A program made the translations under genes and the position numbers. The notes below the pieces were generated by a model. The model ran no database searches, was not told the origin of the DNA, and was given only the letters and a program-made list of their open reading frames with translations. A stretch of 63,602 nt of DNA, counting the filler, from Nemertoderma westbladi (Eukaryota > Animalia > Xenacoelomorpha): the NCBI GenBank assembly GCA_032718475.1. It is 5 parts of 5 records of this genome, joined end to end, with 100 filler letters (N's around TTAATTAATTAA, not from the genome) between each part and the next. Parts side by side here need not be neighbours in the genome. Positions count along the whole stretch, not along the records: positions 9,619 to 26,185 come from JAUCBJ010002437.1; 4 more parts are not named here. One strand, written 5' to 3'. Each line of letters opens with the position of its first letter. Position 1 is the stretch's first letter. Below, one piece after another: positions 1 through 63,602 of the stretch.

Positions 1-490
1 CTCTGTTTACATAGGTAGAGCGCCACGTCCTAAAAGGAACTGCTAATATTTCCCGAAAGTGAATAATATTTGTCAGAGATTATATATTAGTAATCAATCG
101 AATAATACAGTAGGCTTGACCGCAAATAAATTTAAGCCCACGAATCCAGTCTCCCGGTGTTATAAACGGGTCATTTGGACGCGCATGGACTGGCTTCGGC
201 TAATGTTTTTGGTTTGTTTTGTATTAAATCTTATCATCTTACAAAAGGCAGATTATCAATAAAGACATATAAATTTCGGCAGGTTAAACTGCTGAAGGTC
301 TATAAAAGCGCGTACAAGATTGCTAAAGACTAAAGAGCTAATTTTAGGAAAATCTGCCTTATATTTTTAGAATTATTATAATTAATTTTGTTATGTTTAT
401 AATGAATTGTATCTTTTGACAGACTACTTCATGTGCGACCGTGATAATAAAATTAAATGGTGCCGAAATATTTTCACTTAACTGCAGGTA
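1..490. repeat. Dispersed non-coding repeat (second, inverted copy at ~54240-54707)
   Basis: Bases 1-80 (ctctgtttacataggtagagcgccacgtcctaaaaggaactgctaatatttcccgaaagtgaataat) are the reverse complement of ~54630-54707, and similarity continues for ~450 bp. Confidence 0.8.
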
Positions 491-539
491 GGGGGGGGGG
501 GGGGGGGGGGGCAATCAACATTCTTCCCTCTCCAGGTAG

Positions 540-2590
540 ATAGGCAGGAAAACGGGGAGCTCATTCATGAGCCTAAGATTATAAGTAATTTATTCAATAA
601 CTATTTCATTAATGTAGCCTCGAATCTTGTCCAAAAATTGCCAATTGCTAAAAATAAATACAGTCTAAATTCGGAAATACTAAACAAATTTTACTCGGAA
701 AAGGTTAAGAATTCTCCAAAGTTATTTTTACAGCCTGTCTCAGAAGCTTATGTATTGAAAAATCTTGTCAGTATTTCGTCATCTAAAAGTACTGGACTGG
801 ACCAGATTCCAGCAAGGTTTCTTAAGGATGGTGCGGAAGTGCTAAAGATTCCTATTACTTACATAATTAACTACTCAATTTTAGAAAATGTAGTCCCGGA
901 TGATCTTAAATTGGCGAAGGTTGTTCCAATATTTAAAAAGAACAGTAAATTAGAAACCAGTAATTACAGGCCCATTAGTGTGTTAAGTATTGTATCCAAA
1001 ATTCTTGAACGTTCAGTGTACACTCAGCTAGAGTTCCATCTTAACAAACTCAATTTAATATACGAATTTCAATCTGGCTTCCGTAAATCTTACTCTACAG
1101 ATAGTTGTCTAATCAATTTGACGGATAATATTAGGTGTAACAACGCGAAGGGATTGTATACCGGTATGGTAATGTTAGATTTACAGAAGGCCTTTGACAC
1201 GGTTGATCACGAAATATTACTAGGAAAACTAGATCTTATGGGTGTGGGCTCAATTAATTGGTTCAGGTCATACTTATCAGATAGGGGTCAAGTTGTAGAT
1301 ATAAATAAAACTCAGTCCTCAGTTCAGAAAATTAAGTGTGGAGTACCGCAGGGTAGCATCTTAGGGCCGTTGCTGTTTGTATGTTACGTAAATGATATGA
1401 TTAGTAGCATAGATCCGGACTTTAAACTAATATTATACGCTGATGATAGTGCATTAATCTTTTCTCACAGGGACCCGGACACAATTTGTGAAAAACTAGG
1501 CAAAGTTCTAGAATCCTGCAACGAATGGCTCATCGATAATAAGCTTTCAATTCACTACGGCAAAACTGAAAATATTTTATTCGGCTCGAAAAGAAAATTA
1601 AACAAGTTCCGAAACTTTGAAGTAATTAGCAACGGCCACAAAATTGAAAATAAAAAAGAAGTTAAATATTTAGGCTCCAAATTGGATTGTAGTTTATCCG
1701 GAGAAAGCATTGTTAAAAATATTATTGCAAAAGTTAGTGGCAGACTAAAGTTTCTTTATCGACATAAAAATAGCCTAAATTTTAATTCTCGTAGGTTGCT
1801 TTCTTCATCTTTAATTCAATGTCATATTGACTATGCAAGTTCATCTTGGTATGAAGGCTTAACTAAAAATCTCAAAAATAGGTTACAAACAGCTCAAAAC
1901 AAGGTAGTACGTTTTATTAATGATTATAAACCACGTCACCATTTAACCCCTGAAGATTTTAATCAGTCTGGTTTAATTCAAGTAGACAGTAGAGTAAAGC
2001 AGCTTCGGCTCAACCATGTACATAAAGTTTTCAATGATAACTGCCCTAAATACTTAAATCAAAAATTTACCAAACTGAGTGATACACATTCATACGGCAC
2101 CAGAGCCAGCACATCAAATTTTTATGTTCCCAATTGTATATCCTTTGAAAGCGAAACGTTTTTCTTTAATGGAATAAAGAATTGGAATTCCTTACCGAAT
2201 AACATTAAAAATATTAAAAATGAACATGCCTTTAAGTCTGCAGTAAAATCCCATCTCCAAGACCAGTGCAAATTCTTATATAGCAGTATTTAGTTTAGTT
2301 CAATATTAAATAGGTGCATGTGCAATAATTAGTAATAATGTTCAATTTTGTATTTCTTGTATCTTATTTAGTTTAAATTATATAATTATTCTATATACAG
2401 TAGTTAGTTTAGTTTGTATTGGTAACCAAGTAACTTGAAGGACCCCCTTGGAAATAAGCTGCAAAGCTTTAGGGGTTATCCTTTATGTTATGTTGGACAA
2501 TACTTACTATACATTAATAATTTTACTGAGTTAATGTATTGGTTTCTATTGTTTGCATAATATATAAATAAATCTATCTATCTATCTATC
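540..2590 (+). mobile_element. 5'-truncated CR1/L2-group LINE with (TATC)n tail
   Basis: RT ORF 638-2293, followed by an AT-rich 3' UTR ending aataaatctatctatctatctatc. Confidence 0.9.
638..2293 (+). CDS. Non-LTR retrotransposon reverse transcriptase (ORF2 without endonuclease)
   Basis: Motifs NYRPISVL, QSGFR, LDLQKAFDTVDH, GVPQGSILGPLLF, YADD, KYLG, WNSLP; uninterrupted 551 aa. Confidence 0.93.
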   Translation: MPIAKNKYSLNSEILNKFYSEKVKNSPKLFLQPVSEAYVLKNLVSISSSKSTGLDQIPARFLKDGAEVLKIPITYIINYSILENVVPDDLKLAKVVPIFKKNSKLETSNYRPISVLSIVSKILERSVYTQLEFHLNKLNLIYEFQSGFRKSYSTDSCLINLTDNIRCNNAKGLYTGMVMLDLQKAFDTVDHEILLGKLDLMGVGSINWFRSYLSDRGQVVDINKTQSSVQKIKCGVPQGSILGPLLFVCYVNDMISSIDPDFKLILYADDSALIFSHRDPDTICEKLGKVLESCNEWLIDNKLSIHYGKTENILFGSKRKLNKFRNFEVISNGHKIENKKEVKYLGSKLDCSLSGESIVKNIIAKVSGRLKFLYRHKNSLNFNSRRLLSSSLIQCHIDYASSSWYEGLTKNLKNRLQTAQNKVVRFINDYKPRHHLTPEDFNQSGLIQVDSRVKQLRLNHVHKVFNDNCPKYLNQKFTKLSDTHSYGTRASTSNFYVPNCISFESETFFFNGIKNWNSLPNNIKNIKNEHAFKSAVKSHLQDQCKFLYSSI

Positions 2591-3084
2591 AGGTGAAAAT
2601 CGACGCAAATAACAGCTTGTTTACTACTGAAATAAAACTGCATCCTGTTCTATAGGAAAAAACATTATAGGGGAAACTTTAGCAAGTTGTGTTTATTTTA
2701 GCCGATAGACAAGATTACATGTTTACCAAGTTTGGTATAATTTAGTCAAAGATTGAATGAGTTAAGATTTTAAATTATCAGTGGAGGGTGAAGGCGGTTG
2801 GCCAGGATTCAGTTATACTTGAATAAAGAATAGTGATTAAACCAAGGGATACGCGATATGACACTGCTGTATAAGATCATTGAATGACTGTTGATTTTGA
2901 AACATTTAATTCAAAACTATATAAATGTTAATATAACGTTGGATTTTTTTTTGTAATAATTAACAGATGAATTATATTTCATTAATTTATTTTTTTATCT
3001 AATCACATTATTAAATAACGAAGCACAGAAATAATACTAAGATTTAATATTTAATTGAAGGTACAGTACCGAATTGAATATTTA

Positions 3085-3730
3085 AATGGGAGAATCTTTT
3101 AGGCTCGTTAAGCCAAGGAATGCCTGTTCACCACCATGGGTGATCTTTCACAGTAAACCCTTCCACTCTGTTTCCCAAGTTGCCTTGGTTCCCAATCGAC
3201 CACTGAAGGATGAAAGCCGGGGTTGGGCTAGGCTGCAGCATTTAAAGCACTGTGCCCCAACAGTACTGCTCCATATAGGGATCGAACATTGAATATTTGA
3301 GATTGCATAGAGTATTGAATATTGAATATCTTCGGCCGTCATCCCGTTGGTGACTGCATTGGCAACCATTTCGACAGTTTCGATTGGTTTCGGCTCTTCA
3401 GTCCCCGAATAGACCGATGGTCGGCGTGGTTGCTGTCCCCATGACTGAGGCTGCATTACCAACCAAAATTGCCATCTCCAGGCGTTGGAGCAGAAACTGG
3501 TGTGACCGCGGTTCGTGGGTGGCACTGTGGAGACGAGCCCCGATCTCCCGGAGGAAGGTGGATGTCTCTGGACCAGGGCGGCCAAAGGTCTCAAAGGCCA
3601 CGGGGTGAAATAAATGGCCCCGGTCCATTAGGTCGCGATACTTAAGAGTTTTTAATGCGCTCCGCCCCCTTAGCTGAGTGCCCCTCGGCAATGATGGTTT
3701 GTTGAAGGTGGCTGGGGGCCAGTGGATCTA
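3085..3730 (-). mobile_element. 3' fragment of a CRE-clade (restriction-like endonuclease) non-LTR retrotransposon
   Basis: Frameshifted DPLAPSHL...AERIK..KYRDL...FHPVAFETFG...FLLQRLEMAILVGNAASVMGT matches the CRE-type RLE C-terminus; a 3' UTR follows. Confidence 0.8.
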
Positions 3731-4756
3731 GTAATAATTAACGCAAAGATATGATTAGGTAGGCCTACGTGATATTACTGTATTAATTTCTCAAACCAAA
3801 CCTCCATTGACGTCAAATATATCCAATTTCTCAATCCATACTAATCCGTATGCAGGTATGTAATAATGCAGTAATGTACACTGTAATGCAATACCGGTAA
3901 TGTCAATGTCCAACCAAACAATGCGTTGAGTGTTATCGGACCAGCCTCCGAGAAATATTAGGCTAACTGTACCTCGCTCTGTCGCATCAGTTTTTGTAGT
4001 GGTCTCGCTGTAGTGGTCTCGCTGTGTCTCGCTACCAGAATCCGTTAGGCGTAGTGCATGATATAGAATCAGCACATCCTGACATCTGTGCAACACCTGA
4101 ACTCACGAGAGCATTTTACAGATGGTGGTCTAATTTATATGGTCTTGTACCGCGAAATCGTGTATTATTTACAGATGTAGGCTAAATTTCGGGTCTTGTA
4201 CCGTGCACAGTACTGGTGGGCCTACACAGCTACTGCTATTTTGCCTAATACAGGTCCCAGAGGTAAATCCTTACCCCACGGGCTGTTACCTCTCTGACTG
4301 ACAGCGCAACAGCCCTCTCTCCATCCCTCGGTGCCAGCGCCCCCACATAGCGCCGCCAACCCATCCATCCATTGGTTGAGATTGGTATCGTCCTTAGCAA
4401 CGAACAACCACTCAGGGCCGCCTTTTTAACATTTAAAGTTTATTTAACATATTATTAACAATCTTAATGATATTATTTCATACAATAAGCTGGACAAAAT
4501 AATCTCCACCCCAGTTAAATTTAACGGTATATACTATATATCCATCCATCTTACTCATCGCTGTCGCTATCAAGTATTATTAGTTGCATGGCCAATGGAA
4601 TTTGGTCCTGGAAATGGCAGAGGTAAAGATAACGTTGATTTACCACGTCTGGGTTGATGGTTCTCTTCACACGATAACAGAAAGGGTGGACCATTCAACT
4701 GATAGCTCCTGAAATGAGGTCGTCGATTACTCCGGATATCCTGGGTTTGAATGTCG

Positions 4757-5022
4757 ATGTCGCAGTGTCCGAGTGGATACGGCGCCTGAACTGCTTACAC
4801 AATAGTGTTTGGTTGTACAGGTTCGAATCCGACTAAAGGCTGTAGAAATTTCGCACTGTTGTGTCCCTAGGCAAGACACTTTAGACATTAGTGCCTACGC
4901 CAACCCAGCGGTATAATGGGAACCTGGCTTTGCTGGGGTAATGATAATAAAAGCGCTTTGAGTATGCTGAGCGTAGAAAAGCGCTATATAAATAACCAAT
5001 ATTATTATTATTATTATTATTT
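4757..5022 (+). mobile_element. tRNA-derived SINE with L2-type 3' tail and (ATT)n
   Basis: A-box tgtccgagtgg, B-box ggttcgaatcc, core tgtgtccctaggcaagacactt, tail aagcgctttgag...aaaagcgctatataaat followed by (att)n. Confidence 0.82.
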
Positions 5023-5939
5023 GAATTTCCTTCCGGAGTTGTTTAAATGAATAACCATTAGCTTTCATGTCCCGAGCTTTAGTAAGGAAGGTATAGAAGT
5101 TATTGTCAATCATATTACCATGTATTATAATTTCAGCTCTATAATATTCACCACCACCATATTTTACTTCATATGTATTAACTTTGCCAATTAAATCCCG
5201 TTGAAAATTCCTAACTTCTCTCTCTAAGTCAACCGCCCATATTGCTTTGTCATGCCGACAATATACAATTGCGTGTGTAATATCCATATCAATTGTTTAG
5301 AACATTTAGAACATCTATTTGAGATATTGCTGTTTTAATCCGTGAATAATAATCGGGTATAATAATAATCGCATAATAATGCAGTGATAATACAGTAATA
5401 ATAAAGAATAGGGCCTAGCCTACATCAGATGTCATGATATATGATGCCTTGGGCTGAATTCTGAATTGGGCTGAATAGAGAAGGTATTGAACCCCTAACC
5501 CTACAGTACCGGTAGGTATATTAAACAGCCTCTGCCTTTAAACATCCTCTGCCTATTGCTATAATAATAGGCTGATAATAGACCCCTAACAGCCTAAGGC
5601 AGGTATAGCGTATAGATAGGCAGCGTCACTGAAAGTACAATTTATAGAATTTTAAATTTCCCTCTACTACCAGAGAACTCAATATTCTCACTGGATTTTA
5701 CACTTACCTTAGCAGCTCCCTACCACGCACCTTAACAAGCTACCACCGACCTTAGCACGCTACCACCGACCTTAGCTTTTACCACGCACCTTAGGCATTC
5801 CTACTCATGACAGCATGAGCTACTGAACCACTTGAACAATGTTATACAAATAGATATGGTAAATGCAAATGAGGACTTAATGTAATCTTTATAGAAAGTT
5901 AATTCAAACAAAATAAATTTTTGAAAATCCACGGCATTT

Positions 5940-7475
5940 ATGAGAATATAATTCTATAAATGGAAAAACATGCACCCTTAAAAACAAAGATATTGAAAAG
6001 TAAAACCTCATCACCGTGGTATACTCCTGAATTGCGCCAACTTAAACGGTTACGGCGTTCACCAGAACGAACATGGCGATCACATTGCACTGAACAAACC
6101 CATTCCGCATACATAAACGCTCGAAATACATACAGCAAAGCATCGCAAAGGAAATATTACATTGGGAAAGTTGATGGGTGTAATGGCGATCAAGAAAACT
6201 ATTTTCATTGGTAAAATCTTTAACAATACCATTAAATAAAATTGAATTCCCCGACCCACAACCTGAATACACATTGTTTGATTCATTTGCAAACTTCTTT
6301 ATCGAAAAGATTGACAAGATTCGAGATGAAATATCTATACAGCAAGCCACTATATCTAACATAAATAGCAATTACACCAACCAACCTGAATTTGGAAACA
6401 CAACTTCACCAACATTTTCGAGATTTTCTAAACTTTCTTCAGATGAAATAAGGAGACTCATTATGAAATCTCCTAATAAACAGTGCAATTTTGACCCGCT
6501 TCCAACGTGGCGTGGCTGTTGAAAGAGGTCATTGACCTTCTCCTCCCAATAATAACTTAAAAATAGTGAATAAATCTTTGGAAAATGGGGTGTTTCCTGA
6601 ACAGTGGCTTGAAGCTATTATAACACCACTTCTTAAGAAACTCAAACTCAATCCGAAACTATTCCCTATCTTCCGACCTGTTAGTGGTTATCATTTTTGT
6701 CTAAACTAACAGAATGTGTAGTTTCCGAAGATACCACCGAAATTCTAATGGCAATGGATAAACAGATATTGTTCTACTCGATTTGAGCACTGCATTCGAT
6801 ACAGTTGATCATACAGTACTGTTAAACACATTGTGGTCAAAGTTTAAAATCGATGATGCCGAGCACTAGTGGTTCACTTCATTTCTCGGTGATAGGTGTA
6901 TGCGTGTCAAGGTTGATGGGGTTTTCTCTCGGAAAGTTCAGTTACGTTTTGGTTTTCCACAAGGATCTTGTTTGGGGTGTATTTTGTTCATCATTTACGT
7001 TACTGTCGTATACGAGATTGTCGTTAAACATTTACCAACGTTCATGGATTTGCTGACGACAAACAATTATACCTGTCGTTCAAACCAAACTGTGATTTCT
7101 CCGAACAGGCGGCTGTAACAGCTGTCGAACAATGTATAATTGAGATACAATGTTGGCTTATAAAAAACTGGCTAAAAATTAATGATGACAAAACTGAGTT
7201 TCTAATTATTGGGACGAAACAGCAGTTAGCCAAAGTTATTATCAACGTAATCAAAGTCGTCAATCATAGTACTGAACCAGTGAAAAATGTTCCGAATTAG
7301 GGTGCCTATTTTGACTTTACAATGACAATGGAAACTTTCGTTAGTCGAACATCTAGTGTTGTACCCTATCACTTAATAAATCTTTGGAAAATACGGCCAT
7401 ATCTTACACAATCGGCAGCAGAAAAGCTAGGTCATTCCTTGATATCAAGTCATTTGGATTACTGTAATTCACTTT
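5940..7475 (+). pseudogene. Degenerate L2/CR1-type LINE ORF2 (RT), many frameshifts
   Basis: Fragments KHAPLK, SPWYT, FANFFIEKI, DPLP, LLDLSTAFDTVDH, GFPQGSCLG, FADD, LKINDDKTE, LDYCNSL. Confidence 0.88.
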
Positions 7476-8917
7476 ACTTTTACTCACTCTATAGACGCGA
7501 GCAAACTCGGTCAATGTGACATACGTTCACCGACAACTTTACTTTTACTCACTCTATAGACCCGAGCGAACTCAGTCAATGTGACATACGTTCACCAATC
7601 ACTTTACTTTTACTCACTTTATAGACACGAGCGAACTTGGTCAATGTGACATACGTTCACCGATCACTTTACTTTTACTCACTCTATAGACGCGAGCAAA
7701 CTCGGTCAATGTGACATACGTTCACCGACAACTTTACTTTTACTCACTCTATAGATGCGAGCGAACTCGGTCAATGTGACATAAGTTCACCAATCACTTT
7801 ATTTTTACTCACTCTATAGACGCGAGCGAACTCGGTCAATGTGACATACGTTCACCGATCACTTTACTTTTACTCACTCTATAGATGCGAGCGAACTCGG
7901 TCAATGTGACATAAGTTCACCAATCACTTCACTTTTACTCACTCTATAGACGCGAGCAAACCTCGTCAATGTGACATACGTTCACCGACAACTTTACTTT
8001 TACTCACTCTATAGATGCGAGCGAACTCGGTCAATGTGACATAAGTTCACCAATCACTTTATTTTTACTCACTCTATAGACGCGAGCGAACTCGGTCAAT
8101 GTGACATACATTCACCGATCACTATAATTTTACTCACTCTATAGACGCGAGCAAACTCGGTCAATGTGACATACGTTCACCGATCACTTTACTTTTACTC
8201 ACTCTATAGACGCGAGCGAACTCGGTCAATGTGACATACGTTCACCAATCACTTTACTTTTACTCACTTTATAGACACGAGCGAACTTGGTCAATGTGAC
8301 ATACGTTCACCGATCACTTTACTTTTACTCACTCTATAGACGCGAGCAAACTCGGTCAATGTGACATACGTTCACCGATCAACTTTACTTTTACTCACTC
8401 TATAGACGCGAGCGAACTCAGTCAATGTGACATACGTTCACCAATCACTTTACTTTTACTCACTTTATAGACACGAGCGAACTTGGTCAATGTGACATAC
8501 GTTCACCGATCACTTTACTTTTACTCACTCTATAGACGCGAGCAAACTCGGTCAATGTGACATACGTTCACCGACAACTTTACTTTTACTCACTCTATAG
8601 ACGCGAGCGAACTCAGTCAATGTGACATACGTTCACCAATCACTTTACTTTTACTCACTTTATAGACACGAGCGAACTTGGTCAATGTGACATACGTTCA
8701 CCGATCACTTTACTTTTACTCACTCTATAGACGCGAGCAAACTCGGTCAATGTGACATACGTTCACCGATCACTTTACTTTTACTCACTCTATAGACGCG
8801 AGCAAACTCGGTCAATGTGACATACGTTCACCGACAACTTTACTTTTACTCACTCTATAGACGCGAGCGAACTCGGTCAATGTGACATAAGTTCACCAAT
8901 CACTTTATTTTTACTCT
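7469..8917. repeat. 60-bp tandem satellite, ~24 copies
   Basis: Unit cactttacttttactcactctatagacgcgagc(a/g)aactcggtcaatgtgacatacgttcaccga repeats with a period of 60. Confidence 0.97.
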
Positions 8918-9518
8918 ATGTCAAATTATTTAATGTTCTGGAATTACAAGGTGTGTTGGGGTGATTTAGAGCAACAAACTAGAAATCACGTACTTATATT
9001 TGATTTGGTATATAAACTTTGATTAATTAAATGATAACTACGTAGTGAATTTATTATTGCAGATTGTGGTTTGGTTTTACATTTCGATCTCGTGCGATGA
9101 GTAAGTCCCTATCAGTTTTGGGATTTTTCAGAATGGTTCAACCCACGACCTTTTAACATTTGTTCTATGGAGACATCTACAAGTTATCTTGTTTGTCTCA
9201 ATTGGCACACCTTATGCAGCAAGAGACTTTAATTTATTTTATGTATTTGTTATAAATGTATTTTGTTCATTTGTTGCAATTTTAGGCTGATTTTATATTA
9301 TAATAAATATGACGATTATAATTTTAGGCTGGATGGGCCACATAATAAAGATAAGGATCGGGTCCTAATAATAAAAAAATAAAAATAAAATATACATCAA
9401 ATCTCTTCAGTTATGTATTTGTAAAAAGCTGTGTAAGTTGTGTAAGACTTGTTGGGAGGATTATTACAGCTGCGATATATCACCAATAAACTAACTTATC
9501 CATAGGCCTTTGTCAGAT

Positions 9519-9618
9519 NNNNNNNNNNNNNNNNNNNNNNNNNNNNNNNNNNNNNNNNNNNNTTAATTAATTAANNNNNNNNNNNNNNNNNNNNNNNNNN
9601 NNNNNNNNNNNNNNNNNN
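9519..9618. other. Artificial contig linker (N44-TTAATTAATTAA-N44)
   Basis: Six-frame stop linker within Ns; identical at four sites. Confidence 0.97.
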
Positions 9619-10054
9619 GATAACAATGTGTTGGCAAGCTGTATTTTTCGAGGTGTTTGTTATTATACATTTATTATAGGAAGGGATCTAGGGGTCTTTT
9701 ACCTTACAATTACTTCAATTACAATTCTTAAATTTGTACACTATCCGGTTAAAAAGTACGCATGTGATGGGATTAGTCCTACAATTGCGCCAATAAAAGA
9801 TAAGTTATTTTCGGTAAAATAAAATTTATCATTCGAGGTAAAAGACCCCTAGATCCCTTCCTATAATAAATGTATAATAACAAACACCTCGAAAAATACA
9901 GCTTGCCAACACATTGTTACTGTCAATAATCAAAAAATCAGGGGCTAATAAAATGGCAGCTGGCTTTGAAATTAATACTCCATATCTCAACAACCTGTGG
10001 CCTAGTGGTTGTTGTCTCGGCTTCCACCTCGAGGTCCCAGGTTCGAATTCCGAC

Positions 10055-10097
10055 ACCACGCTGATGAGACCCAGTAAGCTCGAAACGCGTACGTGGT
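10055..10097 (+). ncRNA. Minimal type-I hammerhead ribozyme, copy 1 (stem II mismatch)
   Basis: accacg CTGATGA gacc-cagtaa-gctc GAAA cgcgta cgtggt. Confidence 0.8.
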
Positions 10098-10469
10098 TTG
10101 GAGAGATATGAGATATTAATTTCAAGAAAAATTACGCGATTCTTAAATTTGTACACTATCCGGTTAAAAAGTACGCATGTGATGGGATTAGTCCTACAAT
10201 TGCGCCAATAAAAGATAAGTTATTTTCGGGAAAATAAAACTTATCATTCGAGGTTAAGACCCCTAGATCCCTTCCTATAATAAATGTATAATAACAAACA
10301 CCTCGAAAAATACGCAGCTTGCCAACACATTGTTACTGTCAATAATCAAAAAATCAGGGGCTAATAAAATGGCAGCTGGCTTTGAAATTAATACTCCATA
10401 TCTCAACAACCTGTGGCCTACTGGTTGTTGTCTCGGCTTCCACCTCGAGGTCCCATGTTCGAATCCGAC

Positions 10470-10513
10470 ACCACGCTGGATGAGACCCAGTATGGTCGAA
10501 ACGCGTACGTGGT
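10470..10513 (+). ncRNA. Hammerhead copy 2 (extra G in core, CTGGATGA; probably inactive or a sequencing error)
   Basis: accacg ctggatga gacc-cagtat-ggtc gaaa cgcgta cgtggt. Confidence 0.65.
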
Positions 10514-10827
10514 TTGGAGAGATATGAGATATTAATTTCAAGAAAAATTACGCGATTCCTAAATTTGTACACTACCCGGTTAAAAGGTACGCATGTGATG
10601 GGATTAGTCCTACAATTGCGCCAATAAAAGATAAGTTATTTTCGGTAAAATAAAACTTATCATTCGAGGTAAAAGACCCCTAGATCCCTTCCTATAATAA
10701 ATGTATAATAACAAACACCTCGAAAAATACAGCTTGCCAACACATTGTTACTGTCAATAATCAAAAAATCAGGGGCTAATAAAATGGCAGCTGGCTTTGA
10801 AATTAATACTCCATATCTCAACAACCT

Positions 10828-10881
10828 GTGGCCTAGTGGTTGTAGTCTCGGCTTCCACCTCGAGGTCCCAGGTTCGAATCC
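10828..10881 (+). promoter_or_regulatory. tRNA-like internal Pol III promoter (A and B box) of the retrozyme unit (representative copy)
   Basis: A-box tggcctagtgg, anticodon-like loop cttccac, B-box ggttcgaatcc; present in all four full units. Confidence 0.75.
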
Positions 10882-10884
10882 GAC

Positions 10885-10927
10885 ACCACGCTGATGAGAC
10901 CCAGTAAGGTCGAAACGCGTACGTGGT
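10885..10927 (+). ncRNA. Minimal type-I hammerhead ribozyme, copy 3 (intact)
   Basis: Stem I accacg/cgtggt, core CUGAUGA, stem II gacc/ggtc, GAAA, palindromic stem III acgcgt, GUA cleavage triplet. Confidence 0.92.
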
Positions 10928-11298
10928 TTGGAGAGATATGAGATATTAATTTCAAGAAAAATTACGCGATTCTTAAATTTGTACACTATCCGGTTAAAAA
11001 GTACGCATGTGATGGGATTAGTCCTACAATTGCGCCAATAAAAGATAAGTTATTTTCGGTAAAATAAAACTTATCATTCGAGGTAAAAGACCCCTAGATC
11101 CCTTCCTATAATAAATGTATAATAACAAACACCTCGAAAAATACAGCTTGCCAACACATTGTTACTGTCAATAATCAAAAAATCAGGGGCTAATAAAATG
11201 GCAGCTGGCTTTGAAATTAATACTCCATATCTCAACAGCCTGTGGCCTAGTGGTTGTAGTCTCGGCTTCCACCTCGAGGTCCCATGTTCGAATCCGAC

Positions 11299-11341
11299 AC
11301 CACGCTGATGAGACCCAGTAAGGTCGAAACGCGTACGTGGT
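11299..11341 (+). ncRNA. Minimal type-I hammerhead ribozyme, copy 4 (intact)
   Basis: Identical to copy 3. Confidence 0.92.
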
Positions 11342-11601
11342 TTGGAGAGATACAGTATGAGATATTAATTTCAAGAAAAATTACGCGATTCTTAAATTTG
11401 TACACTATCCGGTTAAAAAGTACGCATGTGATGGGATTAGTCCTACAATTGCGCCAATAAAAGATAAGTTATTTTCGGTAAAATAAAACTTATCATTCGA
11501 GGTAAAAGACCCCTAGATCCCTTCCTATAATAAATGTATAATAACAAACACCTCGAAAAATACAGCTTGCCAACACATTGTTACTGTCAATAATCAAAAA
11601 A

Positions 11602-12668
11602 CAATCAATAATGGCACAACCAATGGTTTCTCCAAATAACTCGGTATCAGGATGGATATCTTTATCTGTAAATAGTGTAATTTTACAATCCTCCTCTTGT
11701 GGAAGTTCTGGACAGTTGGCTGCCCAGTGGTAAATAGAATGGCAAACGGAGCAACCACTGGGTTTTCCATCATAATCCAAAGGATTAATTTTACTTGTAC
11801 TTGTACTTCCTATTCCACCATAATGTCGTCTTAAATTTGCTACTCGACCTGGTTGTTGTCTGGGGAATTGTTGTTTAAAGCTTCGATAATAATTACCACT
11901 TCGTCTTGGCCCTCTATTGTTATATCCACCACGGAATGGGCCACAGTAGGTATTATAAACATATTCTTCATGGGGATTTGGTTCATTCCACTGATTGCCG
12001 TCATTATAGTCTTGATAATATTCTTCCTCGAATATAGGCTCCGTTGTGTGAACAGCTGGAAATGTTGGTTCAACCTTAATATTCATAGTATCACTGTTAT
12101 TTGATTCTCCGGATATTCGGGAGTCACCATGTATACGGGTAATTTGTAACTTCATATCCTTGTAAGTAAACTCATTGACTGACGCTCGTGCAAGGTGGAA
12201 ATCTGCTTCCGATAAACTCGCACATTCAAGAAGTTGGTAGGCGAGAAATTCTTCGGGAAAATTTAGGTTATACATTTTACATTTATTATAAAGTCGTTCA
12301 AACTCTATAAGATAATCAACCATTGACATGTCAGCTGGGTGCAGGAACTTTACAAATGAGTTTATTGCCTGGAAGATCACCAACGGATGACTTAGTTCGT
12401 ATAACGAATCGGGTTTATGGATGACCAAATCAAGCCCTCCAGCAGAATTTAATTGGGCGAGTTCTAGTTCAAAAGCTGCATCTCTAGCCTTACCACTGAG
12501 GCTTAGAGCGAGCGCAGTTCCTTGTTTATTGGCCCTAATATCCGTAAAGTGTTTCCAAGCACTGACTTCCTTCTTCCAAATTTCGTATGAAACGCCATCT
12601 CGTAATTGGGGAGGAGCCTTGTATGAAGAAGTAGATCGATCGGAAGCTGTTGAAGAGGACATCGCCAT
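11602..12668 (-). CDS. GalEa-like Ty1/Copia Gag with CCHC knuckle, cut off at the protease start
   Basis: PPQL...YEIWKKEV..W...T....KQGTALALSLSGKARD; NPLD...CSVCHSIYHWAANCP; AIID at the junction with the array. Confidence 0.8.
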
Positions 12669-12671
12669 TTC

Positions 12672-12798
12672 AACCACGCTCTGCTACCAAATGTTATTGA
12701 ATAGTATTTGGCAAAATATAAGTTTGTTTATAATCAAATAACTTCTATATTAAGCTCCATGCCCAGACTATAATATATGTTAATATATTCTACCAACA
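12672..12798 (-). mobile_element. Copia 5' LTR (12692-12798, TG...CA) and tRNA-iMet PBS (12672-12689)
   Basis: Minus strand reads TGTTGG...TAACA tt TGGTAGCAGAGCGTGGTT; TGGTAGCAGAGC is the GalEa-type tRNA-Met PBS. Confidence 0.8.
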
Positions 12799-14685
12799 CC
12801 AAGTACCGGTTAAATCTATGTATCAGTTAGTCCGGTAGCCTACTAGGCCTTAGGCCTAATCTAACACGAGGTAATGGAACCAGACGTAGTATACATAGGG
12901 CCTTACCTAGTGGATGCCAGGGGAATTAAGTTACTGGGATGGGTGGAACCGCACGACGGCGAATCCGAGGTTAACCCCGAGGATCGGTGTCGTCGGTTAG
13001 TAAGAACCCCAGTAAGCAGGGGAAAATCAGTAGGACAGAGAAGCGACGGGAGTCCATCGTGACCGATAAGTCCGCTACATCCTCCGCAAAGCAAGAAGGG
13101 TATTAGAGATAGATCTGGAGTGTCAACTAGACATTGTGGCGCTGGATCAATAGAAACTGGAGAGGCAGTTAGATGAGGGAACTGCGCTATTAGAGAGGGA
13201 GAGAGAATTAGCGAGAGAGTGTAAAGAGAGGGCCGAAAGGGTGGCGAGAAACTATAGGGAGCGGGAGGAGAGAGAGATGAATGAGCGTAAAGAGCGTGAG
13301 GAGTGAGAGGCAAAAGTAGAAAACAAGCGCAAGGAGCAGGAGGCGAATGTAGAGAACGAGCGTAGAGAGCGGGAAGTGAGGGAGGCCGAATTGGCCAACC
13401 AATGTATTAGGGAGGATAGAGAGAGAGAGAGAGCGGGAAAGCATATGCGGGATGATATGCATACCTGGTTGAGGGGGCTTATGCAATACCAAGCGAAGCA
13501 AAAGCGCCGGTTAGAACTGGCAAAGTTGGGATTATCGGAGAGTGAGGCTGGTTCGGGTAGTATTTACGAGGAACCAGAGGAAATGGAAACCTTTGTTAAT
13601 ACCCCACTTACAGGTACTGGACGACAGACCCAGGACTGGTGTGACCGTACGGGCGGGGTGGGGGGGGGGGGGTAATAATAATAATACGTTAGAGGGAGTT
13701 AATATTAATAGTACCGTAATAGACAACCCTAATCAAACCTTTCTTGCAGGAAATGGTACTTTGTCCGGTGGCGGTGGCCCTGGTTTGGGTGTGCGTAGTG
13801 GACTCATAATCTAAATAATATCCCTAATTTAAATGTGCAAAATAATCTAAATAATAACCCTGATTCTGGGCAGAGTGGTTTGGATAATAATTTAGGTAAC
13901 AATAATACGTTAAATAACCCTGAAGAAATTAACCAAAATAATATCATTAGTAATAATGTAACGAATCAGGGCGAAATTGATAACAGTGCAATTAATACAA
14001 ACGCAGGGGGAACAGGTGGCCCAGCCAACAAGAATGTCCCACAAGCGTCGGTGGACAATGCGCGCGGCGAGTTAGGTGAACCGCGGCACCCGATGACAGA
14101 TAATAGTAGGATTGCGAATATCCCCAGAACCGTCCAACCAGGCAGAGAGAGAGACATTGGTGCCGTGAGCGGGCGAGCAAGAAGACGTCGAGCCCAGTCG
14201 GAAGACGGAAGAAGAACAGTGGTGTTTATCCGGGAGGTCGAAGCAAGATCTCACGAGGAGGATCACTGCACTGAAGCGAGATGAAGTGAGGAGAATCGAA
14301 GGAGCATTGCTATGAGCAACAGGAGAGGAAGGATGGACAGTGAACCGTCAGTAGTCGAGATGGAGTCAGAGAGCCAGTGGGGTCGTACTCCGGGAGATTG
14401 CCGTCTCCCCGGAGAGACACTACCTGGTGAGATATACCACACACTGGGAGAAGGGTACAGGATGTACTGGTGCGAGGACGAGGACAGGAGAGGGGATCGA
14501 AGAGAAACTTCCCGACGGAACGTAGCTGCCGATTGAGAATATGGTAGTCGCAGGGAGGACTTCTTGGAATATTTGAGAAGATTAAACTTCGGTCCGGAAG
14601 GACACAGGCAGACTGCAAGACATACTGTAGGCCTACTGCACATACTATAGGCAATGCTGGGAGAGATAGTGTAGGCGATAGGGTT

Positions 14686-16800
14686 GTGCGGACAATGGGA
14701 TTAGACCCGGAAGTTGCGGCATACATACTGGTAGGTAGGCAAGAAGTGGATAGGCCTATACCGGTACCTGCACACCAGTATGACTATAACATGCAGGGAT
14801 ATAATATATACCCAGGGGAGGGGGGAGCTATTGCCGATAGGTGCATGGGGCCTAACATCATAACATCAACCCCAGTACCAAATATAACACCGGTGGGGGG
14901 GGGGGGGCAGGGTGACATTCCCCCATTGCAATATCAGCAACACACTCAACCAAGAACAAAAACCCCAAACCCCTCAGACCCAAATAAGTCATATGACACA
15001 GAGATATGGAGGGGACCATTACCCCCAATGATATATCCAACACAGAGAAAGTCAACAGGCCCGACGGACGAACCGCACCCGACAGCGAGGGAGTCTGTAT
15101 CACAACCATCGAGCATGCTAGAGGTACAAGCGATGGGAATGGCAACACTCATCGACATGCTAAAGACCAGGATCGAGCTACCACCAGTGGAGCCGTTCAA
15201 ATTCGACAGTAGTAAGCCGGAGGAATACCTGCAATTCCAGCGTATATACAGTAACGAAATAGTAACGAAGAACCTGACGCAGGCGGAGTGCCTAAAATAC
15301 TTACAAGTTTACACAGGGGGGCCAGCAAACGACATCGTAAGGCAGTACCAATGTATTGAAGGTGGATTCACGACTGCATGGCGGGCCCTAGACATGGAAT
15401 TCGGGCATCCTGCTTAGATCATCCAACAAACCTTAAGCTGAATAACATCAGGCGGACTACAGGATGACCCTCTCAGCATCAAGACCTTCGCAAATAAAGT
15501 CGAAAAAGCACTGATTGTGCTAAAGACCCTAGATGCACCTTACAAACTCAACGCATCGAATAACATCACTACAATAGCGCAGGCACTACCGATCTGGCTG
15601 AGGAACAAGTGGAGAAAGATCGCCTTCTCCACTCGGGAGAAGAAGGGTGCGGAGCCAGGGCTAGAGGAGATGTCGAACTTCCTTAACTATGAAGCAGAAC
15701 TAATTACAGACCCAGTCTACAGCGAGGATAGACTGGGGAGGGTGCCGAGAGCCGAATACAACAGGCCTAAACCAGAGCAGAGTGTGGTGAATGCATTACC
15801 AAAGTTAAGACAGTCACTACCATACACGGCAACACAGGGGACTGCAAGTCCACAGATAGCTGGGAATAGAGCCACACCGTGGCACGAACAGGGACAAAAT
15901 AACAACATAAACAAATATAATCCCAACACACACAGTAGGCCAAGTCCAAATAATAAAAACACTAAACCGCTAGGTATGAATATACGTGCGATACGCAAAG
16001 CGCTGTATAAAGAAGGCTACAATCCAAAATACAAATGCCAATTATACACAAATGGATACCACCAGACCATGGATTGCAGACATTGGCAGGCGTTGCCTAA
16101 ACAAGATCGGGAAGCCTACGCGGGTAGAAATGGAATTTGTCATTGATGTGTGGTAGGAGGACACAGGTCCGAAGAGTGTAGGGAAACAACAATAAGAGGT
16201 GACGAGACTGATGAGACTGGAGGCCAAACTATGGCTTCGAACATGACGGGAGCAAGGAGGAAGAGGACAGTACTACTTGGGGTAGTACCAGTGAGAATAA
16301 CAGGAGAGGACGGGCTATCGGTCACAACACTAATGTTGATCGATAGTGGAGCAGCATTCACGTTAACGGAGAGTTGGGTGGTCGAAAGGATAGGGTTAAG
16401 AACGAGGCCTAGCAAGATGGCGGTAACCACTATCTCCAATAAGGACGAGGTCATGAGAATGAGCACGGGGTGTTGCCAGATATCAGCGATAACACCAGGG
16501 TGCAGCTATGGGTCTACCATCGAACCCATCCGAATAATGGAATCGATTAATATTAACGCCAGGTGACCCACGAAAATCGAGGTCGAGCAATACCGGTACT
16601 TGGACAACATTGATTTCTCCGTGCCCGGGCTGGATGTCCCGAAAGTATCTCTCAGAGTCGGCATGGACTGCCCGACAGCCCACGAGAGACTACAGACCAT
16701 GTTTGGTGATGACAGGAAGCGAGACCCGATGGCCATTCTCATGCCATTTGGATGGACGCTCACTGGCCCAATTAAGACGAGGTCACCGTTTGGTGTGTCT
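14686..16800 (+). pseudogene. BEL/Pao LTR-retrotransposon gag-protease remnant with in-frame stops
   Basis: One frame carries ELPPVEP.KFD...YLQF, LKYLQVYTGGPA, LPIWLRNKW, degenerate CCHC motifs, VVPVRI...LIDSGA and PMAILMPFGWTLTGP. Stops at 15415, 15439, 16144 and 16564. Confidence 0.85.
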
Positions 16801-17640
16801 GAAACATCAGGGTGCATGCTGCCCAGCACTGTTGAGGACATAGATGAGAAACCAGAGGCGGGCGATGGGGAGGTCCCATGTGAGAAGCGGCCTGGAGAAG
16901 GATACCAGGAGTCGGGAATGGGTATGGATCTGGAACCACGCATAGTGGAGCGTGGTGAAAGGATAGAGGATAATTCCAGAAAAATACCGCCGATAAATGA
17001 GTTAGGAGGGGAAGCAACAGCAAGAGAGTGGGCGGAGGAGAATGGGTTCGACGCAGAGGACCTAGAGGCGATGGGATGGAACAAGGATGTTCCTGGCAAG
17101 TATCGGTATAAGGATGGAGAAGTGTGGACAGCGAGATGTCTGGAGGGGTGTCCGGAGGAGACGCCGGTCCGGTTGAGAAACATACCAAAAAGGGGGAGGC
17201 AAATAAGAAGACAGGGTTGAAAGAGATAGGATTTCTATTCTCTATTCTGCTTTACCTATTCTCTCGATTTCTTTTCATTCTACCGCCAGGTGACGACAAG
17301 ATGAAGGGTGGCATTTTGCTGCCAGGGGACCATGAGGAAATCAAGAAGGCGACCGAAAGACCCTATTTTAGGGTGGAGGAGAAGGGTGATCAATCAAGGG
17401 AAGGGAAAAGAGTTGGAATTGACAAGGAGAGTGGGGCGAAGGATAAGAGGACCTACAGGGGGGCAGTGGGAGAATCGCCTTAAAGTTTAGTCGTCCAATA
17501 TATTGGACTGAGGTGGGTGGGAATGAGGGTGAGTCGCCCTTCCCACACATAAAAACAAAAAAAATAAACAACAAAAATAATAAAAGTAGTAATAGCAGTA
17601 GTAGGTAGTACATAGCAGTAAAGTACATAGCAAGTACTAT

Positions 17641-18036
17641 AGAACCTGTGGGCACTGAGGGGGCCACGTAGTGAGCGAAAGTAAAGGGTATGTAGGCATA
17701 CCATATTAGCAGTAGTAGGGGGCATAGTACAGTAGAAGTTAGAAGTTGTGGGCACCGAGGGTGCCACGTAAGAAAGTAAAGGGTATGTACACATACCATA
17801 GAAGTATCAGTAGGGTACATAGTACCATAGAAGTTGTGGGCACTGAGGGCACCACATAAGAAAGTAAAGGGTATGTACACATACCATAGAAGTAGCAGTA
17901 GGGTACATAGTACCATAGAAGTTGTGGGCACTGACGGCACCATGTAAGAAAGTAAAGGGTATGTATGTATACCATAGAAGTAGTATTAGGGTACATAGTA
18001 CCAGAGAAGTTGTGGGCAATGAGAGCGCCACGTAAG
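17641..18036. repeat. 88-bp minisatellite, ~4.5 copies
   Basis: agaagttgtgggca recurs at 17741, 17829, 17917 and 18005; a variant is at 17641. Confidence 0.9.
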
Positions 18037-19197
18037 GAACTAGGAAGGTAGATAGGATAATAGCACAGGCAAAGGGGAACATAGATAAAATAAAATAAAA
18101 CTAAGGAAAATTGGCACTTTGGGGGTGGTAGAGAACACAGGACATTGAGGAGCAGTGGCGATGGGCCAGCTCATGGGGCTCGTCTGCCACAAGCCGATGG
18201 ACTGGGGCAAGTTCCGAGAGGAGTACGGAGCGGAACTGGCGAACTCGCTGAAATGGGGAGCGAGGCCAGGGAAGCAAGAGATATATCAGTTCCGCAGGGG
18301 AGCGATAAAGATATATCAGAAGAGATATATCTTACAGGAGGATTGGATAATGATAGGTTTATTAAACCTATTCATGGCCGTGGTTATCAGAAGTAAGCCG
18401 GCGGCGTTTCTGCTATCAGGAGCACGTCTTAAATCACAGGAGAGCCTTTAAGGTGGCCTTCGTAGGTCTGGTAGACCACCCGGGGCTGAGGGGCGAGTCG
18501 GTGTACTACGATAGCCTACACCTAGTGGACAGAGAGGTGGACATACCATACAAGAGGTGAAAGAAGTTTGAAGCAGATAGAGGTGGGGCTTCTTTAATAT
18601 TAATCCGGGAGCCCACCAGGAGATTATCAAGAGGAGACTGCCATTCACATATCAGGAGGTAGCGACAGCGGAATCGTACACCAACACTCAGAGATACTTG
18701 GATAGATGGTCGCCAGAAAACAGGGTCGAGTTCAGGGACTTTCTGGTGGAGCACGTGCCGCGGGTGATGAAAATGATCCTGTGGGACGCTACCAGGGGGA
18801 AGCAGGAGGGACACTCGGAGGGACCACCTGCAAAGCATTACCGGGAGTTGATAACACCGGTGCCCAAGGAACCAATGACGGGGCTTAGCAAGACAGTAAC
18901 GGCAAGAATGAGAAGTCTCAGGGAGGACAAGCCGGAGGGAAGGAAGCGGCCCAGACAAGATGATGACAGGGGCAAAGAACTTAGATGGTTCCCGAAGACG
19001 GGAGGAGCGAACTAGAACTCAGGGACAGAGATGTGGGTGTGCCTGGAAGGCGCCACATGTAGGGTAAATAATTAAGTGCAATTAGTATGTACGACGTACG
19101 TTTGTAGATAATCAATTAATAGCGATAATTAATTGAGTTAATGGTGGTTGATTCATAGTATAAATATAATTAAATTTGTTGCGAGATTATAACAGTA

Positions 19198-19241
19198 TTA
19201 TAATATATTTCGTACCGACTGGCGGTGCTTCATCAGATATA
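19198..19241 (-). ncRNA. Putative minimal hammerhead in the Penelope pLTR (mirror copy on + at ~20710-20752)
   Basis: tat CTGATGA a gcaccg-ccagt-cggtac GAAA tatatt ata; stem I is weak. Confidence 0.55.
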
Positions 19242-19571
19242 GGTAGGTTAACAAAATACTAATGATAAGGGTACAATATAATAGAAAGGGAAACACATAA
19301 GTATGATTAATGACATTCAGATGTAAATACAGTAATTGTAATATTAACATTGCGATACTTCAGTACTTAGGCATTCTGAATTCTGACTACGAGTACAGTG
19401 TAGGTATATAGCAGTAATGACACGGTAACTGTAGAACTGTATGATAAATCTAATATGATTAGGTCTGTTATAATTGTATTGTATGTACATTATAAAGTTG
19501 ATGAAGCATGAAGAGTTATACAGTATGTATCTTTAACTAAATTTTATGCATTATGAAAACTAATAGTTTCT

Positions 19572-19742
19572 TATCCTAAATTAATAAATGCTAATTTGTT
19601 ATATCCTAAATTAATAAATGCTAATATGTCATATCCTAAATTAATAAATGCTAATTTGTCATATCCTAAATTAATAAATGCTATTTGTTATATCCTAAAT
19701 TAATAAATACTAATAAGTCATATCCTAAATTAATAAATGCTA
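19572..19742. repeat. 30-bp minisatellite (~6 copies) in the Penelope 3' region
   Basis: atatcctaaattaataaatgctaatttgtc repeated. Confidence 0.9.
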
Positions 19743-19795
19743 CTATTTTATTATATAGTTATTGTAACCTCCCCCTCCCCTATTTTTTTTTTGTG

Positions 19796-20362
19796 TTAGT
19801 GTGTATGTTTTTTGTGGTTCTGGGCCCTGTTGTAGAAATCTTGGATACCGCGTAGAAATGGTACGAATATTGATGATACGTTCACTGATAATCTACCGTT
19901 AATTACTTTGTCACCTCCTTCTTTTATAAATAAACTTTCTAGAATTCTTCGTCTTAAAGTGTGGTGTAGTCCTCTGTGCAATATTTTGGAGTTATTAAAG
20001 TCGGGTGTGTGTTGTGATGTGATGATATGGGCGGTGAGTTCTGATTGTTTGATTCTACTATGTTTTATGTCTGCGGTGTGTTGTTTTTGTCGGACGTCCT
20101 TTGTATAACTAGATTCTCCTACGTAAAATTTCCCACATGAGCAAGGTATACTGTATGTTACGGAGTTTGGGGGTTTTTTGGGTTTGTGTCCTTTGCAGAT
20201 AATTGATCCAATGGATGTACCGGGTTGAAAGTAGGTGCCGATATTGTAACGATTACATAAACGTTCTAAATCTTCCGTTAGATCTTTTACGTATGGAAGG
20301 GGAATGTTAGTCAGTGATTTTTCTTTAGGGGTTAATTTTCTGGTGGTATTTAAAGCGTTCAT
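19796..20362 (-). CDS. Penelope-type GIY-YIG endonuclease (C-terminal part of the ORF)
   Basis: LPYV...; VTYSIPCSCGKFYVGES...R.KQH...SELTAH...H...RRILESLFI...IN. Confidence 0.9.
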   Translation of the reverse strand: MNALNTTRKLTPKEKSLTNIPLPYVKDLTEDLERLCNRYNIGTYFQPGTSIGSIICKGHKPKKPPNSVTYSIPCSCGKFYVGESSYTKDVRQKQHTADIKHSRIKQSELTAHIITSQHTPDFNNSKILHRGLHHTLRRRILESLFIKEGGDKVINGRLSVNVSSIFVPFLRGIQDFYNRAQNHKKHTH

Positions 20363-22519
20363 TATTAATTTAGGATAAGAAACTTTGAGCTTTCATAATG
20401 CATAAAATTTAGTTAAAGATACAATACTGTATAACTCTTCATGCTTCATCAACTTTATACTGTACATACAATACAATTATAACAGACCTAATCATATTAG
20501 ATTTATCATACAGTTCCACAGTTACCGTGTCATCACTGCTATATACCTACACTGTACTCGTAGTCAGAATTCAGAATGCCTAAGTACTGAAGTATCGCTA
20601 TGTTAATATTACAATTACTGTATTTACATCTGAATGTCATTAATCATACTTATGTGTTTCCCTTTCTATTATATTGTACCCTTATCATTAGTATTTTGTT
20701 AACCTACCTATATCTGATGAAGCACCGCCAGTCGGTACGAAATATATTATAATACTGTTATAATCTCGCAACAAATTTAATTATATTTATAATCAATTAA
20801 TCAATATAAATATATAATCAATCTAAGTACTATAGTCATATATAACCTTTTCCAATTAGCTACTGGGACTGGAGACCAATTGACTATGACAGAAGGACGA
20901 GACATTAGACGGATCCCATTTCTCAAGTGTGGCCACACTAATGAGAATGTGGGAGCTTCACAGGAGGGTACGGAGGATGAAAACAAATATCGGTTGAGTA
21001 TAGGAAATCGGGGAAGTATAGAGAGGAGGTGTTGGCATGTGAAAGGAGTGCAATTCAATTGTGGGGAGCGAGCAGTGAGAGAGGAAGAGTCCCAAGGGAC
21101 CAGATAGAGAATAAGGGACAGCAAGGTCCGTGAGAGAGATTTGAGTATGGGTAAAGAAAATTGTGTGGAAAATGAGCACAATAGTCTCAAACAGAGACAC
21201 CAGATATCTTGGTGCAACATAGCTTGCGAGTGCGCCAAGGATTGGTAGTAATAACACACCCAGGGGGGGGGGGCGGTCTGGAAAGCCGGCCCCGAGAAAA
21301 GAACTCCACCCCACAAGCAATACTAGATTGGGTTCCAGCGGAATTGAAGCGCACTTAAGGTTGATGCTATCTTCTTACCGGGAAGATAGCATGGGGGGCG
21401 GTGTAAGCGGATTCAATTCCCTTGCATTATCCACCCGAAAATGGGACCAGTGGCATTGTACCAATATAGTTGGCGATACGAGATTACCAATAATAATCTC
21501 GCCTCATAACCAACTCGGGGGGGGGGGGGGGGCGATACAGGCCCTAAAGCCACAGAGAGAGGTGAGAGGTCAAACCACCTCACAGGGAGAACACAGCTAG
21601 ACAAGGCTAGCGGCAGGGGGTAACACTTACAGGGAGTGCCAAAGTTACAATTAGTATATAAGCCATTAGCAGGCAGGGGAGCATGTGGGGAAAGATAGGA
21701 AAGCATCCATTGGGTACAGAAGGCCAAGTAGAGTAGAGGTGAAACCAATATCTATGTATATCAATCATATAGTTATCCTAATTAAACTGATTTACCAGTC
21801 AGTTCATTAATCACAGAGTTGCAGACCGGTTATAGTTTTTAACCGTCATTCTACACACTGCTGTTGTAATTCTGTATTGCAATTTCAATCATATACTGTC
21901 ATACATTCTTTGCTATTATCATTGGAACATTAACATCGAGAAACACAAACTCTGTTATTTTTCCCCAACGGCCTTCGGCCAAAAGGACACTAGCCCAGCA
22001 GACCAGCAGTTAAGTGACGCGTACAAATCTTACCCGGTCGGGATCTCAGATCCCGTCACAACGGTTTTCAGTTTTTGAATGAAGGCGGTTGGTTCTAATG
22101 ATATCTGGATTACATTAAAAAGACGAAAAATAAACCCAACATCAATGTTTGAATATTGCTGAAAAAAACAGTTTTTTAACGGCTTGTTGTATCGAAATAG
22201 CTCAGAAATTGAAAAATCCGGCTCTGCCTGCAGTAACCATACTTCTGTAATCATACCCAATTTCGTTGCATATGATTGAAATTTTAAAAAAATTAGGGGG
22301 GTGGGGTGGGGGAGTGGGGTGGGATGGGTTAGCGCTCCGACCCCCTGAAAATGGTTGTTTTATTAAGGGAGATGGTGATTATTATAATCGGCATGCGCAT
22401 TGAAGCTGCATTGAGATGCTATGCAGGCTTAACAAATAATTTATGCCACCACCATGCAATCCACATTGGGCATGCCCAATGCAGCATGCATTAAGAATGC
22501 TATGCCGGGTGCCGGCTTA

Positions 22520-22960
22520 TCAACAAATTTGGACTGCCATAACTCCCTGTTCAAAATTGATTTGGCGAGATTATCAGGATCTTGAAGGCCAGTGTCGTTT
22601 AAGAGGCGTCTCATGAACGTTATGGGCTGCCCATCATGGTTATTTTTCTCCGTGGGGATGCTAAAGCAATAGATTGTGCACAGGCTAATCCTCACGGCGA
22701 AGCAATGTCCAGTAAAGCGGGGGCGGCTTTGTTCTAGTGTCAAGCATGGGGGAACCAATGAGACACCTCCAATGTTATATAGTGTCTGATTGGAGATGTG
22801 TGCATTGTACTTGACACAGTGAACCCGAAGTAGCGTTGGTGTCTAGAGGCATTTAGAGCCCAGCATGGACTCCCATACAGGTGTACTGGTACTACAGCTG
22901 CTCTACATAATCGGACCTTAACTTTCCGACGTATTGTGTGTGACTTCCAAATCCTGGAAA
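22520..22960 (-). pseudogene. RTE-type LINE 3' fragment
   Basis: IWKS...KVRL.RAAV....LYGS..W; R.RFTGHC; LLNDTGL...NRELW. Confidence 0.7.
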
Positions 22961-24174
22961 GCCCAAGGGGGGGGGTTGTAAGGATGTACTGATGTAGAGC
23001 GATCAGCGATAGACATAAAAGCTGGAGTGCGGAGCATCGAGCTGTATAATGACGTATAGCTCGAGCTCGAGCTGTAGGGCTCTAGCGTCTAGGCCTATGT
23101 ACAACAGTACAATCCTACTGTACCGCAGTCCCTGCGTATCTGCTGGTGTATGGGGCGAGCCATGTAGTATGGTGAGTTCATATTACTACAGGGGTCGTCA
23201 TTGGATTTACGAAACACATGGTGTAAATAACGCAAACAGAACCAACAATGTAATTAAAATTAACTTTGTAACAACACAATCGGTGTCGTAACTACAGAAA
23301 TTAAATATTTTATTTTTTCTAGAACATAGTTCTTGAGTTGACATTTAAACGGTTTTATTTTACAATTTTATGAACTTGATTCTTTTGGTTATTAACCCCC
23401 ACAATTAATTCCTTATTTACCGCCTAAAATTTTCAATGTAAACATTATTTCTAATTAAATTACGTTAAATAACGAAAAGGAAATACAAATCTATAAAATA
23501 TTTAAAATAATTTATTTGGTGGTGGGTAATAAACCATAAGGGTACAAGGGGGACCTTTTTCGTAATTTACCCGAAAACGATTATCAATTAATATTTTATT
23601 TTGAAGTTAATCGTCGCTTCTAAACCTACTGGTAATTTTTAAAGAGGAAATACTACAGTAGCTACAGTAGTACTTGACTTAGTTCAACCTGAATAATTTC
23701 AGGTAGCTAACAGTATTTTTGCAGATTTTATTAGCAACTAAAAAGTTTTTGTTAAATTTAATATAAGAACAACATGGCAAAGCCTAACTAACGTCTTAAT
23801 TTTACGCTGTTTTAACATTTTCGAGATTTTTCATTGAAATTTATGATGCAGGCTAGTCTTTTTATGGCATCTTCCAACATTATATACAGTACCTATAAAA
23901 ATCAAATTCTGTCTCTCTCTCTCTCTCTCTCCCTGTCTGTCTCTCTGCCGGAGGGATTGCGGTGGGAATTGGCATGTGTGTATAACCTTATCCAGCGGTC
24001 GTTATAGGCCACTTTTCGAAAAGTTTAATTCACTTTCGGTACCGGTACGCCAGTAGGACTATACCGGTAGCGGGAAATACCTGGTAACCCGCCTCGGGTA
24101 TTGCCTGCTAGTTTAGTCATAAAATTAAAAAAATATCTGTTTTGTATTTCATGTTCAATTGTTTTATTTATGTA

Positions 24175-24306
24175 AAGCAAGCAGACAGTCGGCCGAAGCC
24201 GGAGGCGACCCGAAGGCTCCTCTTTCGATAGCCGCTACCCGAGGGTAGGGGTGGGCGCTACTCCTATCCCATGATTTGCTCGCTCCCAGTTATTTAACTG
24301 GTACTC
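24175..24306 (-). repeat. Structured retroposon/SINE 3' segment ending in (GCTT)n (second copy at ~49222-49352)
   Basis: Near-identical ~125-bp copies; hairpins ggcTTCGgcc, gccTTCGggt, taccctcgggta. Confidence 0.75.
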
Positions 24307-24375
24307 TTTATTTATGTAGATTGTTTTATATGAGACCAAATGAAGATATCTAGTGTTTTTTTTTTTTAAGGCATT

Positions 24376-25927
24376 ACTATGTTATGGGTACCCACTTGTT
24401 GACCAATTTTTATTATATGAAAATGGCTTTTATCATGAGGTTTTTTGTTCTAATACAAATATTTAACCTTCTCCCGGTAAGATGGTAGCTAGTAATTTTG
24501 ATTTTTTGTTAGCTAGTACTTTTTATTAGCTAGTGAAAAAAATTATAATTGAAAAATTGAAAAAAAAATTGACCAACTTTTTTCTTGTAAAAATGGCTTT
24601 TATTAGGAGGTTTTTTGTTCTACAACAAATATTTGACCTTCTGACATTAAGATGGTAGCTATTACTTTTGATTTTGTGTTAGCTAGTACTTTTGGCTAGA
24701 GTTCCGTACCGGTATGTGCCAACATTTTTAGTTTGCTCTAAAATGTGTTTAGTTTACCAGCTACTACTTTTTAATGTTAGTGTGAAGTATTCTAGGATAG
24801 GTACTACTATGTTATGGGGTACCCACTTTTTGACCATTTATTTGACAATGTTAATGGCTATTATCTTGAGGTTTTTTGTTTTAGAACATTAATGTCATCT
24901 TCTGTTAGACGTTAGCTATTGTTTTTTTTATGGTAGCTAGTGATTTCTTTTAGGTAGCTACTGTTTTTAAAATTACAAAACCAAATTTTTGGTACCTAAT
25001 TTTTGATCAATTTTTTTACCATATTATTGGATATTATCATGATGTTTTTCGTTCTAGAACATAAATTTCACCTTCTGAGAGAGGTTACCTATTATTATTT
25101 ATTAAGGTAGCTAGTGTTTTTAAAGGTAGCTAGTGATCTTAAAATTACAAAATAATATTTTGGACCATGTTAATGGATATTATCAAGATGGTTTTTTGTT
25201 CTAGAACATAAATTATTTCACCTTCTGAGAGAGGTTAGCTATTATTTTTTATTATGGTAGCTAGTGTTTTTAAAGGTAGATAGTGATCTTAAAATTACAA
25301 AAGAAATTTTGTAGTGCCCCTTTTATTTAGACAATTTCCATATCATCAATATTCTCGAAATGACTAATAAAAAGATAAATAAATCTAGTAATAAGTAAAA
25401 TAGGCCTAAATAAGTAAAATATGTAAAAACTCTTTTTGACATCTGCCTATATTTTGTATAAAATATAAAAAACTAGCTAGTGAATAATTACTAGCTACTT
25501 TGACTATCAAATAAAAATTACTAGCTACCCATGACTCATAAATTATTCCATGCAAATATATAATTGAGAATTAAATTACCGGTATATCTTACATTTACTA
25601 GCTAATAAATAGTACTAGCTAACACAAAATTAAAAGTACTAGCTACCATCTTACTGTCAGAAGGTCAAATATTTGTTCTAGATAAAAAACCTCATAATAA
25701 AATATATTTTTACAAGAAAAAAGTTGGTCAATTTTTTTTTCAATTTTTCAATTATAATTTTTTTCACTAGCTAATAAAAAGTACTAGCTATAACACAAAA
25801 TCAAAATTACTAGCTACCATCGTACTGGCAGAAGGTTAAATATTTGTTCTAGAACAAAAAACCTCATGATAAAAGCCATTTTCATATGAAAAAATTTGTT
25901 TAAAAAGTGGGTACCCATAACATAGTA
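24376..25927. mobile_element. AT-rich foldback element with ~315-bp inverted arms
   Basis: 24376-24690 is the reverse complement of 25611-25927; internal subrepeats are rich in tagctag and ttctagaac. Confidence 0.8.
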
Positions 25928-26185
25928 GTACCCTAGGATATTTCGAATTAATTTTTTGTTAAATATTGTTCTAGAACATATAATTTTTTGTTCTAGAACA
26001 TTTTTAAAAAATTCTATTTTTTTTGTTTTTTTAACACTTTTTTGTATAATTAACATATATCGGTACTAGTGTGTTATAGCTACACCCCACCCAAAATTTT
26101 TATTACTAGCTAGTTTTTGCTATTTCTTTTTTTGAAATGTTCTAGAACATGAAATACATTTGAAAAAAAATAATAAAATGTTCTA

Positions 26186-26285
26186 NNNNNNNNNNNNNNN
26201 NNNNNNNNNNNNNNNNNNNNNNNNNNNNNTTAATTAATTAANNNNNNNNNNNNNNNNNNNNNNNNNNNNNNNNNNNNNNNNNNNN
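26186..26285. other. Artificial contig linker
   Basis: N-TTAATTAATTAA-N. Confidence 0.97.
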
Positions 26286-26500
26286 CAGATAATATACACA
26301 CACTCGCTAATATTGGTTACACCTTGTCATATAATTAATTGCGCTGTAGTTTAGTTGTTAGCACAATATTAGTTAGCCAGATAATATAAACACACACTCG
26401 CTAATATTGGTTACACCTTGTCATATAATTGATTACACTATAGTTCAGTTGTTAGCACAATGTTAGTTAGCCAGATTATATAGGTACACACTCGTCAATA
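26286..26500. repeat. ~93-bp tandem repeat (2-3 copies)
   Basis: cagataatata..cacacactcgctaatattggttacaccttgtcatataatt repeated. Confidence 0.8.
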
Positions 26501-26682
26501 TTTGTTTTATTATAGATACATTTAATTTTAGATGTTAGATGAAAAATAGTTTGCCACCCATTTGATACGACTACAGCTTTATTAACTTTATGAAATGTAT
26601 CTAACATTAGAATTGTTACACACATATGTGAATTTTTGGAATCTAAAAGACCTATTATCCAATACATGGAAATGATACATGA

Positions 26683-26815
26683 TACACCTAACAGTAATCT
26701 TATGGAAACAACACACCTAACAGTAATCGGGTGGAAATAGTACACCTACACCTAACAGTAATCGGGTGGAAGCGATACACCTAACAGTAAACGGGTGGAA
26801 GCGACACACCTAACA
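26683..26815. repeat. ~29-bp minisatellite
   Basis: acacctaacagtaatcgggtggaa, about 5 copies. Confidence 0.8.
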
Positions 26816-27576
26816 TGTATATTTACAATATATTCACATTGCAGCTGCATGGGGGCGCAAGATAAAAAAACACACTGAAAATTTATCTGGCAAATTAAAT
26901 TCACCTAACATAGCTTGAAACTTCGCGAGATGATTTTTTTCGTAATTTGAGACAACTGTTAGCGGAAAGTGTTAGCACAATTGCGAAGTTAGCACAATGA
27001 TTGTGGGAATCTGGCGAAATGTTAGGTGTATTACGCGTTTGCACACACGTACACACATGCGTCCTGAAACACACACGCCTTTTGAGACCTACTAGCTACT
27101 GATTACAATAGGTTACTTCCAATAGGATTTATCTTACAGTTTCTATGTACTATTCTGTAGTTTTGTAATTTATAGATTACAAGTCTAGTCTATTGATCCA
27201 CTAGCTCGTATATAAACCATATAAATCACACCGCGGCAAGTTTACAGTATTTAGGTCCATTAGCGATAGTTAGGATTCGCTGCGCGGGGATTGTTTTCCC
27301 GTGAGTTTGGTCTGTCACTGTAGACTGTACAGTACCCTTGCTGCCAGGTGCAGGTCGCAGTGAAGTGCCCTCAGAGTGGACATGAGAACACTCTACTCCT
27401 AACCAGCCATTGGTAGATCACCATCTGCCTGGTCAGGCCATATACCCCTGCAGCCAAGTATATGGGTCCTTAATCCAGGACCAAGGGCGTCCTTATCCCA
27501 GAACGAAGGGGGTCCTAGTTACAGGACCAGATTTGCCCTAGTAAGAGGGTCTATGCAGCTACAGGTGGCACCTCCT

Positions 27577-29691
27577 TTATGCTGCATGGAGGTGGCAAGT
27601 TTTCTTGATATCTAATGCCACACCAACTGGTCGACCATGTACTATAGCTTTGTGGTTTGGTGGAATTAAAATATTTCGATCGGCGACAACACGGAAGACG
27701 TGTAAATGCTTGGTAGTATTATTTTTATGTTCACTGCTCGTGCTTGTATTAGGCTCACTATTTTCTTGCGCAACTACTTTAGCGTTTGTTGATGGAGAAT
27801 TAACATAATTGGGTGAAAAGGGGTTTGTATTACTAAGTAAAGGTGGTGAATTAATTTCCTGGGCAATAATAGGTTCTGTCTCTTCTAATTGACTTACTGC
27901 TTCCTGAAATACTTTTCTCTCACTGCAGTTAATATGTACACGTAATGCACCTAATGTTCTCAAGCCCAAAATAATTCCAGAATTACACTCTAACTCTTTG
28001 GCAACTAAAGCACGAACCAACGCTGTACGCCCTCCCGCTTCAATGTTTAACCAAACGGCACCTAAAATAGGGATGGTCGTTCCCGCAAAATCCCGTAGAT
28101 ATATTCCAATTGGTTCAATTACTTTTCCCGGTTGTACTTTATTTAGCAATCGTTCGCTAATCATAGTAGTTTGGGCGCCTGTATCTACGACACCTGACTC
28201 AATATAACGGCCCTCTAAAATTACGTCAAGGAACATATCATGAGGGGGTGTTTCAGTAAAATTCACTATTACAGTCTTATTATTGAAAGATGTCGGTGGG
28301 GGATGTCTGTTGCTTGGGAAAAATGTAGGATTACCAACTGGTGATGTATTTTGATTATGTATTGGAGCTGTGTTTCTTATTGTATTATCACTGGGGTGTA
28401 CTGTATAATTCCTATTATTACCATTATTTTGGTGTGATATATTTCTATCGGTATTTCTGTTATAATAAGGTCTAAATTCAGATTGATAATACTCATTGCG
28501 TGAATCAACAGGAGAATAACTATTATAAAGCTGGTGTTGCTGCGGATGGCCGTTGTAATTTTGTTGTCGCCAAGTTCTACTCTGTTGAAAATTACTTTGT
28601 CCCCTGTTTACCCCACTTGGATTACTACTGTGGCCATTAAAACGGTTAAATCTTGGCGGTGGTGGATAATAAGATAAATGTTGATTTTGCCGGTTTGGAT
28701 GCCGAAAGCAATCGATAGTTTTATGGCCAGCTTTAAAACAAATGTCACAAACGATAGTTGCCTTATTATTTTGTGCTAAGGGACCTAGTGTTTGCCGGTC
28801 TAGTGCAGTTACAAGTTTGTCAACAGCCGTTTCTAAATTTGCAAGTCGGTGAGTTAAAGACTGGGAATTACTATCCTTATTAGCTTGATCTCTATTAGTT
28901 TCTCTATAACTGCTTACTACTGTATTGGGATTGAATACCTGGTCCAAATCTGCTCGAGTCAGTGGCAAGGACAAGTTTGGGTTTTCAAGCCTCACACTTT
29001 GCTCTATGTGCCGCGCTATAGCAACCACAGAATCTAAGTCATCCGTTGCTTTGACTTTCTCACTCACTCTAGATAAAATTACCTTCTGTAAACCATGTAA
29101 AAATCTATCCCTCACGCGAATTCGCATATCTCTACTATTACTAGTACTTAATGCACGCTTTGCCACTTGCATAAGTCTTTCATAAAAATCGTCTACACTC
29201 TCATCCGTTTCCTGTTTCATAGCTGAAAAAATTGTATAATAATAAGTTTGACTCTCACCATGGCTAAAACGTAACAACAATTGTTGTTTAAGTTCCTGGA
29301 AGGGAAGTAATTCCAAACGCCCGATATTTTGGTCGTACCATCTGCCCGCTTTTCCCTCTAAATATCCTGGTAAAACTGTTGTACATTTACCTAACGACCA
29401 ATTGTTTGCTATTGCGGCCCGCTCAAAACTTCCTAACCATACGTCCACGGGTGGTACATCAGTATCCCCTGGGAGAGTTTTATCACCACTATATTTACTT
29501 GGTTTTACAAATATGTGAGTATTATTGTTATCATTAATTCTATTTACTATAGAATTCGCATATACTGTACCTGGATCAGAAAATAGTCTACGACCTAGAC
29601 GCTCACCAGAAATAGGTTGTTCTCTAAACGATACAGTTGGGGTATCTGTGTCTCCTAGTAACAGATCTTCTTCTAATCCTCCGTAAGCCAT
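27577..29691 (-). CDS. Ty3/Gypsy Gag-protease (no RT or integrase seen)
   Basis: WL.SFERAAIANNW, YLEGKAGRWY, KQETDESVDDFYERL, DRFLHGL, CDICFKAGHKTIDC, VDTGAQTT; likely start MAYGG at 29691. Confidence 0.88.
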   Translation of the reverse strand: MAYGGLEEDLLLGDTDTPTVSFREQPISGERLGRRLFSDPGTVYANSIVNRINDNNNTHIFVKPSKYSGDKTLPGDTDVPPVDVWLGSFERAAIANNWSLGKCTTVLPGYLEGKAGRWYDQNIGRLELLPFQELKQQLLLRFSHGESQTYYYTIFSAMKQETDESVDDFYERLMQVAKRALSTSNSRDMRIRVRDRFLHGLQKVILSRVSEKVKATDDLDSVVAIARHIEQSVRLENPNLSLPLTRADLDQVFNPNTVVSSYRETNRDQANKDSNSQSLTHRLANLETAVDKLVTALDRQTLGPLAQNNKATIVCDICFKAGHKTIDCFRHPNRQNQHLSYYPPPPRFNRFNGHSSNPSGVNRGQSNFQQSRTWRQQNYNGHPQQHQLYNSYSPVDSRNEYYQSEFRPYYNRNTDRNISHQNNGNNRNYTVHPSDNTIRNTAPIHNQNTSPVGNPTFFPSNRHPPPTSFNNKTVIVNFTETPPHDMFLDVILEGRYIESGVVDTGAQTTMISERLLNKVQPGKVIEPIGIYLRDFAGTTIPILGAVWLNIEAGGRTALVRALVAKELECNSGIILGLRTLGALRVHINCSERKVFQEAVSQLEETEPIIAQEINSPPLLSNTNPFSPNYVNSPSTNAKVVAQENSEPNTSTSSEHKNNTTKHLHVFRVVADRNILIPPNHKAIVHGRPVGVALDIKKTCHLHAA

Positions 29692-29856
29692 TGTGAGAAA
29701 GTATTTTATCGTATACTGTAGCTTGTTCTCAGTCGGATCAACTGGATGTGTGGCCAGTGTCGTTATCAGATTGATTTTCTCTCGATCTCGGTGTCGATCT
29801 ATGAGTTCATCTCGGTGTCGATCTATGAGTTCATCTCGGTGTCGATCTATGAGTTC

Positions 29857-30219
29857 ATCTCGGTGGGACCTCCATGTCAGACCACTCCAGGAGACAGCTG
29901 AAGTGACTGCGGGTGCGGATAGAGTCTGGGTGAGGGAGCGTCGTATTATAATAGAGATAATATATAAAATGAAAAAGGTTTTCAGTATCATTGGTGATCA
30001 GTTATCAGTATTTTATAATTGAAGTTAATTATGTGTTCTAAAGATAAATAATAATAATCTTAATATTCTCTACCGGTACCAACTGTTATAAGGACTTCTG
30101 TCTACTTTTATACATGTAATTGAATGAGCCATCTACTAGTAAATGAAAGATAATGTATTGTAATTGTTATTCCGATACTGGCCGCTAGGTGGTGCATAAA
30201 TTATAATACAGTTGTGACA
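29857..30219 (-). mobile_element. Gypsy 5' LTR (29875-30219, TGTCA...TGACA) and tRNA-Gln PBS (29857-29874)
   Basis: The + strand atctcggtgggacctcca equals the 3' end of metazoan tRNA-Gln plus CCA and abuts tgtcag. Confidence 0.82.
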
Positions 30220-31351
30220 GTAGGCCTACTGGCCTAAGGTAGATGATGATTGAAATTGTGAAATTCCGGTCATTGTATCGATAGGTTATTTCAGTATTTC
30301 AGAACTACAGCCTGACAGTGCTAAGATATTGTTTTGGTAACTGTTTACATTTGTAATTAATTATCGTAAACAATCATGCGTTTGTAAAATTAAAAAGGCA
30401 AAAAGGTTTTGCTAATTGGTGTGTTAGCCTATTTACAGTCTGACAGTTACCGGCACCTTACCTAAACCTAACAAGCCTATACCTACCTACCTACCTGCCT
30501 ACAGACCTATACCTAATACATACGAACTTACCGTAGATTCTACGTTTACAACTGTTGAACTGACAGACAGTACAACTTAGATCCTGTCTTTATCAGTTTA
30601 TGTCTTTGGTGAAAAGATTTTAGGCCAATCGCTTTTGTGGCAAATCGCTACATCTACAACAATCTGACAATGCGGTTTCAGGCCCTGCAGCCCTGTGTAC
30701 CTGTGTACTCGTACTGGTACCGGCAGACCGGTAAGTGGGTAAAGCAACATGGCAGCTCGTCTCTCTTGTAATGTAGTAATGACTGACTACTATTGGGCCC
30801 GGGCAGCCGGGCCTGACATTAGGCCTACTGCTGTACTGCATTATTACAGTATTATTAGCCCTTTCGGTCAATAACTGTAATAGTAATACCGGTACAGTGT
30901 AATCTGGTAATACAGTAATACTAAAACTGTAATACTGTAATAGGCCTACAGCAATCAGGCAATACAGCAATACAGCAATAGGCCTACTGGCCTAGCAATT
31001 TACAGATTTAGCTAGTCCGAAATTTCACATTATTTTTAAAGATTAGAGCCTCATGACTTAGGGTTACCAGTAGGGTCAATAACTGCTTCAATTCCGATTT
31101 GTGCCTGACCAACAAACCCTGGGGGCGGTAACCTAAAAAAACAAACCAAAACAGAAAAACACCACAATCTACAAAACAGGAAAACACCCCAATCCTGCAA
31201 TCTACCAAGTCATTAAGTAACCCAAGTCAGCCAAGTAATATCTGAATATAACGAAAGGAAATAAGACTTAGCAGTACACAGTACCACTACCGGTACAGCA
31301 GTACAGTACTGGTGCATGGAGTGTACTATCCCATACCTATAGACTGGGAGA

Positions 31352-32890
31352 ATGGATGAAGAAGAAATTCTTGCTGCGTTAATCTCTTATAAACAACAAT
31401 TATCGCAGATAGATGATATTATTGTGAGTGGTGGAGGTACTGAGACTGTACTTCAGTTGCAAAAGGATCTAACTGAACTCAAACAAATAACAGAGGAGAG
31501 TTTGATATCTTTAAAAAAAAGCAAATTACTGCGTTTGTTAGATAATGTCGTGCTTGAAAGAAATACACCGCAGCAATCCAGCAGCATTAACATTAAACAT
31601 ACCGATAGTGGTACCAGTACCTCAATTATTGATGGTGAAGTTAATGAATTACAGGGTAATTTACAGCCCTTCGACCAGAAACAATTGAGTACTTTTTTAC
31701 AATCACAATATGTTAAACCTCCATTACCAAGACAACAAGCGGAGTCTGTCATAGAAGGTATGAAGGTTAGAGTTCCATTTACCAACGCTTGGGGTCCCAC
31801 TCAGTCTCACAACGCGGTGGTCCAAAATATCGACTATTTGGACGAGGATTATGTCATCGTTATGTTCGTTACTCCAACCGAACCCGCGATGGTTCCATGC
31901 CGACATTACCTCGCGGGAACCTGTCGGTACACCGCGGGAGATTGCCGACACAGCCATGGTTACCGGGCCCACGTAGACTCACTGACACCCTATGTGGTCC
32001 CCGATGCGTCGCAACTGGTGGAATCCTCGGCCTGTCTGGTGCGGGACGCCCCCAGCGGGGTGTGGCGTCCTGGATTAGTTATCGGGGTTGCGGACGAATC
32101 GTTTACAGTTCGACTCGAATGGAATTTGAGTTCCTTTGAAGTGGATAAATCGATGGTTCTTCCGAGATTCGTTCACTCGGAAGATTCCGAACTATCTTCT
32201 GACTCTTCCGGTGTTCCTCCGAGCGTCTCTTCCGCGACTCCTCCGGCGGGCTCCATCGCTCCTCCCGTCTGCTCCCAACGCCTCGGCTCCTGGGAGCAAC
32301 ACACTCGCGGTATCGCGACCAAACTCATGGCCCGAATGGGCTGGGATCCGTCGCGGCCTGAGGGGTTGGGTTGCCGGGGTGACGGGCGGGTGGAGCCGGT
32401 GGGTGTCGGGCTGCGAGCGCTGCCCGGGGGCGCCTCGTTGGACCGGGTGATGGAGCTGCGAGCGACGGGATCGCGATGGGCAAACGGGACGGGATCGCGG
32501 GGGGCAAACGGAGTGGGATCGGGAGGGGCTAATAAACCTCCGACTAAAAGGAAAGCCGCCGACAACTCCGATGAAACTGCTCGAGTTTTCGACTTTATCA
32601 ACTCAACTTTATCCCGAGTTAACAACTCGAATTCCCAACCTAAGTCCTCCGATATGCCGAAGAATTTAACGGCGAGGCAAATCAATATAAAGTCGGCGGA
32701 GTTGGACGACCGTATCGAGACCAGTCGACGGCGGATCGTCGCGTTGGAAAGGAAACCGCGTCGGAGCGGTTCCGATGACGCGGCGTTACTACGGGAACGG
32801 AGTCGTTGTCTCGGCTTGGAGTCCTCCGAGATGGGTCTGGAGCAGTTGAGACAACGACTGAAACACGATCGCAAATACGTCGACTTTTAG
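31352..32890 (+). CDS. ZGPAT: Zinc finger CCCH-type with G-patch domain protein, single coding exon
   Basis: N-terminal Y..QL..I, SHNAVV, VMFVTPT...M.PC, CCCH (CRHYLAGTCRYTAGDCRHSHG), Tudor-like segment, G-patch WEQHTRGIATKLMARMGW...GLG...GRVEPV, VFDFIN. Confidence 0.92.
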   Translation: MDEEEILAALISYKQQLSQIDDIIVSGGGTETVLQLQKDLTELKQITEESLISLKKSKLLRLLDNVVLERNTPQQSSSINIKHTDSGTSTSIIDGEVNELQGNLQPFDQKQLSTFLQSQYVKPPLPRQQAESVIEGMKVRVPFTNAWGPTQSHNAVVQNIDYLDEDYVIVMFVTPTEPAMVPCRHYLAGTCRYTAGDCRHSHGYRAHVDSLTPYVVPDASQLVESSACLVRDAPSGVWRPGLVIGVADESFTVRLEWNLSSFEVDKSMVLPRFVHSEDSELSSDSSGVPPSVSSATPPAGSIAPPVCSQRLGSWEQHTRGIATKLMARMGWDPSRPEGLGCRGDGRVEPVGVGLRALPGGASLDRVMELRATGSRWANGTGSRGANGVGSGGANKPPTKRKAADNSDETARVFDFINSTLSRVNNSNSQPKSSDMPKNLTARQINIKSAELDDRIETSRRRIVALERKPRRSGSDDAALLRERSRCLGLESSEMGLEQLRQRLKHDRKYVDF

Positions 32891-33467
32891 TATCAGTAAA
32901 TGACTAAGAAAAGTTACTTTATTATCATTTAATATTTAAAAATAAACTATAAAAATATGGCTAAACTAGACACAAACGCACTTAATGTGTACTACCGGTA
33001 TTACTTTTTGAGCGTAAAAATATCACATTTTGGTGCAAAAATATTTTCAAATTGTGACGCAATAAATTTTGTTTAAATTATTATTTATAGTTTTTTTTTT
33101 AATTCCGAAAAAGCATTCCATTATGTTAGTGTTTAGACTAACATAATGGAATTGCCATTGATTGAAAAGTCAGTGATAAAAAAGTCAGTCTTTCATTTGA
33201 GCTTAACTATATTTTTTATACAGTATTATTTTTTAACTCCCCAATAAACTGTTTAAAAGTTAATAATGTTTAATCAATTGATTAATACCATAATACAAAC
33301 TAATCTGGCTGTATCTTATCTTTGTTGAGGGGCTACTGTTCTTTAATTGTTTCGAAAAGTTAATGATTACAAAGATACTGTACTTTGCAACATTGTTGTA
33401 GAGAGTCTTATTCTAGATGTCATTATTGATTGTATTGTTTGATTGTATTGTTTGACTTTTTCACCAA

Positions 33468-35324
33468 ATGACGAACAATATGTCAACTAACGCATTGCTC
33501 TTACTTTGCGGCCCCATCAGGACGATTTCCAACCGAATTCCTTCCATATTTGGCGCCATTAAACTCAAGTTCCCACCTCCCAATCAGTTATACATCCGCT
33601 ACCAACCAGCTAATAGTTCGGTTTCTGTCCCCTTTACTAGCAACTACTTGCGATTGGTTAATGCAATCTACTCTTCAGCTAATAGGAATTTACCTGATAT
33701 TGATGTTAACCTATTGGTTGACAACGTTACCAATCATACAGTTGAAGCTCCCACGATTCAACCAATCAGAGATGAGCTTTCCTTGATTATTGGCACAAAT
33801 ATTCGCGATTATAATATCAAAGAGGTTTCATTGAATGTCTCACGGAGTTTTAGACAAACTAATAATCTTACTTGGTACAATCTTAATGAAAATGATAATT
33901 TAGTTCAATTGACTGGAACTGGTGAAACTGATTCAACGGTATTATTGGAAATATTTGTGAATATTTGTTATTTTTTTATCGTTTGCCAAATATTTTAAAA
34001 ATCTAAATAGTTTTTAAAATATATTTTCTTTTAACTCAGTAAAAATCAATCTTGTTTATTTTAGCGTACAATTATTGATGAATCAAACAAATATAAATTT
34101 AAGATTCTCAAATATTTCTAATTTTTCTTAAAGTATCAAAACCAAGAACTCCTCGCAACCGACTTAAACGAAGGGGGTCTCACCTGTCTAGAGGATAGTT
34201 ACGGAGGAGTCGTACTGGGCGGAACATTTGATCGCCTCCATAACGGACACAAACTCCTCCTCACCGAGTCCTCTCTTCGCGCCCGGCGTCGTCTTGTCTG
34301 CGGCGTGACGTCACAAAAATACATCGCCTGCAGAAAAAGTAAAACCCTTCCGGAACTAATCGAGTCGGAAACCGCTCGGATCCGGGGGGTTTCCGGATTC
34401 CTCCGTAAGATTAAACCCGGAATCGAGTTGTCGGTGGTCCCGATCGACGACCCTTTCGGGCCGTCCACCGTGGATCCCGACCTACAGGCGATCGTAGTGA
34501 GTGAGGAGACCCAACGAGGGGGCGAGGCCGTCAACCGAGAGAGAGCGAGTAAACTATTAAACGTTCTAGAAATACATTGTATCTCCATGTTAGCTGATAG
34601 TGACGGAGAATCCGCGAGTAAAGCGAGTTCTTCGGCTATCCGAAAGGGTTTGTTGGGGCGGCTGTTAAAGCCGCCGCTGTTTAAACGAGATAGTAACGAT
34701 GGTAACGAGAGTAAACCTTATGTGGTTGGGTTGACTGGCGGAATGGGCAGCGGTAAGAGCTCCGTAGCTAAGCGACTAGTTGGTCTAGGGGCGTGGTCTA
34801 TTGATTGCGATTCTTTAGGTCACTCGGTTTATACTGAAGGGTCTCCTGTCTACAGACTAATAATAGAAGAGTTTGGTTCCGATATAGTTAACGAGGATAA
34901 ATCTATAAATAGACGGGTTTTAGGGAGGATTGTATTTAATGATAAAGAGAAACTGAATATTTTGAATTCGTTGGTTTGGCCTCATATTGCGGAGTTGGTA
35001 TCCATGGAGATAGATGCGGCTGGGCGGGCTGGTGCTAAGGTTTGCGTGTTAGACGCTGCCGTTCTATTGGAGGCCGGCTGGGATTCCTTAACCAATGAGG
35101 TTTGGGTTGTTGTTGTTCCTAAAGAAGAAATGGTGATGAGGATTCGGGAAAGAGATACTGATTTGTCATTGGTTGAATTGGAGAGGCGGTTGGCCAATCA
35201 AATGAGTAATTTTGAAAGAGTGGATCATGGTAATGTTGTTTTATCAACTCTATGGTCTTATGAAGAGACTCAGCAACAAGTAGAAAAGGCGTGGTCATTA
35301 TTAATGGGCAGAATTACTAATTAA
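33468..35324 (+). CDS. COASY: Bifunctional coenzyme A synthase (PPAT + dephospho-CoA kinase); exon 1 33468-33938 (or 33956), exon 2 34134-35324
   Basis: GGTFDRLHNGHK, DPFGPS, IVVSEET..GGEAVN, GLTGGMGSGKS, LNSLVWP, DAAVLLEAGW, LSTLW...TQQQVEKAW; phase-0 GT donors at 33939/33957 and ttttcttaaAG acceptor at 34133. Confidence 0.9.
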
Positions 35325-36326
35325 TTAGTAATATTATACTATTAGTATAGTAACGCGCTAAAACCAGACAACCCACTTAGTCAAAATTGTAGATGTGATA
35401 TCCAGTCGTAGTTGTCAGTAAAACAATTAATTGCTTTTTCCACGAAATACTTAAAAACGTTATTATTTTTACTAAATTATTGTTTGAAAGGTCGATATTA
35501 TTCTGTGGTTAACTGGTTTTCGCATTACACAGTTCACAAATTACATTTATTCACTAATATTATTTATATAATTAAATATTATTTATATCGAAATTAAAAA
35601 TATTGTAGTTTACTTCAAAATGATTTATTCATATTACGATGATGGCTGAATTGGCAGAATGATTGAATAACTCCGACGAATTGGTGTTAAGATATTATAA
35701 TTTAAAACATAAAACTAATATAATCTAATTTGATTTACAGTGTAATGTAAAGCGAGTTAATGTAATTCAACGATGCCATTTGTTTCGTAAGCATACCGTA
35801 CTAAGATTATCAATATCTTTTAAATCCACTTTCTCTAATAAAAGTCAATTCTCCACCATTTTGTTCCCCGTGTTAAGGATCATATCATTCCTTCTGTATG
35901 GAACTCTTACTGTGTGATACTACAGGATATCGATGGAAAGGCTGTCTTGTGGGGGTTCCAAATCTCTAAATATTATTAATTTCTTTGAGAAATAGCGAGA
36001 TAAGTCGTCCAGTCTATTCGAAATTGACATGTTTTTTCGTTGCGCTATTTATTGTGTTATCGAATGTTTGGCGGTGCTTGCGGACCGCGAAAGAAGCAGA
36101 CGACTGTTCAACTGTCCATCTCTCGTTCAAGTTACACTCAAAATAATGTATATACAGATACACATCAATAATGTATATTATTATACATCAATAATGTATA
36201 TCACATAAATGACCTTTTATTATGTTCTCTAAGAGTTAATGAACATAGCAGCACATAATTATTGAGCTTTCAATAAGTTTACTATATTATTAGAAAACCG
36301 ATAGGACTTCGTACTGTAAAAGCATT

Positions 36327-37630
36327 CACTATCTATCTATCTATCCATGTATGTATGTGGGGCGAGCCACGAAGTTGGCGGAGCCTTAGCGAATTGACAC
36401 TGTTAGGGGGTGGGTCAATTTATGCAAATAGTTGTCGTCGTCGTCGTCGTCGTCGTTGTCGTCGTCGTCGTTGTCGTCGTCGTCGTTGTCGTCGTCGTTA
36501 CGATTTTGACATGCTAATAACTTTGTCGGATTTAAAGCTGCCAAGTTGAAAATTTGTAGGTATCAATATGAGCAAAAGTTGAGATTTTTGAGAGACTTTC
36601 AGACACCATCAGTGCAATGGTCTCCCGCTAGAGGGCCACATGTCTAAACATTAAATGGCCACCCATTTCTTTGCTTTTAATCCGTTTAAGCTGAAACTTG
36701 GGAAGTATGTACTAGACCATTAGCTGTAAATTTCAAAGGAGGCTAATCTGTCTGCAGTTCTCCAGTCTGCCGCTAGAGGGCGAAATGTCCCGAATGTGAA
36801 ATTATTCTTCCATTTAGTTGTTTATGATCTGATTACGCTGAAACTTGTCATATATGTACTAGATGACATCCTGAGTCTTTGTGTGGATTGTAATCGGTCC
36901 GAAGTTTTCCAGTCTCCCGCTAGAGGGCCACATGTCTAAACATTAAATGGCCACCCATTTCTTTGCTTTTAATCCGTTTAAGCTGAAACTTGGGAAGTAT
37001 GTACTAGACCATTAGCTGTAAATTTCAAAGGAGGCTAATCTGTCTGCAGTTCTCCAGTCTGCCGCTAGAGGGCGAAATGTCCCGAATGTGAAATTATTCT
37101 TCCATTTAGTTGTTTATGATCTGATTACGCTGTAACTTGTCATATATGTACTAGAAGACATCCTAAGTCTTTGTGTGGACAGTAATCGGTCCGGAGTTTT
37201 CGAGTCTGCCGCTAGAGGGCGAAATGTAGGAAAGTGATAACCTTCGCGAATTCCTTGATCTTAATCTATTTAAGCTGAATTTTGGAATATACAGTACCGG
37301 TATGTACTAGACCACATGCCTCGTCTTTGTGAGGAAGGTGATCGATCCGTAGTTCTTTAATATGCCGCTAGAGGGCTAAATGTATGAAAGTGAAAACCTT
37401 CCAACATTTCGTTATTTATGATCCGTCAATCGGAAACTTGGTAGATATGTAATAGACCATAGGCTGTGGCTTTGTAGGGAAACTAATCCTTCCTTCTTCA
37501 GTTACCCAGTCTCCCGCTAGAGGGTTAACGTTTTCCGGGAAAATCTTCTCCTATGTTTTTATAATCCTTTCGAGTTGATACTTAGCATTAACTCATTTCA
37601 CGTGCTGCGCGAAGGCCCCACTTCGTGTAT
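36327..37630 (+). mobile_element. Non-autonomous Helitron/Helentron-like (HINE-type) element with (GTC)n and ~146-bp internal tandem repeats
   Basis: Terminal motif gtggggcgagccacgaagt (reverse copies at ~56497 and ~58104), GTC microsatellite 36433-36498, tandem units, end motif gccccacttcgt. Confidence 0.6.
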
Positions 37631-38981
37631 CTATGTATCTATACCGGGTGAACTCCTCGGAAACTATAGCTCGTCCGTCAATGAAAGTTATATCAATCGA
37701 CGCAGCTCAAACCCAGGATTTGGGAAAAAGTTTCGAAAAAATTTATTACACTGTCTTATTATTTCGAAAAATCGCCTCATCTGACAACAACACGTTCCCA
37801 TCGGTACCAACAAACCTACTAATCTACGGCGCGAATGGGGTAGTTGTGATGGAGACAGTGTTTCAAACTCTTATTCAGAGAATATATTGATTGTTGTGGT
37901 ACATAAATGTGAAGTAGAGATAATACTCATATAGTTGAGCTAACATTGATTACTTAACGACATGAGGTCTGTTATGTATATATCGTATACGTATATTGTA
38001 TATGTATATACGTATATTCTATCCTCGGCGTTATCTGTTTGTGTATATTTTAATTCGGTCCTTTTAAATATCCATGTTCTTAATCAGTAGTTATTAATTA
38101 ATTAACATATCTTTATTCACAATTATTATAACATTATTTAATGTTGTAGATTCAAGTATTAACTGCGATATGTTAGAGTATGTTGTAGATTATAACACTA
38201 GAGGATTTCTATCGCATTACAAACTGACAAACTGTAGGCTTACATTCATTGCTAAGTAATGTAGATTTTACATTTCGATAGTTTGCCACTAGAGGGCGAA
38301 GTCTGAAAGTATGAAAACCTTTCCCACTTCTTTGCTTATAATGCTTGACTGTTTTACGTTTATTATTGAGATATGTAGACCTGACCTACACCGGTTTTTG
38401 TGAATAACTTGTCAGTTCTTCAGTTGTTGCCAGTTGGGGAAATTTTTGGTATTGAATTTCAAACTTTTCGCGACCTTTCAGCATACTGGGGACGTACAGC
38501 GGTCAAAATATCACAAAGACAGACTTATATGGTCATGGTGTAGTACATTCTAAGTGAAATTAAATTAAAATAATAAAATAAATCATTATCGAGTTGCAGT
38601 AGGTACAGTTATATCAATATGTCAGACAATGGAGTCTTAAATAATTGTTAACTGGAACAATTTCACGCTTATGGATTATGACTTAGGGTTAGACCACATG
38701 AAAATGTGAAAGTTTCATTTATGGTTGTGGTTGATTTGAGATACGAGAGGACTTACCAAAACCCCAAAAAAAAATAATAAACCAAATAAAAGCCCAATGC
38801 AGTGGAAAATGTTAGCTAACACAGCCTGAGTGCCAGACGAGTTTCCGGTACTGTCAGACTGGTCAGTGAGGGAGGATGGATCAACCGAAATAATTCCCCC
38901 ATTTGAAGAATACCATTTTTTCACTGGAATTTTATATGTGAAGAATTTGTATTTTTTTTTAATTTATCAATGTGTCTTAAA

Positions 38982-39225
38982 GCCGTCCCGGTGTCTGAGT
39001 GGATACAACGCCTGACTGCTCTTTTACAATAGTGTTTTGTGGCGTAGTTTCGCGACTAAAGGCTGTAGAAATTTCGCACCGTTGTTGTGTCCTTTTAGGC
39101 AAGACACTTTAGACATTAGTGCTAACGCCAACCCAGCAGTATAATGGGAACCTGGCTTTGCTGGGGTAAAAATAACCTGATAAGGCTGTATGGCCCCTAA
39201 GGGCGCCTTCCATAACAAATATAAA
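38982..39225 (+). mobile_element. tRNA-derived SINE, same family as 4757-5022 but with a different 3' end
   Basis: Shared gactaaaggctgtagaaatttcgcac...ggcaagacactttagacattagtgc...ggctttgctggggtaa; B-box degraded. Confidence 0.8.
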
Positions 39226-40522
39226 TGTAGACTTAGGCTATATTTTATTTGTTTTAAAGGGCTAAATTTATATCTTATAATCCGTACATATTTATTATAG
39301 TCCGGCAGCAAATAGCACAAATTTTGGTGAACCGTGTTTTTTTATACCCATAAAATATTTCATCGGTTTTGTACTCATTAGACCCTGCTGAACAATATTT
39401 AGGAGGGTGTATTATATGTACGGTTTTACTTGCGTTTTATGTTCACTATATTTCATGAATTTTCAAGTTCGTTTCATTAGTTAATATTTTATGTACTGTA
39501 GCTAATCGTTTTTAGTAGTTAAATTTTCCGTTTTACTTGAGTTTTATGGGGACTACTGTTATGAATTTTAAAGTTCGTTTAATAAGTAAATATTGTATGT
39601 ACTGTAGTGGTTCGGTTAGTTTGTTAGTAGTTCGGTTCGTTTTGTTTCCGTTTTTATGGGCTCTATCAGACGAAGCATAGCTTAGCTTAATAATAATATG
39701 AATAATTTAATTAGTTATTGTTTTGGTTAGATTCAACCCTTCAGTAACCTGGGTTTTTAGTCACCTGGGGGTAAACTGCAAAGTGAAATATAACGGCAGA
39801 AAGTCAAGTATCATGTCAAGTCATATGGACCAAATACAAATTAGTAATGAACTAGTGAACTCCATGTCGCAGTACCCTATACTGGCTGACTGGTATAACG
39901 CCTTGACTGACTTCCAACCGGCTGACCGGTAGCTTACTTCTGATCTACTGCTGTCAGGCTGTACTGCTGCACTGCAAAGCATAGGTAGGCCTACTGCTGT
40001 AGTTGTTACCGGTAGTTATTTTATTGACTAATCCCGGGTGATTGCACAGCATACAGTAATAATATGAACAATTTACAACATACAGACAATAAGACAGAAT
40101 AATACAGGCAAAATAGATTAGTCCAATCGATACAATTGACGGTACAAATACTGAAATAACGGAAATAAATAAACGGGAACCAATAACATAATACAAAGAA
40201 CAAAATACTAATAGGCCTATACTAGTAATTAATACTATTAATCTGTTAATCGGTGAGCACAATTCAGACAATAAATAAATAGGCCTAATAAAATATGATT
40301 GACATGCAGGTGAGTACAATTCAGACAATGTCCAATGTCGAGTATTTAAATAACACAATTCTGCAATTGTACGAGCTGTCTGTACTATGTACTGCACTGC
40401 CTAGCGCTGGTGGCGCTAGCCTACTGCTATTGCCTACCCGCAGCTGTTCAGCTTTTTAGGACTACAGACTACCGGCTGACCGGTATCCTGCAGTTTTATT
40501 TTATGCATTGCACATTGTTTTT

Positions 40523-40803
40523 ATGATGAGTTCGCCAATCGCTATGAAAACTCAAAACGGATCGGTTATCAATGGATCCACGGGACATTCTTTCTCGTCC
40601 ACAAACACCGGTAAACGAATGAAGAAGCGACGAGAACTAGACGCCCTCGTGAAGGTGCCTCGAAGCGGTTTCCGACCTACAAAGAAACCCCTGGGCTCTA
40701 CCTGGTCTTCCAATGAAATTCTTTTAGGAACTCCGACGAGCAACCTTTCGGATTCCTCGTACGATGAGTTTACCATGTCCTCGGCGAGGAAGATTGTAAC
40801 CAG
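40523..40803 (+). CDS. EFCAB14: Probable first coding exon of EF-hand calcium-binding domain protein 14
   Basis: MKKRRELDALV...KKP...SS..LL.T...SDSS.DEF resembles the EFCAB14 N-terminus as I recall it (MKKRKELNALI...); AG|GTCAGA donor at 40803/40804. Later exons not found. Confidence 0.62.
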
Positions 40804-41049
40804 GTCAGATTGTTAATGTTTGTATTTTATTTTTCCAATCTGCCAATACGGTACTGCAGTAGGCCTACTGCAATATCTTAATCTGTTAACTAGGTGACAG
40901 GGACAGGAGCATGACTGCATGAGCAATAACTTTTAAATGATGATATTTCGTTCTACAATCGGAGATATGAGTATAGGGGGAGGGGGCCTACAGGCTACAG
41001 ATATGAGAATAGGGGGAGGGGGCCTACAGGCTACAGATATGAGAATAGC

Positions 41050-41400
41050 CTTACAAAACCTTCTTTCAGTCAGTCAGTATAGGCCTAAGCAGGGCCCCTA
41101 ATCCCTATCAGCCTATTGAAAAGTTTTACAGCATTTCAACTTGCGACGGCTAGCCCTAGCAGGCGCAGAAATGTGCTAGGCCTACCTGCTACGATAGGCA
41201 TCGGGCAAGGTGCTGAAAGGGCTGGCACAGAGATGTCAATGAATGTCCTCCACCGGGGCAGCCAGTGTAGCATCGACAATGATAGAGATGCTGCGCTCGG
41301 CGCGATTTTTGAATTGCTGGCAGCTTGTGTGGCTTTGCACCAAGCCCGTACACAATATTTTGCACTTGGCGCCGCGTTCGGCGCAGAATATAAAACTTTT
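41050..41400 (-). pseudogene. Very degenerate CR1/L2 LINE 3' fragment
   Basis: LHWLP motif on the minus strand within a GC-richer patch. Confidence 0.35.
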
Positions 41401-41514
41401 CAATAGGATATGCATGCAGCTCTATGACTCAATGACTGAAGGACTGTATGAAATTTAAATTTAGTTTATGTGCTGATGTGTTGTCTTATACCAAAGCTTT
41501 AAAAGGATGGCGAA

Positions 41515-43019
41515 AACGTCTGTCCTAATATCTGATCTGATCTGACAGTATCTAACACTTGTTCCACCTTAGTGTTGTAGTTTATACTATTAGTTTATAC
41601 TTATATGAACAAGATACGAAACTAATACAGTATGTTTCGAGATTTATAACGCCAATAAAACCAAAGCGATGTCTCAGGATAAAACGCGGTCGTACAGTAT
41701 ATGGAATCAGTGTATGTAAATGCGCCATGTGGAGTTTCACAGGATTCCATTACCCAGCGAAACATACCGGAAAGGAATGTGGCCCATTCACTATCATTAG
41801 TGAACTTTCGTATTTTCGACCAATATCCGAAGCCGGCACAGCATTCTTAAAAATGCAGCTGAAATGCAGCATGCCGATCCTAGTAGTAGTATTTTCGACC
41901 ATCTTCCCAAACAGTCTGGGAAAGTTCACATGAGGGGTATTTTTGTATTCACGTGCTGCGCGATGTCCTTTTGAGGGAGATGATATGTTGATCAGTCAGT
42001 CGGACGGTTAGTAAGAAGGTGGGTGGGTGGATGGATGGGAAGGTGAATGGATGGTTGTTTATTGTTTTGGTTAGAAAAGACAGCCTCGGTAACATTCTCC
42101 TTTCCCTCAATTGGTAGGTAACAAAATCGTTTATTGTTTTGGTTAGAACAGCCTGCCTCTGTAACCTGCTCGTTTCCCTCAATTATGGTTGGTATCAACG
42201 AATTTTATTGTTTTGGTTAGAAAAGCCCTCCCCTGTAGCCTGCGCCTTTTCCTCAATTTGTAGGTAACAACGTTTATTGTTTTGGTTATAAATTGCCGCC
42301 GCTGTAACCTGCTCTTTTCCTTCAATTGGAAGGTAACAACAGCGTTTATTGATTCCCACAATTCCCATCCACCTTCCCATATTCCATCATCGTCTGGTAT
42401 AAACTTCGCTGTATCAGCTGGCAATCAGGGCAATATGGGGCATGTTAAGTGAGTGTTTCGCCATATTCGGCAGTTCGGCAGTAAAGAGATGCCCCTTCCT
42501 TCCTGCCTTCCCTTTAGCGTAACAAACAAACGATAAATATTTTAAATGCAATATATTTATAAGTATCATAATTAATATTATTAATTATAATTAATATAAT
42601 TAACTTTAACTATTAATAATGATAACTATTAACAAGAAAGATTTACGAAAATACTGCAGCAAAGGCTGTAATGTTTTTAATAAATGTTTAATGTTTCAAC
42701 ACCAACTAAATCTACGAAAGTTGTTTACATCTGAAACTATCCATCTTTGCTGGGACAATCACACAACTTTCATACCCGCCATCCTTCATCCTATATCGCA
42801 TTTTTAATATATAATAACATGCCTTGGTGCATTAGCTGCATACCGGTATGCCTGTACTGCTATGTCATGTGATGATACTGATACTTAACAGGGCAACGTG
42901 AAACGTGATCCCCTATTGGCTATTTACCTAACAGACATTTAGGTAAATGTTATATCTCTTTCTTCTGATTGGTTATAGGATCAGATGCCGTCAGATCAGA
43001 TCCGATAAGGACAGACGTT
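41515..43019. mobile_element. Possible non-autonomous TIR element containing a ~68-bp tandem repeat (42056-42350)
   Basis: aacgtctgtcct..atctgatctgac at 41515 is inverted at 42982-43019; the internal unit gtttattgttttggttagaa is also at ~46785 and, reversed, at ~59080. Confidence 0.55.
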
Positions 43020-43546
43020 GTTTTATTCTACCTCAGCATTTAACGTATCATATCATATGGCATATATAATACCTAGCTACATTTTGTAGTTGTTATTTTG
43101 ATTGATACAATGCTGATAGTAGTGCCAATATATGACTAAACGTAGACCTGTCAGCCTGTAGACACAGAATGTTATAATTGTAGACACAGAATGCTAAACT
43201 AAGAGGACCAGCTCCTGCTAGAGGTTTTCCGATTAACAATTTGATCGATTTTGAAATTTTACAAGATTGATAAGACGGTACCGTACCGGTATATACTACA
43301 GTATTTACTGCTGTACTGTATTATAGGCCTACCAATCGTGTCACATATGCATTTGGGTCGAGAAAAAATAATTTTGGAAATTGAAAAAATAGTTGATCCG
43401 TAATGGGTTTGATGATGCCTGCCTGCGCCTTTTGTGTATTATTGTGGTTTTGTTCTGAAATGGAGAAAATGTGAAAGTGCATCAGCGTTTTGTGTATGAC
43501 AGTATCTATATAACTAATTGGTTCACGGTCTTTGACATAAGTGACC

Positions 43547-43900
43547 ATTATTACCGTAATGTGTGTGTGTGTGTGTGTTAGTGTGTGTGTGTGTGTGTGT
43601 GTGTGTCCAGAGCGATATCTCAGTTATTTATTAATCAATCGAAATAAAATTTGGACAAAAGTTAGATATAGGGATGGCGAAGGCTCATACAAAAAATTGG
43701 GTGTCGAGATGGTATTTGTGCGATGTGAGCGCTATATTTGCGTGTTTTCGCATGGTTTAGGAAAAAGCTATCTTGTCATAGGGAACGCAATGAATGATTC
43801 TGATATTTGGCATGGAGGTACCTGAATTATTTATAAATCGATTAACGGAGGCCGATTTTTAAATTTGGACCTACATTATGACCTAATTGAAGATTTAATT
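43547..43900 (+). repeat. (TG)n-containing HINE-like element
   Basis: TG microsatellite 43560-43606 followed by gcgatatctcag...aaaatttgg. Confidence 0.45.
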
Positions 43901-44833
43901 AAGGTAATTAATTAGCATTAGCAATTACCAATACTGCAGTACCGGTACTGCAGTCCTGTAGGCCCTAGACTGCTAGTACTGTCTGATTGTACTGATGTCT
44001 GCTAGTACGGTCCGATGGTTAGCAATCTTAGCACTATGCACTACCTGCTAGCATACCAGCATACTGGCATAGCAGCAAACTGGCAGTACCAAGTACCGGT
44101 ACTTCTGACTGGCAGACCGGCATAGCATTTCAGTTTATTATTATCCATCAGGTAGGCTATGCCTGGCTTAAATATAATATTTCGCCATGTTCGCAGGCGA
44201 CTTCGCACTGACTACCGGTAGGCCTATGCAGCTATGCTATGAGATTAACCGTCCAGTCGTTCAGATGCATATGGTACCGGTACCGGAACGGGTTACGGTT
44301 TAATCCTGCATTTGTCAATTACGACAATACCGGTACGACTTTGAGTACCGGGTACCGCTGTACCGGTACGCGGTAGCCTACCGTTACCGGTTGACCGGTA
44401 GGCGTAGGCGGTAGACCTACGGTGCGATGGTAGCCCTGTAGCCAGCCAGTAGGTGGTCGTGGTAGGCTTACCGTACCGGTATAAATGTTGGCGGATGGCG
44501 GGATGACGTCGTGTGGCGCGTAATTACTTACCGGTTGCCGGTAGACGCCTACCCAACTCGTAACTGGTGGTCGTGGTCGTGGTGGGATGAGCATGAGGTC
44601 GCCTACGATGGGAACAAGTGAAAAGGAAACATAGGCCTACCCGAACGAAAACGTACCGGTCAGCCGCCAGCCGGTACCCGAATACTGGGTACAGGGGTAC
44701 GTTTCGACAATGATGTATCGGTTATTATTATTGTACTGATTAAGTAGGAGGACCGTGAACCCTCCGGGCTTGCCAGCTTGTTACTCTTGCTCTTGTTGTG
44801 ATTAGTGTTGAGAACTGAATCAATTTTGACTAA

Positions 44834-44981
44834 TTTCAGTTACAGTTACAGTTTCAGTATTCAAAGTTTTGCATTTCAGTTACAGTTACAGTTTCAGTAT
44901 TCAAAGTTTTGCATTTCAGTTACAGTTACAGTTTCAGTATTCAAAGTTTTGCATTTCAGTTACAGTTACAGTTTCAGTATT
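44834..44981. repeat. 40-bp minisatellite
   Basis: tttcagttacagttacagtttcagtattcaaagttttgca, ~3.7 copies. Confidence 0.92.
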
Positions 44982-44994
44982 ATAAAATTGAGCA

Positions 44995-45094
44995 NNNNNN
45001 NNNNNNNNNNNNNNNNNNNNNNNNNNNNNNNNNNNNNNTTAATTAATTAANNNNNNNNNNNNNNNNNNNNNNNNNNNNNNNNNNNNNNNNNNNN
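44995..45094. other. Artificial contig linker
   Basis: N-TTAATTAATTAA-N. Confidence 0.97.
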
Positions 45095-45096
45095 AA

Positions 45097-45557
45097 TTGT
45101 GGCTGGCCACGAGAAAAGGGACCTTATGTTACCGGAGGTCGATTTGGAGTTATTAGGCCTATGACATGCAGAATTTTACAGAGATTTTAACAAAAAAAAC
45201 GGTGTCTCAATATCTATTTCCAAAAAAAAGTTATAGCGATTTATGTGAAGGTGATTCGGGTAGCTCTTTTCCTACCTACCCGTATTAGTACCTTTTATTA
45301 AAGTCCTAAATTCAGACATGAAAACACTAAAACAGTGTTATATACAACACTGCAACATCTTATATTGCTTCCTGTAATTAGTTATTTCCTAGGTATCTTG
45401 AATATCAGAACCAATTTGAATTTCCCGCATCATTTTAAACATTTCTAACTTGATTAATCCAATTAAATTTGTTCAAAAATAGAGGGAAACTTTAAACGCG
45501 ATTATCTCAGAATCAGGTTTTGCGACATAAGGTCCCTTTTCTCGTGGCCAGCCACAA
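45097..45557. mobile_element. MITE with perfect ~33-bp TIRs
   Basis: ttgtggctggccacgagaaaagggaccttatgt ... acataaggtcccttttctcgtggccagccacaa. Confidence 0.9.
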
Positions 45558-45717
45558 ATTTAGTTTTCTTTACATTTAGTTCCACAGTAGTCTATTAACA
45601 ATCTTAATTTTTCGATGCACGGCTCCGGTTGTAGGCTAATATTGCTGAGTCGTCCAATAAAATTAGGACGTGAAGTCACATTAAAAAACTATCAGGCAAA
45701 CATTTATTTAACAAGTA

Positions 45718-48559
45718 CAGTCCCGCTCTCAAAAAGCATTCCTTTGATCAAACATTGATCAAACTTTGATCAAACATTGATCAAAGTTTGATCAAATATT
45801 GAAATGAACCAGGCTTATAAATCCTGCCATTGAGTTCTACCAAAGGCGCTGCACTTCAAAGTCTAGATTCCCACTGAGCCGTGTGTCAATCAAGCAGCCC
45901 TCTCTCTCTCTCTCGCTCTCCCTGTGCGTGTAATGCTCCATGTGCTCTGTAGGATGTCTGCAGAGCACACAGGACACCACGTCCATATCATACCATAGGT
46001 TTGTAAGCTATAGCCGTTATTTAAACCAGTTAAAGCCTAGGTTATAATAATTTACAGCGATTATCAGAAAATAACAGCCGCAATTGAATCTCCACTTGGC
46101 GGTGTGGTGGTAATGAAAGCAAGGGCGGGTAGGGGCTGTGTGGAGTTTAATTCTGAGTTACGCAATGTGTTGGGTGGATGGCTACAATACATTATAATGG
46201 GGGGGGGGGGGGGGCAACTAGCGTACCGAGCGAGGGGGAGGCCTTGCGAAAGCATACTAAAAAACCCTTTCCAGTTGAAATGAGAAAACAAATAATATAT
46301 ATATAAAGATCCACATTCCAAATTTTCTGAAACAAAAGCGGTCTCAGTGGTATTTGCTGTATATTATTAGTTTGGGGTGCCGACAGCGACAGACCAGTAA
46401 CAAAGTAAAGGCATATGCCGCCCCAGCATGTTAAACAAATTATCTGCTGTGGAATGGAATTCTCCGAAATTTCGAAATTTACAAAAGGCTTCCCAAGAAA
46501 TTAGACAGCCAACTAACCCATACACAGGAGGCCGCGAACCAAAGAGATTGGCCTCCTGAGCAAGGAACTATGCAGGTAGTAATGTGTACTGAACTCATTT
46601 ATTACACTAAACTTTCTTACTAAAATTTCAACATGGAGGACTTTTCTGTTTGCCCAAAAACAATTAAACAGACGTTGTATTTGTCTCGATATTAATTAAA
46701 ATTTCTACCTTATCTCGCAAATAGTGGCGCCAGTTGGTTGCAAATAAAAAAGTTATCCAGCCCAAATCGATGAAATCTACTTTGGTTTATTGTTTTGGTT
46801 AGAAAACACAACCCCTTTAACCTGCTCCTTTCGATGTTTTACATTAAATTTTTGAAACTAATTGTAGCTGTACCAGTAATGAGCCTGTTCTCAGATACAC
46901 TTGCGGTGACAGCACGGTGAAATCGCATACTGTGAATCACAGCATTTGGGTTGTGGTTACAGAGATGCGAGTGAAGCAGTTACAGTCAACTGTATGTTCG
47001 GTTGGGTGATGCGTGATGACTTAGCCCGCGGGAATCTTAGCCCGCAAAATGGGAATCGTTTACCCGCAAGCTTGCTTTCTTAGCCAGTGGGCAGGGCATC
47101 CTTAGCCCGAAAATAAATTGTATTAGCCCGCGGGAATTGATACTGGACGATTAAATTGACAGACTGGCTTTCTAGTGAATAATTTATAATGAAAATAATT
47201 TAATAATATTCCAGAGGCTGTATTTTAGAACGTAGCCCGGAGTTGTTAGTGGGGCCTATTACAAGACTCAGTCTGGTACTGGTACACGTACACTACCACA
47301 ACACTGTGTTGTCAATCTAATAATGATTATAATAATTCACAGCCACAATTGAATCTCCACTTGGCGATGTGGCGTAATGAAAGCAATGGCAGGTATGGCC
47401 TGTGCTGTGTGGAGTTTAATTCTGAGTTATGCAATGGGTTGGGTGGATGGCTACAACACATTATAATGGGGGGGGGGGGGGGGGGGGGGGTGTGCAGGTC
47501 CACAGCTTGTACAATGATGTAGTAATAGTCCATAACAAGAGGGTATGGGATCACTGGGGTTATATTGATGCCTTGTCTTACAACGACCTGTGAGCAAAAG
47601 TGTGGTTTGTCTTGTCGGCCGGATGGTTAAAACCCTCCATTAATTAAAAATGAATGAGCATAATTTAATACGTATTACTAACCCAATTTGATTTTTAATA
47701 TTTAAAAAATTATAATTACAATACGTTAAACTGAATTAAAAAATACGTAACTAATGATGTACATAACATAGTTTACTTTAAAACAAATTAGTTTTTCAAT
47801 AAAAATACCTTATCAGAGTATTAAAATTAAATTACGTAAATTTTTAGAAGGTATTTTAGGGGATGCGCTGGCGCTGGCGCTGGCGCTTGGATTTATTTAT
47901 TTCTTTATTTACATTTATTAGTATACTTAGAGACAGGGGCAGGAAGGAAGCTTGTCGAATTTACACAATTACTGTATAAGCAAATGCAATGCAACGGCAG
48001 CCATCGCGCTGCTACGCCAATGGAGGTCTTTGGCCTTGATTCTGATTTAAGGAACATTGAAACTAATTTCTAATATAACAATAATTTAAAACTATTCCCA
48101 AGGCTGTTTTTCTGAACTAGTTGTTGGTGTAATAATAGGCCCTGCCCTACAAGAACAAAACTCAGTCTGGGACACTACCACAACACCGCCTTGTAAATCC
48201 AATCGCTGTCCATCCACAAAGTCAAGCAAGCTCCATCCACCGCCCTGTCAATCACATCGCGGCTTGGCCATGAACAAAAGCCAGTTCTCCGCGGGAATCT
48301 GAGTTCAAAGGCATGCCGCAGAAGAGCGATGTAAACTGTTACCTTGAAATCATTTCAATGTCATTTCAATATGAGACAGAAAGTCTGGAATTTCGGTCCA
48401 TCGATTTCAAGGTCATTTCAATATGCCATCAATGTCATTTCAATGTCAATGCTACTTTCAATGATATTCTATGGACACATTTTGATCAAACTTTGATCAA
48501 TGTTTGATCAAAGTTTGATCAATGTTTGATCAAAGGAATGCTTTTTGAGAGCGGGACTG
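45718..48559. mobile_element. 2.84-kb non-autonomous TIR element, TA target duplication, CAGT ends (Tc1/mariner-like)
   Basis: ta|cagtcccgctctcaaaaagcattcctttgatcaaac... and its perfect ~80-bp inverse ending gggactg|ta; no transposase ORF. Confidence 0.88.
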
Positions 48560-49221
48560 TATATTAATGGGCTAATAAAAGATGTAAAAATGGGGATACT
48601 GTTGGGGGCACCTTGTAACACGCCCAGATTTGAATTAATGGTAGTTGACCCGAGCATACTCCTAGTATTTCTATATAACTTTATCGAACTTATAGAACTT
48701 TATCAAATGCGGTTGCAAAATCGACAAAAATTATGTAAACCTTTTCCTTCTTAGATTTAGCCAAATCTATTAACAGTCTTAGAGTCAGAATGTGTTCCAA
48801 GCACCCACGGTGACGCTGCCCACCGGCTTGTTCGCATGGAGGTTTGGCCCACATAGATAGTCGCTTAGCGAGGATACCGTCATAAATTTTCATTATAGCA
48901 TTGATAATTCGAATTCCTCTGTAATTGGAACACACCGCCCTGGCTCCCCTCTTGAATACATTAGAAAGCTTACTCAACTGCCAGGTTATCATCAGAGCAA
49001 CACAGGAATTGAATATAAAGTTTAATAGAATATCCAAGAATACTAGCCACTGGCGGGGGCCCGGCAGCTTTACTGGACCTAAGTCGCGACATTTCAGTTT
49101 CAACTTCTTCCACGGTAATGGGTTTATCAAGACACGGGATCATAGGACAATCGGAAGTGTCTATCACGTGGTCCGGCTCTGAATTGGAATTACAAAGAGC
49201 CTCGTAGTGAGCTCTAAACAT
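48560..49221 (-). pseudogene. RTE-like non-LTR RT fragment, continuing at 45560-45717
   Basis: NYRGI, EQAG, LTLRLLID, FVDFATAFDKV, GVLQGAP; beyond the TIR element LHVLILLDDSAIL. Confidence 0.8.
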
Positions 49222-49996
49222 AGCAAGCAAGCAAACAGTCGGCCGAAGCCGGAGGCGACCCGAAGGCTCCTCTTTCGATAGCTGCTACCCGAGGGTAGGG
49301 GTGGGCGCTACTCCTATCCCAAGATTTGCTCCCAGTTATTTAACTGGTACTCATAACTGGTACTCTAAACATAGAATCACAAGGAATTGTGCTAGTACAT
49401 GTAAAGATTGTTCGATCATAACCCATCACTGTGGTTAACATGCAAAATTATGTTACCAATAGTGAATAATGAGTAAATAATTATTGAAGATGATAAAAGT
49501 TTTAAAAACGCATTCTTATCTTATTATCTTTGAAACATACGTTGATATCGTTAGCAAGTATAATTACAGGCCCGTAGCCAGGATTTTAAAAGGGCGGTTC
49601 GATTTTACCAAAAAAAGGGCACTTTATTAATTATTGTTTAAATAATGAATATATCCATAAGTATAGCCAGAACATATTAAGGCAGCATATGTATTAAGGA
49701 TAGGGCGGTATATGTAGGGTATGTATATATAGTATAGGTATATGTAGATATATGGGTACATGTATATATAGGGTATATGTACTTTGCAGTACTTTCAGTA
49801 CTTTTAAGTTTGAGGCACAGAGTTTCACTGCACAAGTCACAGATTAAAAATGGACAGTATAGAAATTTGAAAGTATCGAAGCATATCTGGGAGTGGCTCA
49901 TCTTGAGGTCCAATTTAATATAACTCCATTTCACAAAATGAGAATTGGCTCAACACCTGTAGCAAGGCGGATAAAGGAAGATTTCTTTATTAAAAG

Positions 49997-51830
49997 ATAA
50001 TATAATATAATATAATATAATATAATATAATATAATATAATATAATATAATATAATATAATATAATATAATGTATATTTTTCCAAAACAAGTTGGGCCGA
50101 TTCAATAACAAGTTGCACACTTATGTAGAATCGTCTCGGCCAGAATAATTAAAAACAGGCAAGGCACGGAATACAAATATACAATATATAAATGATATAC
50201 ATAACGTAAGTAATACTTAATACTATACAGTTACAATACACTTACCATGCACATAGCCCCGTACAATACACACTCGATACATATCCATACAATACACACT
50301 GTCCCCCCCCAGAAACCCTCTGCCAATCCCGCTGCACCCCACCCACATCCATCCCACCCTGAATGGGGAGAAACCCGACCCGCTCGCCGCATTAAGTCGC
50401 TGGTGTCACAAAGGTGCTTTTAAGCAAGGTATGGTGAAAATAATAAGTTGAGTGTAATAGTCTTCACCTGGGAAAATAACCACGAATCACGATTGAGTGG
50501 TGCACAATAACATTTGTTTAATATTAATGCAATTTTTGAATAATTTTGACAAGATATGCCACACCATCACCCACTTCTTAGTAAAATACGAAAAGCAAGA
50601 TAAAATATTCTGACTGGGACAAAGAAAAAATAAGGAATATTAGCAACCCAGCGAATTAAACCTGTTTGTTGCCTCAATAAAAGTTGCGACGGCCGAAATA
50701 AGGACAGGTGTTTTAGATGCAACGATGCTGGGGGTGCCAGTAGGTCCATGTAAGATAACATGAACCGAAAAACGGAGGTCAAGTTGTAACATGGACTGAT
50801 TAAGTACCAATCGAGGGCCAGTGTACCGCGTGCATTCCATAAAATAGTGGTACACATCTTCGCAGGGATGGCCGCACCCACAAGTTCTATAACTAGTAAC
50901 CTTTGCACGAAATAAGTCGTCATTTAAAGACGAACAGATGCATCGCATACGAGCAAGCAGGCCGTTAATTTTTGGGCTACCGAGCAAGTAGTATGATGGC
51001 ACTGATGCGGATGGGTAAAGGTGATTACTTGCTAAATTTTTAAAACTATTAGCAGATGTTGCATTACGTATATTATCCGGTAAATCGTTCCATATTCGTA
51101 TGGAAGATAGTAAAAATGAATTTTTAAAGTAATTATTCCGAGCAAAAGGTACCCTATAATTATCTCGATTTCTTGTACAATATGGGGAAGACTGGGCCAA
51201 GGTTTCCGGAAGTAATTCGCGCAGATGTGGGGAAGCTGAATTTTTTGTCATTTTATATAGAATAATTAATTTTTGAATTGTCCTTCTATTTTGTAGGGTC
51301 GATATTCCAGATTCAGTATATAAACTGACAGTTGAACAAGAAATGGTTAATCGACATATTATCCTAATGGCTTCCTTATTTATCAGCTCCAGTTTATACT
51401 TTAGTTCGTTAGAACAATTGTCCCACACTGGCCCTGCATACTCCAGACCAGAACGAATAAACGCCACATATATTTTGAGAAGTGCTGCCCTATCTACTTT
51501 ATATTTAACAGCGCGCAACATATTTAGTTTAAGCGAAGCTTTAGTAATAATATTTTTAATATGAGCATCCCATGTTAAATCAGACGATATAGTACACCCA
51601 AGATGTTTATGACTCTCAACTTCTTCAGTTATGTCATTATTCAAATAAAGGATACCATGTTCAATATGCCTAACCTGTTTGTGGGAGACCAACATTGCCT
51701 CAGTTTTTGAAGCGTTATATGTGACTAACCATTTTTTGCCCCAATCAAAAACATTAGCCAGGTCGGCATTAAGAGCCGCCGTGGTTACACTAGGTTCCCC
51801 CACATCCATTAAAAGATATAAGCCCTCCCT
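49997..51830 (-). mobile_element. 5'-truncated CR1-group LINE with (ATTAT)n tail
   Basis: ORF 50640-51851: W..KWLVTYNASKT, HKHLG, LTWDAHI, IRSGLEYAGPVW, WNDLP, C.CG..EDVYHYFMEC; microsatellite tail 49997-50071. Confidence 0.9.
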
Positions 51831-53887
51831 CAACAGTTGAATCTGGAACACAATGGAATGGAACAGTGAACCACAAAGGAACTATAGAAATAGTAACATC
51901 AGTAGCCCCCCCCCCCCCGCCCTTCTTCGTCGCCTAATGATCAACTAACTCATATTGCCTAAACTGGTGTATTGCATAGCATATTACACATACTTTAGGG
52001 CCACATTTACTATAATTCTATAATTTGCCTGAATAACTTTAAGTTTGACATGCATTGCAATTTTTATAAATAATTTTAAATACAGTATTTTACCTCATAT
52101 GCTCAAAGATTATCTCTTCAATATTCCATATATTTTGCAAAATAAAGTAGATATAAAACAACTTATAGCACAAAGTACAAATTTTACCTCATATTCATTA
52201 TTTTGTTTATTTTATTTGCCATAATTTTTTAATAATGTTTTAATTGGAAATTAAATATAATAACTGAATCTGTGTATCATTTTATCTCAATTGCTGGGTA
52301 TATGTATATATAGGGTATATGTACTTTTCAGTACTAAACACCTAGCTACCATAGAGCCACAGCTATTATCATTTTGAAAAGGAAAAAGGTGCTTTACCAT
52401 CCACTTGTAATTAATACAGGCGCCACAATAGATAACTAAATATTTTACTCATGTGTGAACACCCAAATGTACCTTCCATATAATTAGTATTGCAGTTTTA
52501 TTAGTAAATGGATCCTGAATTTAACACGAGCAGTACAGTTGACCTTTGTGAAAAGTTGACAGTATCAATTCCTACAAATTAGAATGCAATCTAGTGAAAA
52601 CTATGTTAATAATTAAATATACATATTGGTCATGTACAATAATTCTGCTGCTGCAGTTCCTAGAAGTCGCAGATCAATTATGGAGGGTTGCTGGAATGGG
52701 AAACACCCACAGTACCTACAATCCATAGGACCTACAAACAAAATTATGAAATAAGACTGTTGGCAGGCTGTGACAGTGATACCAGTTGATCGCAGTGATG
52801 GTGATGATTATGTGATTAGAAACGTTTTGCTTAATTAATACAAGGAGATTCAGGACAATAATAGTGACTGGTTTTTCTTTTTAATAGCAATATTACAAGA
52901 AAATATTTAATTACCCCGATCCCACCATTTTTTACTGCAGCGGATCCTTATCGCGATCCTAATTGGGAACACTGCATCCATACTGGGATCCATCGACTCG
53001 GCATCCGAAGGACTATACGACATCATGGTGAGAGGGGAGGGGGGGGGGGGGGGGGGGGGGGGTAGAGTCTCTGTAACTGGTGCCATCTTCTTCAATAAAA
53101 TTTAAGAACAATATGAAAAGTACTGATATCAAAGTGATATGTTCCGTCGTTGGGATGCTGGCATTGCGGGAGAGACGAATAATAAATTAATTAATCTGTT
53201 TAACATAGATTAATTTATTATAATTAGCTTATAAGTATAATATAATATAATTTATATCTTAATTATTTAATTGATTTAATAGCATTTCTCATCAACAGCC
53301 TATGTTGAGTAGGCCTACTGCATATTCCAATTCCAAATTCCGTGATTTCTGCCATATTTCTGAACTGTACTAGGCCTACTGTATATATATTTTTTTAGTT
53401 ATCCCCAGCCCCAGAACAGTTAGCACTCCAAGAAGGAATAGAGGCATAAAATATAAGCTGGACCAGGTCACCCGGACAATGGAATTAAATTCAAATATTA
53501 CGTTAATATGCGTTTTTCTATAGTTATTCAAAGATAAAATTTATCCATATACAGTACAGTCCCAATCCCAATAAACATTAACTTGGTCGTTTTGGCGGCC
53601 AAAATCACCAAAAAAATGTAGTGTATTCCTATGGGCTACTTGGTCGTTTTGGCGAAGCGATTTAACTCGAATCAGCTCAATCCAGACAGTCTGTCTCCTT
53701 GGCCATCCATTTGGTGGATCTGACTAAATGTCGGCTCGCTTTCATTTTTTATTATTGACAGATTGTTAACTCACCCGGCGCTGAGCCTTGCAGTACTGGA
53801 GTCCGCCCACTGAGGCATTGATAGAGTACACAGTCTTATAAAAGGAGTTGAATGGGGCTTCGTTAAAGGAGGAGTATGTATAATAAT

Positions 53888-54108
53888 ATGAACGTCCCGA
53901 AATTAATTTATGGACGTCCCGAAATTAATTTATGGACGTCCCGAAATTAATTTATGGACGTCCCGAAATTAACTATATGGCCTTCCCGAAATTAACTTAT
54001 GGACGTCCCGAAATTAACTTATGGACGTCCCGAAATTAACTTATGGAGGTCCCGAAATTAATTTATGGACGTCCCGAAATGAATTTATGGACGTCCCGAA
54101 ATTAATCT
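53888..54108. repeat. 22-bp minisatellite, ~10 copies
   Basis: tatggacgtcccgaaattaa(t/c)t. Confidence 0.95.
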
Positions 54109-55141
54109 ATCAACCAATCAGAATCGTAATGAAATAACTAATTAATGGACGATGTTAATTTCGGAAATTAATTTCAATAATATTTTTTTTTATAATAAAA
54201 ATTTTTTTTAATATTTTTTTACAATGTATAATTCGCGGACACTGCGGGGTGACTACAAAACAAAGACCCAATTATAAAGACCTGCATAATCTTGTTACAT
54301 GTGTTAACTTTCGTCAATTGTTTTGAACCCCCCGTCACGCCTCTGTAACTTGCTCCTTTAAATAGTAATGGTACATCGCTCATTGTGACCTTGTTCGCGC
54401 TTTTAAGACCTTTGGCAGTTTAACCCGCCAAATCTATATGTCTTCTAGGTTATAAATCTACTCCAGCCTATGACAAGTATTGAACACCTATAATAATTCT
54501 AACATTAGCCAAAGCCAGTCTGTGCGCGACCATTCACCCGCTGGATATACCCGGGAGACTGGATTTGGATGCTTTAATTTGATTGCGGTGCAGGCCTACC
54601 GTACTATTCGATTGATCGTTAATATATAATCTCTGACGAATATTATTCACTTTCGGGAAATATTAGCAGTTCCTTTAGGACGTGGCGCTCTATCTATTTA
54701 AACAGAGCTATGACTTACACTATACACAACGGTATGTCTTATAGATCACCAAAGTGCATTCTTTAGGAAATGCTTTGTTACTCGGTCAAGCACACACAGA
54801 CTATTGCACACAATTGCACACTGAATTGCCGATATTCACTGATTTTAATCATATATAAAGAGAATAACAACCGACATTTGTAGGGCCTATTAAGTAGCAT
54901 TGAACTCATTACAAACCACGATAATGTATGTCGCAAATTGTTATATGTAACCGGTCTCTCTAACCTTAGTGTATCAAGAAGATTGGGGTTTCGGATCGTT
55001 ATCAATATTCTTCCCAATAATAATATTGAACGATACAATTAACAACACAGTAAATAGCAGTAAATAATGCAAGTGTACTTAACCAAGATAACAGTTTGAT
55101 GATCTTATAATTAAAGACGCTCTAATGTTAGAAAACATTCC

Positions 55142-55241
55142 NNNNNNNNNNNNNNNNNNNNNNNNNNNNNNNNNNNNNNNNNNNNTTAATTAATTAANNN
55201 NNNNNNNNNNNNNNNNNNNNNNNNNNNNNNNNNNNNNNNNN
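55142..55241. other. Artificial contig linker
   Basis: N-TTAATTAATTAA-N. Confidence 0.97.
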
Positions 55242-55721
55242 TAGACATTGAAGAATTGATCCAGTTTTACTGATTCAATAGTTACTTATTTTATTAACGG
55301 ACTTTATTTTAATTACCCAAAATCGTTGTATCAATTCGCTTAGATTTTAATGAGATTGTCACTGAATAATCCCGGTAGTACGTACTGTAAGTGATCAATC
55401 CTTCCATGAGCAATTTCAAAATTAATTTTAATAAATTTTATCTTACTAATATTTCAGCAGTGTGAAATAAAGTGATATAATTTTGCCAAAATCCCGTATT
55501 ATACTAACAATACTAACGTAGTAATACATACTAAAAAAATTTATGAAATTACAATCCCGATCCCGAAAATCGCGATTTCGAAAGTCGCAATCCCGTTCCC
55601 GATCCCGGGGATCCCTGAAAGTAGGTGTGCCACTCAAGTAAATATCAATTTTGCTTGATTTGCAGATTCATCGGTTAGTTCAATGACTAAAATGAAGCGA
55701 CGTGTTGTTCAACCAAAGGGA

Positions 55722-56104
55722 ACTCTAGAACACACAGTAAGTGTCACAGTGTAACTGGTATACTCTAGAACACACAGTAAGTGTCAAAGTGTAACTGGTT
55801 TATTCTAGAACCCACAGTAAGTGTCAAAGTGAAACTGGTTTATTCTAGAACCCACAGTAAGTGTCAAAGTGTAACTGGTTTATTCTAGAACCCACAGTAA
55901 GTGTCAAAGTGTAACGGGTTTATTCTAGAACCCACAGTAAGTGTAAAAGTGTATCTGGTTTATTCTGGAACCCACAGTAAGTGTCAAAGTGTAACAGGTT
56001 TATTCTAGAACACATAGTAAGTGTCAAAGTGTAACTGGTTTATTCTAGAACACATAGTAAGTGTCAAAGTGTAACTGGTTTATTCTGAAACCCAGAATAA
56101 GTGA
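55722..56104. repeat. 40-bp minisatellite, ~9.5 copies
   Basis: tattctagaacccacagtaagtgtcaaagtgtaactggtt. Confidence 0.95.
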
Positions 56105-56775
56105 CTATTTTAGCCATCGTTCCCAAGATTACCCGGATTTCTCATCTCGAAGCGAATGTCCCAACTTTTATTCACCTGGATAATTTGATATAATGTTTCG
56201 TCACCTGGACGATTCGTGGTCATAGATACCTTGTACTGTACAGTACAGGTACACGTACGTGGGGACTTCGCGCATACCTAAGTCCATATAAGCATTTGCG
56301 CCGAGGTACAATTATTAGTCATTCGCCCCCTAGCGGTCGACATATGAACTATATAAGTCTGTCTGTGTGTATCTGTATGTGTGTATAATTTATACACTTT
56401 TTATAGACTACATGTGTACCAAGTCAAAGATTTATCGACTTATTAGAGTTTAGACGGGTCCACTAATTTATACCCTTAAGCTAAGGTTCACCTGGACTTC
56501 CGTGGCTCGCCCCACAAGTAGCCAGCCATACCCGACCCACAATTTGTTGTCCTTACTCCTAGTCTCCATAGAATTCAACCTATAAGTTTATTTTATTACA
56601 GTATATTTATTTTTTAGGTGGGGCCATCTGATACATTGGATAGCATCGCACTCATGTGCGACTCAACGCCATCTGTGATTCAGCGATTGAATAGACTAAC
56701 TAGCCGAATGATATTTCCAGGACAAGTAAGTTATTTAACAAGCGCGAAATCGCGCAAAGTCTAAAAAAAAATTCA

Positions 56776-56845
56776 CCGGAAATGGGGATTGAACTCGGCA
56801 CCTAGAGAATCCAAGTTACCGCTCTACCAACTTCACAACTGCGCC
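56776..56845 (-). repeat. Degenerate tRNA-like SINE head
   Basis: Minus strand agttggtagagcg...ccgagttcaatcc (A/B-box-like); no complete cloverleaf. Confidence 0.4.
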
Positions 56846-59800
56846 GTATGAAGCCTTAAAACCAAACTGGAAATTAACAACAACAACAACGGAGTAAATA
56901 CTAGAGGTCTCGCTACGCGGACCAAAAAATAGTCCCCGATCAGAAATTATTGATCTTTATGAATTACATCGTGAAGATAATGTTTATATTACCTTAAATA
57001 AATATTTAAGCCTCCAATTTGTGTGCAAACCACTTTATGGTCGTATGTGAAGTGCACCAAGTTATATTTCACTATGCAATTTTACCCCCATTTGAAGAAT
57101 ATCACGTTTTCACTAAATCCACAGGTTTCAGAAGGGCTGATTCTAACCAAAGCAATAAACGAATACGCAATATTAAGTATCCATACAGGACAGGTTATAA
57201 GACAAAGTGCTATATTATAACACTTAATAGGGAGAAATTTAAAAAATTAAAATTATTCATATATAAAATTCCACTAGAATTTCGACCTAAAAGTTAAAAC
57301 CTGGTATTCTTCACTCGGAGACGACTTTATAATATTCTAGTTAACATTACTCGTAAATGCGTAAGATAGCATAGGTAATAAGCTTGTGCTCAATCACACC
57401 AAACGTCCGTTGGCGCTTCGCGCAGCACGAAATGCGTTAGATGCATCACAGATCAGAACCCTTGAACCGGTAGTCCAACAATAGTGACCATTTAGTAATT
57501 TATGTAAAGTATTATTTATTTTTTAGTAATTTATGAGGGATCATTTAGTAACACCAGGAACATTTTAAGCCTTTGTTCGTCGTACCATTGTGAATTTTCA
57601 CTTTCAAGCACTTCACCCTCTAGCGACAGGTTGGAGAACAAGAACTGAACTTTGGTGGGGAAATATATTATAAATTTTTTTTGACGGACTACTTGGCTAC
57701 CAAGTTAAGTTAAATTTTAACTAAAGTGAGTTATTAGATTTCAAACATAGACGACTTACAGACAGACAGATCGATCGACAGACAGACAGACAACTGTTGC
57801 AATAACAGTTCCCCTATGCTAAGTTCTACGACTTCGTGGCTCCTGATTTTTTGCCATAGTTTAAAATCAAACTGCTGTGTCTAAAAGGACGCCAACTATT
57901 GGATTTGTCTGCTTTATATTTCAAATTTACGATCTCAATTAACTTTACAACGTATATATAAAATGTTACTTCGAGGGATTGCAGAGAATTACGATTTGTA
58001 ATATTAATTTAGCAAAAAAATTTGCTCTTCTTTTCTCAATTGAAATACAAACTCTGAATATCCACACTAACAATACTGCTACTCGAAAGCTAACTTACAC
58101 TGGACTTCGTGGCTCGCCCCACACTCCAGCTTATAGCTCGTCCCCCTGAATGGAAGGTAGGGTACTATAATACTCCACTAATAGTTGTATTTAATTAAAT
58201 GAGAGAGTTAAGTTGACTTTTAAGTAATCAGTTTTGTAACCGGGAATCCAATTCGTATGCATTAGGTTCTACATCTGAAATAAAATGTCGCTCAAGTATA
58301 AATAGTCCCTAACAGTACATTTGTGTCATTCAAGGTCTACAATATGTTGCATAACATTAGGATTGGATTAGAGGACAGCCAATGTCCAGTGCATAATACC
58401 CTAAAAATAAAAAATCCTCCAAAGTCGGCGAGTGAAATCTGGAATAAAAAAAAATGTAGAATAATTTTTAGTAAATTGCTGATAAATTTGTCCCTGTTTA
58501 TAATTTTTATATTTGAAATCAGCTCACCGAGGCTGTTCAAATAAAAGCGTCATTGATTGTAGTACTCTTATTGGGGTTTAGGAATACATATTGATAACAA
58601 TATTTTTATGACAGATTATCACACAGCCCTATGGCACAACAGCACCGGAAGCAAGCTGCACAGTTAAACTACCTCCGGCGACATCGCAAGGACACAAATC
58701 GGGTTGTGTTTGCTGCAACTCAAGGACGGAATCGTGGAGTGTTTGCTAGCAGACAGACAGCTTGTAATAAGTCTAACCTTGAATTACATACATGAATGAC
58801 AAGATCGCCTTGTTCTATGCTGGTGCAATAGCAATGACAGCTGGAGGTTATTTATTTAGAAAAAAATTTAATTGAAATTAGATACTGTATAACAGGACAG
58901 GAACTAAAACCCTACAAAATCGAACAAGGAGCTCATATTACTTCCGATTAATCGAATGCTGGCTAGACGAGGGGGGTGGGGGGGAACTGGACACAAAACC
59001 CGCCTTGGCGAATTAATATCCCGCCTCGATGTTAAATTCTCAATTTAGGGAAAGGAGCAGGTTACAGTGGCACGTTATTTTAACCAAAACAATAAACTAA
59101 ACACACTAGAACAGGTTACATTTTATTTTTGAGAGTAATCAGCTGTTATTTGCGTCGAATTTAACCTGGGTAGGGATTAATTTTTATTGCGTCCAGTTCC
59201 CCCCCCTATCTGGGCTAGACAGGACATTTAGCGCGACTGCTTTCATATCACCATTTTTAGCGTATGACAAATGGTGTACCCCTAGTACAGAAAGACAAAT
59301 TCCCTTATCTTCGTTCGTACTCCAAATATCTATGTAGTCGGGGTGTGGGGTGGGATATGTTCGTTGTTCCTCGAGGTATCACATAAATGGCGTGCGCGTT
59401 CTCAATAATGTGTAATTGCACCACCCTGATATTTAATTTGTGAAATATCTCGAGATTATGGTATTTTGAACCTAATCGATAATTTCGGTGCGAATGAACC
59501 TAATATTTTATTATGTGAGACAATTCCAATTGAAACCAACTCGTTAGTTCTAGTCGTTATTGTCCAGTCGTGACTTAAAACGATAGAAATTGGTCTAAAG
59601 TGTGAATGGAAATATTATTCACGTAGGATGTTCGATGTTCCTCTATAGGAACCACAGTAATTAGAAGGGCGTCAGGGCTTCTTGCTTTAAAAAAAATGTC
59701 TGTTTGTTTGTTTGTCTGTCTGTGCACATTGATGTTGGCTTGGAACGTTGGAAGGGAGCGTGATCTATACTTGTTGAAAGGTCAAGTATAATGTACCACT

Positions 59801-61804
59801 TAACTCTGTCTTCGTTCAATCCAATATTCTACTAAATTGGGCACAGCTTTTCAAAGTCAGAAATGACGTCCAGGTGGGATCGAACTGGTGACCTCCGGTG
59901 AATAATATGAAACCAGTCATTCACCCAAAACACAAATAATAAACTAAAAATCAGTACAGGGCTGTTAAAAGTTTATAATAATAACTCGCTATAATCACAA
60001 CTCAGCTGTAGGGTAGACTTATTTGTAAATCTTCAGATTTCCTTACTGTAAGAAAATCGTGTCTGTTTGTTTGTCTGTCTGTTTACACGAAAGGCTCCGA
60101 AACTATTCCGTCAATTGTGTTGTTATTAGTACCCTCCTGTAGTGTATGGTCTGAATGGGTGTATAAAGCAATTTTTTAGAAAAATACAGTTATTAGTTTC
60201 TGCAAAAAATAAAATAATCGAAAAGTGTTATAGTCGCAATGGTAAAATAACACCAATAAAAGGCTGGTGTTCATGATGAAAAATGGCTTGTCTAATGGAT
60301 TTCTACACAGGCTTAGTATGTCTGTTTTTGTTTGTTTGACTTAGTACACCCATTATACAGCTGATAGTCTTCTCAGCCAAGGAATGGGCGAATGTGAATT
60401 TATAACTAATTCCAAGTGAATGAATTTGAGTAATAATGTATGCCTTCAACTGTAGTAGTACAATAATTGGTGTAATTAGAATCATGAGAGGAAAATTGGA
60501 TCATTGTCAGGCCTAAAGGAACAAAGTGATTTAAAAAGTTAAATATTAGTATATTAATTAATTATTAATTAATATAAGTGTTCTGAAGATTGAAGATTTA
60601 CATCCCGCGTGCTTGCACGCCACTATGATACTGGACGATTATATTGATAGCCCCACTCTCTACTTCCATTATATTATTAATCAAACATTATTGAGGGTAA
60701 AGATTATTATTAGGATACATGTATATTATTATCGCTTCGGAATATCCCAAAAACGGAACTATGATTTTAGTTATTTCGGACTGTGTAGTGTGTATATAAC
60801 TAACTATAATTTAATCAAATTCACAATATAACACGTCCGTAGGGTTATTGACATGTTTCATCCTGCCTTGACAGATCCGAACATTTGGACGTGTATCTTA
60901 CGAATTTATTTTTTTAGCTTTATAATATTACAATACAACGGTTTTCTTTGACTGAGATAATACCAGCAATGCTTAATACACCAGCTTGAAATGACGAAAA
61001 TTTGAGCAACTCACCAATTTCAGGGTCAATAATTGTCGTATATTATGTAAAAGTACGGGGTCTTGATGTTTAAATCAATGTAGTTACAAAAAGGCGTATA
61101 TATATTAAATACGTGTTTAAAAAGGAGTCGGTTACCGTGACCCTGTTCCTAACAAAAACAATAAACTAATTTAACCTCTTTATTTGTGTCCCCTTTCCTC
61201 TTTTGCTAAGACACTTTTTATCTTCCTCTGGCTCTGACCACTTAGCCATTTATTTATCTGGTCTTATACCACTGGCAGCTAAATAATAACTATTATTTAG
61301 TTGCCAGTGGTATAAGATATGCAGCATATGCTGACGGTTGATATACGTACCGTATCGGTAAACTCAAGGTTTTCGAAGGCGAGGCTAAAATACTCTTTGT
61401 CACACACCCATAACCCCCCTCGAAGAATATAATATGTCACAAATGTGTTGTTTTCTGGCCAGTTCGAAATTCATCCTCGAGAGCTTTTACTCTGTCTTGA
61501 AGAACATTTAGTATAATATAATTTGGATAATACAGTATTATTCATTTAATTCACATATTATTATTTAACGAATTCGGATATTTCAATAAGACATTACATC
61601 AATTATTGACAAACAACAAAAATATAAGAATTGCAATTAATTCAACAACGGGAAATTCATCACGAAACTTATTCAATGAAAAAAAAACAAAATGTACCTC
61701 ATTGAGCACAAACAAGTTCAATTTCAAATATTTCAAACTTTAACCTTTCCATCGCAACAACCCAATTAGAGTCATTCATCGATTCAGTAAACACCTCCAG
61801 AAAT

Positions 61805-63436
61805 CTAATCGTGAGTCGCGTTGAGAATGTCGTCGATCTTTAGAATCGATCGAACCGTCTCGCAACTTAAACTCAACGCGGATTGCGAAACCGTCAACGG
61901 CTGAACTACGTTCTCCTCGATGATATCCGAAACGCAACACGTCCTCACGTTAATCCCGGCGTTACGCTCCCCTCTCGCGTGCCGATTGCGTAGATCCGTA
62001 ACGGTGGCTATCGCATTCAACCCCGCGTTCTGAGCCAACGTGTACGGAATGGTCTCGAAGGCCCCCGCTAGACACCGGATACAGAAGGACTCCACACCGG
62101 GGCTGGCCCGCGCGTAATCCGCCAATCCCAACGCCAACTCCACCTCCGGGGCGCCTCCGCCAGCAATCAGTGCCCGATGCCTCACCAAACAGCGAACCAC
62201 GCACACAGCATCGTGCAACGACCTATCCGCTTCCTCCAACACCAACTTATTGCTCCCCCTGAGCAACACGGAACACGTCCGTCCGGGGTTAAGGATCCCG
62301 CTGACCTGAACGATCTTACCAGCTCCCGTTAGAATCTCCTCAACAAGATCAGCAGACCCTAAAGCTTCCGGAACAAAATGATCTAATGACGCTATCGGAC
62401 GACAACTCAACGTCTTACAAATAAACTCAACCTCATCCCTTTCAACATCCTTAATAACCATTATCTTCAACTTCGCTAGGAAATGCAATGCAAGATCGCT
62501 TACTGCATCCCGTAGAATCGACTTCTGTACAAGGAGAACGTTGCAACCGGCTTTCTTGATCGCCTTAACAATGTTCAGAATGTACTGACGCTCTTCTTTC
62601 AGTACGCGATCCATCTGGGCGTAATCCGAAACGATAACCTGATTATCCATATCCGTTTTAGGAGGGGAGATCTGGAACTGGATCAACCCTATCTTCGCTT
62701 TCTCTACCTTGTTAACCCCGTGGGCTCTGTGGTCAAACACTAATCCTTCTATGAGCTTACTATCCTCTATTGTCCCTCCTAACTTCTTAACTATCTTAAT
62801 ATCACGGATGTCGACCATCTTGGCTTCCTTTAGGTCGGTTATCTTGAGTATCGCGTCCACTGCGATACCCGACAACAGACTACTGAACTGGCTGACGACC
62901 TTGGAGTTTAGCGCGGTTGACGCACTCCTCAGCAAGGCATCCCTGTCCGATAGATCCACAGGGATGCTCATCCCTTCCAGGATCTTGCATCCCTGCTCGG
63001 ACAGCGTCTGCAGACTCTCCGAAATCTGTGTAGGATGGATCCCCTGGCTGAGCAACTCGTTGCAGCTGTTTAATAGTGCACCGGCCATTACTACGACCGT
63101 AGTCGTACCGTCGCCGGCTGCGATATCCTGAGCCTTAGATAGATCTACAAGCATCTTAGCAGCAGGGTGGAGAACTTTCATTTGTTTCAGGATTGTGGCT
63201 CCGTCGTTCGTTATTGTGACGTCACCGGAACCCGATTGGATCATCTTGTCCATTCCTTTCGGTCCCAGACTGGTTCGCACTGCGTCTGCTACGGCTTTTG
63301 CGGCTACGATGTTTGATTCGCGGATGTGTGTCGGTTTCTCTTTATCTTTGAATTGACGCGATTTTGGTATGTTACTACTACCTCCACTGCGTTTGTCTCC
63401 CATTCCCATAGTTGGTTTAATCGCCGTTGTTGCCAT
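61805..63436 (-). CDS. CCT4: T-complex protein 1 subunit delta (chaperonin CCT4), single coding exon
   Basis: [82 protein letters not shown]; intact 543 aa. Confidence 0.96.
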
Positions 63437-63602
63437 GATAAATTACCGGTACCGGTACACCTATTTTAAACAGTACTACTGGAGTGGTTGTGCACGCACA
63501 TGTACCTGCAAGCTACAGATGATAGAGAAATAGGCCTAAGAGAGTACCGGTACGTAGTCGAGCTGTCTGATAGAAGAGAACAGGACTGCTGGGAACTTGG
63601 GG

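Follow-up and report, generated by a model that had tools for sequence, protein, structure and literature searches.

Within the window analysed here, a whole stretch of 63,602 nt from Nemertoderma westbladi that is AT-rich, animal-like and filled with repeats, one tandem array places a tRNA-like head in front of a hammerhead ribozyme. What kind of element is this, and how would it be copied? Reviews of animal retrozymes leave two questions: how these elements are transcribed, as they are said to be promoterless, and how they are mobilised, for which Penelope-like elements (PLEs) have been proposed as partner. Our best reading of the array is a non-LTR retrozyme with the layout of Sm-alpha, likely circularised and mobilised by a PLE.

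The tandem array and its hammerhead motifs

TRF and sequence comparison placed a tandem array of 414-bp units on the plus strand at 9724–11601 (period 414, 4.5 copies, 97% matches). Its left end lies in mid-unit and its right end 261 unit-nucleotides past a cleavage site. Sequence comparison further identified an inverted, 5′-truncated piece of the unit on the minus strand (9621–9704, 84 nt, 100% identical), which 19 nt of filler (9705–9723) separate from the array; its outer end adjoins an N gap, before which it reaches the equivalent of unit position 10750. The original prediction of about 4.5 head-to-tail units of ∼415 bp describes the array well, except that the first 86 bases of its range hold this inverted piece, which lies outside the tandem. 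The unit has a GC content of 39%, no coding capacity (the minus strand contains just stop-to-stop frames of 100–129 aa) and no LTR/PBS/PPT layout.

Hammerhead motifs start at 10061, 10476, 10891 and 11305, with GUA ends at 10091, 10507, 10921 and 11335. Three of the four were matched by the Rfam model HH9 at 22–28 bits (E 7e-4 to 0.05), which is under its gathering score of 52. The expectation of a hammerhead in each unit is thus borne out for the motif, while intact ribozymes are confined to copies 3 and 4. Copy 1 (head plus hammerhead, 9998–10101, plus strand; motif and Rfam) carries an extra T in the B box and a C-C mismatch in stem II; copy 2 (10414–10517, plus strand; motif) has a changed A box and an extra G in the core, and is likely dead. 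The intact type I motif of copy 3 (10880–10932, plus strand; motif, Rfam and fold prediction) comprises stem I (10885–10890/10922–10927), the core from 10891, stem II (10898–10901/10908–10911) and a palindromic stem III, with a predicted cut after 10921. Copy 4 (11243–11346, plus strand; motif and Rfam) combines a head with a T at position 52 in the B box and an intact hammerhead. Two intact, adjacent ribozymes in 414-bp tandem units are what is expected of a non-LTR retrozyme, and the predicted cut sites delimit a 414-nt monomer at 10922–11335 on the plus strand.

When one unit was dinucleotide-shuffled 20,000 times and both strands were searched, a bare hammerhead core arose by chance 259 times. 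In context, stems I and II formed with a predicted probability of 0.75–1.0. Helix I spans 6 bp and is extended by a further 4; helix II, of 4 bp, closes a 6-nt loop, and helix III is limited to 1–2 bp (one A-U pair around CGCG). The palindromic stem III was found as proposed. Classification as a 'minimal' PLE-type hammerhead did not hold, since by the definitions in PMC4209133 this shape is the canonical metazoan type I, for which a second copy is described as required for activity. The axolotl Amex1 ribozyme, whose helix III is one pair with a palindromic tetraloop, cleaves well only as a dimer (PMC7229834). Dimer dependence of the array ribozymes is plausible because intramolecular closure of helix III is predicted to cost ∼5 kcal/mol (from −13.2 to −8.0 kcal/mol), the self-duplex of the palindrome is predicted to gain energy (−7.5 kcal/mol), and Amex1 shares this helix III.

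Fold predictions extended beyond the ribozyme. The z-score was −4.19 for the linear monomer (0/100 shuffles) and −3.75 for the circular one (0/60), with −1.9 for the antisense strand (1/60). Repeat search and fold prediction also revealed a 28-nt imperfect inverted repeat (5′ arm 10797–10824, plus strand; partner 10928–10955) that encloses head and ribozyme, and this enclosed domain reached a predicted z of −5.6. Together with stem I, the 28-nt arms would bring both predicted cut ends together. The modelled monomer is highly self-paired, as in non-LTR retrozymes.

Cleavage and circles could nevertheless be dispensable. The head may act as promoter and a PLE as mobilising enzyme, with an uncleaved multimer as template, a weak, protein-assisted or unnecessary hammerhead and only minor circles. 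Hammerhead mutants of PAc, an anole PLE, insert normally, and its cleavage needs protein (PMC11167929). In Xenopus, only one of nine predicted retrozyme dimers was cleaved in vitro, eight remaining uncleaved; this and the cleavage-independent insertion of PAc weigh against our best reading. Half of the array's own ribozymes (2/4) are damaged, and tandem arrays are equally derivable from multimers. We still regard this alternative as quite improbable: the array ribozymes have the canonical shape of those from coral, mussel and axolotl that give abundant circles, and the arms and stem I would juxtapose the two ends that cutting would create.

The tRNA-like head as a putative promoter

A boxes are present at 9998, 10414, 10829 and 11243, the second with one change, and each is followed by a B box at tRNA spacing. 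In copy 3, box and tRNA comparison delimited a tRNA-Gly(TCC)-like head at 10829–10892 on the plus strand, corresponding to tRNA positions 8–73, with the A box at 10829–10839, a TCC anticodon-like triplet, the B box at 10871–10881 and the acceptor 3′ strand at 10885–10891. Both boxes of this copy match the consensus exactly, and the spacings of boxes and anticodon are the modes of real tRNAs. In the 20,000 shuffles described above, an A and B pair with one mismatch each occurred 33 times, a strict B box 62 times and a strict A box 267 times.

The resemblance is not confined to the boxes. With these held fixed, the remaining head positions scored higher on average against 104 distinct tRNAs than every one of 400 shuffles, and Gly-TCC came out on top of 12 isotype groups (mean 10.8 vs ≤8.0 for the others; equalled by 1 of 400 shuffles). 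The tRNAs in question derive from 122 viral-contig loci that were fetched by their boxes alone and represent phages and giant viruses, not the host. We base the isotype assignment on this set because, for a second, Gly-enriched one, the search pattern included the anticodon loop, which makes that set circular for the loop. The CGC at head positions 70–72 is common to 83 of 112 Gly tRNAs and few others; as two letters of this stretch are forced by the hammerhead core, this match is suggestive only. Positions 66–73 indeed serve twice: the acceptor 3′ strand is also the 5′ strand of stem I, and positions 72–73 are the first two bases of the core. At the level of sequence, the head is therefore shown to be tRNA-Gly(TCC)-like beyond its boxes and in register, and it is likely an internal Pol III promoter. 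Both parts of the original prediction that concern the head, a pair of boxes in each unit and a derivation from a tRNA, are upheld by these comparisons.

The head is no longer a recognisable tRNA gene. ARAGORN with default settings and the Rfam tRNA model at E values up to 10 gave no tRNA call on it, and relaxed ARAGORN thresholds returned a Gly/Trp pseudogene in a distorted or different register. Instead of a cloverleaf, a long hairpin was predicted in which the A-box half pairs with the B-box half (z = −2.4, 4/200 shuffles), so the head may have been kept for its structure. The only sense-strand T4 run of the monomer (11053–11056) separates the putative promoter from the next ribozyme, so that Pol III would have to read through it; sense-strand T-runs, the terminators of Pol III, were not depleted (P = 0.51). 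Hairpin and T4 would both suit a PLE-mobilised non-LTR retrozyme whose captured tRNA or SINE head is a passenger or structural hairpin and whose transcription depends on read-through by a host polymerase, as is said of the promoterless metazoan retrozymes (PMC7761336). We consider this rather unlikely. The boxes of copy 3 have stayed exact and at tRNA spacing despite decay of the D, T and acceptor stems, no variant at ≥1% affected either box among the contigs of the sequencing runs (a test of low power), and the layout is that of Sm-alpha, which is reported to be transcribed by Pol III.

Several other loci combine parts of this design. Nine of 34 viral loci, with 8 distinct matches among them (L001, L003, L004, L005, L010, L014, L022, L026 and L029, around position 601 each), carry a well-paired hammerhead motif within a few bases downstream of the 3′ end of a complete tRNA. 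No Rfam hammerhead reached the gathering score in the 10 viral loci that were scanned. These viral motifs look like a hammerhead counterpart of the theta ribozymes associated with phage tRNAs (PMC10879173). Within single viral contigs, L018, L019 and L020 contain repeated hammerhead-like motifs behind a B-box-like hairpin. A metagenome scan with a strict pattern gave 0 matches; a loose one, applied to about half of the collection, yielded 119 loci, of which three passed the stem filter, with no eukaryote-like tRNA-headed tandem among them. One AT-rich metagenome contig (L133) carries a well-formed type I hammerhead with a palindromic stem III, adjoins a TA microsatellite, has no A box and is PLE- or retrozyme-like. 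In the window itself, A/B-box pairs at 4758–4830 (plus strand), 56829 (minus) and 59927 (minus) have no hammerhead core and are probably heads of tRNA-derived SINEs.

Insertion site, dispersed copies and Penelope-like marks

To the right of the array, homologues identified the Gag and protease start of a Copia-type polyprotein on the minus strand (11602–12665), cut off at the protease motif; relatives of this ORF carry integrase and RVT_2 domains. Because the protease motif is interrupted, we conclude that the array was inserted here. Around the junction (11585–11612), an 8-nt word from the final 15 bases of the element recurs in the Copia target just past it; target choice or microhomology during priming may account for this.

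The array shows the partial tandem, the 5′ truncation and the adjacent inverted, 5′-truncated copy that, together with an optional tail or two 3′ ends, are described as insertion marks of PLEs (PMC8557442). For PAc, internal RT initiation at two sites and AT-rich targets have been reported (PMC11167929). Copies of the unit were also compared in sequencing data. The unit or part of it was found in 7 of 12 runs, in all of them as contigs and in none recorded as RNA. Unit contigs numbered 3382, 1303, 1 and 82 in four runs, the three with 3382, 1303 and 82 being labelled as DNA; a sediment run (X7, share 0.11) stands outside these counts. Junctions to dissimilar flanks (agreement 0.41–0.55), clustered from the 18 of 463 loose ends listed, fell at 10752 (17 contigs in X2, 4 in X5) and 10761 (14 in X1, 16 in X2), and the flanks of these clusters, across three runs, were AT-rich. 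Among the same 18 of 463, none coincided with the cleavage site or with the beginning of the head. The array's own right end is equivalent to 10768, near both clusters, and one further joint, on the opposite strand, was present in X1 and X2. The two end clusters are ∼10–15 nt apart; the PLE spacing is 30–40 nt.

The element family is very abundant, dispersed and young. Summed contig depth was ∼5–8 × 10^5, compared with 16–40 on the unique flank (X1); overlapping contigs inflate this sum, which is not a copy number, and we take the latter as hundreds to thousands. None of the seven polymorphic sites at ≥1% in X1/X2 fell within the 43-nt ribozyme, where ∼0.8 would be expected; given the youth of the family, this test has low power. 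Run X5 contained an amplified copy with a broken core. We also considered a 441-nt contig from X3 that wraps around the unit (depth 13.8) as a possible RNA or circle, and rejected it: trace DNA of a high-copy tandem looks alike, and X3 counts as RNA by guess only and bears a different organism label. The absence of a control stretch (65-bp satellite and flank) from X3 is uninformative because this control was >1000-fold shallower in X1.

With an inverted 5′ copy and 3′ ends that, among the loose ends listed, are shared at two internal sites away from the cleavage site, the insertion looks Penelope-like. These marks, on which the original prediction did not remark, likely point to a PLE as the mobilising enzyme.

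Could the hammerhead instead be incidental, and the unit a LINE-mobilised tRNA SINE or a satellite expanded through unequal crossing-over? The array's A-rich right end falls ∼55 nt short of where another head would begin, and the stretch from head to end would resemble a 350-nt SINE; twin priming by L1 also yields 5′ inversions; and an ORF for a LINE-like RT is present in the window (482–2293, RVT_1 E 3e-38). Such an origin is nonetheless very unlikely. The array has no tail beyond A6 and no poly(A) tail, starts in mid-unit and includes sequence upstream of the head, which is not the classical layout of a tRNA SINE. The ∼55 nt upstream of the head, present in each unit, include an arm whose pairing partner lies beyond the ribozyme; a monomeric SINE transcript would lack this arm. 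Local satellite growth is opposed by the many different flanks joined to two fixed ends and by the insertion into the Copia ORF.

PLE-like elements exist in this genome, as a separate fragment 8 kb from the array demonstrates (19148–20804, minus strand; repeats, motif and homologues). It consists of 440-bp inverted arms, 97% alike, around an RT-like ORF, and each arm carries a hammerhead core (20714, plus strand; 19236, minus strand) with a palindromic stem III. The minus-strand ORF (19799–20350) matches the C-terminal part of RT proteins of ∼800 aa (740–850 aa); it had no naming match in Pfam or PDB, and its motifs suggest a GIY-YIG label. A 30-bp tandem repeat occupies 19572–19742. The arms of this fragment, the only PLE-like one in the window, had no DNA similarity to the array, and no homology of the array to an autonomous PLE pLTR was found in this one comparison.

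Other repeats surround these elements. A 65-bp satellite (7469–8916; 22 copies, 92% alike) had modest depth in X1 and X2. At 8910–8944, a 35-nt piece recurs in other contigs from three runs, which agree in an upstream motif and differ in their downstream flanks; it is possibly the end of another repeat family. A decayed LTR element with a weak DUF1759 match, presumably BEL/Pao-like, spans 13300–19000.

A proposed cycle and its relation to known systems

Taken together, we lean, if only slightly, towards an abundant non-coding tandem with a Pol III head, hammerheads that cut as dimers, ligated circles and re-insertion by a PLE. The original view of a non-autonomous retrozyme agrees with the unit's absence of coding capacity, its abundant and dispersed family and the canonical hammerhead tandem. 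Transcription would start near 10822 and continue past the T4 at 11053 into the following unit; one promoter could in this way serve the unit downstream of it, as is reported for Sm-alpha. Two adjacent ribozymes are predicted to pair via the ACGCGU palindrome and to cut after GUA, releasing 10922–11335. Stem I and the 28-nt arms would hold the ends for closure by a host RtcB-type ligase, as has been shown for mussel and axolotl retrozymes. The lone ribozyme of a monomer circle is predicted to be weak, so the circle would be protected. A PLE enzyme, to judge from the DNA marks, would then nick AT-rich DNA and start reverse transcription at a fixed internal site (∼10752–10768). Rolling round the circle or along a multimer, the RT could produce 4.5 copies, a random 5′ truncation and the inverted 5′ piece.

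The array resembles metazoan non-LTR retrozymes in being a low-GC tandem without ORF, with a canonical type I hammerhead and a self-paired monomer; those described form tandems of 150–450 bp with a GC content <50% (PMC7229834, PMC7761336, bioRxiv 10.64898/2026.07.22.740005). Its stem III is like that of the dimer-active Amex1, one pair and a palindromic tetraloop (PMC7229834). It differs in that metazoan retrozymes are promoterless by description (PMC7761336), whereas here an intact tRNA-type pair of A and B boxes is fused to the ribozyme, and in that RNA and circles, predicted for the array, have been demonstrated for them. With PLEs it shares partial tandems, 5′ truncation, an inverted 5′ copy and a palindromic stem III; two near 3′ ends and AT-rich targets, to judge from the 18 of 463 loose ends listed, may be further common features (PMC8557442, PMC11167929, PMC4209133). 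Unlike PLEs, it has no ORF, its ribozyme is canonical rather than minimal, and its ends lie ∼10–15 nt apart instead of 30–40. Like Helenus and Ajax, it would exemplify how a non-autonomous element that is not a LINE-dependent SINE can take up a small-RNA gene (PMC10886601); those are LTR elements, the array a tandem hammerhead repeat with PLE marks (PMC10886601). Among titles and the starts of abstracts, with subscription papers, Repbase and several supplements outside the search, we found no description of a tRNA-headed element with PLE insertion marks.

The closest likeness is to Sm-alpha, as originally proposed. There, a Pol III promoter is followed by a hammerhead and the repeat is reported to be transcribed by Pol III (PMC6765202), so the design of promoter plus hammerhead is already known, having been published for Schistosoma. 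Sm-alpha and Sj-alpha are likewise high-copy tandems of non-coding units with a Pol III-type promoter and then a type I hammerhead (PMC6765202, PMC2770079, PMC8490949). Since the promoter lies 5′ of the ribozyme in both the array and Sm-alpha, cutting would leave it at the monomer's 3′ end. Penelope-type insertion marks, present at the array, are unmentioned for Sm-alpha in the accessible parts of PMC6765202, PMC2770079 and PMC8490949. The unit of the array has 414 bp and a Gly-TCC-like head, that of Sm-alpha ∼335 bp and a Gln-TTG-like head. Stem III of Sm-alpha is longer than the 1–2 bp palindrome of the array. The different heads argue for separate origins and suggest that distinct tRNAs gave rise to the Sm-alpha design on more than one occasion.

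Within 414 bp, the unit of this family combines a tRNA-type promoter with a hammerhead of the dimer type, and it bears PLE-style marks of insertion; copies 3 and 4 offer a ready cassette in which transcription and mobilisation of a retrozyme can be tested. More tentatively, and possible rather than probable, such repeats could form a recurring animal class of 'Penelope-dependent SINEs', circular-RNA retroelements with their own Pol III promoter. In the array, the acceptor 3′ strand would have become stem I, so that, once cut, the monomer would close in the manner of a circularly permuted tRNA offered to the host tRNA ligase. If this were true, it would explain both the transcription and the mobilising enzyme of at least some retrozymes, and Sm-alpha would be the first-found member of the class.
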